The translations under genes were made by a program, and so were the position numbers. From contig JBHLOY010000003.1 of NCBI GenBank assembly GCA_048939995.1, positions 128,001 through 192,000 on the forward strand: a stretch of 64,000 nt of DNA, written 5' to 3'. Under the pieces are notes generated by a model. It was not told the origin of the DNA. It made no database searches and saw only the letters and a list, made by a program, of their open reading frames with translations. The number at the start of each line of letters is the position of its first letter. The stretch's first letter is position 1. The stretch comes from Promethearchaeota archaeon. Lineage in GTDB: Archaea; Asgardarchaeota; Lokiarchaeia; Sigyniarchaeales; SOKP01. Below are positions 1 to 64,000 of this stretch, in pieces.

Positions 1-420
1 TGTTTCATCTTTTAATATTAATTCAGAACTCTTCTCTGCTAATTCGGCCTTTAGATTTCCTATTCTTTCAAAAGCTTCTTCTAGTTTTCTATGAGTAGGT
101 ATATTTTGCTTTTTAGAAAAATCTAATTCTCTCTGGGCTTCTAAAGCTGTACCTTTTGCTAATTCTAATTCCCTTTCTTTCTCATTTATTATAGCCCTCT
201 GAGTTCCAATTAATTCTTTTAATTCTAAAACATCATCTGGAATATCATACATTTTAGAAATCTTTGCTTTTTGATCTTCTATTAAATTATCTTGATCAAT
301 GATAACTCTCTTTTGCTTTTCAACTAGCTCAGTCAATCTATCAATTTTTGATTGTAAGGATGCAATTTCTTTCTCGCTCGATTCGATTTCATCTATCATA
401 TTTCTCAAATCTTTAGGCAT
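1..420 (-). CDS. Coiled-coil protein, partial (runs off the window start)
   Basis: Not in the ORF track. ATG at 420 reads MPKDLRNMIDEIESSEKEIASLQSKIDRLTELVEKQKRVIIDQDNLIEDQKAKISKMYDIPDDVLELKELIG..., open to position 1, with heptad-like E/K/L-rich composition. Confidence 0.75.
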   Translation of the reverse strand, partial: MPKDLRNMIDEIESSEKEIASLQSKIDRLTELVEKQKRVIIDQDNLIEDQKAKISKMYDIPDDVLELKELIGTQRAIINEKERELELAKGTALEAQRELDFSKKQNIPTHRKLEEAFERIGNLKAELAEKSSELILKDET

Positions 421-853
421 TGTAGGTTAACTCTCTAAAATTATATGTAAAATTAGTAGTTAATATATATAAACTGAATTAATTTATTTTAATTAATAAA
501 GATAAATAATATTAATAGAGAGATAATAGATTTAATTTATATATTTATCGAATTAACAAATCAAAATTAGCCGAGAGGTAAAAAAAATTATAGCTTATTA
601 CTTTAAGTCTGATCAAATAAATGCCTTTATCCTTATTTCTTATAGGTATCTAAAAGATAAAAATAAAATACTACTGGAGGAATTAAATCTATTCAAAAAT
701 GAAAAGGATATAGCTGAATATATAAATTCAAAGGCTCTTGAAAAAAGGTCCCAAACTAATACTAATGAACATCTAATTATTTCCCAACTAGAGAAACTCA
801 TTAAAACATATTTAAAAGGGCAAAAAATTAACTTATTTGAAGAAATAACTAAA

Positions 854-1159
854 TTGAATGTAGAATTGAATATTAAGGATAAATTTAAGAGTAATTTCTC
901 CCAAAGAGTTGTAGATGCTCTTCTCAAGGTTAAACCTGGAGCCATAACAACATACTCTGATCTTGGAAAAACAATTCAATCTAAAGCATTTCGAGCAATA
1001 GGGAATGTTTGCAAATCAAATCCAATACCCCTAATAATCCCTTGTCATCGTGTCTTAAGAAAGGATGGAGAAATTGGAGGTTTTATGGGAAAGACTGATA
1101 AAACCTGGGAAACTAATATTAAAAGAACCTTATTAAGAATAGAAGGACATCAAGTATAG
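854..1159 (+). CDS. ogt: Methylated-DNA--protein-cysteine methyltransferase (MGMT/Ogt); true start probably upstream (~587-590)
   Basis: Active-site IPCHRV, plus TYSDLG and RAIGN...NPIPL motifs. The frame is open upstream to 557. Confidence 0.9.
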   Translation: MNVELNIKDKFKSNFSQRVVDALLKVKPGAITTYSDLGKTIQSKAFRAIGNVCKSNPIPLIIPCHRVLRKDGEIGGFMGKTDKTWETNIKRTLLRIEGHQV

Positions 1160-1215
1160 AGATATTTTTTAATTAAACGAAATTAATATATTGTTTACAC
1201 CTTTTATTTAATATT

Positions 1216-2412
1216 ATGGTAAATATATCTCCTATTAAGCCCTACGTTCCAGTAAATCCAGAAACTTTTTGTACTAATCCATACGATGTAATTGATAAAG
1301 AGGAAGCACAAGAATTAAAAAAAATTCCTAATTCCTTGATTCATCTAATTCTACCAGATGGAGAGGGTGATGAGGCTTATCAAAATGCTCTCAGAGCCTA
1401 TAATTACTTTAAAGAAAAATATATTATTAAAAAGGAAAAAGCTCCAAGCATTTTTGTTTACCGTCAAGAATCTCCACAATTTAGCCATCAAGGCTTAATT
1501 ATAGGAGTTTCTCTTCAAGATTATGAAAATGGAAATATATTAATCCATGAGTATACCAGAGAAAAAGCATTGAAAGATAGAACAAGTCATATTGTCACAA
1601 CAAACGTAGCTGCTGGCTTAGTTTGGACAGTATTTCAAGCTAATAAAAAAATAAATGCTTTAATTGAGCAAATAAAACAAAAAAAACCAAGATTCCAATT
1701 TATGAAATATGGGTATGTTCATAAATTATGGCAAGAAACTGATCCCATTTTAATCCAAAGATTAAAGGATCTTTTTCATCATGAAAAAATATATATTGCA
1801 GATGGACATCATCGAGCAGCAAGTGCTGCAAATTATCGCAAGATTCAGCTTCAAGAAGGAAAAGAAATCAAAGAAGCACCTTGGCAGTATTTATTATCAT
1901 ATGTCGCTTCTGATGATCAAATCCATATATTGCCCTATAATCGAGTGATTAGAAGTTTATCCTTTAATGAAAATGAGTTCTTAAAGAAAATAGAACCAGA
2001 ATTTAAATTAAAACAAGTAGAAAAAGCATTTCAACCACAGAAAAAAAATGAAATTGCTCTATGTTTAAAGGGTAAATGGTATAAACTTAAAGTTAAACAT
2101 AAAGACTTTAAAACTAAAAGAGACTCATTAGATGTAAGTATACTTCAAGATAAGATCTTAGAACCAATACTAGGAATTATTAATCCACGCACAGATGAGA
2201 ATATTTTTTTTGTAGGTGGAACACAAGAACTTCGAGAAATGGAAAATTATACTACAGAAAATGGAAATGATCTATTTATAAGCCTATATCCGGTTGATAT
2301 AAAAGATTTAGAAGCAATAGCAGATGAGGGAGGGATAATGCCTCCAAAATCCACTTGGTTTGATCCCAAACTTCTCTCAGGATTAGTTATGCATGAATTG
2401 AAAGAAAATTAA
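1216..2412 (+). CDS. DUF1015 family protein (ParB/Srx-like fold)
   Basis: PYDVI, HEYT, YIADGHHR, HILPYNRV and C-terminal MPPKSTWFDPKLLSG motifs. Confidence 0.85.
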   Translation: MVNISPIKPYVPVNPETFCTNPYDVIDKEEAQELKKIPNSLIHLILPDGEGDEAYQNALRAYNYFKEKYIIKKEKAPSIFVYRQESPQFSHQGLIIGVSLQDYENGNILIHEYTREKALKDRTSHIVTTNVAAGLVWTVFQANKKINALIEQIKQKKPRFQFMKYGYVHKLWQETDPILIQRLKDLFHHEKIYIADGHHRAASAANYRKIQLQEGKEIKEAPWQYLLSYVASDDQIHILPYNRVIRSLSFNENEFLKKIEPEFKLKQVEKAFQPQKKNEIALCLKGKWYKLKVKHKDFKTKRDSLDVSILQDKILEPILGIINPRTDENIFFVGGTQELREMENYTTENGNDLFISLYPVDIKDLEAIADEGGIMPPKSTWFDPKLLSGLVMHELKEN

Positions 2413-2419
2413 AAAAATA

Positions 2420-3361
2420 TTATTTCTTTTTTAGGAAACTTGACATCTTTTCTGCTATTAGAGTTGCAGCATCGATCTGGTTTTCAATAGTTTGACTCGC
2501 AATGTGAGGTGTTAGTATTAAATTATCATTACAAGCAATTAATTCTTGATCCTTTAGCGGCTCTTCACGAAAGACATCAAGTGCTGCCCCACCAATATCT
2601 TTATTTTTTAGTGCCTGAATTAAAGCTTTTTCGTCAATTAAGGTTCCTCTCGCTGTGTTAACTATTATAGCGTCTTTTCTCATAAGTTTTATTCTCTTTT
2701 CATTAATTATATTTTCTGTTTGAGGCGTAATAGGTAAATGTAGTGAAACTATTTGAGCATCTTTTAATAAATCTTCGATTGATGGGTATATTGAGCAACC
2801 TACAGCTTTAGCTTCATCGATAGCAGATTGCCCTTTACTAAATCTGGAATAAACACCCACCTTCATTCCTAATGCAATTGCGTCTTTTGCCAATTCTTTA
2901 GCTATATTTCCAAATCCTATCAATCCAAGTTTCTTACCTTTTAAGGTATATCCTAAATATTGACTCTTATTCCACTTTCCTTGATGAGTAGTATGATCTG
3001 CATCAGAAATATGTCTTGCTAAAGTCAGCATCAATCCAAGTGAAAGTTCTGCTACTGACACAGCGGGTGCTTCCGGTGTATTTAAAACCTCTATCCCTAG
3101 ATCTTTTGCTTTTTTTAAGTCAATATTATCTAATCCAGCTCCAGCTCTCCCAATAACCTTTAAATTTGTTGCTTTTTCTAACACATCTGCAGTCAATTTT
3201 GTTCTTGACCGAACTACAATTGCCTCATAATTATTTATTTCATTTTTAAGTTCATCCTTTGTTATAGTGAATTTCTTAAATACTTCAAATCCATTTTTTT
3301 GGAAAATTTCTATTCCATCATCCTGAAATTCATCACTAATTAAAACTTTCATAACTATCAT
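2420..3361 (-). CDS. serA: D-3-phosphoglycerate dehydrogenase-like D-2-hydroxyacid dehydrogenase (no ACT domain)
   Basis: VRSRTK, GRAGAGLDNID, GLIGFGNI, NTARG, ALDVF.EEP and LTPHIAS motifs. Confidence 0.8.
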   Translation of the reverse strand: MIVMKVLISDEFQDDGIEIFQKNGFEVFKKFTITKDELKNEINNYEAIVVRSRTKLTADVLEKATNLKVIGRAGAGLDNIDLKKAKDLGIEVLNTPEAPAVSVAELSLGLMLTLARHISDADHTTHQGKWNKSQYLGYTLKGKKLGLIGFGNIAKELAKDAIALGMKVGVYSRFSKGQSAIDEAKAVGCSIYPSIEDLLKDAQIVSLHLPITPQTENIINEKRIKLMRKDAIIVNTARGTLIDEKALIQALKNKDIGGAALDVFREEPLKDQELIACNDNLILTPHIASQTIENQIDAATLIAEKMSSFLKKK

Positions 3362-3484
3362 TAGATTAATTTTTCATGAATAAGTTAATTAATAAAATTA
3401 TCTTTAAAGATTTTTGTTTAACTTTTTCTCATTTTTAATGAGAATTAAAACATAAGCAAAAATAAAAAAAAGAATTAAAATAAA

Positions 3485-4609
3485 TTATTTATCTAATCTT
3501 AATTTTGTGATAATTTCCGTTAGAACTTTTAACATATCTTCAAGTTCTTTCACAGTAATTTCACCCATATGTCCAATCCTAAAGGTTTTGCCTTTTAATG
3601 AACCGTATCCATCTACGATTCGATATCCCTCATTTAAAAGCATAGACACCATTATACTAGTGTCAATATTCAAATTATTTTTCATAGTAGAAACGGTATT
3701 GGAACAAAATTCTTCCCTTATAGGAAACATTTCCAAATTCATATCACGAGCCCACATTCTTGTTCGTTTACCTAACTGTGAATGCCTTTCAAATCGGTTT
3801 TCTAGGCCTTCTTTATTTAATATATAATCTAGTTGCGAGACTAAACCTCTAATCTGTGGTATTGGTGGGGTATTTGGGGTTTGATTGGATTTATTACTTT
3901 TTAACATCACTTCAAAATCAAAATAATAGCCTCTATTCGTGACTTTAGAGGTTTTTTCGATTGCATCTTCCGAAATTGAAAGAACTGCGATTCCAGGAGG
4001 TAAGGCAAAACATTTCTGTACTGATGCCAAACAAATATCAATACCTAGTTTATCAACTTCAACTTTAACCCCCGCCATTGATGATGTAGCATCCACACAA
4101 ACCAAAGCTCCAAAATCCTTAAGAACTGGGATAACTTCATCAAGAGGGTTATAAATTCCAGTAGATGTTTCACAAGCTTGAATAAAAACTGTAGAATATT
4201 TCTCTCTATCCATAATTTCTTGCACAAATTCAGGAGTTATTGCCTCTCCCCACTCAACTCCTTCTTTGAAAGCATTTTTTCCATTTGAAACTCCAATCTG
4301 ATACCATCTGTCACCAAATGCTCCTATTGACAAGAATAATGCTCTTTCATCATTATTTAGCAAGTTTCTAACACATGCTTCCATAACCCCGGTGGCGCTT
4401 GAAGTAGAGATCAAACATTCATTTTTTGTGTATAAAATTTTTTTCAAATTTTCTATTGCCTTTTGATGCATATCAAAATAAGGTTGAGATCTATGGGTAT
4501 CATTAGGTTTTGCCATTTCTTTTAGTATTCTATCTGGGACATAAACGGGACCTGGAGTAAATAATTTTAATTGTGAACCTTTTTCTTTGTTAAAATGAAT
4601 TTCGGGCAT
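3485..4609 (-). CDS. Class V PLP-dependent aminotransferase (serine-pyruvate / archaeal phosphoserine aminotransferase type)
   Basis: LFTPGP, ETSTG, VDATSS, SVQKCFALPPG (PLP lysine) and FRIGHMG motifs; co-oriented upstream of serA. Confidence 0.85.
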   Translation of the reverse strand: MPEIHFNKEKGSQLKLFTPGPVYVPDRILKEMAKPNDTHRSQPYFDMHQKAIENLKKILYTKNECLISTSSATGVMEACVRNLLNNDERALFLSIGAFGDRWYQIGVSNGKNAFKEGVEWGEAITPEFVQEIMDREKYSTVFIQACETSTGIYNPLDEVIPVLKDFGALVCVDATSSMAGVKVEVDKLGIDICLASVQKCFALPPGIAVLSISEDAIEKTSKVTNRGYYFDFEVMLKSNKSNQTPNTPPIPQIRGLVSQLDYILNKEGLENRFERHSQLGKRTRMWARDMNLEMFPIREEFCSNTVSTMKNNLNIDTSIMVSMLLNEGYRIVDGYGSLKGKTFRIGHMGEITVKELEDMLKVLTEIITKLRLDK

Positions 4610-4661
4610 AATGGCTTTATATTTTAGATTAGTTAAAAATTTTTAGTTGAATAAAAAAAGT

Positions 4662-5342
4662 TTACTTTTTAGCTAATTTATTTAGTTCTATTTTTCGGTT
4701 GATATCATATTCGGTATAATCACCCAACATAAAGAAAAAATATTTAACGTTTCGAAATCTTAAAGGTAAATTATATTCACTCAAATACATAATTGCCCGA
4801 AAAATAGCATTAAATAGTAAAACGCCAGGAATTGCTACTATATGGAACAGAAAAAATTGTTCTGCGGAAGCAAACGCCATAAATACAAGGATAATTGTAA
4901 TTCCTCCAATTATAATATTCATTAGGCGATATTTGAGTAGATATTCCTTTATAATTATACCTTTTATTATTCCAGCTATTCCAATAAGTAATGTAGGAAA
5001 AGTTGAGAGATAAATTACTTCAGTTAAGCCTACATTAGGGTACGAAAAGATGATATACAGCATGTAGAAACTGAAAATGGTGAAACTTATTCCAAATATA
5101 ACGTGTAATACATTTAAGGCTTTTTCTCTGAGTTTTTTGAATAAACCTTTAATAATCTTATATATTCCAAAAAAGAATAAGGTAACTAATGGATACACAA
5201 TTATTGACATTAGAGCAACTAATTTTAAAAATAGAGCTAATATTAAGAAAGTAATTAGAAGTATAATAGAGATAACATTATCCGCACGTATTTTTTGCTT
5301 TAACATTACATTTTCAATAATATAACTCATAGAATAACTCAC
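4662..5342 (-). CDS. Integral membrane protein (~6 TM; possibly HdeD/DUF308-like)
   Basis: Repeated hydrophobic helices with G..K motifs. Confidence 0.6.
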   Translation of the reverse strand: MSYSMSYIIENVMLKQKIRADNVISIILLITFLILALFLKLVALMSIIVYPLVTLFFFGIYKIIKGLFKKLREKALNVLHVIFGISFTIFSFYMLYIIFSYPNVGLTEVIYLSTFPTLLIGIAGIIKGIIIKEYLLKYRLMNIIIGGITIILVFMAFASAEQFFLFHIVAIPGVLLFNAIFRAIMYLSEYNLPLRFRNVKYFFFMLGDYTEYDINRKIELNKLAKK

Positions 5343-5439
5343 CTAAATAAAACAATAATTTTGAAAACTTATTAAATTATTTAGTGAAGCAATTCTTAAA
5401 AATTCGATACTAATAATGCAATGATAATGCCTAAAAACT

Positions 5440-6375
5440 TTATAGAAATAGTATAATATAATTTCCTAAAATAATTAATATTACAGCTACTAGAAATCGC
5501 TTTCGAAATTTTTCCTTCAAGAAGATAATAGAAAAAATTTGTTGAACCATCGGAGTATTTGCAGTAATCGTTGAGGTTAAAACTAAGCCATTTATCTCAG
5601 CGGCTTTAATAAATACAGCATCGGCTAAACCCAAAGATAAAATTCCTGCAATTCCTATGAATATAAAATATCTTAGGTCTTTTCGATTTTCCTTTTTAAA
5701 TCCATCATAATACTCTTTCTGAAAAGCTCCTAGTATTGCTACGGTACCAAAACCAAATCCAACCCTAAAGAAGTTAGAAACGAATATATCACCAGTCAAT
5801 ACTCTTGCTTGGTTGAACGTGACATAAGCTACTGCCCAAAAAAATGCTGTACCAATTGATAATAATACGCCTAAAATTAAATCTTCAGAGATTTTTTCTT
5901 TTAAACTTCTCTTTACTTTTACCTTTTCATCTTTATCTTTTGAGCTCAATATAAACACACTTGAAAGTATTAATAACCCCCCAATAAGTATTGAAAGAGT
6001 TATTTCTTCTGAAAATAATAGAAAAGAAAATGGATATACAAATATTAGTGATAGCTGGGTGAGAGGATAAGCTCGAGAGGCATCTATTCTCTTTAAAGAC
6101 ATATAATAAAATAAGTCTCCAATCGTTACACTTAAACCGGAAATTAAACATATCATTAAAAAAACTAGGATTTCTATATAACCCATATCTTTAAGAAATG
6201 AATAGCTCCCAAAAATTATTGAGATTAAAAATGTACTCAAACATACGCAGCAAAGCCTAAAGAACAGATTAGCTTTTGGTTGAGTTTTTCCAAGACCCCA
6301 TTTGTAAACCAAAGATGCTATAGCCCATGTAAATAGTGCATCTAAAGCTAAAATATAACCAATTATTTCAGCCAT
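5440..6375 (-). CDS. DMT/EamA family transporter
   Basis: Two EamA-like halves (GDLFYYMSLKRIDASRAYPL; IFLKEKF), ~10 TM. Confidence 0.85.
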   Translation of the reverse strand: MAEIIGYILALDALFTWAIASLVYKWGLGKTQPKANLFFRLCCVCLSTFLISIIFGSYSFLKDMGYIEILVFLMICLISGLSVTIGDLFYYMSLKRIDASRAYPLTQLSLIFVYPFSFLLFSEEITLSILIGGLLILSSVFILSSKDKDEKVKVKRSLKEKISEDLILGVLLSIGTAFFWAVAYVTFNQARVLTGDIFVSNFFRVGFGFGTVAILGAFQKEYYDGFKKENRKDLRYFIFIGIAGILSLGLADAVFIKAAEINGLVLTSTITANTPMVQQIFSIIFLKEKFRKRFLVAVILIILGNYIILFL

Positions 6376-6403
6376 TTTCTTTAAAATATTTTCTTTTAAA
6401 TAA

Positions 6404-7033
6404 TTATGAAATTAATCTAGTAGTTTTAAGCAATAAATAAATCGAAATACTTACAACCCATATTCCAATTGTAATAGTCATAATCCATTCAATAACAGGT
6501 ATCCAAGTTACTAAAAATAAGATAATAACAAGAATAGTAATAAATCCCAAATAAGAAAGAAATCTGTGGAAATGGTTGTTATTTAGAAATAAAATACTAT
6601 ATAAAAACAAGTAAGTAATTGCGGTAATCATGCAAATCAGAAAAATAATTCCATGCAAATAATAGTATAGTGTGTTAAATATTAAAGAGGGAAACAACCC
6701 GATTAAAGAAAAAAAAACACATGAAATTAATGCTGAAGTAATAGCTGCTTTTTTAAGATTAAATTTAGTATGGTCTACTCCTAATGTCCGATTTATATGC
6801 ATATAGAGAGGAATAGCTAAAAATCCTGATGAAAATACTCCCAAGTTGAAAAATATTGCTCCAGGAGAATACTCACCTCCTAACCAACTTATCATGCAGT
6901 TGAAATCAAAACCAGTAAATAATATAGAAGCGAGATATATTCCTGAAAAATAGACAATTACAGATATTAAGCCAAATAATGGTCCAAACACTTTAATCAT
7001 AAATTTATTATGGTATATATTTAAACGCCACAT
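6404..7033 (-). CDS. DUF998-like membrane protein
   Basis: ISWLG...AIFFNLG, LIGLFP and LHG motifs; paralog of 24308..24922. Confidence 0.65.
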   Translation of the reverse strand: MWRLNIYHNKFMIKVFGPLFGLISVIVYFSGIYLASILFTGFDFNCMISWLGGEYSPGAIFFNLGVFSSGFLAIPLYMHINRTLGVDHTKFNLKKAAITSALISCVFFSLIGLFPSLIFNTLYYYLHGIIFLICMITAITYLFLYSILFLNNNHFHRFLSYLGFITILVIILFLVTWIPVIEWIMTITIGIWVVSISIYLLLKTTRLIS

Positions 7034-7045
7034 TTTTCAATCATC

Positions 7046-8230
7046 TTATGTTTCTGTATTTATTCTTAAGACAAGTTCTCTTGATGGAATCTGATTAAAT
7101 AAAAACATGTTAATGATCTCTTCTTTAAATTTGTCATTTTCTTCTGCTAATTTTAACATTTGCGAAAAATGTCTACCTTTGTTCTTAAAAAAGAAATCTA
7201 CCATTAAAGCTTTCATTTTAAAAACTCTAATAATTTTTTTTATATTTGAAAAGGAATGGTATTGTTTTAACATCTCTTTTGAAATCTCTTCCTTTTCTAA
7301 AGCACTAATCGCTGCTTTTGCAGCAAAATTTGATGACACTATGCTTGGATAAATTCCTTCTCCGCTAATGGGAGATACAAATCCTGCAGCATCACCAACG
7401 ATCATAATATTATCACCAAACAAGCAATTAGCCTTTACACCTATCGCTGGTAAAGGATATGCTGCTTCCCAAACTTTCTTATATGTTTGTATATTTTTTG
7501 ACAATAAATTTACTATAAAAGGGTCCTTGATAAAATTATTATATATAAGATTGACATTATAGTTTTTATTTTCCTCTTGCCATGTTCCACATCCAATATT
7601 AAATCTTTTATTATCTAAAGGAAATATCCAAGCATATCCCTTATATGGTCTAAAAAAGAAAGACATATATTCAGTTTCTAAATTATTTTTTCCTTCGAAA
7701 ATTCCACATTTGCATATACCAATTTCATCAATTTGCCATTTTTGGCGTAAATATGACTTAATAGCTAATCTTGAGCCTACTCCGTCGGCAATTATAATTA
7801 CTTTTCCTAAAAATTCTTTAGTTCCCGTTGTACTTTTTGTTTTTACTCCAGCTTTCTTATTATTTTTAATAAGAAAGTCAAAAGAAAAGTTTTTATCGAA
7901 TAATTCAGCACCAGCATCAACAGCAATATCTCTTATTAAATTATCAAATTGTAGCCGATCTACATTTATTGAATAATCTTTAAAATTATTCCATGAATAT
8001 TTCAATATCTTATAATCCGCAGAGTATAAATTCATCCCAGTAATCTGCAGATATTTTTGTTTCCGTAATTGAGGAAAATATTTAAAAACTCTAGAACTGA
8101 CAGCACCTCCACAAGGTTTACGCCAGGTGCAATCCCTCTCTATCAAAGCAACTTTAAATCCAGCTTTTGCAATAATTTCAGCACATTTAGATCCAGAAGG
8201 ACCAGCTCCAGAGACGATTACATCATACAT
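7046..8230 (-). CDS. Geranylgeranyl reductase family flavoprotein
   Basis: YDVIVSGAGPSG, KPCGG, IADG, GYAWIFP and VGDAAGFVSPISGEGI motifs. ATG at 8230 is preferred over the ORF-track start at 8290. Confidence 0.9.
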   Translation of the reverse strand: MYDVIVSGAGPSGSKCAEIIAKAGFKVALIERDCTWRKPCGGAVSSRVFKYFPQLRKQKYLQITGMNLYSADYKILKYSWNNFKDYSINVDRLQFDNLIRDIAVDAGAELFDKNFSFDFLIKNNKKAGVKTKSTTGTKEFLGKVIIIADGVGSRLAIKSYLRQKWQIDEIGICKCGIFEGKNNLETEYMSFFFRPYKGYAWIFPLDNKRFNIGCGTWQEENKNYNVNLIYNNFIKDPFIVNLLSKNIQTYKKVWEAAYPLPAIGVKANCLFGDNIMIVGDAAGFVSPISGEGIYPSIVSSNFAAKAAISALEKEEISKEMLKQYHSFSNIKKIIRVFKMKALMVDFFFKNKGRHFSQMLKLAEENDKFKEEIINMFLFNQIPSRELVLRINTET

Positions 8231-8423
8231 AGTATGTACTTTTTTTAATAAAGTGAGAAATACATTTATAATTTCAATTTTTATTTTCAAAATAAGTTTT
8301 TGGTATTAATCAATAATATCCACTTATGTCACTTATAATTCTATAAACAACTTTTAACTATAAGTAAAAAATTTATTAAAAATTACAAAAAAATTATTAA
8401 AATAATAGTAATTTAAAACAATT

Positions 8424-9113
8424 ATGAGAAATGAAGATATCTTAAAACCTTCTAAATCCGTGTTTTTAAAAGATACTGAACTGAACTCTGAAAATGACAA
8501 GGAGGTTCCTACATATAAAACTGGAACTACAACTGTAGGATTGACATGTAAAGATGCAGTTATCCTCGGGACAGATAAAAGAGCTTCAATGGCTTATTTT
8601 GTAGCAAGCAAAACCGCTGAAAAACTTCATAAGATTCAAGAATATCTCTATATGACAATTGCAGGTAGTGTAGCAGATGCTTTATATCTTGTGGATATTT
8701 TAAAAGCGGAGACTAGTTTATATCAATTAAAGCATGAAAAACCAATAAAAGTAAAATCGGCAGCTAGATTATTGAGTAATATTTTATATCAAAATAAATT
8801 ATTTCCCTTTGAAGTGGGGCTAATACTTGGAGGAGTAACAGAAGAAGAAGGTCCTACTCTTTTAGATATTGGAGCGTATGGATCAATCTTGCCTGAGAAA
8901 TTTTGTGCTATTGGAAGTGGACAAAACTTTTCATATGGGGTTTTAGAAGCAAAATATAAAGATAATTTAACTGTTAAAGACGGAAAGGATATTGTAATTA
9001 AGGCAGTTACATCATCCATCATAAGAGATATGGCCTCTGGTAATGGAATTGATATAGCTATTGTGAGAAAAGATAGTCCAGCTCAAAGAGAATTTATTCC
9101 TATTAAAGAATAG
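8424..9113 (+). CDS. psmB: Proteasome subunit beta (with propeptide)
   Basis: KTG|TTTVG autocleavage site, DKRAS, TIAGSVAD, GSG and RDMASGNG motifs. Confidence 0.95.
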   Translation: MRNEDILKPSKSVFLKDTELNSENDKEVPTYKTGTTTVGLTCKDAVILGTDKRASMAYFVASKTAEKLHKIQEYLYMTIAGSVADALYLVDILKAETSLYQLKHEKPIKVKSAARLLSNILYQNKLFPFEVGLILGGVTEEEGPTLLDIGAYGSILPEKFCAIGSGQNFSYGVLEAKYKDNLTVKDGKDIVIKAVTSSIIRDMASGNGIDIAIVRKDSPAQREFIPIKE

Positions 9114-9363
9114 TATATTTCTGTTAAGAAATTATATAAACTTGCTTTTTTTAAATCAATCCATATCTATTTGCTCTTTCTGTATTTAAATATTTTGCAA
9201 TAATAAAGCTTAAATCTTAGGATTTCAATAAATTTAAAAAGAATAACATATCTTTAAAAAATAAATTACAAATTATAAAGACAGTAGAACCGATTAATTA
9301 AGCATTCAAACAACTGTAAAAGCTATTAACTATATAAAAAGGCTAATATGGAGTATCATTAAC

Positions 9364-10095
9364 ATGAGTTACAGCATCATTATTGATTTATCTCACAAGG
9401 AAAAAGTTGAAGAATTTCCAGAAATATCCTTGGGTGAAGAAGATATTGAAATTGATTACTTAGATAAAAATGAGGGCCCCATAGATTTTGAAACTATTGA
9501 AGATTATGACATACTCTTTATTGGCAACATTCAACATACAAAGAATGGCACAAATGATAAATTTACTAAAGATGAATTATTAGCTATCAAGAAATTTGTA
9601 GCTGAAGGGGGAGGGATGTTCCTAACTAGTGGTGATGGTGGCGACAGAGATATATCTATGAAAGACGGCTCAATTAGAGTTTTGTATAAAATAACAGGAG
9701 TAAAAAGATTTTGGAATGGTGTCATTCAAGAGACGCCTTCGAATTTCTTGGTAAATAGAAATAATTTATTAATAAATGAAATATTTAGTCATCCTATATC
9801 TTCGGGTGTTACTGAAGTAGTTCTTCCAAATAGTACTTTTTTCACTATTACAGAAGAAGATGTTGAGGATATAATAGTTACTTCCGAAAAAGCTGAATTC
9901 AAATATTATATTGATGATGATATAAGCGCTATAGGACCTGTACCCATCTGTGTTGTTTCTGATTTCTATAATGGGAGGAGCGTTACAATCGGGTCTTCGG
10001 AATTCTTAATGGAGGATTCAGATTTCGGGTTAGATGCTGGAGACAATCTTTTATTTCTTGAAAACATTATTAAATGGTTAACATTTGAAATATAG
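9364..10095 (+). CDS. GIFT-domain (GldG/IFT52/DUF4350-like) protein
   Basis: IIIDLSHKE, KFTKDELLAIKKFVAEGGGMFLTSGDGGD and GRSVTIGSS...DNLLFLENIIKWL motifs. Confidence 0.7.
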   Translation: MSYSIIIDLSHKEKVEEFPEISLGEEDIEIDYLDKNEGPIDFETIEDYDILFIGNIQHTKNGTNDKFTKDELLAIKKFVAEGGGMFLTSGDGGDRDISMKDGSIRVLYKITGVKRFWNGVIQETPSNFLVNRNNLLINEIFSHPISSGVTEVVLPNSTFFTITEEDVEDIIVTSEKAEFKYYIDDDISAIGPVPICVVSDFYNGRSVTIGSSEFLMEDSDFGLDAGDNLLFLENIIKWLTFEI

Positions 10096-10124
10096 TTATA
10101 ATATATTTTATTTTTAATAGTATT

Positions 10125-11225
10125 ATGGTATTTAGATTTATTCGCCCTGAAAGAGTTTGGCAAGATAAAACCATTTTAGCACGTTTTCCTAAATATAAAA
10201 GTATAATTGATGATGAGCAAATTGCAAGATATTTAGTTGCTAAAAGTGTAGAATGTGAATTTGATGAACAAGATTCTTTAAAGGTTTTAGAAAACTTATT
10301 ACATGATAAATCAATTGAATTTAAAAACCTTCTTAATGAAAAAATTAGCAACCTCAAAGATAGAGAATTAATACCGAACTCTTATATCAAATTGGCTGAA
10401 TTCATAGCAACCAAATATCTTGAAAGCTGCATTTTTTGCGAGAGACAATGTAAGGTCAACAGAATTGATGGAGAGAAAGGTTATTGCTTATTAACCAACG
10501 ATTCGTACGTTTCAAGTGCATTTCTTCACATGGGTGAGGAGAGCGTTTTAATTCCTAGTGGTACGATCTTCTTCCAAAGTTGTAATTTTGGCTGTGTTTT
10601 TTGTCAAAACTATGATATTTCTCAAGCTTGGAAGAAAGTTAAAGCAATTGAAGATGTTGCTAAAAAGGTTAACCCGAAAGAGTTAGCAATCTTAGCAGAA
10701 AAATTAGCCGATAAAGGAGCAATTAATATTAATTACGTTGGTGGAGATCCAATACCAAATATTCATACAATTTTAGGTAGCTTAACTTACCAAAAAGTAA
10801 ATATTTGTCAACTCTGGAATTCTAATTTTTATTTGACAGACCAGTCTCTCTCCTTGATAATAGATTTTATAGATTTTTGGCTCCCTGATTTCAAATACGG
10901 AAATAACGAGTGTGGGGAGAAATATTCGGGAATAAAGAATTATTGTGATGTTTTAACTCGTAACCTTAAACGCATTCATAATGATGGAAGTGGTGAGATT
11001 ATTATTAGACATTTGGTTATGCCTAACCACATTGAATGTTGTTCGAAACCAATTTTAGATTTTGTGGCAAAGGAAGTACCAAATTGTGTAGTCAATATTA
11101 TGGGACAATTTAGACCTGAATATAAAGCATACGACTATCCTGAAATCAATCGAAGGCCAACATCGGAAGAAATGCAACAAGTTAGAGAATATGCAGATAA
11201 ACTAGGAGTTCTTTGGGTTTCTTGA
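10125..11225 (+). CDS. Radical SAM protein, PflX-like
   Basis: CIFCERQCKVNR..G..GYC, CNFGCVFCQNYDIS (CxxxCxxC), DFKYGN and IIRHLVMP motifs. Confidence 0.9.
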   Translation: MVFRFIRPERVWQDKTILARFPKYKSIIDDEQIARYLVAKSVECEFDEQDSLKVLENLLHDKSIEFKNLLNEKISNLKDRELIPNSYIKLAEFIATKYLESCIFCERQCKVNRIDGEKGYCLLTNDSYVSSAFLHMGEESVLIPSGTIFFQSCNFGCVFCQNYDISQAWKKVKAIEDVAKKVNPKELAILAEKLADKGAININYVGGDPIPNIHTILGSLTYQKVNICQLWNSNFYLTDQSLSLIIDFIDFWLPDFKYGNNECGEKYSGIKNYCDVLTRNLKRIHNDGSGEIIIRHLVMPNHIECCSKPILDFVAKEVPNCVVNIMGQFRPEYKAYDYPEINRRPTSEEMQQVREYADKLGVLWVS

Positions 11226-11465
11226 GATCATTCTTTATAAAGAAAAATGATATAATAATATAATCTTTAAAAAAAAGAAGATTTTAGGAATGAAAAAGTA
11301 AAGCATCTTTTTTCAGTAATTTTTTATTTTAATCTTCAAAATGATTTTTAATTTTTGTTTTATTATTTTAAGAAATTATAGAAAAATCTAAAAACTATCA
11401 ATTATTTTCAAATTTAACTAATTAATTAATATGTTTCTTAAATTTTGACTTGAGAGTGATTTCAA

Positions 11466-12566
11466 ATGAGCTTAAAACTAGAAGACGTTAAAGGTTTAGG
11501 TAAAAGAGCAGAAAATCTAAGAACTGCGGGAATTGATACGGTTGAAAAATTAGCAAATGCTAAAATTGAGGATCTCTTAGAAATAAAAGGTATAGGAAAA
11601 GCTTCAGCTCAAAAGTATATTGATAATGCTAACTTTTTACTAAAGAAGGATGACGAGATGCAAGATGTTGTTGCTAAAAAAAAAGTAGAACGGATTAAAG
11701 ACGAAGGAGATAAAGAGATCGAAGAAACCAAGAGAATGGAAGAAAAACAAAAAACTCTTAGAGATATAACTGTGGAAAAAGGTGATTTTGTACTAGTAAA
11801 AATAACTGGAAAAACACAAAAAGGGAATGTTTTTCAAGTATCATCTGAAGAAGATGCCAAAAAGGCAGGTATTTTTGATGAAAATAAGGCAAAACAAGGA
11901 TATTATTCTCCTGAATTTATTATTGTTGGTAAGCCTGGTTTTCTAAATGAGGGTTTAACTGAGACGATTGAAAAAATGAAATTCTTCGAAAAAAAGTCAG
12001 TAAGAATCCCCCCAGGAAAAGCATTTGGTAAAAGGGACCCTCAAAAAATAGAAAGAATAGGTATTGCTAAATTTCGGAAATTAAATGAGGGAAAAAATCC
12101 TGAACTTGGACAAGATTTTGTAAAAAAGGGAACAGGTCAACGGGGTGTTGTAACTAATGTGGTTCAAGGGAGAGTTATAATAGACTATAATCATCCACTA
12201 GCAGGGCAGAGCGTTGATTACAACATTGAAATCATAGATAAAATTGAAGATTTCAATGAAAAAATAGAATATTTTATGTTTTCTAAAGGTATTCCTAAAG
12301 AAAGTATTTTAGAATTTAAATTAAAATATAATAAAGAGGATAAATCTCTTGAGATCACAATTCCAAAAACATTTTTATTCCAAAATCTAACCTACTTAAA
12401 GTTTGGATTAGCTTACGATTTACAGACTCATATGCCAGATGAAATAAACGACGTCAAATTTATAGAAATATATGAAAAAATGCCTATCCCCGCAATACCC
12501 GAAGAATCAGTACAAAAAAAGATTGAGGAATATAATCAAGACCATGAGCATGAGCACGAGCACTAG
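11466..12566 (+). CDS. slyD: Long-type archaeal FKBP/SlyD peptidyl-prolyl isomerase with N-terminal helix-hairpin-helix domain and C-terminal His tail
   Basis: IPPGKAFGKRD and IDYNHPLAG motifs; N-terminal VKGLG...IKGIGKASA; C-terminal DHEHEHEH. Confidence 0.85.
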   Translation: MSLKLEDVKGLGKRAENLRTAGIDTVEKLANAKIEDLLEIKGIGKASAQKYIDNANFLLKKDDEMQDVVAKKKVERIKDEGDKEIEETKRMEEKQKTLRDITVEKGDFVLVKITGKTQKGNVFQVSSEEDAKKAGIFDENKAKQGYYSPEFIIVGKPGFLNEGLTETIEKMKFFEKKSVRIPPGKAFGKRDPQKIERIGIAKFRKLNEGKNPELGQDFVKKGTGQRGVVTNVVQGRVIIDYNHPLAGQSVDYNIEIIDKIEDFNEKIEYFMFSKGIPKESILEFKLKYNKEDKSLEITIPKTFLFQNLTYLKFGLAYDLQTHMPDEINDVKFIEIYEKMPIPAIPEESVQKKIEEYNQDHEHEHEH

Positions 12567-12570
12567 AAAT

Positions 12571-13545
12571 TTATTCTACTTTAATTTTAGAAACTAATTC
12601 CTCTTTTTTAAGCTTTTTTTGCTCCTTATACTTATGTTTCTTTTTCTCGTAATCTGCTCTTTTCTCTTGAAACTCATGCTTTTTTTTCCATGCTTTCTTT
12701 TTATTATGTTTCTTATTTAAATATTCCTTTTTAGCCTTCTTGTATTCCTTTTTAGCTTTCTTATACTCTTTTTTACTCTTTTTATACTTTTCATACTTTT
12801 TTTTAAATTCCTTTCTCAGATTGGGACTGATTTTTTGAATTCCAAGATCACTCAATTGGTTTCTAAACTTTTCAAAAGATTCAAATCTTAAGACAATTAT
12901 GCCTAACTCATGAGCAGGAATTAGGTTCCTCATTTTGTCATCAATAAAAACGCATTTTTTAGGTTTTGCATCTAACTTTTTTAAAACATATTTATATTTT
13001 TCAATATCTGGTTTTATTAAACCAATTTCATTCGATAAAAATACATAATCAAACATTTCATAAAATCCTCTTAACTCATTTGACTTTGCATGGATATCAT
13101 GAGTGTTTGACATTAAACTTACAATATACCCTGCCTTATGTAATCTTTCAATTACTTCGGCCATTTCTAAAGATAAATGAGTCACCTTCGTGTATAAGTT
13201 AAACCAGAGTTCAACATAATAGGCAATGTTAACCCTTTTGGGAGGCAAAGCCCCATTTTTCGTTTGAAAAGGATAATAGTATTTTTCTAAAATTTTTTCT
13301 AAAAATTCATCAGAAGATATTATCCCTGAACTTAATCTACGTTTTAATTTTCTGATGTAAGGCGCCTCATCGATTTTTGGAATAGATATCATTAAGTCAC
13401 TTTCTATAAGTTCAAACAAATTTTTAAGTACAAAAGTTTTTTCTATTAAAACCCCTCCAAAGTCGAAAATGAAATGTTTAATTTTGTATAATCTAACCTT
13501 CTGCTTTTTAAGTATTTCTTTATCGAAATCTTCTTTTTCTGTCAA
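12571..13545 (-). CDS. HAD-superfamily phosphatase with ~80-aa Lys-rich C-terminal tail
   Basis: Motif I FDFGGV, motif II MSNT, motif III KP, motif IV FIDD; TTG start. Confidence 0.85.
   Translation of the reverse strand: MTEKEDFDKEILKKQKVRLYKIKHFIFDFGGVLIEKTFVLKNLFELIESDLMISIPKIDEAPYIRKLKRRLSSGIISSDEFLEKILEKYYYPFQTKNGALPPKRVNIAYYVELWFNLYTKVTHLSLEMAEVIERLHKAGYIVSLMSNTHDIHAKSNELRGFYEMFDYVFLSNEIGLIKPDIEKYKYVLKKLDAKPKKCVFIDDKMRNLIPAHELGIIVLRFESFEKFRNQLSDLGIQKISPNLRKEFKKKYEKYKKSKKEYKKAKKEYKKAKKEYLNKKHNKKKAWKKKHEFQEKRADYEKKKHKYKEQKKLKKEELVSKIKVE
12722..12784 (-). repeat. Imperfect 21-bp tandem repeat encoding KKEYKK(A/S) heptads
   Basis: Plus strand: tattcctttttagccttcttg / tattcctttttagctttctta / tactcttttttactcttttta. 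Confidence 0.75.
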
Positions 13546-13562
13546 CTTTTAATCTCAATATA

Positions 13563-14360
13563 TTAATTTCTTTTATATTTTTCAATAATCATGTCACATA
13601 TTTTAGATACTGGATTGTGATTACCCTCCCAATTTGAAAACTCAGGGAAAGTGCCAGGATCTACTATATATAACTTATTAGATGACATTTCTCGAACCAT
13701 ATCTAAATGTCCAAATAATAAACCGGTTTTCTCTTTCCATTTCCAGACAATTTCTTTAATATCTAGGGGAGTTTCAATTATTTCAATGGGAGCATGTTCA
13801 TTCTCTAATGGCTCTTTCTTACAGACACATATTTCACTATTAATAAAATATACTAAGTAATGGATTCCATAAATAAATCGTTCGAGGTATAATATATTTG
13901 TCGGATCTTCCCTGATGTCTTTTATTGAGTTAATTAGTTTAACTCCTTTACTTCCTGATCCCATAAGAGGCTTTAATATCAATGGAAATAAACCATCAGA
14001 GATTTTATTTAAAGATTCAGATGTTCCTAAAAAGATGTGAGGGATATTGAAATTTAAATCTTTCAATAAAAAAGAGGCTTCCACTCTGTTCTTACATCTA
14101 AAAGATATATTTGTATTTGGAATTACAGGTATTTTATGTGCTTCTAAAAAATATCCTGCATAGAGAAATTGCAAATGTTTTGATTTCAGAATAAAGAAGT
14201 CGTTTTCGAGTAAGGAATTATTAATATATAGATTCCTTTTAGTGTACAACTTTACTTTAAATCCTTTCTTTTCGTAATAACTTTTCATTTTTCCGGTAAA
14301 ATGAGTCGATCTCTTTGACAGAATGCCTATTTTCATAATATGACCTCTATCTTTTAGCAT
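13563..14360 (-). CDS. ATP-grasp protein, divergent RimK/ITPK1-like (start may be the ATG at 14336)
   Basis: FPLILKPLMGSGSKGV, YLERFI, LFGHLDMV and YIVDPGTFPEF motifs. Confidence 0.75.
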   Translation of the reverse strand: MLKDRGHIMKIGILSKRSTHFTGKMKSYYEKKGFKVKLYTKRNLYINNSLLENDFFILKSKHLQFLYAGYFLEAHKIPVIPNTNISFRCKNRVEASFLLKDLNFNIPHIFLGTSESLNKISDGLFPLILKPLMGSGSKGVKLINSIKDIREDPTNILYLERFIYGIHYLVYFINSEICVCKKEPLENEHAPIEIIETPLDIKEIVWKWKEKTGLLFGHLDMVREMSSNKLYIVDPGTFPEFSNWEGNHNPVSKICDMIIEKYKRN

Positions 14361-15165
14361 GCTCTAATAAGAAATTAGTTACTTTCTTGGGTCCATCTTT
14401 GATATAATTAAAATTCGGAGTCGAATTAACGTCGGTAACATAAAATTTTCCTTCTTTAGATTTTAAAAAATCTACTGATATTATATTTAAATCAAGGATT
14501 TTTTGGATAGTTCTAACTTTTTCTTCTAGTTCTGAGATAAAATCGATCTCCTTCCTTGATTTCATTTTATCTGGATCAATTAATACAGGGATTTGTTTGT
14601 AGAAGTACAGTGTATCCCCTATACCATAAACCTTATATTCCCATTTACTTTTAATGAATTTTTGATAATAATAGAATTGATAGTTTTCAGGGTTCCCATA
14701 AGCCTCAGTTAAAGCTCTCTCATCAACAATTTTGAGATGCCCCTCTACTTTTTCTATTTTTGGTTTGAAAGCATAATTTTTTTGGTCCACCACATTTTTT
14801 ATGATATAATCTTCAAAGGGTGGGGGCATTCCAACAGGTATTATCGCATAATCGGGAACATCGATTCCTGCTTTAGCTAACAATATACTACTTAAAAATC
14901 TATGAGATGATAACAAAATTCCTTTTGATGAATTGAAAACTGGAATTGATGTTTCATGTTCAATTAATTTTACTAAATTTAGTATTAAATCTCCTTTTCC
15001 TTTTACAAAGAAAACATCCTCTTTAAAGTCTGTAATTGAAAAGTCTAATAAGAAAGCTTCTTCCAAATAAATAGATATCTCTGCAGATTTTTTCAAATAT
15101 TTTAGAAATTCATTGACTTTCTTTTCTAAATGGTATTTGTCAATAATTAATCCGATCTTGGTCAA
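14347..15165 (-). CDS. ATP-grasp protein, ITPK1-like
   Basis: YYQKFI...EYKVYGIGD, ISVDFL and YVTDVNSTPNF motifs; TTG start. Confidence 0.75.
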   Translation of the reverse strand: MTKIGLIIDKYHLEKKVNEFLKYLKKSAEISIYLEEAFLLDFSITDFKEDVFFVKGKGDLILNLVKLIEHETSIPVFNSSKGILLSSHRFLSSILLAKAGIDVPDYAIIPVGMPPPFEDYIIKNVVDQKNYAFKPKIEKVEGHLKIVDERALTEAYGNPENYQFYYYQKFIKSKWEYKVYGIGDTLYFYKQIPVLIDPDKMKSRKEIDFISELEEKVRTIQKILDLNIISVDFLKSKEGKFYVTDVNSTPNFNYIKDGPKKVTNFLLEHAKR

Positions 15166-15372
15166 GTAATTTACCTTGTTGATACTTTTTTGAAGAAAAA
15201 TTGACGTATTTAGTTACAAATTTTATTATCTTATTTTAATATAAATAAGTCTTAAGGAATAATAAATTTAGGTTCCAAAAGGAATCTATGAATATTTGGT
15301 TTGTTATTTAAAATAAATATATTTATATAATATAATTTGCTTTTTAGAAATTGAATTAATAGGGTTTTTGAA

Positions 15373-16287
15373 ATGGCTAATAATGTTAAAAGGATTCATA
15401 TTGGAGCCATTTGTAATAGAGATCTCGAGGTTTTGGACAGAATAAAGAAATTTTTACTAAAAAATTACAACATATTTATTGTCGATTTACTAAAAAAAGG
15501 CTCCAATTCTTTTGATATTAAATATTTTAAAAAACAAATAAAAAAATACTCAATCTGTTTTTTAATTGTCAAACTGACAACCCAAAATTCTAATGAAGAG
15601 ATTTATGAGGCAATTAAGCGAGTAAGTCCTAATATTCTGGTTCTAAATAGTTTAAGTTCAGTTCAAGTTTGCGAAAGTCGTAAAGACACCTTTGCAAAGA
15701 TTAGTCAAAATTGTAAAAAAGTAAAGATTCCCACCACTTACTTTACATTAAAAGAAGCATTAAAAGCATGTCAAACTGGAACTAAAATAATTATTAAACT
15801 TGATGCTCATAATATCCCAAATTTTCCAAAGAATGATAGGATAATAGGAGTCGCCCATAATGTAAGTGAATTTAATGAGATGATTCAAACCTATAATGAA
15901 AAAGATTTATTTTTTCAAGAGTATTTAGGAGAGTTTGATATTATCTATAAAGTATATGTGATTGACCGATGGATGGTTTCAATTACATCTCATAATAGGC
16001 TACAAGATATTGATAATTTAACTCCATTAGAATTAATCCATATAAGAGTACCAATTGAAAAACAATTAAAAAGTAGAATAAAAAGGTTAGGCCGTAGATT
16101 CAGAATGAATATTTTTGGTTTAGACTACATTTTAACCGAAGATGGACCATGTATTATTGATGTTAACGATTTTCCAAGTTTTAGAAGTATCCCTGAAGGA
16201 ATAAGCTTAATTTCGGATTATATTTATAATCTCATATCATTACGAGAACAATATTTTCAAATGCGAGTTAAAGCTGAAGCAAAATAA
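15373..16287 (+). CDS. ATP-grasp inositol-phosphate kinase, ITPK1-like
   Basis: FFQEYL...IYKVYVI, IFGLDYI and IIDVNDFPSF motifs (compare ITPK1 QEF..H.G..FKVYV, LFGxD, IDINxFPGY). Confidence 0.75.
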   Translation: MANNVKRIHIGAICNRDLEVLDRIKKFLLKNYNIFIVDLLKKGSNSFDIKYFKKQIKKYSICFLIVKLTTQNSNEEIYEAIKRVSPNILVLNSLSSVQVCESRKDTFAKISQNCKKVKIPTTYFTLKEALKACQTGTKIIIKLDAHNIPNFPKNDRIIGVAHNVSEFNEMIQTYNEKDLFFQEYLGEFDIIYKVYVIDRWMVSITSHNRLQDIDNLTPLELIHIRVPIEKQLKSRIKRLGRRFRMNIFGLDYILTEDGPCIIDVNDFPSFRSIPEGISLISDYIYNLISLREQYFQMRVKAEAK

Positions 16288-16288
16288 A

Positions 16289-17380
16289 TTATTTTTCTCG
16301 TCTGTTTTTCAGAAATTCTATTAATCTTTCCTTAGCAATGTAGTCTTCTAATTGTTCAGGGGGATGCTTTGCAAAAAAAGAACAAGCTGAATATAAAACA
16401 CCCCCTATATTTCTATCTTTAGCTATTTTACTAACACGTATGCAATCCGTAATAACACCTGCCGAATTATTCCCATCTTCTACAAATAAAGTGAGATCTA
16501 TTCTTACGGGAGCTCCTCCAAAAACACGGCCTTCAAGTCTAATATATGCTTCTTTTTGGTTTTTTAAGAATGGAATATAATCAACTGCAGAAATTTGACA
16601 ATCTATAGAATCTTTATTTTCTAAATTAGCTATAACCGATTCTGTTTTAGATTGTCGTTTTCCTTCTTCATAACGTAAAGTACCATCATTCATAGGGGTT
16701 AATAAGTTACAAAAATCACTTGAACCTCCCCAATCAAGTTGCAATGTTCGATCTAAGATTGCTCCTCTCATAGGAAATAGATTAGCAAGTGATCTATGTA
16801 TAATAGTTGCCCCAATTTGAGATTTTACATCATCTCCTATAAGTGGGAGGTTTAATTCTTCAGCTTTAGCAATTATTTCTGGATTTTTAACAACATGAGA
16901 TGGCATTCCATTCACAACACAAGCTCCTGCATCAAGAGCTGCCATGGCATAATATTTTACAGCTTTATGGCTTCCAGTAGGAAGTAATATAACAACAACA
17001 TCAACGTTTCTATTTATTAATTCTTTAACCATATCAACAGGCTTTTGATTGTAGTCTATAGGAATAATATTTTTTATATTACTGTCTAATCCATCCATAA
17101 TAGGACCTTTAACTACAGGTGCATTTAGAAACTTTGGTTTAAAGAGAATCATGTTACAATTAGGCTCAGCAAAAATCGCTTCACTTAAATCCTTACCAAC
17201 TTTTTTTGAATTTACATCCACTCCTAATACAAAATTAATGTCATTTATACTATATTGAGTTATCTCTGGTAGGACTCCTATAATTTTGTTGGGATTTTGT
17301 TTATAATTCTCACACCCTTGTATTAAAGCGCTTGCTACATCTCCTACTCCAATAATAGCGACGTTGATTTTTTTCGCCAT
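16289..17380 (-). CDS. ino1: Myo-inositol-1-phosphate synthase
   Basis: IIGVGDVAS, LPTGS, GDDVKSQIGATIIHR, SKT, DYIPFL, NSAG and KHPP motifs. Confidence 0.92.
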   Translation of the reverse strand: MAKKINVAIIGVGDVASALIQGCENYKQNPNKIIGVLPEITQYSINDINFVLGVDVNSKKVGKDLSEAIFAEPNCNMILFKPKFLNAPVVKGPIMDGLDSNIKNIIPIDYNQKPVDMVKELINRNVDVVVILLPTGSHKAVKYYAMAALDAGACVVNGMPSHVVKNPEIIAKAEELNLPLIGDDVKSQIGATIIHRSLANLFPMRGAILDRTLQLDWGGSSDFCNLLTPMNDGTLRYEEGKRQSKTESVIANLENKDSIDCQISAVDYIPFLKNQKEAYIRLEGRVFGGAPVRIDLTLFVEDGNNSAGVITDCIRVSKIAKDRNIGGVLYSACSFFAKHPPEQLEDYIAKERLIEFLKNRREK

Positions 17381-17484
17381 AATATTTTCTATAATAAAAG
17401 GATTGTATTTAAATCATTTTAAAATCTAAAGCTTTAATATTGAATTATAATTTGCAAATAATCTAGAAAATGAAAAATTAAACC

Positions 17485-19923
17485 ATGGTGGCTACCATAC
17501 TATTTAATCAAATTAACTTAAATTTGCTTCCATTAATTATTATCTTTTTGATATTATTTTTTATTGCAGTGTATTTATTCTTACCTTGGATCTTTAAAAT
17601 TTTTGTGTCTCCCAGATTTAATGCTAGTTATATCTATCGCTCAAAGGATTTTAAAAAAAAAGAATTAGACGTTCCTCTAAATAAAAAAGATAATTTTCAA
17701 ATAGATTTTGATAACAAATCAGGATTATATTCTATTTCATTTGGAAAAAACAGAAAATTTTTGGATGGAAATATAAAAATTAGGTACCAATTAAGAGATT
17801 ACAGTATTTGTAAAACAAAAAGTAAGTCTCTCAAATTAATCTCTTGTGCTGAAATCGATGGAAATGATAGACTAGGAGCATTCAAATCAATAAATGCCGA
17901 ATTTAGGTTGAAAGACGAAGACCTTTTTTTTGAGATTTCAATAAAAAATTACATTCAAGAAAAATTCATTATATTTGAGCTGAATGTTCCTAAAGGTTTA
18001 GAAAACGATTTTTCTGATAAAAAGTCAAAGCTTATTACCTCCTTTCCGTCCTTTATAAATAAAAGCCCTCATACAAAAATACTTACTTTCCGGAATACAA
18101 AATTTTGTCCTCCTTCAAGAAAATTTGATTCTACGTCTGCTCCTGTTTTATTATATGATGATGATTTAAATTGTTTTACCTTGTGTCCCTTAGATGGGTT
18201 TTTAAATACTTTGATCTCAAAAGATAAACATAACAGAATAAATTGTGGCATCCAAGGAGAAATTAAAGAATTACCAAAAAATTTTTCTCAAAAATTTATT
18301 CTTCTTTTTAGTAAAGGGATAAATCATTCTTTGGAGCATTTAGGAGATATTTTATTAAAATTTCATGATTCTAAACGCAAAAATCTTTATGCTAATGTTG
18401 TTACGTCATATTTAGGATATTGGACAGATAACGGTGGATATTACTATTATAAGACTGAGAAAGGAATGAATTATGAAGACACAATGATGGTTATTAAAGA
18501 ATATTTTGTAAAAAATAATATACCAATAAAGTATTACAATTTTGATAGTTGGTGGTACTTAAAACATACAAATAAATTTTTTACTACGTTATTTAGGTTT
18601 ATTGTAAGACTAGCGGGAGGCGGATTATATGGTAATACTTTACTTTGGGAAGTCGATCCAACCAATTTTACAACTAATTTAAAGACTTTTCATCGAAAAT
18701 TTCAAATACCAATTACTGCCCATAATCGTCGTTGGGACTCTAGATCTCCTTATGTAGATAAGTATAAATTTGAAACCTACAAAAATCATGCTGTGCCACT
18801 GAAAAAAGAATTCTGGCAGTGGTTGATGACTCATGCGAGAGAAAGTGGCATTGTTGTTTACGAACAAGATTGGATTAAAAACCAAATTGCAAGTATGCCT
18901 ATTTTGAGGCAAAAATTCAATGCTCAAGAAAATTGGTTAAACAATATGGCCACTGCAGCAAAGGAAAATGAGATAGATGTATTTTATTGTATGCAAACTC
19001 CTGGAATCCTCCTATATAGTATAAAACATTCAAATGTTAATATTTCCAGATGCTCAGAGGATTATAATCACAGATGGCCTTTAACTTATAGATATGTTCA
19101 CTCAACTCAGACAAATATCCTTTTCAATGCGGTAGGAATTAATTCTCATCCAGATGTTTTCCGTTCAAGAACAATAGAAAATGTAAGATTAAGACCTTTT
19201 GGAGAAAAATATCCCAATTTTAAATGTCTATACCAGATCTTAAATGGTGGAGTAGTTGCTCCTGGTGATAAAAAAGAAAATGTAAATTGGGCTCTCCTTA
19301 AAAGAACATGTAGGGATGATGGTTTATTACTAAAGCCGGATAAATCATTAACAGTTAATGATCTAATGTTTAAGAAGCATAGAAAATACTATATTTGTGA
19401 TACTTATACTAAGATAAATCATTTAACTTGGAGTTATATTGTAATTACCAATATATGGCCTCGAAGAGTTAAAGAAACTTCTTTCACACTAAGAGATCTA
19501 GGCTTTGAGATGGGTGATTATATTATCTATGATTATTTTTCTGATACTTTATCTCGAATTAATTTTGATAAAAAGATTGAAATAGGGCGATTAAAAAGAT
19601 ATGGTTATAAATATTATATTATCTCCCCCCTCACAAAAAATGAAATGGCTTTAATTGGGTGTCCTGATAAATTCATTACTTGTTCAAGAAAACTAATTAT
19701 AAACATAAATACAGATGAGAGATCTATAAAATTTTCAGTTCAAAATATAAAAGGTGCTAAAGTAAAATTGTTGTTCTATTCAGAAAAAAGACCTACTAAA
19801 ATTCAGATTGATAATGAATTAAGCAATACATGGAATTATATTAAAGAACTTAGTAGATTAGAAGTAAACATTAGGTTCGATAAAGATAGTAGAAAAGAAA
19901 TTTTAATCCAAAATATGATCTAG
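17485..19923 (+). CDS. N-terminally membrane-anchored glycoside hydrolase-like protein (clan GH-D; raffinose synthase/Sip1-like C-terminus)
   Basis: N-terminal TM helix; LGYWTDNG, YNFDSWWY, YEQDW, RCSEDY, PGD, DGLLLKPD and ALIG..DKF motifs. Confidence 0.6.
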   Translation: MVATILFNQINLNLLPLIIIFLILFFIAVYLFLPWIFKIFVSPRFNASYIYRSKDFKKKELDVPLNKKDNFQIDFDNKSGLYSISFGKNRKFLDGNIKIRYQLRDYSICKTKSKSLKLISCAEIDGNDRLGAFKSINAEFRLKDEDLFFEISIKNYIQEKFIIFELNVPKGLENDFSDKKSKLITSFPSFINKSPHTKILTFRNTKFCPPSRKFDSTSAPVLLYDDDLNCFTLCPLDGFLNTLISKDKHNRINCGIQGEIKELPKNFSQKFILLFSKGINHSLEHLGDILLKFHDSKRKNLYANVVTSYLGYWTDNGGYYYYKTEKGMNYEDTMMVIKEYFVKNNIPIKYYNFDSWWYLKHTNKFFTTLFRFIVRLAGGGLYGNTLLWEVDPTNFTTNLKTFHRKFQIPITAHNRRWDSRSPYVDKYKFETYKNHAVPLKKEFWQWLMTHARESGIVVYEQDWIKNQIASMPILRQKFNAQENWLNNMATAAKENEIDVFYCMQTPGILLYSIKHSNVNISRCSEDYNHRWPLTYRYVHSTQTNILFNAVGINSHPDVFRSRTIENVRLRPFGEKYPNFKCLYQILNGGVVAPGDKKENVNWALLKRTCRDDGLLLKPDKSLTVNDLMFKKHRKYYICDTYTKINHLTWSYIVITNIWPRRVKETSFTLRDLGFEMGDYIIYDYFSDTLSRINFDKKIEIGRLKRYGYKYYIISPLTKNEMALIGCPDKFITCSRKLIININTDERSIKFSVQNIKGAKVKLLFYSEKRPTKIQIDNELSNTWNYIKELSRLEVNIRFDKDSRKEILIQNMI

Positions 19924-19927
19924 GGCT

Positions 19928-21250
19928 TTATTTTTTGATTAAAGTTTCCTTTACCTTTAAGAAAAGAGGAATAGATCCTAAAAAGAAAATTGGTGCGAAT
20001 ACAAATACAAATGATTCTGGTATGATACCAACTACTAACATATATGTAGCAACTAAACCACCTACTATAGAACCAATTATCTGCGAGAGAGTACGTATAA
20101 TATTTAACAATCCAAGGAACTTTCCTCTTTCAAATTCAGGTAATAAATCTTGCGACCATGCATTCATTGGGGTTTCTAAACCCAAAATGCCGATAAGTAT
20201 GAATGGAAATAATATCAGTAATAAAATTAAATTGATTGATGTTCCTAGTTTAACAAAGGGAATATAGATCATTGCCATTGATATAATGTATATTGAAAGT
20301 GGAATATATACTCGACGACCATGCTTATCGCTAAGATTTCCTAATATTGATATAGCTATAAATAGTACAATGAAGGAAATAAGAACTAAAAAGACCAACT
20401 CAATTGTAGTTAATCCTAAAGCGAATATCCATATAAACAAAAAAGGCATAATTGTAGATATTCCTGTTCTATATACTGTGAGCGCAATTACTAATTTGAA
20501 GAATTCCTTGTTTTCTCTTAATTTTTTCATATTAAAAATTTCTTTAAATTCAGTAAAAAATCCACTTTTGGGAGGTAATTCTTCTACAGATTTCTCCTTT
20601 ATAAACAAAAATCCTATAAGCCCTGTAATGCATATACTTATCCCACCAACAGCTAAAGTAAAAATATGACCCGTCTGTCCAATAAAAGTCCCCTCAGGTG
20701 TTTCTACTCCAAAAATCAAGTCTGCTACAAGGAATGAAGCTACGGCTAGTAATAATCCGATATTTCCTATAATATTCACAATACCATTTGCCCTTCCCCT
20801 TTTTTCTAGCTCAACTAAATCTGGAATAAGAGCGCGTTCAGATACATAATATGCATTTGATGTAATTCCAATTATTATGACATCTAAAATAATACATATT
20901 ATATAGGCAATTATGACATTTCCACCAGCAAGATTAATCGAAAAAGCAAATATTATCATTGAAACCCCTGAAATAATTCCATAGAGTAAAAATGGACGAC
21001 GTCTACCAAATTTTCCCCTTGTATTATCACTTTTTATTCCCCACATTAAATTTGTGACCAATCCCACTACTGCTGATAAACTAACCATTAGAGTAATGAA
21101 TAAAGGTTCCAAAAATAAAACTTGATCTAAATATGTATTTAAATAATTTTGCTCAAAGAAACCAAAGATTGTCTCGCCTGCTAAAAGAAGTCCTATTAAA
21201 TAAACTTGATTTCGCAAGAAATTGCTAAACACTTTTTCCCTTTTTCCCAT
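19928..21250 (-). CDS. MFS transporter, glycoside/sugar (GPH/SUC-like) type
   Basis: SDNTRGKFGRRRPF and LSDKHGRR motifs; ~12 TM. Confidence 0.85.
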   Translation of the reverse strand: MGKREKVFSNFLRNQVYLIGLLLAGETIFGFFEQNYLNTYLDQVLFLEPLFITLMVSLSAVVGLVTNLMWGIKSDNTRGKFGRRRPFLLYGIISGVSMIIFAFSINLAGGNVIIAYIICIILDVIIIGITSNAYYVSERALIPDLVELEKRGRANGIVNIIGNIGLLLAVASFLVADLIFGVETPEGTFIGQTGHIFTLAVGGISICITGLIGFLFIKEKSVEELPPKSGFFTEFKEIFNMKKLRENKEFFKLVIALTVYRTGISTIMPFLFIWIFALGLTTIELVFLVLISFIVLFIAISILGNLSDKHGRRVYIPLSIYIISMAMIYIPFVKLGTSINLILLLILFPFILIGILGLETPMNAWSQDLLPEFERGKFLGLLNIIRTLSQIIGSIVGGLVATYMLVVGIIPESFVFVFAPIFFLGSIPLFLKVKETLIKK

Positions 21251-21337
21251 GTTTAATCCTCCATTAACTATTTAAGGAATAAGTTTTAATTTTATTTTGA
21301 TTTTATTATTTAAAAGGATATCTTTTTAACACAAAGG

Positions 21338-22231
21338 ATGCTAAAAAAAGTCGTAATCTCTGCCAGAGAAGATCATGAAATAATAAAACGTGTAATAGGA
21401 AAATTAAGCAAGTTAAAAGAAATTGAACTTATTACTCATGATCCTAAAAAGGATTATTTCACCCTTTCAAGTATGCCTACATCATTTAAAGAAGCTGATT
21501 TAATTATTGTAAAGGTTAGAAATGAATGTTCAATTGATCTCCTTCACTTTGCTAAGATTTATAATATTCCAACACTTCATGATGTAGATACCGTTCTAAT
21601 GTGTAAAAATAAAGTTTCTCTTGACTTTTCTTTGCGAGAAGCGTTTGTTAAACATCCTACACTTAATAGATATTTTTCTCTGCCACATTCTTGGAACCAA
21701 AATGTATCTGATATATTACAATTTAAGGATTGGGCGGCCTCTAAACTACCATTCGTTATAAAAAGCCATTATCAGCATGATAAGAATAATCGATTTAATT
21801 TTTTGGTAAGAGAATTAAATGAAATCGATATATTTTGTAAAAAGTACGCAGAATTCCTGTATTATGATGTATATATACAAGAATTCATAGAAAGCGATGG
21901 TATTGAAAGGAAAATCTATGTGGTAGGTGATAAAATCTATGGTATCCAGAGAGAAAACCCCTTATATATCTACTTACGAGAGAAACCGGAAAATATTAAT
22001 GTTGAAAAAATTCCTAGACAAGAATTTAAAATAACAGAGAGTATTAGAACATTAGCGAGAATTTTAGCAAAAGAATTAGACGTAAAAATATTCGGATTTG
22101 ATCTTATTCGTCCTCTAAGTAAAAGAAAGTATTATTTAATTGATTTAAATGATTTTCCAGGATTTATGGGTATTCCAAATATAGAAGATGCAATAGTAGA
22201 ATACATTAAAAATTACATTTCAAATATTTAA
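21338..22231 (+). CDS. ATP-grasp inositol-phosphate kinase, ITPK1-like
   Basis: LPFVIKS, YIQEFIESDG.ERKIYVVGD, IFGFDLI and YYLIDLNDFPGF motifs. Confidence 0.78.
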   Translation: MLKKVVISAREDHEIIKRVIGKLSKLKEIELITHDPKKDYFTLSSMPTSFKEADLIIVKVRNECSIDLLHFAKIYNIPTLHDVDTVLMCKNKVSLDFSLREAFVKHPTLNRYFSLPHSWNQNVSDILQFKDWAASKLPFVIKSHYQHDKNNRFNFLVRELNEIDIFCKKYAEFLYYDVYIQEFIESDGIERKIYVVGDKIYGIQRENPLYIYLREKPENINVEKIPRQEFKITESIRTLARILAKELDVKIFGFDLIRPLSKRKYYLIDLNDFPGFMGIPNIEDAIVEYIKNYISNI

Positions 22232-22232
22232 C

Positions 22233-23081
22233 TTATGCTGTAATTAATGAAACTGGGAATATTACTAGCCAAGCTATAATCCCATATAGTATGCAAAAGT
22301 ACCCAAATTGAACTTTTTTTGAAATTCTGATTAAAATTTCCATTGAAAGATAACCTACTATAAAGCTGACGATAGTTACTATTATTATTGTTAATGGATC
22401 TAAGACACTGAGCATGTATCCTCCTCCAAACAAAATATCAACCACAATAGAAGCTAAGGCAACAGGAACAGACATCAAAAAACTTAATTTTAATGCATTT
22501 TCTTGTGTATACTTCTCAAGCAATATCGTCGAAACTGTGAAACCTGACCGGGAAACTCCTGGTAAAATAGCAAAACCTTGAGATAAACCTGCAAGAAGTG
22601 AATTTTTTATGGTTTCCTTGCCTGTGGTGTTTTGAATCTCCTTTGTGCCATATATCTTTTTAATTCTTAGTAAAAAAATCCCAGTTATTATTAAAAGTCC
22701 AGAAATTATTAAAGTTAAAATATCTCCCTGAGAAGAGGTAAATCCTCCTAAAATGATGAGTTGGAAAAGAAAATATAACGGTAAAGCAGTAATTGCGGTT
22801 CCAATTGTACCGATTATTAACCAATTTCTTTTTTTTATACTATTATCATCACTAATCGACCATTTAGGTAAGATAGTTTTAGCAATATTAAAGTAATCTT
22901 TTCTAAACTTAACTATAACTGCAAAAGTAGTTCCTAAATGTAACCAAATTGAAAGACTGAATGCTACATCTGGTGAGACGTCAAATAGATTCAATGAAAT
23001 AATCATTACCTGACCTGAAGATGATATTGGTAACCATTCAAAAAGACCCTGTAAGATTGCGATAATTATCAATTCAATCAT
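22233..23081 (-). CDS. uppP: Undecaprenyl-diphosphate phosphatase (BacA/UppP)
   Basis: QGLFEWLPISSSGQ, LHLGT and QGFAILPGVSRSGFT motifs. Confidence 0.92.
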   Translation of the reverse strand: MIELIIIAILQGLFEWLPISSSGQVMIISLNLFDVSPDVAFSLSIWLHLGTTFAVIVKFRKDYFNIAKTILPKWSISDDNSIKKRNWLIIGTIGTAITALPLYFLFQLIILGGFTSSQGDILTLIISGLLIITGIFLLRIKKIYGTKEIQNTTGKETIKNSLLAGLSQGFAILPGVSRSGFTVSTILLEKYTQENALKLSFLMSVPVALASIVVDILFGGGYMLSVLDPLTIIIVTIVSFIVGYLSMEILIRISKKVQFGYFCILYGIIAWLVIFPVSLITA

Positions 23082-23563
23082 AAATCTTCAATATAGTTTT
23101 TTAAACCCTTTAATAAACAATCAATAATTTCATCTCTAGCAACCCTAAACCCGCGTAATTCTTTCATAGATGGATCTTCGATGTCTCCAGAATCACCGGC
23201 AAATTCTTTTAACGTTACAATTACTTTATTACTTTTTTTGACGTATTTTTGAATTTCTTCACTATGATTCTGGGTTAGCGTAAGTATTAGATCAGAATCA
23301 TAAATTAAGTTAGGATGTCTTTTCAAGTCTATTGAAAGCGAATTATCTGGTAAATCAATTCCTATTTCTTTCATGGCTAATTTAGCATCAAGAGATATAA
23401 GCATCCCATCTCTTGCATTTGAAGATATCCCCCCAGACATAACATTTATATCTAGATTATATTTCGAAAACAAATTCTTTAAGAAACCAACTGCCATGGG
23501 GCTTCTGGCTGTATTCACACTGCAAACGATTAATATATTTTTATAAGGAAAGTTAGTCTTCAT
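23078..23563 (-). CDS. Low-molecular-weight phosphatase (LMW-PTP/ArsC fold)
   Basis: VCSVNTARSPMA P-loop (CX5R) and DIEDP motif. Confidence 0.88.
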   Translation of the reverse strand: MKTNFPYKNILIVCSVNTARSPMAVGFLKNLFSKYNLDINVMSGGISSNARDGMLISLDAKLAMKEIGIDLPDNSLSIDLKRHPNLIYDSDLILTLTQNHSEEIQKYVKKSNKVIVTLKEFAGDSGDIEDPSMKELRGFRVARDEIIDCLLKGLKNYIEDL

Positions 23564-24233
23564 AAAAACTCCCTATATTAACAAATTTCACATTCTTTTT
23601 TTTCATATTTTCTAAAGAATTTGAAATATTACCCGGAGGGATATCTATCCCTCTTGTTAAATCTATCAATAAATATCCTTCGAATCCAAAGTCAAGACCA
23701 TCCATAGCTGTAAAATAACAGCAGTAGTCTAATGCTAAACCACAAATAAAAATTCTCTTGATATTTAAAGACTTTAAATAACCTGCTAATCCAGTTTCAG
23801 ATTTTTTATCATTTTCAATAAATCCAGAATAACTATCAATCTGAGGATTATAACCTTTACGGATTATCGCATAAGCTAAATCTGTTTTTAGTTTACTATG
23901 GAAATCTGCCCCCCTTGAACCTTGTACGCAGTGATCAGGCCATAAAACAGGCCCAATCGCTTCAGTTTGATATAAATCTCCAGGATTTTTTCCTGGATGA
24001 TTACTTGCGAATGATAAGTGTTCTTGAGGATGCCAATCTTGGGTTAATACAATTATGGCATTACTTTTTTTAAACTTGCCTGCTAAAAGGTTGATATCAT
24101 TAATTATTTGGTCCCCTTCCTTAACTGGTAATGCTCCACCCGGCATAAAATCGTACTGCATATCCACGATAATCAACGCATCATCCTGATTAATTTCAAT
24201 ATTACTTATAACTTCTATATCCTCAATATCCAT
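23553..24233 (-). CDS. pncA: Nicotinamidase/pyrazinamidase
   Basis: VDMQYDFMPGGAL, TQDWHP, WPDHCVQGS.GA and GLALDYCC motifs. Confidence 0.93.
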   Translation of the reverse strand: MDIEDIEVISNIEINQDDALIIVDMQYDFMPGGALPVKEGDQIINDINLLAGKFKKSNAIIVLTQDWHPQEHLSFASNHPGKNPGDLYQTEAIGPVLWPDHCVQGSRGADFHSKLKTDLAYAIIRKGYNPQIDSYSGFIENDKKSETGLAGYLKSLNIKRIFICGLALDYCCYFTAMDGLDFGFEGYLLIDLTRGIDIPPGNISNSLENMKKKNVKFVNIGSFYED

Positions 24234-24307
24234 AAAAATCGTAACTTATTTGTTTTAAATAAAAAAAGTTGGATATATAATTAAATTTTTGACTCTTATT
24301 TAGAAGA

Positions 24308-24922
24308 TTAATATTTTTTATAAAGTAAAAATATTGACGTATAGAATACGGATATCATAATTCCAAAAAATGCTATCCACTCTAAGATGGACCATCTTAG
24401 AGTCATGTAAATGCAAATTATTATCGCAACAATAAAGCTCAAATAAGCTTGGACCCTAACAAATTTCAAACTCTTAAGGAATAAATAACCGTATAATAAA
24501 AATATGATAGTAGTACTAACAAAAAAGATAAGAGCTAAGAGACCATGAATCGTTAAAATTACAAGATTTTCAGGGTAAGCTGGAAAAACACCTATTAAAG
24601 ATAAAGCAATACTATCTACAATTGAGATGCTTACTACTCTCTTTTTTAAATTATTATTGACATTTTCTCCATCTACTGCTTTTCCTAAATTAATATTGAA
24701 AGGTATAGCAAAAAGACCAGAAATAATTAAACTTAAATTAAAGTAAATTCCCCCTGGACTAAGTGCTAAGTGGCTTATATTATAATCTAATATGGAATAT
24801 CCTGGAAATGAAAAAATTGCAATAAGATTCCCAAGAAGCATTACTCCTACAGATAATAAACCATAAGAACCTCTGGGAATAGCTTTATAAAGTTGAGATA
24901 AACTTTGAGTTAAATTTATCAT
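24308..24922 (-). CDS. DUF998-like membrane protein
   Basis: FPGYS...ISHL...YFN, IGVFP, IHG and LEW motifs. Confidence 0.65.
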   Translation of the reverse strand: MINLTQSLSQLYKAIPRGSYGLLSVGVMLLGNLIAIFSFPGYSILDYNISHLALSPGGIYFNLSLIISGLFAIPFNINLGKAVDGENVNNNLKKRVVSISIVDSIALSLIGVFPAYPENLVILTIHGLLALIFFVSTTIIFLLYGYLFLKSLKFVRVQAYLSFIVAIIICIYMTLRWSILEWIAFFGIMISVFYTSIFLLYKKY

Positions 24923-25017
24923 AAACTTCTATAATATTTACAGAAATTTAAAGGGATCTTATTGAATTCAAAAATATTCATAAGACTTAATTAAATAATA
25001 TTATTATGTCATATTAA

Positions 25018-25088
25018 GCGCTCGTAGTATAGAGGTAGAATCTCGGATTCCCATTCCGAGGACCCGGGTTCAAATCCCGGCGGGCGCA
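25018..25088 (+). tRNA. tRNA-Gly(CCC)
   Basis: Cloverleaf: acceptor GCGCTCG/CGGGCGC, anticodon arm TCGGA-TTCCCAT-TCCGA, T arm CCGGG-TTCAAAT-CCCGG. CCA is not encoded. Confidence 0.95.
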
Positions 25089-25102
25089 TATTTGTAGAAA
25101 AA

Positions 25103-27292
25103 TTACCATGAAAGCCCTTTATTAAAGCGTAGATTACTTATTATTGAATTAGCTTCATGATCCGGAACTTCCATAAAAGAATAAAATTCATTTTGCCAGA
25201 AAGCTCTTCCAGAAGTAGCAGATCTAATATCTTCAGCGAATTTTATTGAATTCCTGACAGGAATAAGGATTTCAATTATCGCTTGATATTCCTTATCCTG
25301 GTTTATATTTTTAATTTTAGCAGAATATTTTGTAAGTAAAGATAAAACGCTCTTTATATAATCTGGAGGAAGTTGGATAATGCTATGGTATATTGGCTCA
25401 AGTAATATCAATTCTGCTTCATTTAGAGCTTTCTTTATACCCTCGTATAAAAGAGTTGATAATTCAGTGAATGCATTCTCTTCATTTAAATTATTTATTG
25501 TTAGATTTTCTATTAGAATTTTAAGTTCAGTAAGTTTTTCTCCGCAAAGTGGCCCATTCAACTGAATTTTTTCAAAACTTTCTATAATAGTATCTTTGAA
25601 AAAAGTACTAAAAGTATCTGCTCCATGATAAATTAATAGATTTTGGTCATCATCAAATTTCCAAAAATTTTTTATTTCATCCTCCTTCAAATTTGTTTTT
25701 TCTAATAAAACATCCTTGAGAGCATCCAATGGCTTAAAGGAACCAATATTTATTGATTGTAAAAATCGAGCAGTTTTAGGATCTAGTCTCTCAATTTTAA
25801 TTGATAATGTATTCTGGTTGTTTGGTGAATTTACAGTGATAAAAGAGGAATGATATCTACAAGATTCTTTAAAAACCGCTCTTGGTTCTGAAATCGATAC
25901 ATTCACACCTCTTTTTTCAATTTCTTTTGCTGTAACTTCAAGGTGCAATGGCCCCATACCCGATAATAAGAATTCACCATTTTCCTCATTTATTTCAAAC
26001 CTTAAGTTTGGATCCTCAATTAACAAGATTTCAATTAACTCTCTCATCTTATCTAAATTTCTAAGGTATTCCGGTTCGATGGATACGGTCACTACGGGGG
26101 TTGTTACGTATTTTACTTCCTCAAATGGAATCATTTCTTCTTTATATTTGCTTTCAACAATGGTTTCGCCACTTCTAATCTTTTTTAATCCCTCTATTGC
26201 TACAATATTTCCAACAAGAACCCGATCAACTTGTTCTCTTCTCTGTCCCATGAAAATAGCTGTTCTTTGGATAGTAGCATAATCGTTTTCCCTTAAAAGA
26301 AAAATTTCTTCTTTTTTTGAACAGATACCAGAGAAAATTCTTCCAGTTGCTACTAAATTTTGCTTATCAACTTGTACCTTACTTAAACAAATGACTAACG
26401 GACCATTTGGATCACAATTCTTCATAGCTCTTCCTATTTCTACATTAATATCACCGTCCCAGATTTTATCTATCCGATAACTCTGTGCATCTATAGGATT
26501 AGGAAGATGATCCACAACCATTTCTAATATTGCTCTGTGAATTGGAAAGTAGCTTGCTAAATCTGAATATGTTTTTTTAGAATAAGTCTCCTTTTTATAT
26601 CTAGCTCTTATGTCATTAAATTTAAGATCGCTTTCCTCTAACATTTTTAGAGTAAACCCCCATTTATGGAGAGCAGATCCAAAAGCAACATTTCCGCTAG
26701 CTGGAGATACTTGCCATTCTTTTTTAAATTCTTTGTCTGCAAATCTTTCAATAAGTGTATTAAAGTCATTTATTATTCGTGTATACTTCTTTCGTATCTG
26801 TTCGTCATTTAATTTCAATTCTCGAATAAGACGATCTACTTTATTAATAAATAGAATAGGCTTAACACACTCTTGTAGTGCTTGTTTAATCACTGTTTCT
26901 GATTGGCTAATAATTTCTTCGACAGCATCAACTACGACCACAACACCGTCTACAAGTCTTAAGGCTCTTGTTACTTTACCACTAAAATCTAAATGTCCAG
27001 GGGTATCTACTAAATTAATTAAAAAAGGTTTGCGTTTTTCTAATGTTTTTTCATAATATAATGAAATATTAGCTGATTTCATTGTAATTCCACGTTGTTG
27101 CTCTTCTTCTAAATAATCAAGTGCTCTGGCTTCTCCCGCTAATTCTGGTGACAAAAAACCTGCTTCACTTAATAATGAGTCAGATAAGGTAGTTTTTCCA
27201 TGATCAATGTGACCTACTAATCCAAAATTTCTAATATTTTCAGTCTGTTCCATCATTCGTAATATATCTGTAATTTCCTTTCTACGTGGCAT
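25103..27292 (-). CDS. Archaeal elongation factor 2 paralog (aEF-2p-like, lacks the diphthamide His motif)
   Basis: GHIDHGKTT, RGIT, DTPGH and NKVD G-motifs and the EF-2 domain order. The domain IV loop reads NNLNEENAFTEL in place of the canonical ...HRG.... Confidence 0.88.
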   Translation of the reverse strand: MPRRKEITDILRMMEQTENIRNFGLVGHIDHGKTTLSDSLLSEAGFLSPELAGEARALDYLEEEQQRGITMKSANISLYYEKTLEKRKPFLINLVDTPGHLDFSGKVTRALRLVDGVVVVVDAVEEIISQSETVIKQALQECVKPILFINKVDRLIRELKLNDEQIRKKYTRIINDFNTLIERFADKEFKKEWQVSPASGNVAFGSALHKWGFTLKMLEESDLKFNDIRARYKKETYSKKTYSDLASYFPIHRAILEMVVDHLPNPIDAQSYRIDKIWDGDINVEIGRAMKNCDPNGPLVICLSKVQVDKQNLVATGRIFSGICSKKEEIFLLRENDYATIQRTAIFMGQRREQVDRVLVGNIVAIEGLKKIRSGETIVESKYKEEMIPFEEVKYVTTPVVTVSIEPEYLRNLDKMRELIEILLIEDPNLRFEINEENGEFLLSGMGPLHLEVTAKEIEKRGVNVSISEPRAVFKESCRYHSSFITVNSPNNQNTLSIKIERLDPKTARFLQSINIGSFKPLDALKDVLLEKTNLKEDEIKNFWKFDDDQNLLIYHGADTFSTFFKDTIIESFEKIQLNGPLCGEKLTELKILIENLTINNLNEENAFTELSTLLYEGIKKALNEAELILLEPIYHSIIQLPPDYIKSVLSLLTKYSAKIKNINQDKEYQAIIEILIPVRNSIKFAEDIRSATSGRAFWQNEFYSFMEVPDHEANSIISNLRFNKGLSW

Positions 27293-27381
27293 TACAATAA
27301 CCTGGTTACTTTGAAAATAATTTAATAATATTCAATTATACTTTTGATTAAAATTTTAGGATTATAGTCATTTAAAGAAGA

Positions 27382-27484
27382 GCGGGAAATGATAATTCTC
27401 ATAACTCAAGATCATCTTCATGAAATTGATAATTAATTATCAATTTTCAGTTGGGTCAGAGTTTTCAACGAAATCATTTCCCGC
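27382..27484 (-). ncRNA. Candidate box C/D-like guide sRNA / double K-turn hairpin
   Basis: 12-bp terminal inverted repeat GCGGGAAATGAT/ATCATTTCCCGC. On the minus strand: D' CUGA, 24-nt palindromic stem, C' AUGAAGA, 12-nt guide, D-like AUGA. Confidence 0.55.
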
Positions 27485-27502
27485 ATGATATTATTAATTT
27501 AC

Positions 27503-28138
27503 TTAAATTTTAACTTCTCCATCAATTTTAACAATTCTCCCATCAATATGCAATCTTCCATCACAAAATAACTCAATAGCTTTGGGGAATATTTTATGCT
27601 CCCATTCTAAGACTCTAGAACCTAAGGTTTCCTCAGTGTCAGTGTCATATACGGGAACACACTTTTGGATGATAATAGGTCCGTGATCTGCATGAACATC
27701 TACAAAGTGAACTGTAGCACCAGAAATCTTGACACCATATTCTAAAGCATCTTTATGAGCATGCATTCCTTTGAAGGCGGGTAATAAAGCAGGATGTATA
27801 TTCATAACGCTCCCATTAAACGTTTCAATGAATAATGGACTTACAAGTCTCATGTATCCTACTAAAATTATTAGATCACAATCGTATTTCTTTAGTACAT
27901 TAATCATTAATTGGTCAAAATACTCTCGTGGTTTATCTAAATATTTATCTGATTCTATTAATACAAAAGGAATATCATGCTTTTTTGCTCGCTCTATGCA
28001 ATATGCGTTTGGTTTATTACAGATAAGTATATCCACTGTAGCCTTTCCTTTCAAAATCCCATTTTCACATGCTATTACTATTGCTTCAAAATTACTTCCA
28101 GACCCACTTGCTATTGCACCTATCTTTACTATTTCCAT
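27503..28138 (-). CDS. purN: Phosphoribosylglycinamide formyltransferase
   Basis: SGSGSNFEA, LVGYMRL, NIHPALLP, GATVHFV and D.GPII motifs. Confidence 0.95.
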   Translation of the reverse strand: MEIVKIGAIASGSGSNFEAIVIACENGILKGKATVDILICNKPNAYCIERAKKHDIPFVLIESDKYLDKPREYFDQLMINVLKKYDCDLIILVGYMRLVSPLFIETFNGSVMNIHPALLPAFKGMHAHKDALEYGVKISGATVHFVDVHADHGPIIIQKCVPVYDTDTEETLGSRVLEWEHKIFPKAIELFCDGRLHIDGRIVKIDGEVKI

Positions 28139-28519
28139 AATAATCAGAAATTTCTATAATAATAAAACCTTTATATCTAATAGAGTTTCAATTGCTTAAT
28201 AATAATATAAATCATAACGATTGGCCTATGAAAAGCCTCATTACATTATAATGAAAATGTTTTTATTTGATTAACTTATATATAATATGTATCTTAGAAG
28301 TTAGAAGTCATTTATTCTTATATTTGATCTTTTAAATTTATCTCTTATTATCTAAGAGAAGTAAGAACTAATTATAGATTATTATTCAAATATCCATAAT
28401 ATTCATGTGTTAAAGATTTAGAAATAAGATTTAATTGAGATTTATTAAAAACTCATTAGAGAATAATTAATATTTGGAAAATCCTAAATAAAAAACTATT
28501 TTAAAAGAATTGAAGTATT

Positions 28520-30430
28520 ATGAGTTCTGAGCAAGAATTACAAAGAATCAAAAATGAGATTGTCCAAAATTTACCCGATGATATAAAAGTCCAGAAAATC
28601 GAATTTGAAGGTCCTGAAATTGCGGTTTATTCAGAAAACTCGAATCTTGATATGATCGAAGGCTCTGATGTTTTGAAAGATTTAGCAAAAACTATGAGAA
28701 AAAGAGTTGTATTTCGATGGAATGTTGAGAAACGTAAGGAACCTTCAGAAACTGAAGAATATATTAGAAACTTGGTTGGTGAAGAAGCAGAAATAACGAA
28801 TATAGAGTTCGATCATACTCGCGGGGAAGTGATAATTGAGTCTGTAAAACCCGGTCTCGTTATAGGAAAAAAAGGTGTAAATCTAAAAGAAATCCGAGTT
28901 AATACCTTTTGGCAACCTAAAACTATTCGGACCCCTCCCTTAACATCAAAAACAATTCAACTTATTAGAGGAATGTTAACAAGGGAACGCCAAAGCCAAA
29001 AGGACATTCTCTTAAGAATAGGAAGGAGAATACATAGACCAATTCTTTTCAAGGATTTAGATATTAGACTGACAGCTTTAGGTGGGTTTAGAGAAGTAGG
29101 AAGATCCTGTATTTTAATGCAAACAAGAGATAGCAATATATTACTTGATGTTGGATTAAATGTGGGGAATAATAATGACAAATTTCCTTATTTTGATATC
29201 CCTGAATTTTCTCTACGCGATCTTGATGCTGTTATTATATCCCATGCTCACTTGGATCATTGCGGTATGGTCCCATTTCTTTATAAATATGGTTATCGTG
29301 GCCCTGTATATTGTACTTTGCCAACTCGCAATTTAGCTACTATGCTACAATTAGATTATATTCAAATAGCAGAAAAAGAAGGCACAACCCCTCCATATTC
29401 TAGAAGAGATGTTAAGACTGCAGTATTACACACTATCCCTCTATCATGGGGAAAGGTCACTGATATAGCACCAGATATAAAGCTTACGCTTCATAATTCC
29501 GGGCATATCCTTGGTTCTTCAATAATACATCTCCATTTCGGTAAGGGCGGTTTTAACTTCATTTACACGGGCGACATGAAGTATCAGAAAACTAGGTTGC
29601 TCGAAAAGGCGAATGTGAAGTTTCCACGCGTGGAAGCTCTACTTATCGAGGCAACTTACGGTGGTCCTCAAGATCGGATTCCAAGTCGCCAAGATTCTGA
29701 GAAAGAGCTAAGACAGATTCTCATAAGTACTCTCAATCGCGGAGGAAAAGTTTTAATTCCTGTGTTAGCGGTAGGTCGTGCACAAGAACTAATTATAGTG
29801 CTCGAAGAGCTTATATCGAAGGGTCTCATTGATCGCGTCCCCATATTTTTAGACGGCTTAATTGCAGAGGCAACTGCCATCCATACGGCTCATCCTGACT
29901 ATTTGAGCTCAGATTTGAGAGAAAAGATCCTCCATCAAGGAAAGAACCCCTTTCTAAGTGATTTTTTCACGACAATCAGCACTCCTGAAGAAAGAATGGA
30001 TGTAATAAGGGGTGGTCCTTGTATAATTCTCGCAACCAGTGGTATGTTAATCGGGGGTCCTTCAGTACAATATTTGCGGTCCTTAGCAGAAGATAAAAAT
30101 AATTCCTTGATTTTTGTCTCATATCAGGTTAATGGGACATTAGGAAGCCGAATACAAAAGGGATTTCGGGAATTCCAGTATGTTGATGATAGAGGTAGAA
30201 CACAACTCGTACGATTAAACTTGAGTGTATTTACATTAGAGGGCTTTAGCGGGCACTCATCTCGCAGCCAGATTTCGCAATTTTTAAGGAGAATTCAGCC
30301 ACGACCAAAAGTAGTGATCACCAATCACGGAGAGGAAAGCAAGTGTGTGAGCTTATCGACGATGATCCATAAAAAGTTGCGGAAGGCTACCAAAAGTCCC
30401 AAAAATAGAGAGACTATTCTATTAAAGTAG
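28520..30430 (+). CDS. fttA: aCPSF1/FttA beta-CASP ribonuclease with N-terminal KH domains (transcription termination factor)
   Basis: KH GLVIGKKG, GGFREVGRS, SHAHLDH, GHILGS, GFSGHS and NHGE motifs; 636 aa. Confidence 0.95.
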   Translation: MSSEQELQRIKNEIVQNLPDDIKVQKIEFEGPEIAVYSENSNLDMIEGSDVLKDLAKTMRKRVVFRWNVEKRKEPSETEEYIRNLVGEEAEITNIEFDHTRGEVIIESVKPGLVIGKKGVNLKEIRVNTFWQPKTIRTPPLTSKTIQLIRGMLTRERQSQKDILLRIGRRIHRPILFKDLDIRLTALGGFREVGRSCILMQTRDSNILLDVGLNVGNNNDKFPYFDIPEFSLRDLDAVIISHAHLDHCGMVPFLYKYGYRGPVYCTLPTRNLATMLQLDYIQIAEKEGTTPPYSRRDVKTAVLHTIPLSWGKVTDIAPDIKLTLHNSGHILGSSIIHLHFGKGGFNFIYTGDMKYQKTRLLEKANVKFPRVEALLIEATYGGPQDRIPSRQDSEKELRQILISTLNRGGKVLIPVLAVGRAQELIIVLEELISKGLIDRVPIFLDGLIAEATAIHTAHPDYLSSDLREKILHQGKNPFLSDFFTTISTPEERMDVIRGGPCIILATSGMLIGGPSVQYLRSLAEDKNNSLIFVSYQVNGTLGSRIQKGFREFQYVDDRGRTQLVRLNLSVFTLEGFSGHSSRSQISQFLRRIQPRPKVVITNHGEESKCVSLSTMIHKKLRKATKSPKNRETILLK

Positions 30431-30551
30431 AATTTAAAACATTTTTCTGATCATGAGAAGCTTAATACCTTAAAAATATCTCTATTTTATTTTCTGTGAA
30501 GAATTAATTTTTTTAAATACCAATTATTTATTAATTTAAAATCTTCCTTAA

Positions 30552-31508
30552 GTGGTACTTTTGGTGTTTAGAAATTTCAAAATAAAAAATCATCTCACTA
30601 CATTAATTAGACGGATTGTTCAGATCGTAGCCTTTCTATTAGTAAATTTAATTATCCTCGAATTCGTCTTTTCGATTAACCTTATAGGATTAGAAGGCAT
30701 CCTAAAAGTACTTCCAATTTTGAATTCACCAAGAAATCCTCTTTCAGAAGGTGCAGGTATTCTTGAATATATATTTTATAGTATGGCAAGTGGTGTTTTT
30801 CCTTTCTTACTTATTGCGATCTTTTTATTAATCTTACTCTTTACAAATAGATTTTTTTGTGGTTGGATATGTCCTATTGGGTCAATACAAGATGTATGTG
30901 CAGCTATTCCCGTGAAGAAAAAGCCAATTAAGCCAAAAACTCATAAAACTTTACTAAACATAAAGTATGTATTTATTATTTTGTTAGTTATCCTTATTGT
31001 TCCTCTTGGAATTACAAAAGTAACTAATATTGTTGCTTATGAAGATTTTCGAGAACAATTAGGTTTATTTGCCCAAAAACCCATAGGTTTTTTTTCCCTT
31101 TCAGAATACATTTTTGTGTTTTTTCCACAGATGATTACTGAAATCTTTTTATCTGGTGGATTACAGCCTCTTTTTGCTAATCTTGGTGGATTTATTATCT
31201 TTATCTATTACTTAATAATTATTGTCCTTTCAACACGATATCCAAGATTCTATTGCCGATATCTCTGTCCTTTTGCTGCGGTTTCTTCGGTTGTAACTGA
31301 TTTTTCCTTTTTGAAATTATCAAGGAATCCCGTTAGATGCGTAGGAAGATCTGAATGTGGAGAATGTGAAAGAGTTTGTCCAAAACAAATTCGAATGCTA
31401 GATGAGCCTTTTGAGTTTTTTACGGGTAGAGGAGAGTGTAATCTTTGCTTAAAATGTAAAGAAACTTGCCCCTATGACGCAATTAATTTAAAGTTTGGTA
31501 CGTTTTAA
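30552..31508 (+). CDS. Membrane-bound 4Fe-4S protein (NapH/MauN/YccM-like)
   Basis: RFFCGWICPIG and RFYCRYLCP motifs, two C-terminal ferredoxin motifs, TM helices. Confidence 0.85.
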   Translation: MVLLVFRNFKIKNHLTTLIRRIVQIVAFLLVNLIILEFVFSINLIGLEGILKVLPILNSPRNPLSEGAGILEYIFYSMASGVFPFLLIAIFLLILLFTNRFFCGWICPIGSIQDVCAAIPVKKKPIKPKTHKTLLNIKYVFIILLVILIVPLGITKVTNIVAYEDFREQLGLFAQKPIGFFSLSEYIFVFFPQMITEIFLSGGLQPLFANLGGFIIFIYYLIIIVLSTRYPRFYCRYLCPFAAVSSVVTDFSFLKLSRNPVRCVGRSECGECERVCPKQIRMLDEPFEFFTGRGECNLCLKCKETCPYDAINLKFGTF

Positions 31509-31571
31509 TGAATTTGATTTTTAGTACTATGAATTTATATTTTAAGAAAGATATCTTTTTGGTAAACAAAT

Positions 31572-32789
31572 ATGGATTCTAATAATATTGAGAACTTAAA
31601 ACTGCGGATGCGTAAAGATACAGAAGTCGGTATTCATGGTATACTAAATTCCCGAGCTTTAAGATATTATGATGAAGAGGAGGACGATAATGATGATATT
31701 CGCCCCCCATTTTTTAGGGATGTCGATCGGATTGTTCATTCGAAAGCTTATGCCCGTTATATAGATAAAACTCAAGTATTTTTTGAAATAAATAACGCCA
31801 ACATTACTCATAGATCTTTACATGTAATACTTGTTTCTAGGGTAGCCCGCCAAATTGGTAGAGTCTTAAGATTAAATAATGATCTGATAGAGGCTTGTGC
31901 TCTTGCTCATGATATTGGGCATACTTGTTATGGACATATTGGAGAACAAATATTAGATGATATCAGTAAACGTGAAAAAATTGGTTCTTTTAATCATAAT
32001 TCCCAAGGAATCAGATGGGTTTTTTATCTTGAAAAAAGGTTCCCTAAGCTTCCTGCAAAAGGTTTAAATTTGACTCTACAAGTTCTAGATGGGATATTAT
32101 CTCATGATGGTGAAATAAATGAGAGAGAATTAAAACCAAAAAAGATTAATGGCAAGACTTGGGATGACTTTTTTATCGAATACAAGGACAGTTTTAATGA
32201 AAATAAGATTAAAAGGATTCCAATGTCTTATGAAGGTATTGCAGTAAGATTTGCTGATTCAATTTCATATATCGGTAGAGATATTGAAGATGCAATCCTC
32301 CTGAAATTTATTAAGAGAGAGGAAATTCCTCAATTATGCAAAAAGATACTGGGAGACACGAATCGAAAAATTATGAAGACTTTAATTATGGATCTCCTTG
32401 AATATAGTTTAAAAAATAATACTATTGGATATAGTGAAAAGGTATTTAACGCTTTGAAGGAATTAAAGCGTTTTAATTATGAAAAGATTTACAATAGACG
32501 AGATTACTTTAAACTACATAATGATTCAAAAAAACCATACATTGAGATGTTGAAAGAGAAGTTTGAATCAATATGGAGTAAATCTTTACAACATTTAGAA
32601 GAGGAAAATTATGATGCTCCAATTTTTAAAGATCATATTGAATATATTGATGATCGAGAATATTCTACTTACTATGTCCCCTTAAAAAACAAGAATAAAC
32701 TCCCATTGATTGTCAGAGATTATATTGCTGGGATGTCAGATAAATATTTTGCTCAGATTTATGAGTTATTAATGAAATCCTCCTGTTAG
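31572..32789 (+). CDS. dgt: HD-domain deoxynucleoside triphosphate triphosphohydrolase (dGTPase-like)
   Basis: RDVDRIVHS..Y....KTQVF, HDIGH..YGH.GE, ADSISY...DIEDA and DYIAGMSD motifs. Confidence 0.85.
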   Translation: MDSNNIENLKLRMRKDTEVGIHGILNSRALRYYDEEEDDNDDIRPPFFRDVDRIVHSKAYARYIDKTQVFFEINNANITHRSLHVILVSRVARQIGRVLRLNNDLIEACALAHDIGHTCYGHIGEQILDDISKREKIGSFNHNSQGIRWVFYLEKRFPKLPAKGLNLTLQVLDGILSHDGEINERELKPKKINGKTWDDFFIEYKDSFNENKIKRIPMSYEGIAVRFADSISYIGRDIEDAILLKFIKREEIPQLCKKILGDTNRKIMKTLIMDLLEYSLKNNTIGYSEKVFNALKELKRFNYEKIYNRRDYFKLHNDSKKPYIEMLKEKFESIWSKSLQHLEEENYDAPIFKDHIEYIDDREYSTYYVPLKNKNKLPLIVRDYIAGMSDKYFAQIYELLMKSSC

Positions 32790-32839
32790 AATCAATAAGG
32801 TTTATAATTTCAAACTTTGAATAATTGAATAAAACAAGG

Positions 32840-32994
32840 TTGGATTACACGGGAGGATAATAAGAATTTTTTATACGGGGTTTTTTTGTTTCAGTTTCCC
32901 TAGGTAATTGAATATCAAATACCTACACGGGGTTTAAAAAATAGTTTTTTTAAAACTTTTTAGTATATCCTCCGATAATGTTTGTGTAATCCAA
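32840..32994. repeat. Nested inverted-repeat element with three TA(C/T)ACGGG direct repeats
   Basis: Arms TTGGATTACAC/GTGTAATCCAA and GGAGGATA/TATCCTCC; central TAGGTA..TTGA-ATA-TCAA..TACCTA hairpin. Confidence 0.65.
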
Positions 32995-33152
32995 TAAATT
33001 ATAAAATCATTCTATAATAAAAATCTATCTTTAATTAATTTAATATAAAACCTAAAAATTGTATAATTGAATAAACTATATGTAGGATAGAAAGGAAAGT
33101 AAGATTTTTTAGAAATTAAGTATTATTATTAATTAATTCTTTTCCTTACTAT

Positions 33153-33256
33153 AGCCCGGTAGTGTAGTGGCCAAGCATTTGGGACTCTGAATCCCGAGAT
33201 TCAGAGCAACTTTACACTCTGAAAGGGATACCACGGTTCGAATCCGTGCCGGGCTA
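33153..33256 (+). tRNA. tRNA-Gln(CTG) with a 31-nt intron in the variable loop (~33199..33229)
   Basis: Acceptor AGCCCGG/CCGGGCT, anticodon arm TGGGA-CTCTGAA-TCCCG, T arm CACGG-TTCGAAT-CCGTG. Removing 31 nt gives a 73-nt tRNA with variable loop AGAC. Confidence 0.88.
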
Positions 33257-33273
33257 TTATTTCTAAACTCTTA

Positions 33274-33636
33274 TCAACCAGTTCTTTTTATAATATGGTA
33301 ACCGAATTTAGATTTTACTGGTGTAGAGATTTCTCCTACTCTCAATTGAATGCAAGCATTCCAAAACTCTGGAACCATAGCTCCCTTAAAAAATTCTCCT
33401 AAATTTCCACCTTTTTTCTTGCTAGAACATAATGAATAATTTCGTGCAAGATTTTCAAAATTTTTTCCTGATTGTAAATCTTCATAGATTTCTTGTGCCT
33501 TAGTATATTTTTCGACTAGAATATGGCTAGCTTTAATTTTGCCACCTCGAATAGGATCACCAAGTTTATTTGATTTCTCTTCTGCTTTTTTCTTATGAAA
33601 TTCCTTACCATATTTATTTTTGCCCATATTTATCAT
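33274..33636 (-). CDS. Parvulin-type peptidyl-prolyl isomerase with basic N-terminal extension
   Basis: ASHILV, FENLARNYS, GGNLG.F..G.MVPEF and PVKSKFGYHII motifs. Confidence 0.92.
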   Translation of the reverse strand: MINMGKNKYGKEFHKKKAEEKSNKLGDPIRGGKIKASHILVEKYTKAQEIYEDLQSGKNFENLARNYSLCSSKKKGGNLGEFFKGAMVPEFWNACIQLRVGEISTPVKSKFGYHIIKRTG

Positions 33637-33655
33637 CTATATATTTAAAAATTAA

Positions 33656-34774
33656 TTACTCAATCCCTTTTTCAGCTCTTCTTAATTCAGCTCTTTTATC
33701 CATAATTTTAAAGTATAACTCTGTGGTATTTTTTGGAGGAACATATTCCTCTTCTTTCTTACTAAGCATCAGAGCTTGTTCTGGACACGTTGGAACACAA
33801 TTACCACAACCAATGCACAATTCTCGATTTAAAATCGCATTATTATCATTTATTTGAATTGCCTGCATTTGACAACGATTAACACATAGTTCACAGCCAA
33901 TACATAAATCAGAGTTGACTTTAGCATAATAATTTGAATATATTAGCTCCCAAGGTTTTTCTAGTTTCTTTAGATTTGTAATTAAATCACAGCAACATCC
34001 ACAACAACAGCAGATAAAACTAGGATTTCTTACATTACCCGGTTGGATTATTAAACCTTCTTCTTGTACTTTCTTAAAAATAGCTATTGCTTCTTCTTTA
34101 TTAATGACACGACCCCAGCCCAAGTCGAGGGCATGATTAACTGAATCATTTAAAATAAAACACAATTCCCTCATATCAGATTGCTTACAAGGTTTTCCAA
34201 TAAGATCTTTACCCTTTCTGCAAATACATTCCATTACTAAAATTCTTTCAGCATCATTAATGATTTCTCTTAATTGATCATAAGTAGCAATATTATGTTC
34301 TGGCGTGACACTTTCTTCAATGGGGATCGTCCTTAATTGATTTATTTTGGTTATCGTAACCTCATCTCGATAAGCCTCATCCATGTATTGTTCAAAATCT
34401 TCATAATATTGTTTTTTAAGTCGATTTTGTTGATACTCAAACATACCAACAGCCAAAAATGCGTTTTGATATAGTTTTATGGCTTTATCCCCTTCTTTTA
34501 CCCTCTTAATACGTATTCCTCCCTTTTCATATATATTATATAGAAGCCTTTCTAATTCTTCAACAGAATTTACTTTTTTCTTAACCCTGCGATATATTTT
34601 TTCTATTGACTCGGGAATAAATCTCAAATTTATAGCAATCTCTGCTTCTTGAGGAGTAAATACATACTCTAATAAGCGCAACTCAACACCTGATTCAGTA
34701 GCAGGATAACCAATAGGTAATTTGTCAAGATGTTGTTGAAGTTTGCGGTAAATATTTAAATTTTTATTGGTCAA
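33656..34774 (-). CDS. 4Fe-4S dicluster protein with Cys-rich central domain
   Basis: CICR...C...C and ICCCCGCCC motifs; two CxxCxxCxxxC motifs. Confidence 0.85.
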   Translation of the reverse strand: MTNKNLNIYRKLQQHLDKLPIGYPATESGVELRLLEYVFTPQEAEIAINLRFIPESIEKIYRRVKKKVNSVEELERLLYNIYEKGGIRIKRVKEGDKAIKLYQNAFLAVGMFEYQQNRLKKQYYEDFEQYMDEAYRDEVTITKINQLRTIPIEESVTPEHNIATYDQLREIINDAERILVMECICRKGKDLIGKPCKQSDMRELCFILNDSVNHALDLGWGRVINKEEAIAIFKKVQEEGLIIQPGNVRNPSFICCCCGCCCDLITNLKKLEKPWELIYSNYYAKVNSDLCIGCELCVNRCQMQAIQINDNNAILNRELCIGCGNCVPTCPEQALMLSKKEEEYVPPKNTTELYFKIMDKRAELRRAEKGIE

Positions 34775-34880
34775 GGTTCAAATGATTTGATCAATTCTGA
34801 ATTAAGGATAAAAAATTAGAATTTACTTTAAATTTAATTCTTATTATAAAAAATGATAATTGAATTGTTTGCTATGGAAT

Positions 34881-35303
34881 TTAATTAATGATAAGGTATC
34901 GAAAGTTCTTTAATTCCTTTATCCCGTTGATTTCCACAACAAATTCTTGAAAAGTTTGAACTTCTCCTTCGAAAATAATAAAATTAATCACATTTTCTCC
35001 TTGAAAATGCTGATTTTTACTTACTATTTGATCATTATACTCTGATTCAATCTTATTCAATTTCTTTTGAGCATTTGAATCCAGTGGAGCAACAATTATC
35101 AAATTTCCTAACACATTTTTAGCTGATGGGTTGATATCACCTAAAGATTCCAAGTTTGAAATTTCCATTGTTGACATTAGACGTAAGAGTGCATCTCTAA
35201 TTAACTTAGATTTATTTTCATACTGATTCTTTCTTACCAATTTATTAATAAATTCACGAAGTTGTTCATTTATACTAATGCTTATAATTGGTATCTTACA
35301 CAC
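34881..35303 (-). CDS. Ribbon-helix-helix (CopG/NikR-like) regulator with ACT-like C-domain
   Basis: IISISINEQL...YENKSKLIRDAL RHH signature. Confidence 0.75.
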   Translation of the reverse strand: MCKIPIISISINEQLREFINKLVRKNQYENKSKLIRDALLRLMSTMEISNLESLGDINPSAKNVLGNLIIVAPLDSNAQKKLNKIESEYNDQIVSKNQHFQGENVINFIIFEGEVQTFQEFVVEINGIKELKNFRYLIIN

Positions 35304-35403
35304 CTGACTGAACAGAGTTTTTATTTAATAATAATAAGAAGTAATTGAATATATAAATATTTATAAAAAAATTATGTTATAGGAAAGCTCACAAACTATT
35401 TTA

Positions 35404-37770
35404 TTATAATTTTATGGCTCGAGCGATAACATTTTTAAACTTTTCAACATCTTGTACCAATGTATCTGCATCAGCATCGCTAATTTTATCATCCTTTCCA
35501 TAATTGTTGAGTTGAGTCAACCAAAATTCAATTCTACCTAATATTGCTTCTTTATCTCCTAAAATTTTCCTTAACCGAATGAAAGTGTCATGCAATTTAT
35601 TTCTTATATTTTGAGCTTTCCACCTTAGCATACAATAATCCGAGACTTCGGCAAGATTTTGCGTGATAGCCATTACGTCGATAGTTTTCTCTCTTTCTTC
35701 AGATTTAATCTTTCTGATAATATTAATCTCTTCAAACAATAATTCGATGATCCTTGCCAAGAATCCTGTCAATTGCGAAGCATTACTACACCAAACACGA
35801 ACCTCAAGAGATTGACTCCCTTCTGAGACATATATTCTTGTTATAATTCTTCCTCCCGTTATTTTGGCTTCTGAACAAAACCATGCTTCAGCTTCATAGT
35901 TTCCTTTAGCATCTGTTCCCTCGTGAGATGTTACTGCACTAGTCTCAAAATTTTTTAAGGTTCTAATGGCAGCTCGATAGGCTAATCGAGGATCTAAATC
36001 AGCAATTAAAAAAGCACGAGCATCATTGGGTAATGTCTGAATTGCTATTTGGCAATCCTCAATTGAAGTAAGAGATGTACAAACTAATGGACATTTAATT
36101 TGTACTTCTTTTTTTCTTACATGGATGGTATGGGATTCGCCTGTAGCATCTTTGTATATAACAGTCCCTCCAATATTAGATATACCACAATTCTTGGGCT
36201 CTAAGAAAAAATCAACACCTCTACTGTTTTTTGCTTCAATAACTGGAATAGTAATTAGAGGTTGCTTAACTTTAAAGCTTGAAGGAGGGTCTAATATGAC
36301 TTTTACATTGTTAATTGCCATATTACTATTATTTCTTACTGCTATTTTCATATGAACTTGACCTCCCTCGAAATCATAATCTCTTACTACTTCAATATCA
36401 CCCTCAGAAACTTTTTTAGTTTCTTTTTGTATCGCATCCTTCGGTATTTCTGTTCTGCTAACACTGTAAGCTACAAAGAGTCGTTTATGCATATCAATAT
36501 ATCCATCAATATCTCCCTTACCTATTAATTGAGCTAGATTTTCCTCAATACTTGATTCAGTGACTCCCAATCTATTAGATAATTCTCTTAAAGGCATTGT
36601 TCTATATGCTTTTGCAAATTCTTTAATTTTACTTTCTAAATATTTGTTTGTCATGAATTCTCTTCTCTGTGTAAAAATACCCCGTACTTCTCCGGATTTG
36701 ATGAGTTCATGAAGATTCTTTCTAGCTAGTTCGACAGCGATTTTTAAGTCCTCTGCTAGTTTAGAGAGTTCAAATAAACCTTTCTCTTTAGAATATGATT
36801 TAATATCCCTATAAATTTGTTCAGAGCTAATAACTTCATTACCGCGATCAGCGAAATACGCATTAACTGCATTTGTTCTCATTAAATTAACAGCAAATGA
36901 TTTCACAAGATCAACAGGAATTGTAAATAACTTTGCTAAATTCTTTAACGAAATTCGTCCTTTTGTATTAATCTCTTTAATTAAATTATCCATTATGTAC
37001 TTTTGAGTATAATATAACTTTTTGTTTTGTGAAAATGATCCTCTAATTTGAAACTGGCTTATTAGCTTATATATAACCTTTAAAGCAATTTCAGAACTCA
37101 TATCTAGCATAACAGCTAAATCAGCTACTTTTAAATTACCATCATTCTGAATATTTGCTAATATTTTTTCCCTCATTTCAGAGGATATATAGTAAAACAT
37201 TTGTGTTTGTTGATCAATTATTCCATAAATACGTTCTTCATCCACGTATTTATTAATTAATTTAATCATCTGTTGAGCTGAAAGGTTAAACGCATTAGTA
37301 ATAGTTGAGAAATTTGTAACGTGAGATCTTTTCAACAACTCTAAGAAGCAATTTGGACAAACCTCTTTTCCAACAATATGCTTTAGACCTCTACGACATA
37401 ATAATAATTTATAACCACGAATTAAATTATATTTACTAGCTTCTCTAGCTAATTGTTCTTTTGTTGGAAAGAATAAACCTGGAGTTTTTAAATAAGAATT
37501 CCATCCACATTCAGGATTTATACATTCCAGATAATATTGTCCAGAAGATAATCTTTCTAATTTTAAAAGAGAGCCACATTCTGGACATCGACTATTTTCT
37601 ACAACTGTGCATCTAAAACTTTTTTCTGCTGCACTCGCCTTTGAATACACATGATCATGTTTTTTACAAATCCAATTCTCGGTGGTAGCCATATGATTGA
37701 TGCAAAAGCTAGATCTGCATCTCTCACATGTATATTCTATTTTTTTAGAATCACAGAATAAACAATTCAT
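35404..37770 (-). CDS. Multidomain protein: Zn fingers, tandem winged-helix/PCI repeats, C-terminal Ig-like (adaptin-ear-like) and platform domains
   Basis: CxxC..CxxC...FCxxH, CPECG..C...C; repeats of GRISLKNLA type; PCI-like ELSNRLGV...LIGKGDIDGYID; beta-rich KIAVRNNS...NVKVIL...GTVIYKD segment. Confidence 0.7.
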   Translation of the reverse strand: MNCLFCDSKKIEYTCERCRSSFCINHMATTENWICKKHDHVYSKASAAEKSFRCTVVENSRCPECGSLLKLERLSSGQYYLECINPECGWNSYLKTPGLFFPTKEQLAREASKYNLIRGYKLLLCRRGLKHIVGKEVCPNCFLELLKRSHVTNFSTITNAFNLSAQQMIKLINKYVDEERIYGIIDQQTQMFYYISSEMREKILANIQNDGNLKVADLAVMLDMSSEIALKVIYKLISQFQIRGSFSQNKKLYYTQKYIMDNLIKEINTKGRISLKNLAKLFTIPVDLVKSFAVNLMRTNAVNAYFADRGNEVISSEQIYRDIKSYSKEKGLFELSKLAEDLKIAVELARKNLHELIKSGEVRGIFTQRREFMTNKYLESKIKEFAKAYRTMPLRELSNRLGVTESSIEENLAQLIGKGDIDGYIDMHKRLFVAYSVSRTEIPKDAIQKETKKVSEGDIEVVRDYDFEGGQVHMKIAVRNNSNMAINNVKVILDPPSSFKVKQPLITIPVIEAKNSRGVDFFLEPKNCGISNIGGTVIYKDATGESHTIHVRKKEVQIKCPLVCTSLTSIEDCQIAIQTLPNDARAFLIADLDPRLAYRAAIRTLKNFETSAVTSHEGTDAKGNYEAEAWFCSEAKITGGRIITRIYVSEGSQSLEVRVWCSNASQLTGFLARIIELLFEEINIIRKIKSEEREKTIDVMAITQNLAEVSDYCMLRWKAQNIRNKLHDTFIRLRKILGDKEAILGRIEFWLTQLNNYGKDDKISDADADTLVQDVEKFKNVIARAIKL

Positions 37771-37926
37771 TGTTTGATATTCATCCTTAGTTAATTAGAT
37801 AGCGAATTTGGTTATAATATATATAAAAATACTAATATAAATTATTAACATAGACCAACTGTTGATTTTAAATTATTGATAAATTTTTAACTTTTTTATT
37901 AATCTGAATTGGTTTTATCTGTTTAG

Positions 37927-38631
37927 TTATATATTTTGCACTGGAAAAACAGAAATTTCTAAAAAAGATAAAATCATGACCACAGTATTAAATACAATAA
38001 TAATGAAGATCATTATATAGAAAATTCGTTTTCTACTTTGATCTTTTGGTTTTACGATGTGTGAGGTCCCATGTTTTGCTAAAGCAAGAGGAAAAAGACC
38101 AATAAATGTACCAAAAGAAAAATAAAGTACTACTAAAAATCCTTCAAGAAAGCCATATACAAAAGAATATTGTAAACACTGGGAATAAATAATTAATTCA
38201 AATATACAAGGTGCAAAGCCTACCAGGACTCCAAAAAAATATGGAGTTTTTTTACTCTCCCAATTCAAGTTAACAATGTTTTTAGCATACTTCGAATGAG
38301 GCATATAATCACGGCGAGTTATAAAAAATAAAAGAACAATTCCAGCGAACATGGATGTAAATGCACCAAAAAAATTTATAGCATAAGTATTTGGCACAAT
38401 TCCAAAAAGTTTGGGTAATGAACTAGCTAAAATAGTACCTCCCGCAATAATCATATTAGAGGACATTAAACCAATACCATAAAGAATCAAAATAATTAAA
38501 CTTCTTTTTGGATTTTTCGCAATCCCAAAAGACCAGAAGAAGAATATTGCCTTATCTTCGCATGGGATTGCTGTATGTAAGATTCCTAAGGTAAACGCTG
38601 GTATAAAAATAATAAGAAATTCTTGTACCAT
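37927..38631 (-). CDS. Membrane protein, NiCoT/UreH/DsbD_2-like (LysE superfamily)
   Basis: GILHTAIPCEDK, G.L.GFAPC and FSFGT motifs. Confidence 0.6.
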   Translation of the reverse strand: MVQEFLIIFIPAFTLGILHTAIPCEDKAIFFFWSFGIAKNPKRSLIILILYGIGLMSSNMIIAGGTILASSLPKLFGIVPNTYAINFFGAFTSMFAGIVLLFFITRRDYMPHSKYAKNIVNLNWESKKTPYFFGVLVGFAPCIFELIIYSQCLQYSFVYGFLEGFLVVLYFSFGTFIGLFPLALAKHGTSHIVKPKDQSRKRIFYIMIFIIIVFNTVVMILSFLEISVFPVQNI

Positions 38632-38716
38632 AATTAAAAACTTATTTGTCTTTTTGGAATCAAAGAATTATAATTCAATTTAGGTTGTGAAACAACATTA
38701 TATAATTTTAACCATT

Positions 38717-40018
38717 CTAAGCCATTGATTTTTTTAATATCGAATCATTTTCATTTTTACTTTTTACTAAACAATATCTGCATAAACCATAAAAATTCAA
38801 TACTAAAAAGATTGTTCCTCCAAAATTATATGGGAAGAAGTTTATTGTAAGTATAAAAATTCCTAGAAACACAACATTTAGAAAATTGTATACGTAAAAA
38901 CTTGGTTTAATAAAAATTTTAGCAATTTTGGATTTATCAGGTAATATAAATACGATTATTATCAAAAACGGTATTAGAGTAATCAGATGATGCTCCCATA
39001 CTTCAAAATAACTTATAAATGTTATCAATATTCCAAATGTATAACCAAAAATCAATGAATTCGTACTTGGACTTCTAAAAATATATATAATGAACCCGGA
39101 TAATCCAAAGATACCTAAAATTATTAAAAAAATTAGTGTTTGATTAAAGTTTAGACTATAAAACACAAAAAAGTTTAAAATTATCTTTGTTAAACTAAAG
39201 GAAAAATTTATGTCTATTGGATTAGAACCAGTAAAATTCGTATCTAAAAAACCATTCCATAATTTAGGATAAACCACGAAAACGATAATATTAAGAAGTA
39301 GAGGTAATATCGCACCAATTAATCTCGTCAAATTTCTTTTGATAAAGAAATTAAATTTTTTTTTCCTAAAGTTGATATTCATTAAAATTAAAAATGGGAT
39401 CATGAAAATTGTAATGGGTTTTAATATTACGCTTATTCCTAAAATTAAGCTTCCCAGAAAGTCCCACTTTATATTATCATATTTAAGGAAAATGTAAAGT
39501 GAAAATAAGATTAATAAAGTAATATACAAATTTACTTGACCTAAAAAGTAATTCATTAATTGTGGTACTCCTATTAAATACAAAGATATATAAAACGTAA
39601 ATTTAGATTTTCCAGATTCAGTATCAATAGGAGTGATTAGATTAATTATATTAAATAAAAGGATGCAGATTAAAATATTTAAAATACAGTTTATAATTGT
39701 GAATAGGACAAATCCAATCTCAAATCCAGTTATGTAAAACGGAATAAATAAAATTGGAGATAAAGGTAAATACCTATATTCCCATGCTGGTCCATATATT
39801 GGATCATATAAATTTTCAAAATCTTTTAGAAATATTTCAGCAGACTTATAAAAAACAAGAAAATCATTTTCTTGAGTATAACGAGTAATGGTAAATGTCA
39901 AAATAAATGATATTATGATAAATGCTATTTGAATCAAAAAGGCGAACTTAAATGACTTTTGACTCCAAAAATTTTTTAATATTCTTTTAAAATAAGCAGT
40001 ATATAATTTGAATCTCAA
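38717..40018 (-). CDS. Glycosyltransferase family 87 (GT-C, DUF2029)-like membrane protein
   Basis: DFLVFY, YRYLP, GQVN, K.I and WEHH motifs; multiple TM. Confidence 0.8.
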   Translation of the reverse strand: MRFKLYTAYFKRILKNFWSQKSFKFAFLIQIAFIIISFILTFTITRYTQENDFLVFYKSAEIFLKDFENLYDPIYGPAWEYRYLPLSPILFIPFYITGFEIGFVLFTIINCILNILICILLFNIINLITPIDTESGKSKFTFYISLYLIGVPQLMNYFLGQVNLYITLLILFSLYIFLKYDNIKWDFLGSLILGISVILKPITIFMIPFLILMNINFRKKKFNFFIKRNLTRLIGAILPLLLNIIVFVVYPKLWNGFLDTNFTGSNPIDINFSFSLTKIILNFFVFYSLNFNQTLIFLIILGIFGLSGFIIYIFRSPSTNSLIFGYTFGILITFISYFEVWEHHLITLIPFLIIIVFILPDKSKIAKIFIKPSFYVYNFLNVVFLGIFILTINFFPYNFGGTIFLVLNFYGLCRYCLVKSKNENDSILKKSMA

Positions 40019-40077
40019 TGTATATACCTTTATAATTTCTCACGAATATTTGAATTAAAGAATAATTGAATATATTT

Positions 40078-41169
40078 TTATTGATTTCTCTTAGAATCCC
40101 ACACATTTTTAACTTTGATAGCTTTTTTGTACATAAATTCAACTTTGCCTCCAATTTTATTGAAATCATGTAGTTCCACGGCGGTATCATAAGCATTTTT
40201 AACAATTCTTTCTCTAAATTCATTATCTGAGATTATTCTCTTTATACCCTTAATGTAATCATCCAAATTTTTAGCTTTATAACATGAATAGTCATGTTTA
40301 ACCCAATCAAACGCGGGAATGTCGCTCGCAATAATAGGAAGATGACAAATAGCTGCTTCTATTAAAGGAATACCTTGATTTTCATTTAAAGATGTATTTA
40401 AAAATAAATCTGCTCCAAAATATGCTTCTCTAATATCTTCATAAAACCCTGTGAATATTACGTTCTTTAATTTTAACGCCTCATCAATATCGGGGTTTTT
40501 ATTAATTGGCCCAACCCATACAAAATAGTAATTTGGAAATGCTTTGGCAACTTTTCCAAAAGTATCTACCCCTTTCTTCTTCCAACTTAAACCAACATTA
40601 ATGATTATTGTTGCATCTAATGGAACTTTATGTTTTTTACTTAGAAATTCTCTAAAGTTTTTTCGATATCTTTCTGCTTTTTTAAAGAATTCTAATCTAA
40701 TGCCATTGCTCACAACTTGAATTGGATAAGTCAAACTCGTTTGAATATCAATTAAACATTTTCGTGAATATTCACTTGGGGTTATTAAAAGATGAGCATT
40801 TCCATATAAAATTTTAAGCCAATACTTGAATATCTGATTGAATATCGGTTTATCTGGTAAAAAGTTACCTGCTAAGTCCTGAACTGTAGTATGAGCGTGC
40901 ATAACAACACAGGCTTTTCTTTTGTACTTCTTTTTAAGTTTACTTACTTGTAAATATGTTATAGGATCAAATGTAGAGGCTGCAATTATGTCCACCTGAT
41001 CATCATCCGCCCATTGAGGTTTTTTCTGTTTATTAAAAACCCATACATTATGACCTCTTTTTAACATTTCTTGAATTATATCATTTGTATTGGTTTCTAT
41101 TCCCCCCACTGTCTTGACATTTGTAAATTTTTTGTAAATTTGAATGTTTTCCACAAACACAATATTCAT
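40078..41169 (-). CDS. Glycosyltransferase family 4 (GT-B)
   Basis: GGIET, HAHT, PSEY, SNGI, KKG and ENQGIPLIEA motifs. Confidence 0.88.
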   Translation of the reverse strand: MNIVFVENIQIYKKFTNVKTVGGIETNTNDIIQEMLKRGHNVWVFNKQKKPQWADDDQVDIIAASTFDPITYLQVSKLKKKYKRKACVVMHAHTTVQDLAGNFLPDKPIFNQIFKYWLKILYGNAHLLITPSEYSRKCLIDIQTSLTYPIQVVSNGIRLEFFKKAERYRKNFREFLSKKHKVPLDATIIINVGLSWKKKGVDTFGKVAKAFPNYYFVWVGPINKNPDIDEALKLKNVIFTGFYEDIREAYFGADLFLNTSLNENQGIPLIEAAICHLPIIASDIPAFDWVKHDYSCYKAKNLDDYIKGIKRIISDNEFRERIVKNAYDTAVELHDFNKIGGKVEFMYKKAIKVKNVWDSKRNQ

Positions 41170-41264
41170 ACCTTCTATTATGAGGATTAAGAAAAAAATT
41201 TAACTATTACTCAAACTTAAATCTTCATTAATTATGAAAAATTGCAGAATCAAAGCTTTACAAT

Positions 41265-41711
41265 ATGTCAGAACGAGATTATGATTATGGAGTTTGTGGA
41301 GTTTTTTGTGAGATGTGTCCAACTGGAACTGGAAAAATTGCAAATTTAGCAAAAGAACTTTTAAGAATGATAGAAGGTTCATATAGTTGGGCAAAGGACT
41401 CCGTTGATTTTAGTTTTGATGATTTATATAAGGGACTTAGATGGCTGTCCAAGGATAGTTGTCCTACTTGCCAGAAAATTAAAGATCCATGGTGCGAAGT
41501 ATTAAAGTGTGAAAGAGCTAAAGAATTAAAAAGCTGTTTATTGTGTGATGTTTTTCTTTCATGTCAAAAAACTTCATATCATCGTGATAGATATCCATTT
41601 GTAATAGATCATTATCATAGAGTTAAAGAAGTAGGATTAGAAAAACATTTAGAAGAAGAAAGGGAAAGAACAAGAAAGGGGATAACTCTTATTGACATAA
41701 GAAAATGGTAA
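41265..41711 (+). CDS. DUF3795-like Cys-rich protein
   Basis: CGVFCEMCP, CPTC, C...C and CLLC..F.SC motifs. Confidence 0.7.
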   Translation: MSERDYDYGVCGVFCEMCPTGTGKIANLAKELLRMIEGSYSWAKDSVDFSFDDLYKGLRWLSKDSCPTCQKIKDPWCEVLKCERAKELKSCLLCDVFLSCQKTSYHRDRYPFVIDHYHRVKEVGLEKHLEEERERTRKGITLIDIRKW

Positions 41712-41787
41712 GGGTCATCGTATATCTCTTGCTTTAAAAAATTAAATATTCTATAAACAATTTATTTGAAGTAATCCTAATTTAAGT

Positions 41788-43218
41788 ATGATGCCTATGG
41801 CGTTTATAACTAAAAAAATAACTAAAACAACATTTGGTATTATTGTTGGAAATAGAGATGTTTTCCCTGATCACCTCGCAAAAGAAGGAAGAGAACAAAT
41901 TATTGAAGTAATGAAGGAAATGGGCTATGATTATATTATCCTAAATGAAGAAGATACTCATTATGGTGTTGTGGAGACATATGAAGATGCAAAAAAGTGT
42001 GCTGAATTATTTAAAAAAAATCGTGATTCTATATCAGGGATTATCTTATGTATGCCAAACTTTTCAGATGAAAAAGGTTTTGTATCAGCATTAAAACTTG
42101 CAAATTTTAATGTTCCTATCTTAGTTCAAGCTTCTTCTGATGAAATTGATAAAATGGATAGAATTCATCGACGAGATGCTTTTTGCGGAAAAATATCAGT
42201 ATGTAGCGTTTTATATCAGCATGGAATTCGTTTTTCTTTGACAAGTTCACATACTTGCCCTATAAAGTCTGAGGAGTTTAAAAATGATATTACACGATTT
42301 GAAAAAGTTTGCAGAATAGTGAAAAACCTCAAAGGAGCCAGATTTGGTCAAATTGGCACTAGGCCGAATGCTTTTGAAACTGTGAGATATAGCGAAAAAA
42401 TTTTAGAGTTTAATGGAATTACAATTGAACCTATTGATTTATCTGAAATATTTGGAGAAATAAGTAGATTGGATAATAATGATCCTAAAGTAAAAGATAA
42501 GATGCAAGCTATCAAGAATTATACTCCAACTAGAGTTTTTCCAGAGAATAGTATTCTAAAATTAGCAAAACTAGCTGTAGTCGTAGAGAAGTGGGTATTA
42601 GAAAATGAATTAGATGGTATAGCAATACAATGCTGGAGTTCAATGCAAGATAATTTTGGAATTGTACCTTGCGCCATCATGAGTATGTTTAGCGATGAAT
42701 TAATACCAGCTGCTTGTGAAGTTGATATTGCAGGATTAATCGGGATGTATATATTACAATTGGCTTCAGATTCCCCTTCAGCAATTTTGGATTGGAACAA
42801 TAATTATGGAGAGGATCCAAACAAGATGGTTCTTTTTCATTGTAGTAACCTTCCTAAATCATTTTTTGAAGATATTAGAATGACAGTTCATCCGATAATT
42901 GGAGACGATAAGCCTGATTCGAGCTATGGTGCAATCCAAGGAAGGATCAAGATGAAACCATGTACTCTTTTAAGAATAGAGACAGATGACATGTATGGAG
43001 ACATTAAAGCATTGCTAGTAGAGGGGGATTATCTCGATGATCCCTTGGAGACCTATGGGGGTTTTGGAGTTATTAAGATTCAAAATTTACAGAATATTCT
43101 TAAAACTTTATGTAGAGAAGGATTCGCTCATCATGTTGCAACGACCTTAAATAAAGTAGCAGAAATCGTCAACGAAGCTCTTGATCATTATTTGGGATGG
43201 AACATTATACGATATTAA
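41788..43218 (+). CDS. L-fucose/L-arabinose isomerase family protein
   Basis: NFSDE, DAFCGK, AIQCW, CEVD, FHC and GFAHH motifs. Confidence 0.85.
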   Translation: MMPMAFITKKITKTTFGIIVGNRDVFPDHLAKEGREQIIEVMKEMGYDYIILNEEDTHYGVVETYEDAKKCAELFKKNRDSISGIILCMPNFSDEKGFVSALKLANFNVPILVQASSDEIDKMDRIHRRDAFCGKISVCSVLYQHGIRFSLTSSHTCPIKSEEFKNDITRFEKVCRIVKNLKGARFGQIGTRPNAFETVRYSEKILEFNGITIEPIDLSEIFGEISRLDNNDPKVKDKMQAIKNYTPTRVFPENSILKLAKLAVVVEKWVLENELDGIAIQCWSSMQDNFGIVPCAIMSMFSDELIPAACEVDIAGLIGMYILQLASDSPSAILDWNNNYGEDPNKMVLFHCSNLPKSFFEDIRMTVHPIIGDDKPDSSYGAIQGRIKMKPCTLLRIETDDMYGDIKALLVEGDYLDDPLETYGGFGVIKIQNLQNILKTLCREGFAHHVATTLNKVAEIVNEALDHYLGWNIIRY

Positions 43219-43228
43219 TATATTTAGC

Positions 43229-44326
43229 TTATCTTATCATTTTAATTTCAAGTTCTTTTTGAAAGAATCCAGATTCTATAAGTTTTTTCTTTTCTTCTGT
43301 CAGTTCTGTTAGAATTTGAAAAGGGAACTTTTTACTTTTATCATTTTCCTTAGACTCTAACAATCGTTTTCTCGATAAATATATTGAATAAGATGAAATA
43401 TCAGATCCAATCCATCTCCTTTTCAATCGTTCAGCAGCTAAAAGCGTTGTTCCCGAACCACAAAAAAAATCCGCAATTAGATCTTGTTCATTACTACCTA
43501 ACTTAATAATTTTTTCAATTAAATCATGATGTTTTTGTGTAGGAAAGCCTGTCCATTCTTTTGAGGCCGGTTGTAAGCACGGGATTCTCCAAACATCATC
43601 CAATTTTTTATCTTTTACAATCCTATAAACTACATGTCCATTTTCATCCTTTACATTTTTCAATACTCCATTAATCATTTCTCTCTTTAATTGCTTTATT
43701 GGTGTTTGCCTTGGTATCCTGATTTCATTAAGAATATAATTGGAAGATTTACCATAAACTAAAATATTATCATGAGCCCGAGGTAAATTTTTCTTCCCTG
43801 CGGAATATTTATTGTAATAATACCAGATTACATCATTTACAAATCTGTTTTGGCCAAAAACCTCATCTAATAGAATTTTGACATAATGAGCTGCATGCCA
43901 ATCTAAGTGGATAAATATTAAACCATCAGGAGATAATAATTTTTTCATTAAAATTAATCTATCATAAAGCATCTGTAAATAGGAATCTAAACCGTTTTGC
44001 CAGTAATCACTATATATAGTATCTTCATAAATTTCTTCCTTGTCTTTGATTTCTATTTGATAATTATTACCAGAAAAAAAAGGGGGATCAATGTAAATTA
44101 ATTTTATTTTTTCCTCCCAATCTTCCAATAAATAAACCAAAATCTCTAAATTATCTCCCCAAAATAACTTATTTTTCCAATATGAATTGTCGTTATTAAT
44201 TTCGGCAGATATATTAAAATCTTTATCGCTAAAGTCTAAGATTTCATATCTTTTATAATATAAGTTTTTTGAATTATCTAGATCTTTAGAAATATCTGAT
44301 TTACCTTTCCAAATTAAGCTAACCAT
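43229..44326 (-). CDS. Site-specific amino-DNA methyltransferase (beta class, N6A/N4C), apparently orphan
   Basis: IYIDPPF precedes FPTQK and DFFCGSGTT. Confidence 0.9.
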   Translation of the reverse strand: MVSLIWKGKSDISKDLDNSKNLYYKRYEILDFSDKDFNISAEINNDNSYWKNKLFWGDNLEILVYLLEDWEEKIKLIYIDPPFFSGNNYQIEIKDKEEIYEDTIYSDYWQNGLDSYLQMLYDRLILMKKLLSPDGLIFIHLDWHAAHYVKILLDEVFGQNRFVNDVIWYYYNKYSAGKKNLPRAHDNILVYGKSSNYILNEIRIPRQTPIKQLKREMINGVLKNVKDENGHVVYRIVKDKKLDDVWRIPCLQPASKEWTGFPTQKHHDLIEKIIKLGSNEQDLIADFFCGSGTTLLAAERLKRRWIGSDISSYSIYLSRKRLLESKENDKSKKFPFQILTELTEEKKKLIESGFFQKELEIKMIR

Positions 44327-44406
44327 AACTCTTTCAAATCAAAATTGTAATTTTCCTATTTAACTATAGATTAACTGATTATAATAAATTTCAGAAAAAT
44401 CTATAA

Positions 44407-45696
44407 TTAATAAATAGATAAATTAAAAATTAAAATCGTAAAAATCGTGAATGTAATTAAGATACTGATTGTCAATATTTGATAAATTAATAAATGGACT
44501 GTAAAATTTCTTTTATTTTTACTTTCATGCAAATTTTTACGAGCATAAAATATTTTATTAATTATTGCAGCTGATAAACCAATTGATAACATTATTAATG
44601 CATTCGCTACATTAATTAAGGAGATACTATAGGTAGTTACAACGAATAGAGATGATGCCCCTCCTGATAAGAAACCTATAACAAATGAAATTATGTAATA
44701 CCAATAATAAGTTAAAGGTGGTAGATATGTTGCGTATGCCTCTAAACCGAGAGTTATTAAGATAGCTAGTAGATATGTCCCAGTGAAAATCAAAGCCCCT
44801 TTAATTGATAATGGGTTTTTTACCTTTAAAAGGGTTAAACCTACTTTCTTTTTCCTTAGAATTAAAAAAGCACCAAATAAACCTATGATTGTCGTGATCG
44901 TTATCGGAATTAATGCATAGTAGAATAAACTAAAAGCTCCAATCGCTACTATTAATAACATTCGCAATAGCATTGTCTGAATAACAAGCCAAATTGATGA
45001 TGAAGGGGCACCATTTTCTGCTAATTCAACAGTGGTTGCTTCACTATGAGCAAATCCTCCCAAAAATGATATATAATAAAGATTGTTTCTTGTTGAACTT
45101 TTTAAAAGAAAATAACTGAAGTACTTTATAGCTAAAATAGTTATAAAAATAATTATTATTGCGCGAATATTAATCCCTACAATTTGGATGTTTTCTGGAA
45201 TCAATATAAACAAAAGGATTACAATAGCTAAAAATTCGACAGTTCCTGTCCATTCTATTTGCTTCAATTCTCTTATCTTTTCAAATTCTTTTTTAGTTGA
45301 TAAAATTACTAAAAAAACTACGGAAATTGCAATAGCAAGATATGGCATATAATAACTCAAAATTCCCACCACTATCGCTAAAAGCATCGACATTGTAGAA
45401 GTATAACCCGGTTCTTGAGTATGAAAAAGGCGATAAACACTCCCAATAGAAAGGAATATGATCATCGCACCAAAAATTAAAAATATTATTATTCGAGCAA
45501 GGTCAATAAGGAAATTTTCATACAAAATTATTAATACTGTTGATAATATGGCATATGCGATATGATCTCTCGCTCCAAATAACTTTCTTGCCCTTGTCCT
45601 TTCAATTCCAATAAGAAAACCACAAAAAGTTGAAATTATAATTACTAAAAGAAACTCATAAAATTGCGCTTCAATAGTCGTAATTTGCACTAACAT
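44407..45696 (-). CDS. MgtC/SapB + DUF4010 membrane protein
   Basis: GFLIGIER..., GARDH, GYTS and LGGFAHSEATT motifs. Confidence 0.8.
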   Translation of the reverse strand: MLVQITTIEAQFYEFLLVIIISTFCGFLIGIERTRARKLFGARDHIAYAILSTVLIILYENFLIDLARIIIFLIFGAMIIFLSIGSVYRLFHTQEPGYTSTMSMLLAIVVGILSYYMPYLAIAISVVFLVILSTKKEFEKIRELKQIEWTGTVEFLAIVILLFILIPENIQIVGINIRAIIIIFITILAIKYFSYFLLKSSTRNNLYYISFLGGFAHSEATTVELAENGAPSSSIWLVIQTMLLRMLLIVAIGAFSLFYYALIPITITTIIGLFGAFLILRKKKVGLTLLKVKNPLSIKGALIFTGTYLLAILITLGLEAYATYLPPLTYYWYYIISFVIGFLSGGASSLFVVTTYSISLINVANALIMLSIGLSAAIINKIFYARKNLHESKNKRNFTVHLLIYQILTISILITFTIFTILIFNLSIY

Positions 45697-45800
45697 ATTG
45701 TTAATTTATTAAAGTGAGAATGTAAAATAAATAATTACCCTAAAAATTAAAAATGAGAAACTTAAAGATTAACGATATAAGAAAATAAGAAATTAGAAAA

Positions 45801-46502
45801 CTATTTGTTCAGATTCTTCTCTATAATATCTTCTAACTCTTTATCAGAAAGAAAACCTTTATGAGCCATAAACTCTTTAATCTCTTCAATAACTTGTGGT
45901 GCTCCCTTAGCCTCGGTTATATAATCTTCAAGTGATTTTATCTTTAGATTCAATGCTTCGACCTCTTTCTCTTTTGATAATACTTCATTTTTGCTTTTTA
46001 CGATTTCTTCTTCTTTATCTTGAATGATTTTATTTAAATCATCTTTTAGGCTTTCAATTTCAATATATTTATCCGAAATTGTTTGTTGTAGATCTTTCTT
46101 CACACTTTCAAGTTCTCTCTCTCTTTGTTCCATATCTTCTTGTAAATTTTTCATCTTTGGCTCCAAATCTTTTAATACATCCAATTCAGACAATTTTTTT
46201 TCCAAATCAGATTTATTAGATTTAAGTGATGTTACTTCTTTATCAAGTCTTTCTTTATCTTCTTTAAGACTCTCCACTTCTTCAGTTTTTTCGGTTAAAC
46301 TTTTTTCTCTTCCAGTTAATTTTCCTTTAGTTTCATTTAATTCATTTATTGTTCTATCTAATTTATCTGTTTTTAACTTTAACTTTTGTTCTAAATCATT
46401 TATTTTCGTTCTTAGGTCTAATAAGAACTTCCCTTCGACCTTATGCGCCTTTTCAGGTCTTTCTGAAACACGATCCCAGTTTATTGACAATCTTCTTAAC
46501 AC
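45801..46502 (-). CDS. Coiled-coil protein, paralog A (start possibly TTG at 46490)
   Basis: Long heptad region; head and tail motifs shared with 46645..47319. Confidence 0.8.
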   Translation of the reverse strand: MLRRLSINWDRVSERPEKAHKVEGKFLLDLRTKINDLEQKLKLKTDKLDRTINELNETKGKLTGREKSLTEKTEEVESLKEDKERLDKEVTSLKSNKSDLEKKLSELDVLKDLEPKMKNLQEDMEQRERELESVKKDLQQTISDKYIEIESLKDDLNKIIQDKEEEIVKSKNEVLSKEKEVEALNLKIKSLEDYITEAKGAPQVIEEIKEFMAHKGFLSDKELEDIIEKNLNK

Positions 46503-46644
46503 CTACTATTTTTTGATTTGTTTATGATTATTTTACTTTAAATTATATAATTAAGTTTACAATATAATATATATATTTTTTCAAGCTTTCTATTTAATCT
46601 ATATTAGAATTTAAAACTTGTTTATTTGATTTTTATAATATTTA

Positions 46645-47319
46645 TTAATCAAATTCATTTATTATTTTCTCAAGTTCCTTATCCGAAAGAAAACCCTTAT
46701 GGATCATTGTTTCTCGAATTTTTTTAAGAACTTTTGGAGAACTTTCAACTTCAGATAATTGTCCTTCGAATTTTTTTACTTTTTCAATTAGCATATTATT
46801 TTCTTTTTGGTTATTGTTCAATTGCTCCTTAAGGCGATCTATTTCAGTATTCCTATTCTGCAGGTCTTTTTTGTGACTTTCAATCATTTTTTCTTTGAAA
46901 CTAATAGCTTGTTCCAATTCAGATACTTTTTCATTAGAAGATTTCAATTCCTGCTCCATTTGAGTTAATTTAGCTCCCTCTTCTGAGAGTTTCTTTTCTA
47001 ATTCCGCAATTTTAGGCTTCATTTTTGTAACTTCAATGTCTACATTCAACTTCTGCTCTGCAATGTCATCTAAATTCTTTTTAGCAGAAGAGAACTTCTC
47101 TGTTATTTTAACTAAACTTTTCTCTCTCCCCGTCAACTTTTTTTGAGTATCCCTTAACTCTGCCTTAACTTTTCGTAATTCTTCTTTATTATAGGATAAA
47201 TCATGTTCCAATTGAATAACTTTAGCTCTAAGATCTAATAGAACCCTTCCTTCAACCTTTTGACTCTTTTCAGGATGTTCCTCAGCTTTCGTCCAGTCAA
47301 TTTGATCCAATTGATTCAC
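46645..47319 (-). CDS. Coiled-coil protein, paralog B
   Basis: Long heptad region; shared KVEG..LLDLR, LTGREKSL and HKGFLSDKELE motifs. Confidence 0.8.
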   Translation of the reverse strand: MNQLDQIDWTKAEEHPEKSQKVEGRVLLDLRAKVIQLEHDLSYNKEELRKVKAELRDTQKKLTGREKSLVKITEKFSSAKKNLDDIAEQKLNVDIEVTKMKPKIAELEKKLSEEGAKLTQMEQELKSSNEKVSELEQAISFKEKMIESHKKDLQNRNTEIDRLKEQLNNNQKENNMLIEKVKKFEGQLSEVESSPKVLKKIRETMIHKGFLSDKELEKIINEFD

Positions 47320-47520
47320 TCAATAATTATAGTTTTTTTGTATTAAAATTCTTGAATAAGAATTATAATTATGCTCTCATTCTTATTAATTCACACTAAA
47401 TAATATATATTCTACATAAAATTAATTATTTATAAAAGTAATTTATTTTAACTCATTCTTTATTGATAGTTTTAGATAAGTAGTTAAATACTCCCATAGG
47501 AATTAAAGTTTTAAGTAAAT

Positions 47521-48324
47521 ATGGTTAAAATCTCTATAGGTACAGCAGGATGGGATTATAAGGGATGGAAAGGTACTTTTTATCCTAAAAAACTAGATAA
47601 ACAGCACTATTTAAATTTTTATTCTAATTATTTTAATGTTATTGAAATTAATTCAACTTTCTATAACCTCCCTTCAAAAATTATGGTGAATAACTGGCTA
47701 AGTAAAGTACCGGACAACTTCCGTTTTATTATTAAAGTTTGGCAAGAAATTACCCATAATTTAGAAGGTAATCTTAACGAGCGCTTATATCAATTTTTTG
47801 AAAGATTCAGGCCATTAAAGAAAAAGATATTTGGGTTCCTTTTTCAATTTCCACCGAGTTTCATATATTCTAAAAGACATCATGATAAGTTGCTAAGTTT
47901 AACTAGTCAACTTCCCTTGGACTTAGAGATTAGATATATCATAGAACTACGAGATGATAGTTGGTTTAACCCTAATAATCTTGCTGATATTATCGATGGT
48001 AATAGGATCATCCTTGGTACTACTTATCAACCAGGTATAAAACCATATTACTTCCAAAATCAAAGATATTATTATATAAGACTTATCGGAGATCGTGAAT
48101 TAACTACTTTTGGACGAATTCAAAGAGAACAACGAGATTCTTTAGATGATTTATTCAAAAGCATTAATATCTTACAAAAATCCAATCAAATATATGAAAT
48201 CTTCATTATTGTTAATAATCACTTCCAAGGGATGGCACCTCAATCTGCGAATCTTATAAAGGAACAATTGAATTTACCAATTAAATACTTTAATCAACAG
48301 AAAAGTTTGGAAGATTATATTTAA
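47521..48324 (+). CDS. DUF72 family protein
   Basis: IGTAGW.Y..W...FYP, EINSTFY, QFPPSF, ELR, YIRL.G and NNHFQG motifs. Confidence 0.9.
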   Translation: MVKISIGTAGWDYKGWKGTFYPKKLDKQHYLNFYSNYFNVIEINSTFYNLPSKIMVNNWLSKVPDNFRFIIKVWQEITHNLEGNLNERLYQFFERFRPLKKKIFGFLFQFPPSFIYSKRHHDKLLSLTSQLPLDLEIRYIIELRDDSWFNPNNLADIIDGNRIILGTTYQPGIKPYYFQNQRYYYIRLIGDRELTTFGRIQREQRDSLDDLFKSINILQKSNQIYEIFIIVNNHFQGMAPQSANLIKEQLNLPIKYFNQQKSLEDYI

Positions 48325-48354
48325 AAATAATATCTGTCAAAAAAATAGAAAGAG

Positions 48355-49038
48355 TTATAAAAGGTTTGGGATTGAAACTCCGAATCCCCAGAGTGCAATT
48401 CCTTGAGCAAAACAGAAAACCATGATTATAAATGCTATTGGTGGCCAAGATAAAATCTTTGAGATCCATTGAAATATTCCAATAAAAAACTTAGCTGTAA
48501 TTGCAACTAATGCGGTTACTATTATGAAAACAATAAATAGAAGTAATTTAGGATTAATCCAATAAGCAATATTTTCCTCTATTCCTGGAGGGATTAATGA
48601 GGCTAAAATAAAAACTGATGCGCTACCTGCTATAAGTGCTAAAATACTTGACAGGGGTAAATCTTTTATAGGTTTAAAAAACATTCCGATCCCAAGTATT
48701 ATTAGAAAGATGCATGTAAAATGATTTGCTCCTGTTCCTAAATACCTAAAACTCGGGGGAATATCAAGAATCAGTCCCCAAGCTCCAGCCCAAATATCCA
48801 TTATACCTACAGCTAGCCCAAGATAGGATAATACTCGTAAGAATTTTGATATATCGACTTTTTCACCTTCTTCAAGCTTTCTTTTAGTGAATGACCCTCT
48901 TCGTTTTCTTTCATATCCTAACCAAGTTAATGCAATAAAACCACTAATGAAAACCATAACACCAGCAGATTGACCTACCCATTCAAAAAATGATTGTAAA
49001 TATATCCAATAATCAGTTTGAAATATCACTCTATTCAC
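48355..49038 (-). CDS. Hypothetical membrane protein
   Basis: About 6 hydrophobic segments. Confidence 0.6.
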   Translation of the reverse strand: MNRVIFQTDYWIYLQSFFEWVGQSAGVMVFISGFIALTWLGYERKRRGSFTKRKLEEGEKVDISKFLRVLSYLGLAVGIMDIWAGAWGLILDIPPSFRYLGTGANHFTCIFLIILGIGMFFKPIKDLPLSSILALIAGSASVFILASLIPPGIEENIAYWINPKLLLFIVFIIVTALVAITAKFFIGIFQWISKILSWPPIAFIIMVFCFAQGIALWGFGVSIPNLL

Positions 49039-49162
49039 GTATTAAGAAAATTAAGTTAAATATTAGATCGTGTATCTGTTTAAATATTTATGTTTAGGAT
49101 AAGCTTTTTAAAAAGCATTACTAATTAAAAAATTTTAAATTAGTCAAGTCTATCTTTTTTTT

Positions 49163-50419
49163 ATGGAATTTATCGAAAATTTAAAGAAGCTGGGATTAAA
49201 GGAAAATAGGAGATATTTATTTCTTGTAATTTGGCTTTTAATTGATGTTATTCTTATTCAAATTCCCATTCAAATAACTATCCAAATCGAATCAATCCAA
49301 GTAGAATTGTGGGATCTTATTGGAGTTATTTTATTTTTACCGTTCCTAACTTTTTTAATATTTCTATACTTGTTATCTTTATTTTACAAAAAAGATGTAA
49401 AAGAGATACCCTCTTGGAAAGTATTATTAATATTTATAATTACATTACCCTTAATGTCAGTCATCGCAGTTATTTTGGTTGTCTTATTTGCTTTTTCTAT
49501 ATTTAGCTATTTTTTTTTCTCATCATGGTTCATACTTTATGGAGCTTATTTGATTGCAAAAAATATAGATAACAGATTAAAGAGACATAAATATCGAAAG
49601 ATAACTCGTGGTTTAACATTTTCTTCAGGCACGTTATTTTCCTTGTTTCTATTGGTAATTTTTTTTGTACCTGCATTAGGCATTCTCGATATAATCTATA
49701 CCTTTATTCCCGAATTATCCCTTTATCCTGGTTTAAATTTGGGTGTTAGAGTTTTATTTATAATTGTAGGGTTAACAATTATTGCTTTTGCATTTTTAAG
49801 CCTTGTTTTTTTATCTCGAAAGATTTTCAACGCATGGATTGGCATATTTTCAGTATTAGTGGTTGTTTATACTTATTATTTTGTAGTAAAATTATTTATA
49901 GCTGTTAATAGTGTAGGAAGTGGAGGATCCTCACCCATTTTTACCCAAATTATAATGATATTTCTAGATGTTTTTATCATTTTGTATTCAATAAGTACCT
50001 TAATGGGTTCTCAAGCTGAATTATTAAGTAGAAAATTTAAAATGAAACGATTTGGGCTAGACACAATTCTAATCTGGTTGTTATTTTCAAAAGTAGCTTA
50101 TGAATTCATCCACTTTTTTCCATATGAATGGTTACAAGGATTGCCATATATAGAATCTATGACGTTTTTAAATGAAGCAATCATAAACCTCTTGCGGAAT
50201 GTATTTGTTATTATCTTTTTTATGTCTATTTTGGTAATTCTAGGATTATACGAAATTAAGAAATATAACACAAATGAAAAGAAATTCATGCATAAAATCG
50301 ATGAAGAGGTTAGAAAGACTTTGAGCCTTGAACAAGAAATGAAATACTACACAGAGCAATCAGAAAAAAAATTTATAGCTCCAGATGACGACGAAGAAAA
50401 ATCAAATCAGAATATTTAA
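49163..50419 (+). CDS. Hypothetical polytopic membrane protein
   Basis: About 10 hydrophobic segments and a charged C-terminal tail. Confidence 0.65.
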   Translation: MEFIENLKKLGLKENRRYLFLVIWLLIDVILIQIPIQITIQIESIQVELWDLIGVILFLPFLTFLIFLYLLSLFYKKDVKEIPSWKVLLIFIITLPLMSVIAVILVVLFAFSIFSYFFFSSWFILYGAYLIAKNIDNRLKRHKYRKITRGLTFSSGTLFSLFLLVIFFVPALGILDIIYTFIPELSLYPGLNLGVRVLFIIVGLTIIAFAFLSLVFLSRKIFNAWIGIFSVLVVVYTYYFVVKLFIAVNSVGSGGSSPIFTQIIMIFLDVFIILYSISTLMGSQAELLSRKFKMKRFGLDTILIWLLFSKVAYEFIHFFPYEWLQGLPYIESMTFLNEAIINLLRNVFVIIFFMSILVILGLYEIKKYNTNEKKFMHKIDEEVRKTLSLEQEMKYYTEQSEKKFIAPDDDEEKSNQNI

Positions 50420-50503
50420 ATTATTATTTTAAATCCATAAATTCATTTTATTTAGAAATTAGAAATTCAAATGGGATTAATGCTTTAATAATTAGTTTTA
50501 TTA

Positions 50504-51076
50504 ATGAATCTTTCAGAAATTATAATACTTATATTAAAGGTAGAAAACCAATTGAGTAGTACTGACGATCTTATTGGTAAGGAATTGTTTTTGGAAAAGT
50601 TTGAAAAACTGTCTCTTAAGGTGGAACAACTTACTGAAGAGATAACAAAATTAAAGAATAAATTAGATAAAGCGAATTTAATTAATAGATCTTTTGGTTT
50701 AAGTTCGATCAGAAATTCTCAATCCTTGAGTTTTGCCAAAGATGTGATAGGGATTGGAAGCCCATCTAAAAGGTATATTTTATCTATTAGAGCTATTACA
50801 GAAGAATGGAAAGATCGAAAAAATGATATTTTTTTAGTAATACGCCAACAAGACAAAGAAACACATATGGATATAAAAGCATTAGGGGTAAGAATACCTC
50901 TTGATGATACTAAAAATATTGAATTACTTGCTAAACAAGTGCTTTCACTTCTATTTATATCATGTGAATTAAAAAGTTTAGAACTCAATGAGATTCTAAG
51001 AGATATTTTTTCGCAAGTTAATCGAGAAGGAACGAAATTAGTCCAAGAAATTAAGGAAAAAATGATTCTTCATTAA
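50504..51076 (+). CDS. Hypothetical protein (N-terminal coiled coil plus small beta/alpha domain)
   Basis: 190-aa ORF with a heptad segment followed by a beta-beta-beta-alpha pattern. Confidence 0.6.
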   Translation: MNLSEIIILILKVENQLSSTDDLIGKELFLEKFEKLSLKVEQLTEEITKLKNKLDKANLINRSFGLSSIRNSQSLSFAKDVIGIGSPSKRYILSIRAITEEWKDRKNDIFLVIRQQDKETHMDIKALGVRIPLDDTKNIELLAKQVLSLLFISCELKSLELNEILRDIFSQVNREGTKLVQEIKEKMILH

Positions 51077-51220
51077 ATGAAATATTTTTCTTGTACATAT
51101 CCCTATAATATGTATAGTTGTGAAACTTAAATTTCACGATCTCTAGGACACTCCATCATTGTAAATTAATTTTTTTATAAAACCTAATGACTAAATTTAA
51201 ATTCACTGCAAGATAAGTTA

Positions 51221-52423
51221 TTGAATGAGGTAATTACTATGGCTTCAGAATTATTATATACAGATTTGCAAAACGAGGTTGAGGAAACTTCTAAAGATTG
51301 TAATTTCTATAAACAGATCTGTGAAAATCAAGAATATGACTTTGATCAAACAATTAAGGATTCAAACCTAGATGAAGTCCCCTATATTAATTGGAATTAT
51401 TTTAAAGAGTCTTTAGGAAAGTTTCCTGAACTATTACGAATTCCCTATGACAAATTATCTTATTGGACAATAAGTTCGTCCACAACTGGGGATCCTAGCT
51501 TAGTAGGGAGAGGTCCTGAAGATATTGATTTATTTAAAAGAAATTATCGAAGAGTATTTGAAGAGTATGCTAATATGGAATCCATCACACAATTGATCCT
51601 CTTTGCTCCTTCTTTAGCATTCATGAATAAAATGCCTGGGTCATGGTATGGAAAGCGTGGATTTCTGTTTTATCGAGATATAACTGATATTTGGAAAGGT
51701 TATAAAATTGAGTATCTTTTAAAATTTAAAATTGTTAAAGCGCTGTTATATATGATTAGTCATTTTAAAAAGAAGGCTTTCATTGAGATTGATGGAAAAT
51801 TAATGCAAAAAAGCCTTAAAGAGGTAGAACGTAAAAGCATTCCTACATTAATCGCTAATTCTGCTCCTCTAATGTACCAAAATTTTAAAGATTATTATAA
51901 AAGCCATAAAGAAGGTTTTAGTATGCCCGAATCTTTCAGACTGCAACTTGGTGGAGGAGGTTGGGATGGCGTAAAAGGTAGAGTGAAACTTGGATACAAA
52001 ATAAATAAAGCTGAATTTATGGAGTTCATATCCGAATTCTTTAATATTCCTTACGATAACATTTCAGATAATTATGGTGCCACTGAAATTCCTATAGCTT
52101 GTGGTGGTCATTGGAGTAAAAAATATGAAGATTTTATTTTCCATCTGGAAAAAAATCAAGGTCAAGTAATTATTCGAGAATTGAACAGTCTTGAGAGAAT
52201 AAAGAAAGTAAACGAACCAGGAATCTTGGAGGTTTTAACTCCCTATGGAGTTGAATCTTATGCTGGAGTTGCCGTCATGCTTGATGACATTATAGAAATA
52301 ATAGACTTTAATAGATGCAATGAATGTGGTAGAGAGGGAATAGTATTTCGAATAACGGGAAGATTAACTCCAGAAATTGGAAAAGGTTGCAGTTCCTTTA
52401 CAAATCTATATCCATTTAAATAA
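51221..52423 (+). CDS. LuxE/PaaK-like acyl-protein synthetase (ANL superfamily)
   Basis: SSSTTGDPS, GGGGW, DNYGATE, D.I...GR...KGCS motifs. Confidence 0.75.
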   Translation: MNEVITMASELLYTDLQNEVEETSKDCNFYKQICENQEYDFDQTIKDSNLDEVPYINWNYFKESLGKFPELLRIPYDKLSYWTISSSTTGDPSLVGRGPEDIDLFKRNYRRVFEEYANMESITQLILFAPSLAFMNKMPGSWYGKRGFLFYRDITDIWKGYKIEYLLKFKIVKALLYMISHFKKKAFIEIDGKLMQKSLKEVERKSIPTLIANSAPLMYQNFKDYYKSHKEGFSMPESFRLQLGGGGWDGVKGRVKLGYKINKAEFMEFISEFFNIPYDNISDNYGATEIPIACGGHWSKKYEDFIFHLEKNQGQVIIRELNSLERIKKVNEPGILEVLTPYGVESYAGVAVMLDDIIEIIDFNRCNECGREGIVFRITGRLTPEIGKGCSSFTNLYPFK

Positions 52424-52470
52424 TTCTACATTAGACATTTTTATTTCATTTATCCAATACTTTTTAGAAT

Positions 52471-52965
52471 ATGGAATTTATAGTAGGATTTGACTTTGAA
52501 AAATTTGGAACTAATTTATCTGAATTGAGAAAAGAATTCCTTGACACTATTGAAATATCAGATGATATAGAAGAAACGATCGTCAGGGAAGATCCTTCCC
52601 ATCTAATAGTCTGGAGAAAAGATCAAGAGTTAATTGGTTGGGCGATATGGCATGAATCATATACTAATGAACATCGTAAAGGATATCCTCGTGTAGAAAG
52701 CGATAGGAGAATATTAGAGAACTTAATTGGTGAGAAAAAAGAAATAATAGAATTACATGAACTCTGGTTAAAGAAAAAATATAGAGGTAACGGTTATGGA
52801 AAGCTGTTCTTCAAATTTTTTGAAGATTTTTTAACATCTATGGGTTATAAATCAATAGCTTATTATACTGATAATCCTGCTGCAATATCTATATGTCGTA
52901 GTCGGGATTATAAGGAAGAATATAATAAGGATTTAAATGAATATACTTTCTGTAAAACATTATAA
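52471..52965 (+). CDS. GNAT acetyltransferase
   Basis: LWLKKKYRGNGYGK acetyl-CoA motif A. Confidence 0.8.
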   Translation: MEFIVGFDFEKFGTNLSELRKEFLDTIEISDDIEETIVREDPSHLIVWRKDQELIGWAIWHESYTNEHRKGYPRVESDRRILENLIGEKKEIIELHELWLKKKYRGNGYGKLFFKFFEDFLTSMGYKSIAYYTDNPAAISICRSRDYKEEYNKDLNEYTFCKTL

Positions 52966-53065
52966 CTTTTCCTTTTTCTAATTTTAAAGATATAGAGATT
53001 GCTTTAAATATAATTTCTTCATTTTATTTGATTAATTATTTAATAATATGTGAAGATGAAATAGA

Positions 53066-53854
53066 ATGGAATATGAAGATCTTATTTATGAAAAGAAAGA
53101 TAAAGTTGCCCGTGTTACAATAAACCGGCCTCAACGATATAATGCCTGCACACAACATACGATTCATGAGCTGATCGATGCATTAAATCAATGCATGGAT
53201 CCTGAAATTGGTGTAGTGGTATTCACTGGTGCTGGAGATAAAGCGTTTTGTACTGGAGGAGATCAAACAATTCGTGAAAAGGGGGGATATAAAGGAAAAT
53301 ATATGGTACCATTAGAAGTAGGATGGCAAACTGTAACACACCTGATTCGTACAATGCCTAAGCCTGTAATTGCAAGAGTTAATGGATATGCAATTGGAGG
53401 TGGTCATGTGTGGCATGTGGCTTGTGATTTAAGTATTGCAGCAGAACATGCCCAGTTCGGACAAGCTGGACCACGAGTGGGTTCTTTTGACCCTGGATAT
53501 GGAACAGGAGATTTAATGAGAGCCGTTGGTGTCAAACGTGCAAAGGAAATTTGGTTCCTTTGTCGTCGATATACTGCAAAACAAGCACTAGATATGGGAC
53601 TTGTAAATGCAGTAGTTCCATATGAAAAATTAGATGAAGAGGTCAATAATTGGTGCCAAGAACTATTAGAAAAGAGCCCTACAGCTATTAAGATGTTAAA
53701 GTATGCATTTTTAGCAGAAAGTGATGGAACTACAGGCATTACTCAATTAGGAGTTGGTGGACTTTCTCTGTATTATGGAACAGATGAAGCTGTCGAAGGG
53801 AAGAACGCATTCATAGAAAAAAGGAAACCCAATTTTAATGAGTTCAGAAAATAA
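53066..53854 (+). CDS. Crotonase-family MenB/BadI-like enzyme
   Basis: AFCTGGDQ, GYAIGGGHV, GPRVGSFDPGYG, EIWFLCRRY and LYYGTDEA.EG motifs. Confidence 0.85.
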   Translation: MEYEDLIYEKKDKVARVTINRPQRYNACTQHTIHELIDALNQCMDPEIGVVVFTGAGDKAFCTGGDQTIREKGGYKGKYMVPLEVGWQTVTHLIRTMPKPVIARVNGYAIGGGHVWHVACDLSIAAEHAQFGQAGPRVGSFDPGYGTGDLMRAVGVKRAKEIWFLCRRYTAKQALDMGLVNAVVPYEKLDEEVNNWCQELLEKSPTAIKMLKYAFLAESDGTTGITQLGVGGLSLYYGTDEAVEGKNAFIEKRKPNFNEFRK

Positions 53855-53883
53855 ATATCGCTTAATAATAATTTTTGCCTTTT

Positions 53884-54798
53884 TTATTCCTTTGAATATA
53901 AAAAATCAGGTTCAAGATATTCCGGATTAGGGTATGTATAAAATCCTTTACCTGTTTTTATTCCTAATTCCCCGTTCTTAACTTTTTCTAATAATGCTTT
54001 CGGTGGATAATCTTTCGGATCCCTAGAGTCATTGTAATATACCATCTCTATATCATATACCACATCTAATCCTACTTTATCCATAATTCCAAAAGGACCC
54101 TCAACTGATTCATTGAACACCATCCATGCCCGATCTATATCCCTAAAATCAACAAAACCATTTCCCCACATATATAGCGTTTCACGTTTGATTGCTCTCC
54201 AAACCCTATTAAAACAAAACCCTAATAGTTCCTTTTTCACGGTAAGAGGTATAAAATTTAAAGAACGTACCCATCCAACACCTCTCTCTAATATCATTGG
54301 TAAAGTGCGGGTACCCCCCATAACGTCTACCATATTTATCCCTTGTAAAGGAAAATAAAAATGAATATTAAGACAGTATTCAGCTCTTCCACTACTTTCT
54401 TCCAATTTAGAAACAGGTATCGATGAACTATTCGTTGCTATAATGGCATTCGGTATAGCTTTTTCTCCAATCTTTTTAAATATTTCTTGTTTAAGTTCAA
54501 TTTTTTCTGGTACTGCTTCAATAACTAGCTCTGCATCTTTAATACATTCTTCTATACTCTCATCTCTCATAATACTTTTTTCACATTCATTCCACTTTTC
54601 CCACGGAATGATAGGTTCAACATTTTTACTCTTTAATTCATCTCTGAGTGTTTTTAAATTTTGAGCGAAAGAATTTTGATTTATATCATAAATCCTAACT
54701 TTATAACCATTATATGCTGCTATCATAGAAATCTGTGTTCCTAAAACTCCAGTTCCTATTATTGCAATGTTTTCTAAAACTTTTTCCATTTTCTCCAT
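53884..54798 (-). CDS. 3-hydroxyacyl-CoA dehydrogenase
   Basis: GTGVLG, EAVPE, TNSSS, HF, GF.FNR, GPF..MD.VGLD and G.KTGKGFY motifs. Confidence 0.9.
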   Translation of the reverse strand: MEKMEKVLENIAIIGTGVLGTQISMIAAYNGYKVRIYDINQNSFAQNLKTLRDELKSKNVEPIIPWEKWNECEKSIMRDESIEECIKDAELVIEAVPEKIELKQEIFKKIGEKAIPNAIIATNSSSIPVSKLEESSGRAEYCLNIHFYFPLQGINMVDVMGGTRTLPMILERGVGWVRSLNFIPLTVKKELLGFCFNRVWRAIKRETLYMWGNGFVDFRDIDRAWMVFNESVEGPFGIMDKVGLDVVYDIEMVYYNDSRDPKDYPPKALLEKVKNGELGIKTGKGFYTYPNPEYLEPDFLYSKE

Positions 54799-54874
54799 AA
54801 TATTTATTTAATCTTCAAAATATTTATAGATTCTAATTAAATTGTAAATTAAAGAAAAAAGAAAGTTAACTGGT

Positions 54875-55378
54875 GTGATACTTTTGGATATCAAAATACG
54901 TAAGGCTTTAGTAAGTGATGCTGAAAATCTTTCAAACATATGGAAAGTAATTTGTGTTGAAAAAATCTATTCTGCTGTCGATAGAGCTTTTACGCCACAA
55001 GAAGAAAGAGATTATCTATTATCGCTTACTGAACGAGAAGTAGTTTATATAGCAGAAGTCGAGGGCAAAGTGGTAGGCTTTCAAACCTTAGATCTTTGGT
55101 CTAAAGTTTTGACTTCTACATCCCATGTGGGTACTATTGGCACTTTTATTCTTCCTGAATACAGAGGAATGAATATGGGTAATTCTTTAGCAAAACAAAC
55201 TTTTAAATTTGCTCGTGCAAATCTTTATGAAAAAATAATGATTTACATACGAAAAGGAAATGAAAAAGCTATAAAATTTTATCAGAATTTAGGATTTATT
55301 AAAAAGGGAGAGTTAAAAAGACAAGTAAAAATCGATAATAATTATGAAGATGAATTATTCATGGAAAAATTTTTGTAA
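54875..55378 (+). CDS. GNAT acetyltransferase
   Basis: PEYRGMNMG and N..AI.FY..LGF motifs. Confidence 0.85.
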   Translation: MILLDIKIRKALVSDAENLSNIWKVICVEKIYSAVDRAFTPQEERDYLLSLTEREVVYIAEVEGKVVGFQTLDLWSKVLTSTSHVGTIGTFILPEYRGMNMGNSLAKQTFKFARANLYEKIMIYIRKGNEKAIKFYQNLGFIKKGELKRQVKIDNNYEDELFMEKFL

Positions 55379-55383
55379 TATTT

Positions 55384-56523
55384 TTATTTTAATTCTTCCC
55401 TTGCAATAATTAAATTCTGAATTTCTGAAGTTCCTCCGCCAATTTGAAAAAATTTTGCATCCCTCATATACCTCTCAACAGAGAAGGTATTAGTATATCC
55501 ATCCCCTCCATGAATTTGAACTGCTTCTGAAGTAATCTCCAATGCTGTCTTACTGCTGAAAGTCTTTGCCATTGAAGCTTCTTTGGTAATATTCTGTTTA
55601 TTTGCTAATGCTGCTGCGCTATAGGTTAATAATCTAGCTGCTTGAAGTTTAGTGACCATTTCAGCAATTTTGATTCTAATAAGTTGAAAGGTAGAAATAG
55701 GTTTGTTAAATTGAATCCGATTTTTAGCATAATTTTTAGAATCTTCTAAAGCTGCTAAGGATAATCCATTACATTCGGAACTTAAGGTTAAGCGTTCTAT
55801 ATTGAAAGTATCCATTAAGCTTTTAAACCCTATTCCTTCTTCTCCAATAAGATTTTCATCAGAGACTTTTACATTATCTAGATGAATAATGCCATTATAT
55901 ACTCCGTTTATTCCCATCAATTCATATGGACTTTCAATAGATAATCCTGGTGTATCTCTTTCAACTATAAACACACTCATACCATATCGAGGATTCACAA
56001 TTGGATTAGTAACACACCAAATAAAATAATAATCTGCGATACCAGCGTTTGTGATAAACTTTTTAGAGCCATTCAAAATATAGTTTTTTCCAGATTTTTC
56101 TGCTTTAGTTTTTATTCCAGCTACATTTGAACCAGCTTCCTCTTCTGTAACACAGATGCTACATAATTTTTCACCTGTTGCGATTTTAGGTAAGAATGTC
56201 TCTTTTTGTTTTTGAATTCCGTACTTATTTAAAAGATATCCATCTAAAATACAGGGTGTTCTAGTAACTGATACAGCTACATTAAATTTTGAGATTTCTT
56301 CAGTGATTTCGCAATGAGCAATTAATCCTAATTCCGTTCCACCATAATCTTTAGGGATTAAAGGTCCAAAGTATCCTTCTTTCCCTATTTTTTGAATTAG
56401 AGAAAGAGGAACTTTGTTTTGCCCATTTAAATTGTTCTTAATAGGCTCTAACTCCTTTACTAAAAATGTATTTAAATTATCTTGTAATTTATAGTGTTTC
56501 TCTGTGAAGAATAAATTATTCAT
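55384..56523 (-). CDS. Acyl-CoA dehydrogenase
   Basis: TE..AGS, LNGSKKFITN, R.QF.KPI, QIHGG.GY and RDAK...IGGGTSEIQ motifs. Confidence 0.93.
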   Translation of the reverse strand: MNNLFFTEKHYKLQDNLNTFLVKELEPIKNNLNGQNKVPLSLIQKIGKEGYFGPLIPKDYGGTELGLIAHCEITEEISKFNVAVSVTRTPCILDGYLLNKYGIQKQKETFLPKIATGEKLCSICVTEEEAGSNVAGIKTKAEKSGKNYILNGSKKFITNAGIADYYFIWCVTNPIVNPRYGMSVFIVERDTPGLSIESPYELMGINGVYNGIIHLDNVKVSDENLIGEEGIGFKSLMDTFNIERLTLSSECNGLSLAALEDSKNYAKNRIQFNKPISTFQLIRIKIAEMVTKLQAARLLTYSAAALANKQNITKEASMAKTFSSKTALEITSEAVQIHGGDGYTNTFSVERYMRDAKFFQIGGGTSEIQNLIIAREELK

Positions 56524-56616
56524 AATAACATCATGAATTTTTAAGACTTAATTAACTAATAATAAAGATTTTTTAAAATTTTTAATTGTTGAATTATGTA
56601 TATAAATATCTTATAG

Positions 56617-56799
56617 TTGATTAGGCTGAATAAATTGTTATGTGAAAATTGTGGGGATAAAGTACCTGAGGGAATCATATATGAATGTTCAGTATGCTTT
56701 AATCCATTATGTGATAATTGTGCGAATGTATGTAGGAAATGTGGAGATTATCTCTGCGATGGATGTTATCATGACCATAAGAAAGAATGTAACAAATGA
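56617..56799 (+). CDS. Small Cys-rich zinc-finger protein
   Basis: Five CxxC motifs plus H...C in 60 aa; its stop overlaps the next ATG. Confidence 0.65.
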   Translation: MIRLNKLLCENCGDKVPEGIIYECSVCFNPLCDNCANVCRKCGDYLCDGCYHDHKKECNK

Positions 56800-57191
56800 A
56801 GGGTTCATATTTATTAATTTTATCTTTTAAAAAAGAAAGAATTATCAGAATTGGCTCACTGGGAGAAATTTTGTTTTCTAAGGGTTTTTACCTTTATGTA
56901 GGCTCTGCAATGGGAGAAAAAGGCCCAACTACATTATTGAATCGTGTAAAAAGACACCTTTCAAATTCTAATTCAAAAAAAGTTCATTGGCATATAGATT
57001 ATCTATTAGCAGATGCATTTACTAAAATTATTAAACTATATCTTATTCCATCGATAACAGCTTTAGAATGCATAATAGCAAGAGACCTTTTAGCCAATTC
57101 TGAAGGTTACATCAAAGGTTTTGGTTCATCAGATTGTAATTGCGTAAGTCATTTATTTTGGTTTAAAGATTTTAATGATATCAATATTTAG
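56796..57191 (+). CDS. DUF123 / GIY-YIG (Uri) family endonuclease-like protein
   Basis: KGSY, GFYLYVGSA, R..RH, HWHIDYL and GFGSSDC.C.SHL motifs. Confidence 0.88.
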   Translation: MKGSYLLILSFKKERIIRIGSLGEILFSKGFYLYVGSAMGEKGPTTLLNRVKRHLSNSNSKKVHWHIDYLLADAFTKIIKLYLIPSITALECIIARDLLANSEGYIKGFGSSDCNCVSHLFWFKDFNDINI

Positions 57192-57700
57192 AAGTATAAT
57201 AAAAAATATATGAGTATATACAACACTATTAAGAACATTAATTCTATAATTAATCCATATTTTTTCTGATTCAAATTAGGGAGCCAAAAGAAAAATTTGT
57301 TGCTTACCCAATCTTTGAAAGGATGAAAAATTAATATAAAATCTTTGTTTGAACTAGAAGTTTTTTTATAGATTCTTCTTTGAATCGCTCTTAAGATTCG
57401 CCAATCTACAATATCTGGTATTTTGGCAAATAACATTCCTAACCAGAAAGGAAAAAAGAAGAAAATTATAACAATAACCGCACTAATACGTATTATTATT
57501 TGCCATGTAATCCAAAATTTATCTTTCCATTGTGGTTCTGACAAATGATATGTACTTCGTGCAAATATATCTATTACAATATGAGAAGCTACTGCTAAGA
57601 TTATTGTTAGAATAATATTTAAAGGAAATAAAAAGTAATGAAAACAAATAATCTGGCAAATTATTCCAGCAAAACAGTGAGTAATGGTTTCCATGAGCAA
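57188..57700 (-). CDS. Hypothetical membrane protein (metal-hydrolase-like H/SH..D motifs)
   Basis: THC, SHIVID and PD..DW motifs; hydrophobic segments. Confidence 0.55.
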   Translation of the reverse strand: MLMETITHCFAGIICQIICFHYFLFPLNIILTIILAVASHIVIDIFARSTYHLSEPQWKDKFWITWQIIIRISAVIVIIFFFFPFWLGMLFAKIPDIVDWRILRAIQRRIYKKTSSSNKDFILIFHPFKDWVSNKFFFWLPNLNQKKYGLIIELMFLIVLYILIYFLLYF

Positions 57701-57838
57701 TTATAGTTTTAGTTTACAAAATTTTAATAAATTAGAATTTAAAATTCTTAAAATTTTTTAAGTTTTGAAATTGAAATCTAATTATAACATATTAGAAAAA
57801 TATAATCGAATAATAAAAAAATGAGTTGAACATAAGAA

Positions 57839-58780
57839 ATGGGAATGTTAGATGGGAAGGTGGCCATAATCACTGGCGCTGGGCGAGGACTAGGTCATGA
57901 GGAAGCAACAGCTTTCGCTAAAGAAGGTTGTAATCTTCTAATAAATGATCTTGGAGCTGGTTTTGATGGTTCGGGAGCAGAAACTAAGGTTGCGGATCAA
58001 GTAGTTGAGGAAATGAAAAAGTTAGGAGTTAAGGCTATAGCTAATTATGACTCAGTAACTGATTTTAATAAAGCTAAAGCTATGATTGATCAAGCTATTG
58101 CTGAATTTGGTAAATTAGATATATTAGTTAATAATGCTGGAATCCTTAGAGACCGCATGCTCTTTAATATGACAGAGGCAGAATTTGAAGATGTTATAGG
58201 TGTTCATTTAAAAGGTACTTTTAACATGACACGCCATGCGTCAGCCTATTTTAGGGAAAAAGGTAAAGCAGACGATTCACTTGGTAATTTTGGCAGAGTT
58301 ATAAACACAGCATCCGACGCTGGGCTATTAGGAAATATGGGGCAATCTAATTATGGAGCAGCTAAAGCTGGTATTGCAGCTTTTACAATTATTTCTGCTA
58401 TGGAATTGAAGAAATATGCTACAGTTAATTGTATCGTTCCTTTAGCACGTACTCGTTTAACTGTAGATGCCACGCCTCAAACAGCTACAATTATGAAAAA
58501 ACTTGATGAAATTGGGTTTGATGTGTTTCATCCATCAAATGTGGCACCAATGGTGGTCTTTTTAGCCTCCGATCAAGCTAAAAAGATAAGCGGAGAAGTA
58601 TTTCGAGTTGTAGGAGATCGTGTTATGTTATTCCAAGGGTGGCATACTGTTAATCAGATTATAAATGATCACAAACCATTCACTCCAGATCAGATTGCTG
58701 ATAGAATAAACGAGTTAATGAAAGGAGCACCAAAAAAGGAAAATTTGATGGGTTTATTAGGAGATATGATTAAAATGTAA
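57839..58780 (+). CDS. SDR oxidoreductase (multifunctional-enzyme/HSD17B4-like type)
   Basis: TGAGRGLG, NDLG, NNAGILRDR and NYGAAK motifs. Confidence 0.9.
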   Translation: MGMLDGKVAIITGAGRGLGHEEATAFAKEGCNLLINDLGAGFDGSGAETKVADQVVEEMKKLGVKAIANYDSVTDFNKAKAMIDQAIAEFGKLDILVNNAGILRDRMLFNMTEAEFEDVIGVHLKGTFNMTRHASAYFREKGKADDSLGNFGRVINTASDAGLLGNMGQSNYGAAKAGIAAFTIISAMELKKYATVNCIVPLARTRLTVDATPQTATIMKKLDEIGFDVFHPSNVAPMVVFLASDQAKKISGEVFRVVGDRVMLFQGWHTVNQIINDHKPFTPDQIADRINELMKGAPKKENLMGLLGDMIKM

Positions 58781-58790
58781 TGTTGATTTA

Positions 58791-58814
58791 ATTTTTTTAT
58801 TTTTTTATTTTTTA
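58791..58814 (+). terminator. Possible U-rich archaeal terminator
   Basis: T-runs (attttttat ttttttattt tttat) just downstream of the SDR stop, between convergent genes. Confidence 0.35.
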
Positions 58815-58823
58815 TAGAGGAGC

Positions 58824-59108
58824 TTATTCTATGTTTTCAACAATATCTTTAAAAACTTCATGAATAAATAAAATAATCTTATCGAAGTCTGAATCTGATA
58901 AGGTGCTGTCATTACTTTTCAAGAGATTTAAGAGATATTCAAGTTTTTTCAAACCCTCTTGAAGACTATTCTTCTCATCATCAATTTTGTAGTTCTTAAT
59001 TCGTTTTTTTATGAAAATAATTTCACATAGAAGGATATTTACTAATTTCTCTCTTCGCAACTGATTACTAAAAAAATCATTATATTTCCATTTAGTCTCA
59101 TTACTCAT
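58824..59108 (-). CDS. Hypothetical small helical protein
   Basis: 94-aa ORF with ATG, preceded by a GGAG SD-like motif. Confidence 0.55.
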   Translation of the reverse strand: MSNETKWKYNDFFSNQLRREKLVNILLCEIIFIKKRIKNYKIDDEKNSLQEGLKKLEYLLNLLKSNDSTLSDSDFDKIILFIHEVFKDIVENIE

Positions 59109-59221
59109 TCTAAATCAACTCCTTACTATTCAAAATTAAAGGAAATATAAATCTCTTAAAGAGTCCAATTTTTAATTTAAAGGAATTTTATAACTTAATG
59201 AAATTCTTCATTTCAGGGGAT

Positions 59222-60376
59222 TTATGGAAATCCTAATGATAAATAAGTGGGAATAAAAATAAATTTCTCTGGCTTTGAAAGTTTCAAATTATCTTTCAAT
59301 TTCAATATCATAAGGCTCAAATCCTGAAATTTGAAGAAATTATACTCTTTCAAGGCGTCATTTAATATTATATTATCATGATTGACGTTAATCAGTAATA
59401 ATCCAACTGATCTATAGCTTGCAGCCTTCAAAATTTTATCGATTAGATACTTATAGGCAAATGAAAGTTCTTTCTTATTGTTAAGTTTGGAGGTATCTAA
59501 AAAAAGTTCATGTATAATTCCAATTCGTAGCTTTAATCCATATTTAAAATGATAGGTATTGAGATGAGTTAAAATTGTTCCACCCAAAATATCATTCTCT
59601 TTTTTAATCAAAATGTATGTTGGTCTATGCCTTTTAGACGGAACTCTAATTCTTGCCCAAATGGGGTATCCTTTTCTATGAATTGGATAGCCTGTATAAT
59701 AAGATTTTAAGATTTTATCGCTATATTTTATGTATTTAAAATGTTGCCTATTATATTCAATTTTATAGCTAAATCCTTTACTATAGGAACTTAATCTCAT
59801 AAAAATTTTCTTGATCAAACGAGGTAGATATGAAAATAACACCAAAGCGGGTAATACTAAAATAACTAACGGTAAATCTCTCACTAATCGATAAAAGTTC
59901 GGAAAAGTAATGTATCCATAGGATCTATCAAAATCTTGATACCCAAGTTTAGAATACAATCTATTTCTTGGAAAACCGTTAAAAGCCGTAATTAATAGCG
60001 ATATATCACATCCTTTCCGCTGCATATATTCTATTGACCTCTGCATTAGCTTTTTAGATATACCTTGTCTTATGTAGTCTGGATGGCACGAAACATCATT
60101 GATATTACCATTTAAATAAGTAACATTGTTCAAGTTTATCTTTTCTATTGGATTTACGCAAACCATTCCAATAAGCTTATGATTGTCAATATCTTCAGCG
60201 ATTTGGATCATTTCAGGTTCAAAATCAGGTGATTGAATATATCTCCATTCCCAGTTTTTCTTTGTTCTGATAAAACTAAATCCATTCATTTGAAAAGCTC
60301 GATTAAATAAATCTGCAAGTTGTTCCTCATCTCCTTGTTGATAATTGCGATAAATAATACTAACCATAGATTCCAC
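59222..60376 (-). CDS. GNAT family acetyltransferase (tandem/Eis-like)
   Basis: DVSCHPDYIRQGISKKL motif A; LY.KLG. Confidence 0.8.
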   Translation of the reverse strand: MESMVSIIYRNYQQGDEEQLADLFNRAFQMNGFSFIRTKKNWEWRYIQSPDFEPEMIQIAEDIDNHKLIGMVCVNPIEKINLNNVTYLNGNINDVSCHPDYIRQGISKKLMQRSIEYMQRKGCDISLLITAFNGFPRNRLYSKLGYQDFDRSYGYITFPNFYRLVRDLPLVILVLPALVLFSYLPRLIKKIFMRLSSYSKGFSYKIEYNRQHFKYIKYSDKILKSYYTGYPIHRKGYPIWARIRVPSKRHRPTYILIKKENDILGGTILTHLNTYHFKYGLKLRIGIIHELFLDTSKLNNKKELSFAYKYLIDKILKAASYRSVGLLLINVNHDNIILNDALKEYNFFKFQDLSLMILKLKDNLKLSKPEKFIFIPTYLSLGFP

Positions 60377-60508
60377 AGTTTTATTTTTCTTTTTAAGAAA
60401 AAAATTGATTACTTAAATATTTTTAAATCTTAGATATCTATTATATGATCATAAGATTATTTATAAAAAATTAAGTGAATAATTGAAAAAGTGGAAGAGA
60501 TGAGATGA

Positions 60509-60862
60509 ATGAGTGATAGAATTGGAGAAATCCTTGAAAGTTTAAAGTCAATCAAAGGTGTTCATGGAGCTGCCCTTATTGAAAAATTTGGGTTGATAAA
60601 AGGTAGTGCATTGCCAGGATGGGTGGATCCAGAAGCTGTAGCTGCTATGGTCACCCTTATTCTAAAAGCATCTCAAAGAGCTACAAAAGAATTAGAGCAA
60701 GGTCAGTTTTTTAATGCTATTATAGAAAGTGAAAAAGGAAGGATTCTTTTTTCTGAAGTTGGTGGCAATATATTGTGTATAATTACAACTGTAGAAGCCC
60801 AATTGGGGATAATAAATTTAAAATTAAGTGCTGCAGTGGAAACCCTTAAGAATTTACTTTAG
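60509..60862 (+). CDS. Roadblock/LC7 (MglB-like) domain protein
   Basis: L..IKGV.GAALI...GL, AAM and IESEKG.I motifs; 117 aa. Confidence 0.88.
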   Translation: MSDRIGEILESLKSIKGVHGAALIEKFGLIKGSALPGWVDPEAVAAMVTLILKASQRATKELEQGQFFNAIIESEKGRILFSEVGGNILCIITTVEAQLGIINLKLSAAVETLKNLL

Positions 60863-60892
60863 ATTATTATTATTTCTCTTTTTTTGAGAAAA

Positions 60893-62344
60893 TTATAATA
60901 AACTTTTTAATATTTTTCTCGTGATTTTTGGATCTGCTTGACCTTTTGTTTTACCCATCACTCTACCTACTAATGCTTCAAATGCTTTCTCATTTTTTTT
61001 TAAGTCTTGCACGATATTTGGGTTTTCTTTAATCACTTCACTACAATATTTCTTTAATATTGTTTCATCAGAAATACGTTTCTTACCTCTATCTTCTATG
61101 AGATTTGAAATAGTCTCTCCCATCATCATGTCAGATATAAGAGTTTTTGCAATCTTAGATGTTATATTTCCTTTTTTAATATTAAGAATTAAATCGACAA
61201 TGTGGTGTGGTTTTAATTGAGTATCGTTTATCCTTAAGTTACTTTCATTCAACCAACCAACAATATTATTCATTAGCCAATTGCAATATACTTTAAATTC
61301 ATCAGGACCGAATGTAGGATCTGAATTAACTCCGTTTTCATAAAAATCGGCAATATCCTTATCAAGAATAAGATTTTCAGCATCAAATTCAGATAACATA
61401 TATTGCCTTTGGAAACGAAAAATTCTATCATATGGCATTTCTGGCATCCTCTCTCTCACTAAATTGATATATTCTTTATCCATTACTATTGGTACTAAAT
61501 CCTGTTCTGGAAAATATCTATAATCTTTTTCAAACTCTTTTGTCCTTAATCCAATGGTGACTCTTCCATCCCAATGCCTTGTTTCTTGAAGAATCTCTTT
61601 TCCTTTTTTCAATTCATTCTTTTGACGCATTATTTCATAAAGTAAAGCGCTTTCGACTTCTTTAAAACTAGAAATATTTTTTACCTCTGCTCTTGAGTGC
61701 CCTTTAATCGAAATATTTGCATCTACTCTTAAAGATCCTTCCAGATTCAAATCGGAGATTCCTGTATATTGTACAATCAATTTAAGTTGATTTAAGAATT
61801 CTCTTGCTTCTGCTGGTGAATTTAATACTGGTTCAGTCACAATTTCTATTAAAGCAATTCCGGAGCGATTATAATCAACTAAAGTATAAGGGGACGTTCT
61901 TATCGATCCTTTGTGAACTAACCTTGCGGGGTCTTCTTCCAAATGAATTCTATTTAGTAGAATTTCCTTTTTTTCCGAATTTATTTTAATCATTACCATT
62001 CCTCCATTTGCAAAAGCTTTCCCTCCTGCTTTATTATATTGAGAGACTTGAAAGCCTTTGGGGAGATCTGGATAAAAATAATTTTTACGAAAGAAGTACA
62101 TAAACTCATTAATTTGGCAGTTTAAAGCTAATGCAAGTTTGGTTGCATATTCTATTGCTCTTTCATTCAACACTGGTAATGAACCAGGTAATCCGAGACA
62201 AATTGGGCATAAGTGGGTATTTGGCTCAGCATTTCGATAGTCACTATCACAGCTACAGAAGAGTTTCGTTTTTAAATTAGTTAATTGAATGTGAACTTCT
62301 AATCCAATTACAATTTCTGAATACCCACTGTTCATTTTCAACAA
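60893..62344 (-). CDS. gatB: Asp/Glu-tRNA amidotransferase subunit B
   Basis: IGLEVH.QL, CLGLPGSLP, RKNYFYPD, HLEED, DYNRSG and YRYFPE.D motifs. Confidence 0.96.
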   Translation of the reverse strand: MLKMNSGYSEIVIGLEVHIQLTNLKTKLFCSCDSDYRNAEPNTHLCPICLGLPGSLPVLNERAIEYATKLALALNCQINEFMYFFRKNYFYPDLPKGFQVSQYNKAGGKAFANGGMVMIKINSEKKEILLNRIHLEEDPARLVHKGSIRTSPYTLVDYNRSGIALIEIVTEPVLNSPAEAREFLNQLKLIVQYTGISDLNLEGSLRVDANISIKGHSRAEVKNISSFKEVESALLYEIMRQKNELKKGKEILQETRHWDGRVTIGLRTKEFEKDYRYFPEQDLVPIVMDKEYINLVRERMPEMPYDRIFRFQRQYMLSEFDAENLILDKDIADFYENGVNSDPTFGPDEFKVYCNWLMNNIVGWLNESNLRINDTQLKPHHIVDLILNIKKGNITSKIAKTLISDMMMGETISNLIEDRGKKRISDETILKKYCSEVIKENPNIVQDLKKNEKAFEALVGRVMGKTKGQADPKITRKILKSLL

Positions 62345-62348
62345 ACCT

Positions 62349-63818
62349 CTATTTTAACGGAGGAAATTTCCTAAAAATATTTAGTTCCTGCTCCAATTGA
62401 TATCCAATATTAAGGATTCCTTTTTCATCAAAATAATTTCCAATTATTTGAAAACCAATAGGTAATCCGAGATTATCAAAACCGCATGGGATCGAAAGAG
62501 CTGGTAAACCTGCTAGATTGACGGGGCATGTTAAAATATCTGTGGTATACATCTGAATTGGATCGTTTATTAATTCCCCGATCTTAAAAGCAGTACGTGG
62601 CATTGTTGGACATACGATTGCATCGCATTTTTTGAAAGCTTCTTGGAAATCTCTTTTAATTAAAGATCTAACCTTAAGAGCTTTAATGTAATATTGATCG
62701 TAATATCCCGCTGATAAGGCATAAGTACCTAAAAAAATCCTCCTTCGAACTTCACTACCAAAATTCTGTCCTCTTGTTTTATTATAAACATCAAATACAT
62801 CACCACTTAAGTCTGAACTCATTTTTCCATATCTTAGTCCATCGTATCTAGCTAAATTTGAACTCGCTTCACTCATGCAGAGTAAATAATAAGTTGCAAC
62901 AGTATATTCGAGATGTGGTATTGTTATTTCATAAGTAGTGACTCCTAGATTTTCAAGTTTCTCAATGGATTGATATACGGATTTTTTAACTTGAGAATTA
63001 ATTCCTTCATCAAAAAATTCTTTAGGGATTCCAATTTGCTTTTTATCTAATGATTTTTTAATTTCCTCTGTATATTTATCTGCTTTTATATCTACCGAAG
63101 TTGAATCGAGGGGATCTTTACCAGAGATGATTTCAAGCAATAAAGCTGAATCATAGACACATTTCGTTAGGGGACCAATCTGATCTAATGAATTTGCAAA
63201 TGCAATCAATCCATAACGTGAAACTCTACCATATGTAGGTTTTAGTCCGACTATTCCACAGAAAGAAGCCGGACACCTAATACTTCCTCCTGTATCACTC
63301 CCTAAAGCTATGATGGATAATCCTGTTGCTATAGCTGCAGCTCCTCCTCCACTTGAACCTCCTGGAACTCTTTCCAAATCCCAAGGATTATAACTTGCAC
63401 CATAGCAACTTGCCTCTGTTGAACTACCGAATGCAAATTCATCCATATTTGTGTTACCTATATGAATTGCTCCTTCTTGCTGTACTAGACGTTCTATAAC
63501 ATATGCATTATAGGGAGGACGATAACCTTGTAATATTTTTGAACAACAAGTTGTAGGAAAATCTTTAATACATATTAAATCTTTATTTGCGAAAGGTAAT
63601 CCGTATAGACTTCCAAGCTTTTTCCCCCTCTGGATTTTTGCATCATATTCTTTTGCTTTCTCAAAAGCTTTTTCTTTTGATAGGTTGACAAATGAATGAA
63701 GGAGACCATCAAATTTTTCGATTCTTGCAAACGTTTCACTAATTACATCTCCAACGGTAATTTCTCTGTTTTTTATTTTTTTGATTATTTCATAACCCAT
63801 GAGATTAGTGAGTTCCAT
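62349..63818 (-). CDS. gatA: Asp/Glu-tRNA amidotransferase subunit A
   Basis: Amidase signature GGSSGG, GSDTGGSIR.PA, SNLARYDG and EVRRRI..GTYALS motifs. Confidence 0.96.
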   Translation of the reverse strand: MELTNLMGYEIIKKIKNREITVGDVISETFARIEKFDGLLHSFVNLSKEKAFEKAKEYDAKIQRGKKLGSLYGLPFANKDLICIKDFPTTCCSKILQGYRPPYNAYVIERLVQQEGAIHIGNTNMDEFAFGSSTEASCYGASYNPWDLERVPGGSSGGGAAAIATGLSIIALGSDTGGSIRCPASFCGIVGLKPTYGRVSRYGLIAFANSLDQIGPLTKCVYDSALLLEIISGKDPLDSTSVDIKADKYTEEIKKSLDKKQIGIPKEFFDEGINSQVKKSVYQSIEKLENLGVTTYEITIPHLEYTVATYYLLCMSEASSNLARYDGLRYGKMSSDLSGDVFDVYNKTRGQNFGSEVRRRIFLGTYALSAGYYDQYYIKALKVRSLIKRDFQEAFKKCDAIVCPTMPRTAFKIGELINDPIQMYTTDILTCPVNLAGLPALSIPCGFDNLGLPIGFQIIGNYFDEKGILNIGYQLEQELNIFRKFPPLK

Positions 63819-63957
63819 CTACAAGACACCTTTAGTTAATAACCTAAAAAATTTAGGCTACTTTTCAGTAATTCATCGATAATAATTCTGGATGTCTAAA
63901 AAATTTGATTAAAAGTGGAAGGGAATAAGATTGGATTATGATTAAATATACTTATTA

Positions 63958-64000
63958 TTAAGGTGTCTTTCTTAACATTGTTCTAGGAAATGGAATGGCA
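63958..64000 (-). CDS. C-terminal end of a class IIb aminoacyl-tRNA synthetase, probably AsnRS (partial)
   Basis: Minus strand reads ...AIPFPRTMLRKTP*, matching the IPFPR...P end of AsnRS/AspRS. Only 13 codons are visible. Confidence 0.55.
   Translation of the reverse strand, partial: AIPFPRTMLRKTP

Follow-up and report, generated by a model that had tools for sequence, protein, structure and literature searches.

A four-gene cassette of a variant inositol-phosphate synthase and ATP-grasp proteins in Lokiarchaeia, with copies in other archaea and in bacteria

Gene content of the locus

The analysed window is a 64,000-nucleotide stretch of the Promethearchaeota contig JBHLOY010000003.1, and the locus occupies its positions 12571–22231, where all ORFs reported in a first-pass annotation are found. 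On the minus strand, the gene for a HAD-IA phosphatase (12571–13545, Pfam PF00702) is accompanied by two ATP-grasp genes, IKa (13563–14360 as an ORF) and IKb (14347–15165). A third ATP-grasp gene, encoding the ITPK-like kinase IKc (15373–16287, plus strand, PF05770), lies next to ino1 (16289–17380, minus strand), which encodes a variant MIPS (myo-inositol-1-phosphate synthase) with both MIPS Pfam domains. These are followed by an 812-aa ORF for a putative membrane-anchored clan GH-D-like glycosidase (17485–19923, plus strand), a GPH-like MFS transporter gene (19928–21250, minus strand), and IKd (21338–22231, plus strand), the most ITPK-like of the kinases. The four ATP-grasp genes surround ino1 within 9 kb, as annotated earlier, their exact span being 8.7 kb. 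Judging by its context, IKa probably starts at 14336, 10 nt past the IKb stop and with a GAGGT motif ahead, as in its orthologues, so that the probable gene is 13563–14336. A sigma-70 promoter scan, whose model is ill-suited to archaea, gave matches at chance level only. Since this stretch contains both PF05770 genes and the sole PF01658 gene that turned up in the entire 3.75-Mb genome, the proximity of kinases and MIPS is not due to chance.

Distribution of the cassette and its neighbours

The conserved core of the locus is a four-gene cassette composed of the variant MIPS, IKc, IKb, and IKa. The synteny check demonstrated that the kinase–MIPS linkage is conserved in relatives: in the Loki metagenome loci it holds for IKb–IKa in 74 of 75 cases, for IKc in 68 of 68, and for MIPS in 55 of 55. 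The same cassette genes occur together in Thermoplasmatota and on a bacterial contig of 67% GC, and in the Burkholderiales genome GCA_046347905.1 three ATP-grasp genes are found together with no adjacent MIPS; a plasmid match was sought for the bacterial IKb and none was found. All kinases found in the 398 Asgard genomes belonged to a single order, and for this reason the cassette is unlikely to be the eukaryotic precursor. Its restriction to a single Asgard order and its presence in bacteria thus speak against the earlier suggestion that the locus prefigures eukaryotic InsP6/PP-InsP biology.

IKd is present in 23 of 25 relatives of the Lokiarchaeia family, also where the cassette is missing, and in cassette-free genera it adjoins FKBP or is one gene away from it; it is an older resident of the FKBP locus and not a cassette member. 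Weak IKd matches in genomes G008 and G009 and in other Asgard families were rejected as kinases, their motifs being RimK/LysX-like.

The HAD protein is of the YihX/soluble epoxide hydrolase (sEH) N-domain type with a D-x-G motif I, and its best solved relatives in the PDB search are YihX and sEH; this search gave no sign of a link to the HAD-like domain of plant ITPK4. It carries a conserved basic tail of 81 residues, 39 of them K/R. Its gene was detected in 12 of 15 cassette-bearing relatives and in none of 10 others, which agrees with its earlier assignment to the same cluster as the kinases; in this Lokiarchaeia family it is an accessory to the cassette.

The genes between MIPS and IKd are non-core. 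The 812-aa protein, a variable neighbour, has no match in Pfam or PDB searches; its Atlas features (0.95–0.97 to raffinose synthase and melibiase clusters), the invariant D462 and D526, and the hydrophobic N-terminal stretch are consistent with a putative clan GH-D-like glycosidase. This resemblance upholds one half of its annotation as a salvage glycosidase, but membership in the system finds no support, the gene being present in 4 of 15 kinase-carrying relatives. In some genomes it is replaced by a 936-aa protein with no Pfam match and no profile match to the glycosidase. The MFS transporter is a frequent neighbour, absent from three cassette genomes and present as unlinked copies in cassette-free ones; as it does not track the kinases, its proposed role as the importer of the system is unsupported. 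Of 20 loci visible in full, 10 have nothing in the slot; sugar-related genes recur in it, and neither slot gene was found in the non-Loki cassette copies. The "complete module" of 9 kb therefore fails, because the glycosidase is rare, the transporter is untracked, and the slot is often empty.

Variant MIPS

MIPS converts glucose-6-phosphate into inositol 3-phosphate. The ino1 product, beside which no second MIPS was found in the genome, forms with the Thermoplasmatota and bacterial copies a separate clade (100/100) on a long branch; it is seen only alongside the kinases and is co-distributed with IKb. In 14 of 17 genomes the variant is the sole MIPS found, while three have additional ordinary MIPS genes; the background for the phylum is MIPS in 143 of 151 genomes. 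Like mycobacterial-type MIPS and Ari2, it combines Rossmann and catalytic domains with catalytic Lys/Asp residues, and by alignment it retains the lysines to which PMC11348189 assigns a catalytic role. It differs from both in its separate clade and in conserved substitutions that affect the QLxxGG loop and the surroundings of catalytic motifs three and four. Its active site shows conserved changes of Asn to Asp and of Asn to Ser/Cys/Asp.

Family placement of the ATP-grasp proteins

A possible grouping with RimK/LysX ligases, raised in the first-pass annotation, was checked, and all four proteins fall on the eukaryotic ITPK-like side, away from RimK/LysX, with a support of 99/99 in trees that exclude PPIP5K and synapsin. 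A 91/90 branch of unresolved internal order unites IKc and IKd with the eukaryotes and a stand-alone Asgard clade, the eukaryotic ITPK sequences forming their own 100/100 clade; IKa and IKb are outside this branch. The RimK/LysX family scores of the four proteins are low (TIGR00768 at most 42 bits against a cut-off of 143; PF08443 at most 20.5 against 21), the D-I-R and E-x-N motifs of these ligases occur in none of the four and in all seven of the control RimK-like set, and the true RimK-like gene of the genome is located elsewhere.

The substrate Lys and the D-D-N metal ligands of ITPK are invariant in the aligned IKb, IKc, and IKd, which share with eukaryotic ITPK1 (PF05770) the ATP-grasp fold and the equivalents of K199, D281, D295, and N297; the FP motif occurs in IKc, IKd, and IKa. 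In contrast to ITPK1, H167 is not retained, and R212 is present in IKd only, Loki IKc having Ser at this position. The ITPK1 motifs quoted earlier were recovered in IKc and IKd, and both pass the PF05770 cut-off of 23 bits (23.8 and 59.3, respectively), while IKa and IKb fail it (14.2 and 14.3). ITPK1 structures are the top PDB matches for IKd and also, although weak, all the top matches for IKc; with a broad IKc/IKd profile, ArgX and ITPK1 score about equally. IKc is divergent from IKb, and its R156, invariant in the alignment, matches Arg156 of LcIKC as given in PMC6900528; by this single match, IKc is a probable orthologue of LcIKC.

For IKa and IKb, LysX/ArgX rank first in profile searches and by fold: Z is 18.9 for IKa (rmsd 3.2, 232 aligned) versus 14.6–14.8 with ITPK1, and 23.4 for IKb (rmsd 2.9, 255 aligned) versus 18.8 with ITPK1. 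The profile and structure searches bear out the earlier assignment for IKc and IKd but not for IKa and IKb, and the notion of four ITPK1-like paralogues is not supported, as a single clade is also rejected by the AU test on a 46-row alignment (p = 0.002). PPIP5K2 (Z 20.7) exceeds ITPK1 for IKb, and the Vip1/PPIP5K kinase domain ranks first in Foldseek in a near tie with ArgX and below ArgX in VIA-align; IKb has no phosphatase domain, and its sequence similarity to the PPIP5K/Vip1/Asp1 kinase domain reaches just E 0.02.

IKb possesses the kinase-type K178, D232, D245, and N247. IKa, present in 92 of 118 family genomes, lacks the substrate Lys, has the metal Asn replaced by Gly (D-x-G) in 8 of 8 aligned sequences, and retains a GS-rich, RimK-like loop; it is a probable non-catalytic, degenerate partner of IKb. 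The modelled IKb–IKa complex scored 0.91, against 0.01 for the best of three controls, which included no paralogue; the score mark is reached by 58 of 80 solved pairs and 2 of 110 mismatched ones. Contacts agree by at least 96% between runs, and the partner pLDDT is at least 85 (the last 8 residues of IKa are excluded from the model and alignments). The model supports a heterodimer, although its pass may stem from a resemblance to RimK/LysX oligomers of solved structure. IKb and IKa are thus predicted to pair, whereas the state described for ITPKs is monomeric, in the case of AtITPK4 on the basis of its asymmetric unit.

Discussion

Kinases near an inositol synthase were indeed already known: according to Desfougeres et al. 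(2019; PMC6900528), ITPK1-like ATP-grasp genes flank inositol-phosphate synthase in "Lokiarchaeum" (LcIKA-D/IPS), and LcIKC brings back part of the IP6 in plc1-delta yeast. That cluster shares with our locus this arrangement and the Arg156 common to LcIKC and IKc, but it has two kinase pairs around two IPS genes, whereas here four distinct lineages surround one MIPS; the passages considered make no mention of a variant MIPS, the HAD, the degenerate subunit, or non-Asgard copies. Lokiarchaeal ITPKs were named the prokaryotic exception for inositol-phosphate kinases in 2024 (PMC10897400), and a literature search, with most subscription papers outside its coverage, found no subsequent studies of ITPKs from archaea or bacteria. 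That inositol kinases are linked to inositol synthase has been published; the locus extends this link, adding the cassette in unrelated archaea and bacteria.

We consider it moderately probable that a horizontally mobile cassette (MIPS, IKc, and IKb–IKa), inserted between FKBP and the resident IKd in some members of a single Lokiarchaeia family, makes a soluble inositol polyphosphate, the glycosidase and transporter being, as part of this whole explanation, interchangeable passengers of a variable sugar-utilisation slot. MIPS would supply inositol 3-phosphate from glucose-6-phosphate, as is known for its family; IKc, plus IKd where present, would phosphorylate it further without lipids, if the orthology to LcIKC holds; IKb bound to the degenerate IKa may add a further phosphate, possibly onto a highly phosphorylated inositol, and the HAD may remove one. 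For the product, a role in storing phosphate, in chelation, or as a solute would be more likely than one as a signal.

The fold and profile ranking of IKa and IKb, the RimK-like loop of IKa, and the dimers typical of the RimK/LysX group could instead mean that IKb–IKa is a ligase that couples inositol phosphate with an amino acid or another carboxylate, yielding a conjugated solute or head group, with IKc and IKd as the only kinases. RimK, LysX, and ArgX are of similar size, oligomeric, and the closest solved folds, but their diagnostic Arg is Lys or lost here and their Glu is Asp (Lys/Asp in 11 of 11 IKb sequences against Arg/Glu in 7 of 7 of the RimK-like set); with IKa and IKb set apart from them by the 99/99 branch and the Vip1 kinase tying with ArgX for IKb in Foldseek, we regard this as unlikely. 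Quite unlikely, in our estimation, is a variant MIPS that makes a different cyclitol phosphate (another stereoisomer, another ring size, or an amino-cyclitol) to which the kinases are tuned. The long branch with its conserved active-site changes, the KRQSK motif common to Ari2, a MIPS homologue with a different product, and the ordinary MIPS genes additionally kept in three genomes would fit such a product; nevertheless, in a phylum where MIPS is nearly general, 14 of the 17 genomes have the variant as the sole MIPS found, and among solved structures M. tuberculosis MIPS comes nearest to it (E 4e-82, whereas Ari2 reaches 2e-43).

The idea that all eight genes form one writer–eraser–salvage–import module for signalling, from which eukaryotic InsP6/PP-InsP biology descended, is very improbable and largely refuted by distribution: half of the fully visible slots are empty, the glycosidase is rare and the MFS uncoupled, slot genes are missing from the non-Loki copies, the kinases were found in just one order of the 398 Asgard genomes, and their single clade is rejected. 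These observations outweigh the recurrence of sugar-related genes in the slot, the occurrence of the HAD only with the cassette, the 91/90 branch joining IKc, IKd, and eukaryotic ITPK, and a 2026 preprint that places Asgard sequences sister to eukaryotic ITPK1.

Returning to the mobile cassette, a bolder reading, which we hold to be less likely than not, is that it equips scattered archaea and bacteria for de novo synthesis of inositol polyphosphates or pyrophosphates, with an undescribed heterodimer of active and pseudo-active ATP-grasp subunits taking the last step. If this is true, bacteria would be natural producers of molecules regarded as exclusive to eukaryotes and Lokiarchaea, and, should the cassette work as proposed, inositol polyphosphate synthesis would be a transferable trait, bacteria included. 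The question of origin shifts accordingly: the candidates for a eukaryotic ancestor are the stand-alone, FKBP-linked kinases of the IKd type and not the MIPS-linked cassette.

Kinase genes of the window

The eight ORFs claimed by the first-pass annotation all lie where it placed them, and they include four ATP-grasp genes, IKa (13563, −), IKb (14347, −), IKc (15373, +) and IKd (21338, +). In the whole 3.75-Mb genome, the PF05770 genes and the only MIPS (ino1, 16289–17380, −) found are all inside the window, with one IMPase-family gene and four CDP-alcohol phosphotransferases located elsewhere. The description of all four kinases as ITPK1-like is valid for IKc and IKd, which exceed the ITPK Pfam cut-off and have ITPK1 proteins as their closest solved structures by sequence, but not for IKa and IKb, which are below the cut-off.

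The kinase–MIPS linkage stands and is largely known already from published work: Desfougeres et al. (2019, PMC6900528) describe four ITPK1 homologues of “Lokiarchaeum” (LcIKA–D) as two pairs beside two IPS (MIPS) genes, report partial recovery of IP6 when LcIKC is expressed in yeast without PLC, and single out its Arg156 by name. Since R156 is invariant in our alignment of the IKc family, IKc is probably the orthologue of LcIKC. A 2026 preprint places Asgard sequences as sister to eukaryotic ITPK1.

Cassette and its variable neighbours

In the family relatives, the gene order is FKBP, (HAD), IKa, IKb, IKc, MIPS, a variable slot, IKd, UppP. Of the 75 informative cases among 80 metagenome loci, 74 have IKa directly after IKb; IKc precedes IKb in 68/68 and is itself preceded by MIPS in 55/55. 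IKa is followed by HAD in 32 loci and by FKBP in 21. In the window, the slot holds the 812-aa GH-D-like putative glycosidase gene (17485–19923, +) and an MFS gene (19928–21250, −). Of the 20 fully visible metagenome slots, a sample in which the 6-kb flank favours short slots, 10 are empty, 7 hold MFS, 2 hold the 812-aa gene, and one combines MFS with an unrelated 936-aa gene; a Zn dehydrogenase and a GH2 also occur in the slot. The 936-aa protein has no Pfam match and takes the place of the 812-aa gene in several genomes, usually with a Zn-dependent dehydrogenase (L044:8315–12175). One relative has three genes between IKc and MIPS, among them another HAD gene and one homologous to ORF 51221 of the window (L039:8070–10760).

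At the whole-genome level, HAD (12571–13545, −, in the window) is present in 12/15 cassette-bearing relatives vs. 0/10 others. The 812-aa gene is found in 4/15 and, unlinked, in one cassette-free relative; MFS is found in 12/15 but not in the other three, and cassette-free genomes have unlinked copies (67–70% identical). These distributions indicate that HAD is an accessory gene of the cassette, and that the glycosidase and transporter are outside its core; the “salvage and import” arm proposed for them is therefore not conserved.

IKd is present in 23/25 relatives of the family. Some of these belong to genera that lack the other kinase and MIPS genes, and there it adjoins FKBP or is one gene away. 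Related stand-alone kinases of sister families also adjoin FKBP, with no MIPS nearby. The history of IKd is separate from that of the cassette; read most simply, the gene order suggests that IKd was already resident and that the cassette entered between it and FKBP. Whether or not they have the cassette, most relatives carry UppP/BacA, an LMW phosphatase and a nicotinamidase-like gene after IKd (22233–24233, −, in the window). Also in the window, an EF-2-like GTPase (25103–27292, −) has a diphthamide loop without the usual His-Arg-Gly and presumably resembles the Asgard aEF-2 paralogue.

Distribution and the variant MIPS

In searches of 398 Asgard genomes, which score few candidates per genome and so support “not found” rather than “absent”, IKb was detected in 99/134 genomes of the window’s family and in a single further genome of its order, but was not found in the other 264; IKd-type kinases were not found outside this order. 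Profile search led to copies outside Loki. On one contig, IKa, IKb, IKc and MIPS all have true orthologues within a single block (E 3e-78, 2e-79, 2e-51 and 4e-174), and the MIPS there clusters with proteins named Thermoplasmatota. The same four-gene block occurs on a second contig of this layout and on a contig of 67% GC whose genes are of bacterial type. The cassette’s three kinase genes, without MIPS, are present on a Burkholderiales contig of 314 kb, uniform in GC, and on a similar second contig; another Promethearchaeota has IKb-IKa-MIPS. None of HAD, glycosidase, MFS and IKd was seen on the four loci examined from this search. Such a distribution does not fit a precursor of eukaryotic InsP6/PP-InsP biology, as had been proposed.

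Both bacterial copies have a small conserved ORF (67% identity) convergent with IKc (L068:8792–9175; L070:8228–8893), with no archaeal counterpart seen. Bacterial D-x-N ATP-grasp genes also occur in tandem or fused in pairs (L065:665–4158; L063:295–2049); one such set adjoins a mannitol-dehydrogenase gene, and we read it as a parallel polyol-phosphate cassette.

The cassette MIPS forms a long-branch clade (100/100) common to Loki, Thermoplasmatota and bacteria; conserved changes surround its active site, while the catalytic lysines and aspartates are kept. One fragmentary genome apart, it occurs only where the kinases do, and in 14/17 genomes no other MIPS was found, while cassette-free relatives have the ordinary type (41–46% identity). 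Since a MIPS is present in 143/151 Asgard genomes, replacement of the housekeeping copy by this variant favours myo-inositol phosphate as its product too. In many Asgard genomes, a second MIPS-like gene stands in tandem and differs in its catalytic motifs, e.g., D-L-Q-D for D-I-K-S (L085:4039–6247; L086:2986–5195; L092:2110–4274). An ordinary MIPS in one genus has an open frame about 511 aa long and may be a fusion (L088:3459–4886).

IKa and IKb: kinases or ligases

Fold comparison ranks the LysX/ArgX ligases first for both proteins: for IKb, Z is 23.4 vs. 20.7 for PPIP5K2 and 18.8 for ITPK1 (Vip1 and ArgX being almost equal in Foldseek), and for IKa 18.9 vs. 14.6–14.8 for ITPK1. In its diagnostic residues, IKb shares with ITPK the Lys and D-D-N, in contrast to the Arg and Glu of RimK-like controls. 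Both Asp are retained in IKa, but in every member Lys is missing and Gly replaces Asn. A larger quick tree was built beside a careful one, rooted on RimK/LysX-like genes and with “eukaryotic” rows labelled by motif rather than name. In the careful tree, a 99/99 branch has all four IKs on the same side as eukaryotic ITPK-like proteins and many proteins of prokaryotes, and a 91/90 branch unites IKc, IKd, the stand-alone clade and eukaryotes. A single clade of the four IKs is rejected (AU p = 0.002). Their mutual identity of only 16–21% marks them, at the sequence level, as old lineages rather than local duplicates.

IKa is intact in 92/118 family genomes and lies nearly always directly behind IKb. 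The IKb-IKa complex model scored 0.91 vs. 0.01 for the best of three controls, a mark reached by 58/80 solved and 2/110 mismatched pairs; contacts agree in at least 96%, and partner pLDDT is at least 85. The modelling supports predicted binding of the two proteins, although likeness to solved RimK/LysX oligomers may account for this result.

Implications

MIPS chemistry, the ATP-grasp folds and the identity of HAD and MFS are settled by family. An IKc-type kinase was shown to feed IP6 synthesis in yeast, in the probable orthologue LcIKC. Ins3P would be phosphorylated stepwise by IKc and IKd and further by the IKb-IKa pair, with IKa non-catalytic, and HAD would trim phosphate. Nothing in the analysis points to signalling rather than a storage, chelation or solute role. 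Newly defined here is a cassette that is smaller than first proposed and shared across domains, with a variant MIPS and a probable heterodimer of active IKb and degenerate IKa.

Follow-up and report, generated by a model that had tools for sequence, protein, structure and literature searches.

Wobble-directed box C/D guides, and guides whose pairing is assisted by an intron of the target tRNA, are already known. Human SNORD97 and SCARNA97 are said to direct the methylation of C34 of elongator tRNA-Met, a finding attributed to Vitali and Kiss in 2019, and the sR-tMet and the intron-borne tRNA-Trp guide of Haloferax volcanii were reportedly treated by Joardar et al. in 2011 and Singh et al. in 2004. 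Among archaea, a few Euryarchaeota are known to have box C/D guides directed at the wobble residues of tRNAs. In Pyrococcus, C/D sRNAs target the wobble residue of tRNA-Leu(CAA) and tRNA-Leu(UAA), as well as of tRNA-Met and tRNA-Trp (PMC7994747). The haloarchaeal systems add another element, in that bases of the intron join the pairing with the sRNA, so that methylation precedes splicing (PMC2584109, PMC5372725).

A further RNA of this type is encoded by a member of the Asgard archaea (Promethearchaeota), on the minus strand of the 64,000-nt window (the whole stretch of DNA that was analysed), where the complete gene of 103 nt occupies 27382..27484. Comparison of its sequence with those of its relatives indicates that the element is a box C/D sRNA, the guide part of the archaeal L7Ae/Nop5/fibrillarin 2'-O-methyltransferase, and it is likely to be a dual-guide RNA that acts on intron-containing pre-tRNAs. 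What is new, none of it having been found in Rfam or in the literature search, is a phylum-wide family in which one guide is dedicated to conserved intron motifs, together with the snoRNA-like architecture of its members in this order: Rfam holds no family for the RNA, and literature searches on C/D guides, wobble positions of tRNAs and the Asgard archaea brought up no Asgard wobble guide.

The Pyrococcus wobble guides (2001, by the account in PMC7994747) resemble the present RNA in lying antisense over the anticodon loop, in placing the +5 nucleotide on residue 34 of tRNA-Leu and in relying on the same protein machinery. No sequence homology with them was detected, and they differ from it in several ways: here a single G-bearing guide could serve both the CAA and the UAA isoacceptors, intron motifs are the partners of the second guide, and boxes C and D of this copy are degenerate. 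The present RNA is also longer, at about 103 nt including its long terminal stem and its internal hairpin, than the Rfam models for C/D sRNAs of the Pyrococcus type, which span 53-65 positions. The sR-tMet and the intron-borne tRNA-Trp guide of H. volcanii are alike in another respect, as the target is a precursor, intron bases are paired and the RNP acts before splicing (PMC5372725, PMC2584109, PMC11408192). In these haloarchaeal guides, as those papers present them, the intron bases lie within the duplex that methylates residue 34, whereas here a separate D' guide is given over wholly to the intron motif; that motif stands some 15-25 nt from the anticodon and, unlike in sR-tMet, the guide for the anticodon loop fits tRNA-Leu and not tRNA-Met. 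Human SNORD97/SCARNA97 (C34 of elongator tRNA-Met; PMC7994747) share with it the placing of a C/D RNA at a tRNA wobble residue within the eukaryote/Asgard lineage. With its long terminal stem and a full kink-turn inside, the present copy is closer to snoRNAs than to typical archaeal sRNAs; the perfectly matched tRNA differs, however, and the likeness is one of target type and build, with no homology claimed.

Read 5' to 3' on the minus strand, the RNA opens with one strand of a perfect 12-bp closing stem (RNA positions 1-12, 27473..27484), which pairs with the 3' strand at the other end (92-103, 27382..27393); both the minus-strand sequence and this stem had been put forward in the sequence-only reading, and they match 27484..27382 exactly. 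The stem is invariant in the genus, and other complementary sequence pairs take its place in other genera. It is followed by UUC (27470..27472), the 5' strand of a short helix beside the C/D kink-turn, with GAA at 27396-27398 as its partner strand (of the three pairs, two persist in 16-17 of 18 sequences), by a 3-nt GUU bulge and by GAAAA, whose first bases supply the GA of the kink-turn. The degenerate box C (UUGAAAA, 27462..27468) overlaps these elements and retains its UGA core in nearly all genus sequences (G19 and A20 invariant, U18 in at least 90%). An 11-nt spacer, the D' guide, leads from UUGAAAA to the genus-invariant box D' (CUGA, RNA positions 35-38, 27447..27450), and a 24-nt palindromic hairpin (39-62, 27423..27446) closes the C'/D' kink-turn. 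The 3' half continues with a 3-nt CAU bulge (27420-27422), the last two bases of which are the first two of box C', and with GAAGA, so that box C' reads AUGAAGA with a C before it (64-70, 27415..27421); it is conserved in the genus, three members of which, like other lineages, read AUGAUGA here. A 12-nt spacer, the D guide, separates C' from the variant box D (AUGA, 83-86, 27399..27402), after which come GAA, UU and the second strand of the closing stem. The minimum free energy is -30.9 kcal/mol, and a set of 200 dinucleotide-shuffled versions gives -15.6 +/- 2.6 (z = -6.0). Folding of the plus strand is just as good, and the strand was therefore assigned from the conserved boxes and guides.

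Both halves of the molecule are compatible in sequence with a kink-turn. In C'/D' the covarying hairpin and the CAU bulge would be followed by G.A, A.G, A-U and G-C pairs, and in C/D the UUC/GAA helix and the GUU bulge by G.A, A.G, A-U and A.A. The fifth box position is A in both C and C', which predicts an A-U pair in both kink-turns at the position where box C/D motifs usually carry U.U. Boxes C and D of the present copy are off consensus, with the GA dinucleotides for the tandem sheared pairs kept; at the aligned positions in other genera and classes box C reads AUGAUGA or GAUGAUA, and box D, which is AUGA throughout the genus bar one UUGA, reads CUGA (also UUGA or AUGA). Homologues from other Asgard classes have the compact form of a textbook sRNA (65-85 nt, with AUGAUGA and CUGA boxes), built in the order short stem, box C, 12 nt, D', short loop, C', 12 nt and box D. 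Three oddities are specific to the order: the terminal stem of 11-12 bp, the extra short helix by C/D and the hairpin that makes a full C'/D' kink-turn, where a typical archaeal sRNA has a K-loop. The description of the element as box C/D-like, already given in the sequence-only reading, is thus upheld by near-invariant spacers, covarying stems and, in the other Asgard homologues, canonical boxes with 12-nt spacers. Rfam gave nothing in the window at gathering thresholds, and the best permissive score for the present copy (about 17 bits) is at chance level; the compact homologues resemble C/D families only, in every case below threshold, the best being snoPyro_CD at 27.7 bits (threshold 45). 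Additionally, fibrillarin (260.8 bits) and the Nop domain of Nop5 (211.5 bits) are encoded by adjacent genes, an operon, on contig C19 of the same genome.

The gene is present in a single copy in its 3.75-Mb genome. A mobile element or repeat was considered and rejected on this ground, the only other match (on contig C11) being an AT-rich palindrome in coding-like sequence. Full-length orthologues with 74-93% identity were recovered by BLAST in 21 of the 24 genus relatives. A covariance model trained on 18 genus sequences scores the present copy at 122.7 bits and detects one gene copy each in 121 of 151 genomes of the order, as well as matches in many families of the phylum, namely in 53 of the 151 genomes that were sampled from it; judged by these matches, the RNA family is kept across the Asgard archaea. 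The genus alignment leaves the spacers, D', C' and the terminal stem nearly unchanged and places the variation in the internal hairpin and the flanks. This hairpin has changed on both sides in 6 of its 9 pairs, in a compensatory manner, with a covariation score above that of 500 of 500 shuffles and of all slid controls, and among genera the terminal stems differ in sequence while keeping their complementarity. The internal hairpin was shown by per-sequence folds and by pair counts on a stated structure; consensus folding of a plain MAFFT alignment missed it, owing to misalignment.

The RNA lies between two genes on its own strand. The stop codon of a formyl-transferase (PurN-like) ORF (27503) is 18 nt upstream of it, and the start of an EF-2-like GTPase ORF (27292) is 89 nt downstream. 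The order formyl-transferase, sRNA, EF-2 paralogue is found in 64 of 70 Promethearchaeota loci, across which the RNA ends 77-99 nt before the EF-2 start codon and follows the upstream stop at a distance of about 20 nt; in the sister family, three genomes keep the order of sRNA and EF-2 with a gap of a few tens of bases. So strict an order, held in the sister family too, would suit a leader of the aEF-2 paralogue mRNA that binds L7Ae and regulates in cis, the alternative raised when the sequence was first read, or an element in the 3'-UTR of the purN-like gene. Such a leader fits the local synteny but not the core function, and we hold this explanation to be highly improbable: in six genomes of other Asgard classes neither the EF-2 paralogue nor purN adjoins the RNA, and because the family persists there the function of the RNA appears to be independent of its neighbours. 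Moreover, a protein-binding leader needs no invariant 10-nt antisense elements with complements in tRNAs, and a separate promoter-like motif stands between the RNA and the EF-2 gene. This motif, of 17 nt (27344..27360, minus strand; CCUAAAAUUUUAAUCAA, = CCTAAAATTTTAATCAA), has changed little among about 50 loci that belong to several genera, exceeds the surrounding spacer in conservation and may serve the EF-2 paralogue gene as a promoter or operator. Co-transcription of the RNA with a neighbour is possible, archaeal C/D genes being often co-transcribed with neighbours that they do not regulate (PMC7994747).

The D guide (12 nt, 27403..27414) has the core GAUCUUGAGU, which is unchanged in every homologue read, from the genus to other Asgard classes. 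The sequence-only reading had paired it with ACUCAAGAUC of the tRNA-Leu(CAA) anticodon arm, with the +5 nucleotide on C34, and exactly this arm occurs in the tRNA-Leu(CAA) genes of 12 genus relatives, in which GGACUCAAGAUC(C) provides 10 contiguous pairs with the guide at positions 31-40. The nucleotide at +5 from box D falls on C34 both in the present copy and in the compact homologues whose box D is a canonical CUGA. In the assembly of the organism itself, no tRNA-Leu(CAA) was detected (BLAST with the genes of the relatives retrieves only tRNA-Leu(UAA)), and exact ACUCAAGAUC is found in no tRNA of this assembly and at three other genomic sites, all of coding-like context. The gene may be unassembled or lost; tRNA-Leu(UAG), too, was not found in this genome by the tRNA scans. 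In the organism's own tRNA-Leu(UAA) the arm differs only at position 34, which leaves ten pairs, of which the one at the target nucleotide is a G.U and may not support methylation. The predicted duplex energies with the D guide are -15.6 kcal/mol for tRNA-Leu(CAA), -13.4 for tRNA-Leu(UAA) and -8.9 for both tRNA-Leu(CAG) and tRNA-Met. Against the anticodon loop of tRNA-Met the guide has two mismatches, at positions 36 and 37, and methylation of the tRNA-Met wobble residue by it is doubtful; a crude search of the same genome for a separate tRNA-Met C34 guide (antisense GAUUAUGAG followed by a D box) gave no convincing candidate. The wobble-methylation chemistry predicted for tRNA-Leu has precedent, because the Pyrococcus guides target the same residues (PMC7994747).

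The D' guide, CUCUGACCCAA, occupies 27451..27461, and its core UCUGACCC is invariant across the order, as conserved as the D guide. Its target had been expected in rRNA or tRNA. Neither rRNA nor mature tRNA supplied one, and the complement proved to be a conserved motif in pre-tRNA introns. Against the 16S and 23S rRNA of genus relatives there was no contiguous match, only 9-10 of 12 positions in scattered form; the organism's own assembly lacks the 16S and 23S rRNA genes. A G.U-rich duplex between the D' guide and the T-stem region, possible with several tRNAs (-13 to -17 kcal/mol), was set aside, since two G.U pairs would be required and the placing follows no positional logic. The 10-nt complement of D' has five sites in the genome besides the antisense strand of the sRNA itself, a number near chance expectation, and one of the five, UUGGGUCAGA, is in the intron of the elongator-type tRNA-Met(CAU) (G000:C28:237433-237538). 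A single tRNA among five sites is already unlikely, because tRNA genes make up far less than 0.1% (<<0.1%) of the two-strand sequence.

The motif is widely kept in this intron. Its core GGGUCAGA is found in the intron of 30 of 31 tRNA-Met genes of the genus, the remaining record ending at a contig edge within the motif, and the genes that keep it include six with the intron on the other side of the anticodon loop. CUCAUA followed by GGGUCAGA within 5-35 nt occurs in 95 of 151 order genomes; the sister family retains the motif amid quite different intron sequence, and tRNA-Met introns from other classes have it too. A second precursor carries it as well: 102 of 151 order genomes have GGGUCA(N)GA at 5-35 nt upstream of ACUUAAGAUC, within a D-arm intron of tRNA-Leu(UAA), and the controls gave no hits. 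In the sister family the D' guide pairs with this tRNA-Leu(UAA) motif over 8-10 contiguous pairs, and in the organism's own family one extra A leaves only 7. As the same precursor also matches the D guide, both guides can therefore bind one pre-tRNA-Leu(UAA) molecule.

These observations bear on whether the RNA is an ordinary single-target C/D sRNA, in which the D guide alone works, D' is an orphan and the intron motif is kept for splicing or folding. One functional guide and one without a target are common among tRNA-directed archaeal sRNAs (PMC7994747). The predicted hairpin of the tRNA-Met intron places the first part of the motif in the loop and part of the motif in the stem, and given this overlap some of its conservation could be structural. 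Additionally, the D' guide differs in some Asgard families with no tRNA partner detected: for the f23 and f24 lineages, which have a different D' guide, the complements found no tRNA match among the loci inspected, and for f9 and f28 the search for the D' complement was too unspecific to read. On the other hand, orphan spacers are not normally as invariant as the D' core is across the order, and the complement is kept in the introns of two tRNAs and at two intron positions. The D' guide and the pre-tRNA-Met intron, moreover, form 8-10 contiguous pairs in each genome checked (six genomes from five families), and the flanks of guide and intron change together in four lineages, as ..CCCAA/UUGGG.. 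in the present genome and as ..CCCCU/AGGGG.., ..CCCCA/UGGGG.. and GUCUGACCCC/GGGGUCAGAC elsewhere. We regard this covariation between two separate RNAs as the strongest evidence that the D' pairing is selected, and we judge it unlikely that the RNA serves a single target only. The dual-guide reading is the one followed below.

The tRNA genes observed alongside have features of their own. Most of them carry introns, a number of these within the D or T arm, and for this reason standard tools recover few: only about 20 were found in this genome by ARAGORN and the Rfam tRNA model and about 28 by an acceptor/T-arm scan, while relaxed ARAGORN returned mostly false hits. The tRNA-Leu(UAA) gene (G000:C28:126721-126869), about 1.1 kb upstream of the start of the window, has two D-arm introns, of which the second is kept across the order and the first occurs only in a few members of the genus; ACUCAAGA in that first intron was considered as a target and dismissed as chance, since it is not conserved in relatives. 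In five genus relatives (L115, L126, L128, L132, L135) the tRNA-Leu(CAA) gene has a T-loop intron together with a D-arm intron, which hides it from searches based on the T loop. Within the genus, the tRNA-Met intron of L064-L070 is found at two positions (after the anticodon and before the anticodon loop), in both cases with GGGUCAGA, a pattern that suggests relocation of the intron under constraint. An intron-containing tRNA-Gln(CUG) gene lies in the window itself at 33153-33256 (+); the sequence of the anticodon loop and 3' stem of this tRNA, ACUCUGAAUCCC, is similar to the D' guide in sense, not antisense, orientation, probably by coincidence. In another Asgard family, two tandem tRNA-Met-like genes about 190 nt apart (G176:C356:8427-8644) each carry GGGGUCAGA.

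From these comparisons we infer that the RNA is transcribed and assembled into an RNP, and that its D guide would direct 2'-O-methylation of C34 in tRNA-Leu(CAA) and possibly, through G.U, of U34 in tRNA-Leu(UAA). Since the D' guide pairs with motifs in pre-tRNA introns, the RNP most likely engages tRNA precursors before splicing. The duplex with the intron would then most likely be a site for docking and unfolding: the loop of the predicted intron hairpin would expose the motif's first part, so that pairing could start there, and the docked RNP would hold the precursor so that the D guide may invade and open the anticodon arm for methylation of the wobble residue. On pre-tRNA-Leu(UAA) both guides would act on the same molecule. 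The D' duplex itself is wholly intronic, and by the +5 rule it would point to the third G of the intron motif, a product of no obvious use; C34 of tRNA-Met is not at +5 of this duplex, unlike with guides of the sR-tMet type.

Some eukaryotic C/D snoRNAs act in pre-rRNA processing, and by analogy the RNP could be a non-catalytic chaperone that steers the folding of the precursor or the timing of its splicing, with methylation secondary or absent. The intronic position of the D' +5 nucleotide would suit such a role, as would the capacity of pre-tRNA-Leu(UAA) to take both guides and the wealth of introns at unusual tRNA positions in this lineage. The D guide, however, obeys the +5 rule exactly, at a wobble position that is C/D-methylated in other archaea, the spacers of 12 nt are those which the geometry of methylation requires, and fibrillarin is encoded in the genome, all of which make a purely chaperoning RNP quite improbable. 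A bolder form of the docking model with methylation may be put forward tentatively, as a possibility rather than an expectation: GGGUCAGA would be the docking site of the RNP and the reason why the intron is retained in pre-tRNA-Met and pre-tRNA-Leu(UAA) throughout the Asgard archaea, the D guide, once anchored, would methylate the wobble residue even through a G.U pair or two mismatches, and modification would be coupled to splicing.

The RNA is an easily recognised marker of the phylum, with an invariant 10-nt guide, and it leads one to expect Cm34, and possibly Um34, in those leucine tRNAs that read UUR codons in the closest archaeal relatives of the eukaryotes. Through the RNA, moreover, an sRNA guide is connected with short conserved motifs in tRNA introns, a connection which the covariation of guide and intron supports and which may offer a functional reason for keeping particular tRNA introns, and the RNA provides a tractable system for asking how guide RNPs reach structured anticodon arms. 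Its snoRNA-like build is of interest for the transition from sRNAs to snoRNAs. If the bolder form of the docking reading is true, the two guides of this C/D RNA would divide the work between them, an arrangement for which no earlier description was found, and which would be a possible forerunner of the snoRNA-guided methylation of tRNA-Met C34 in eukaryotes.
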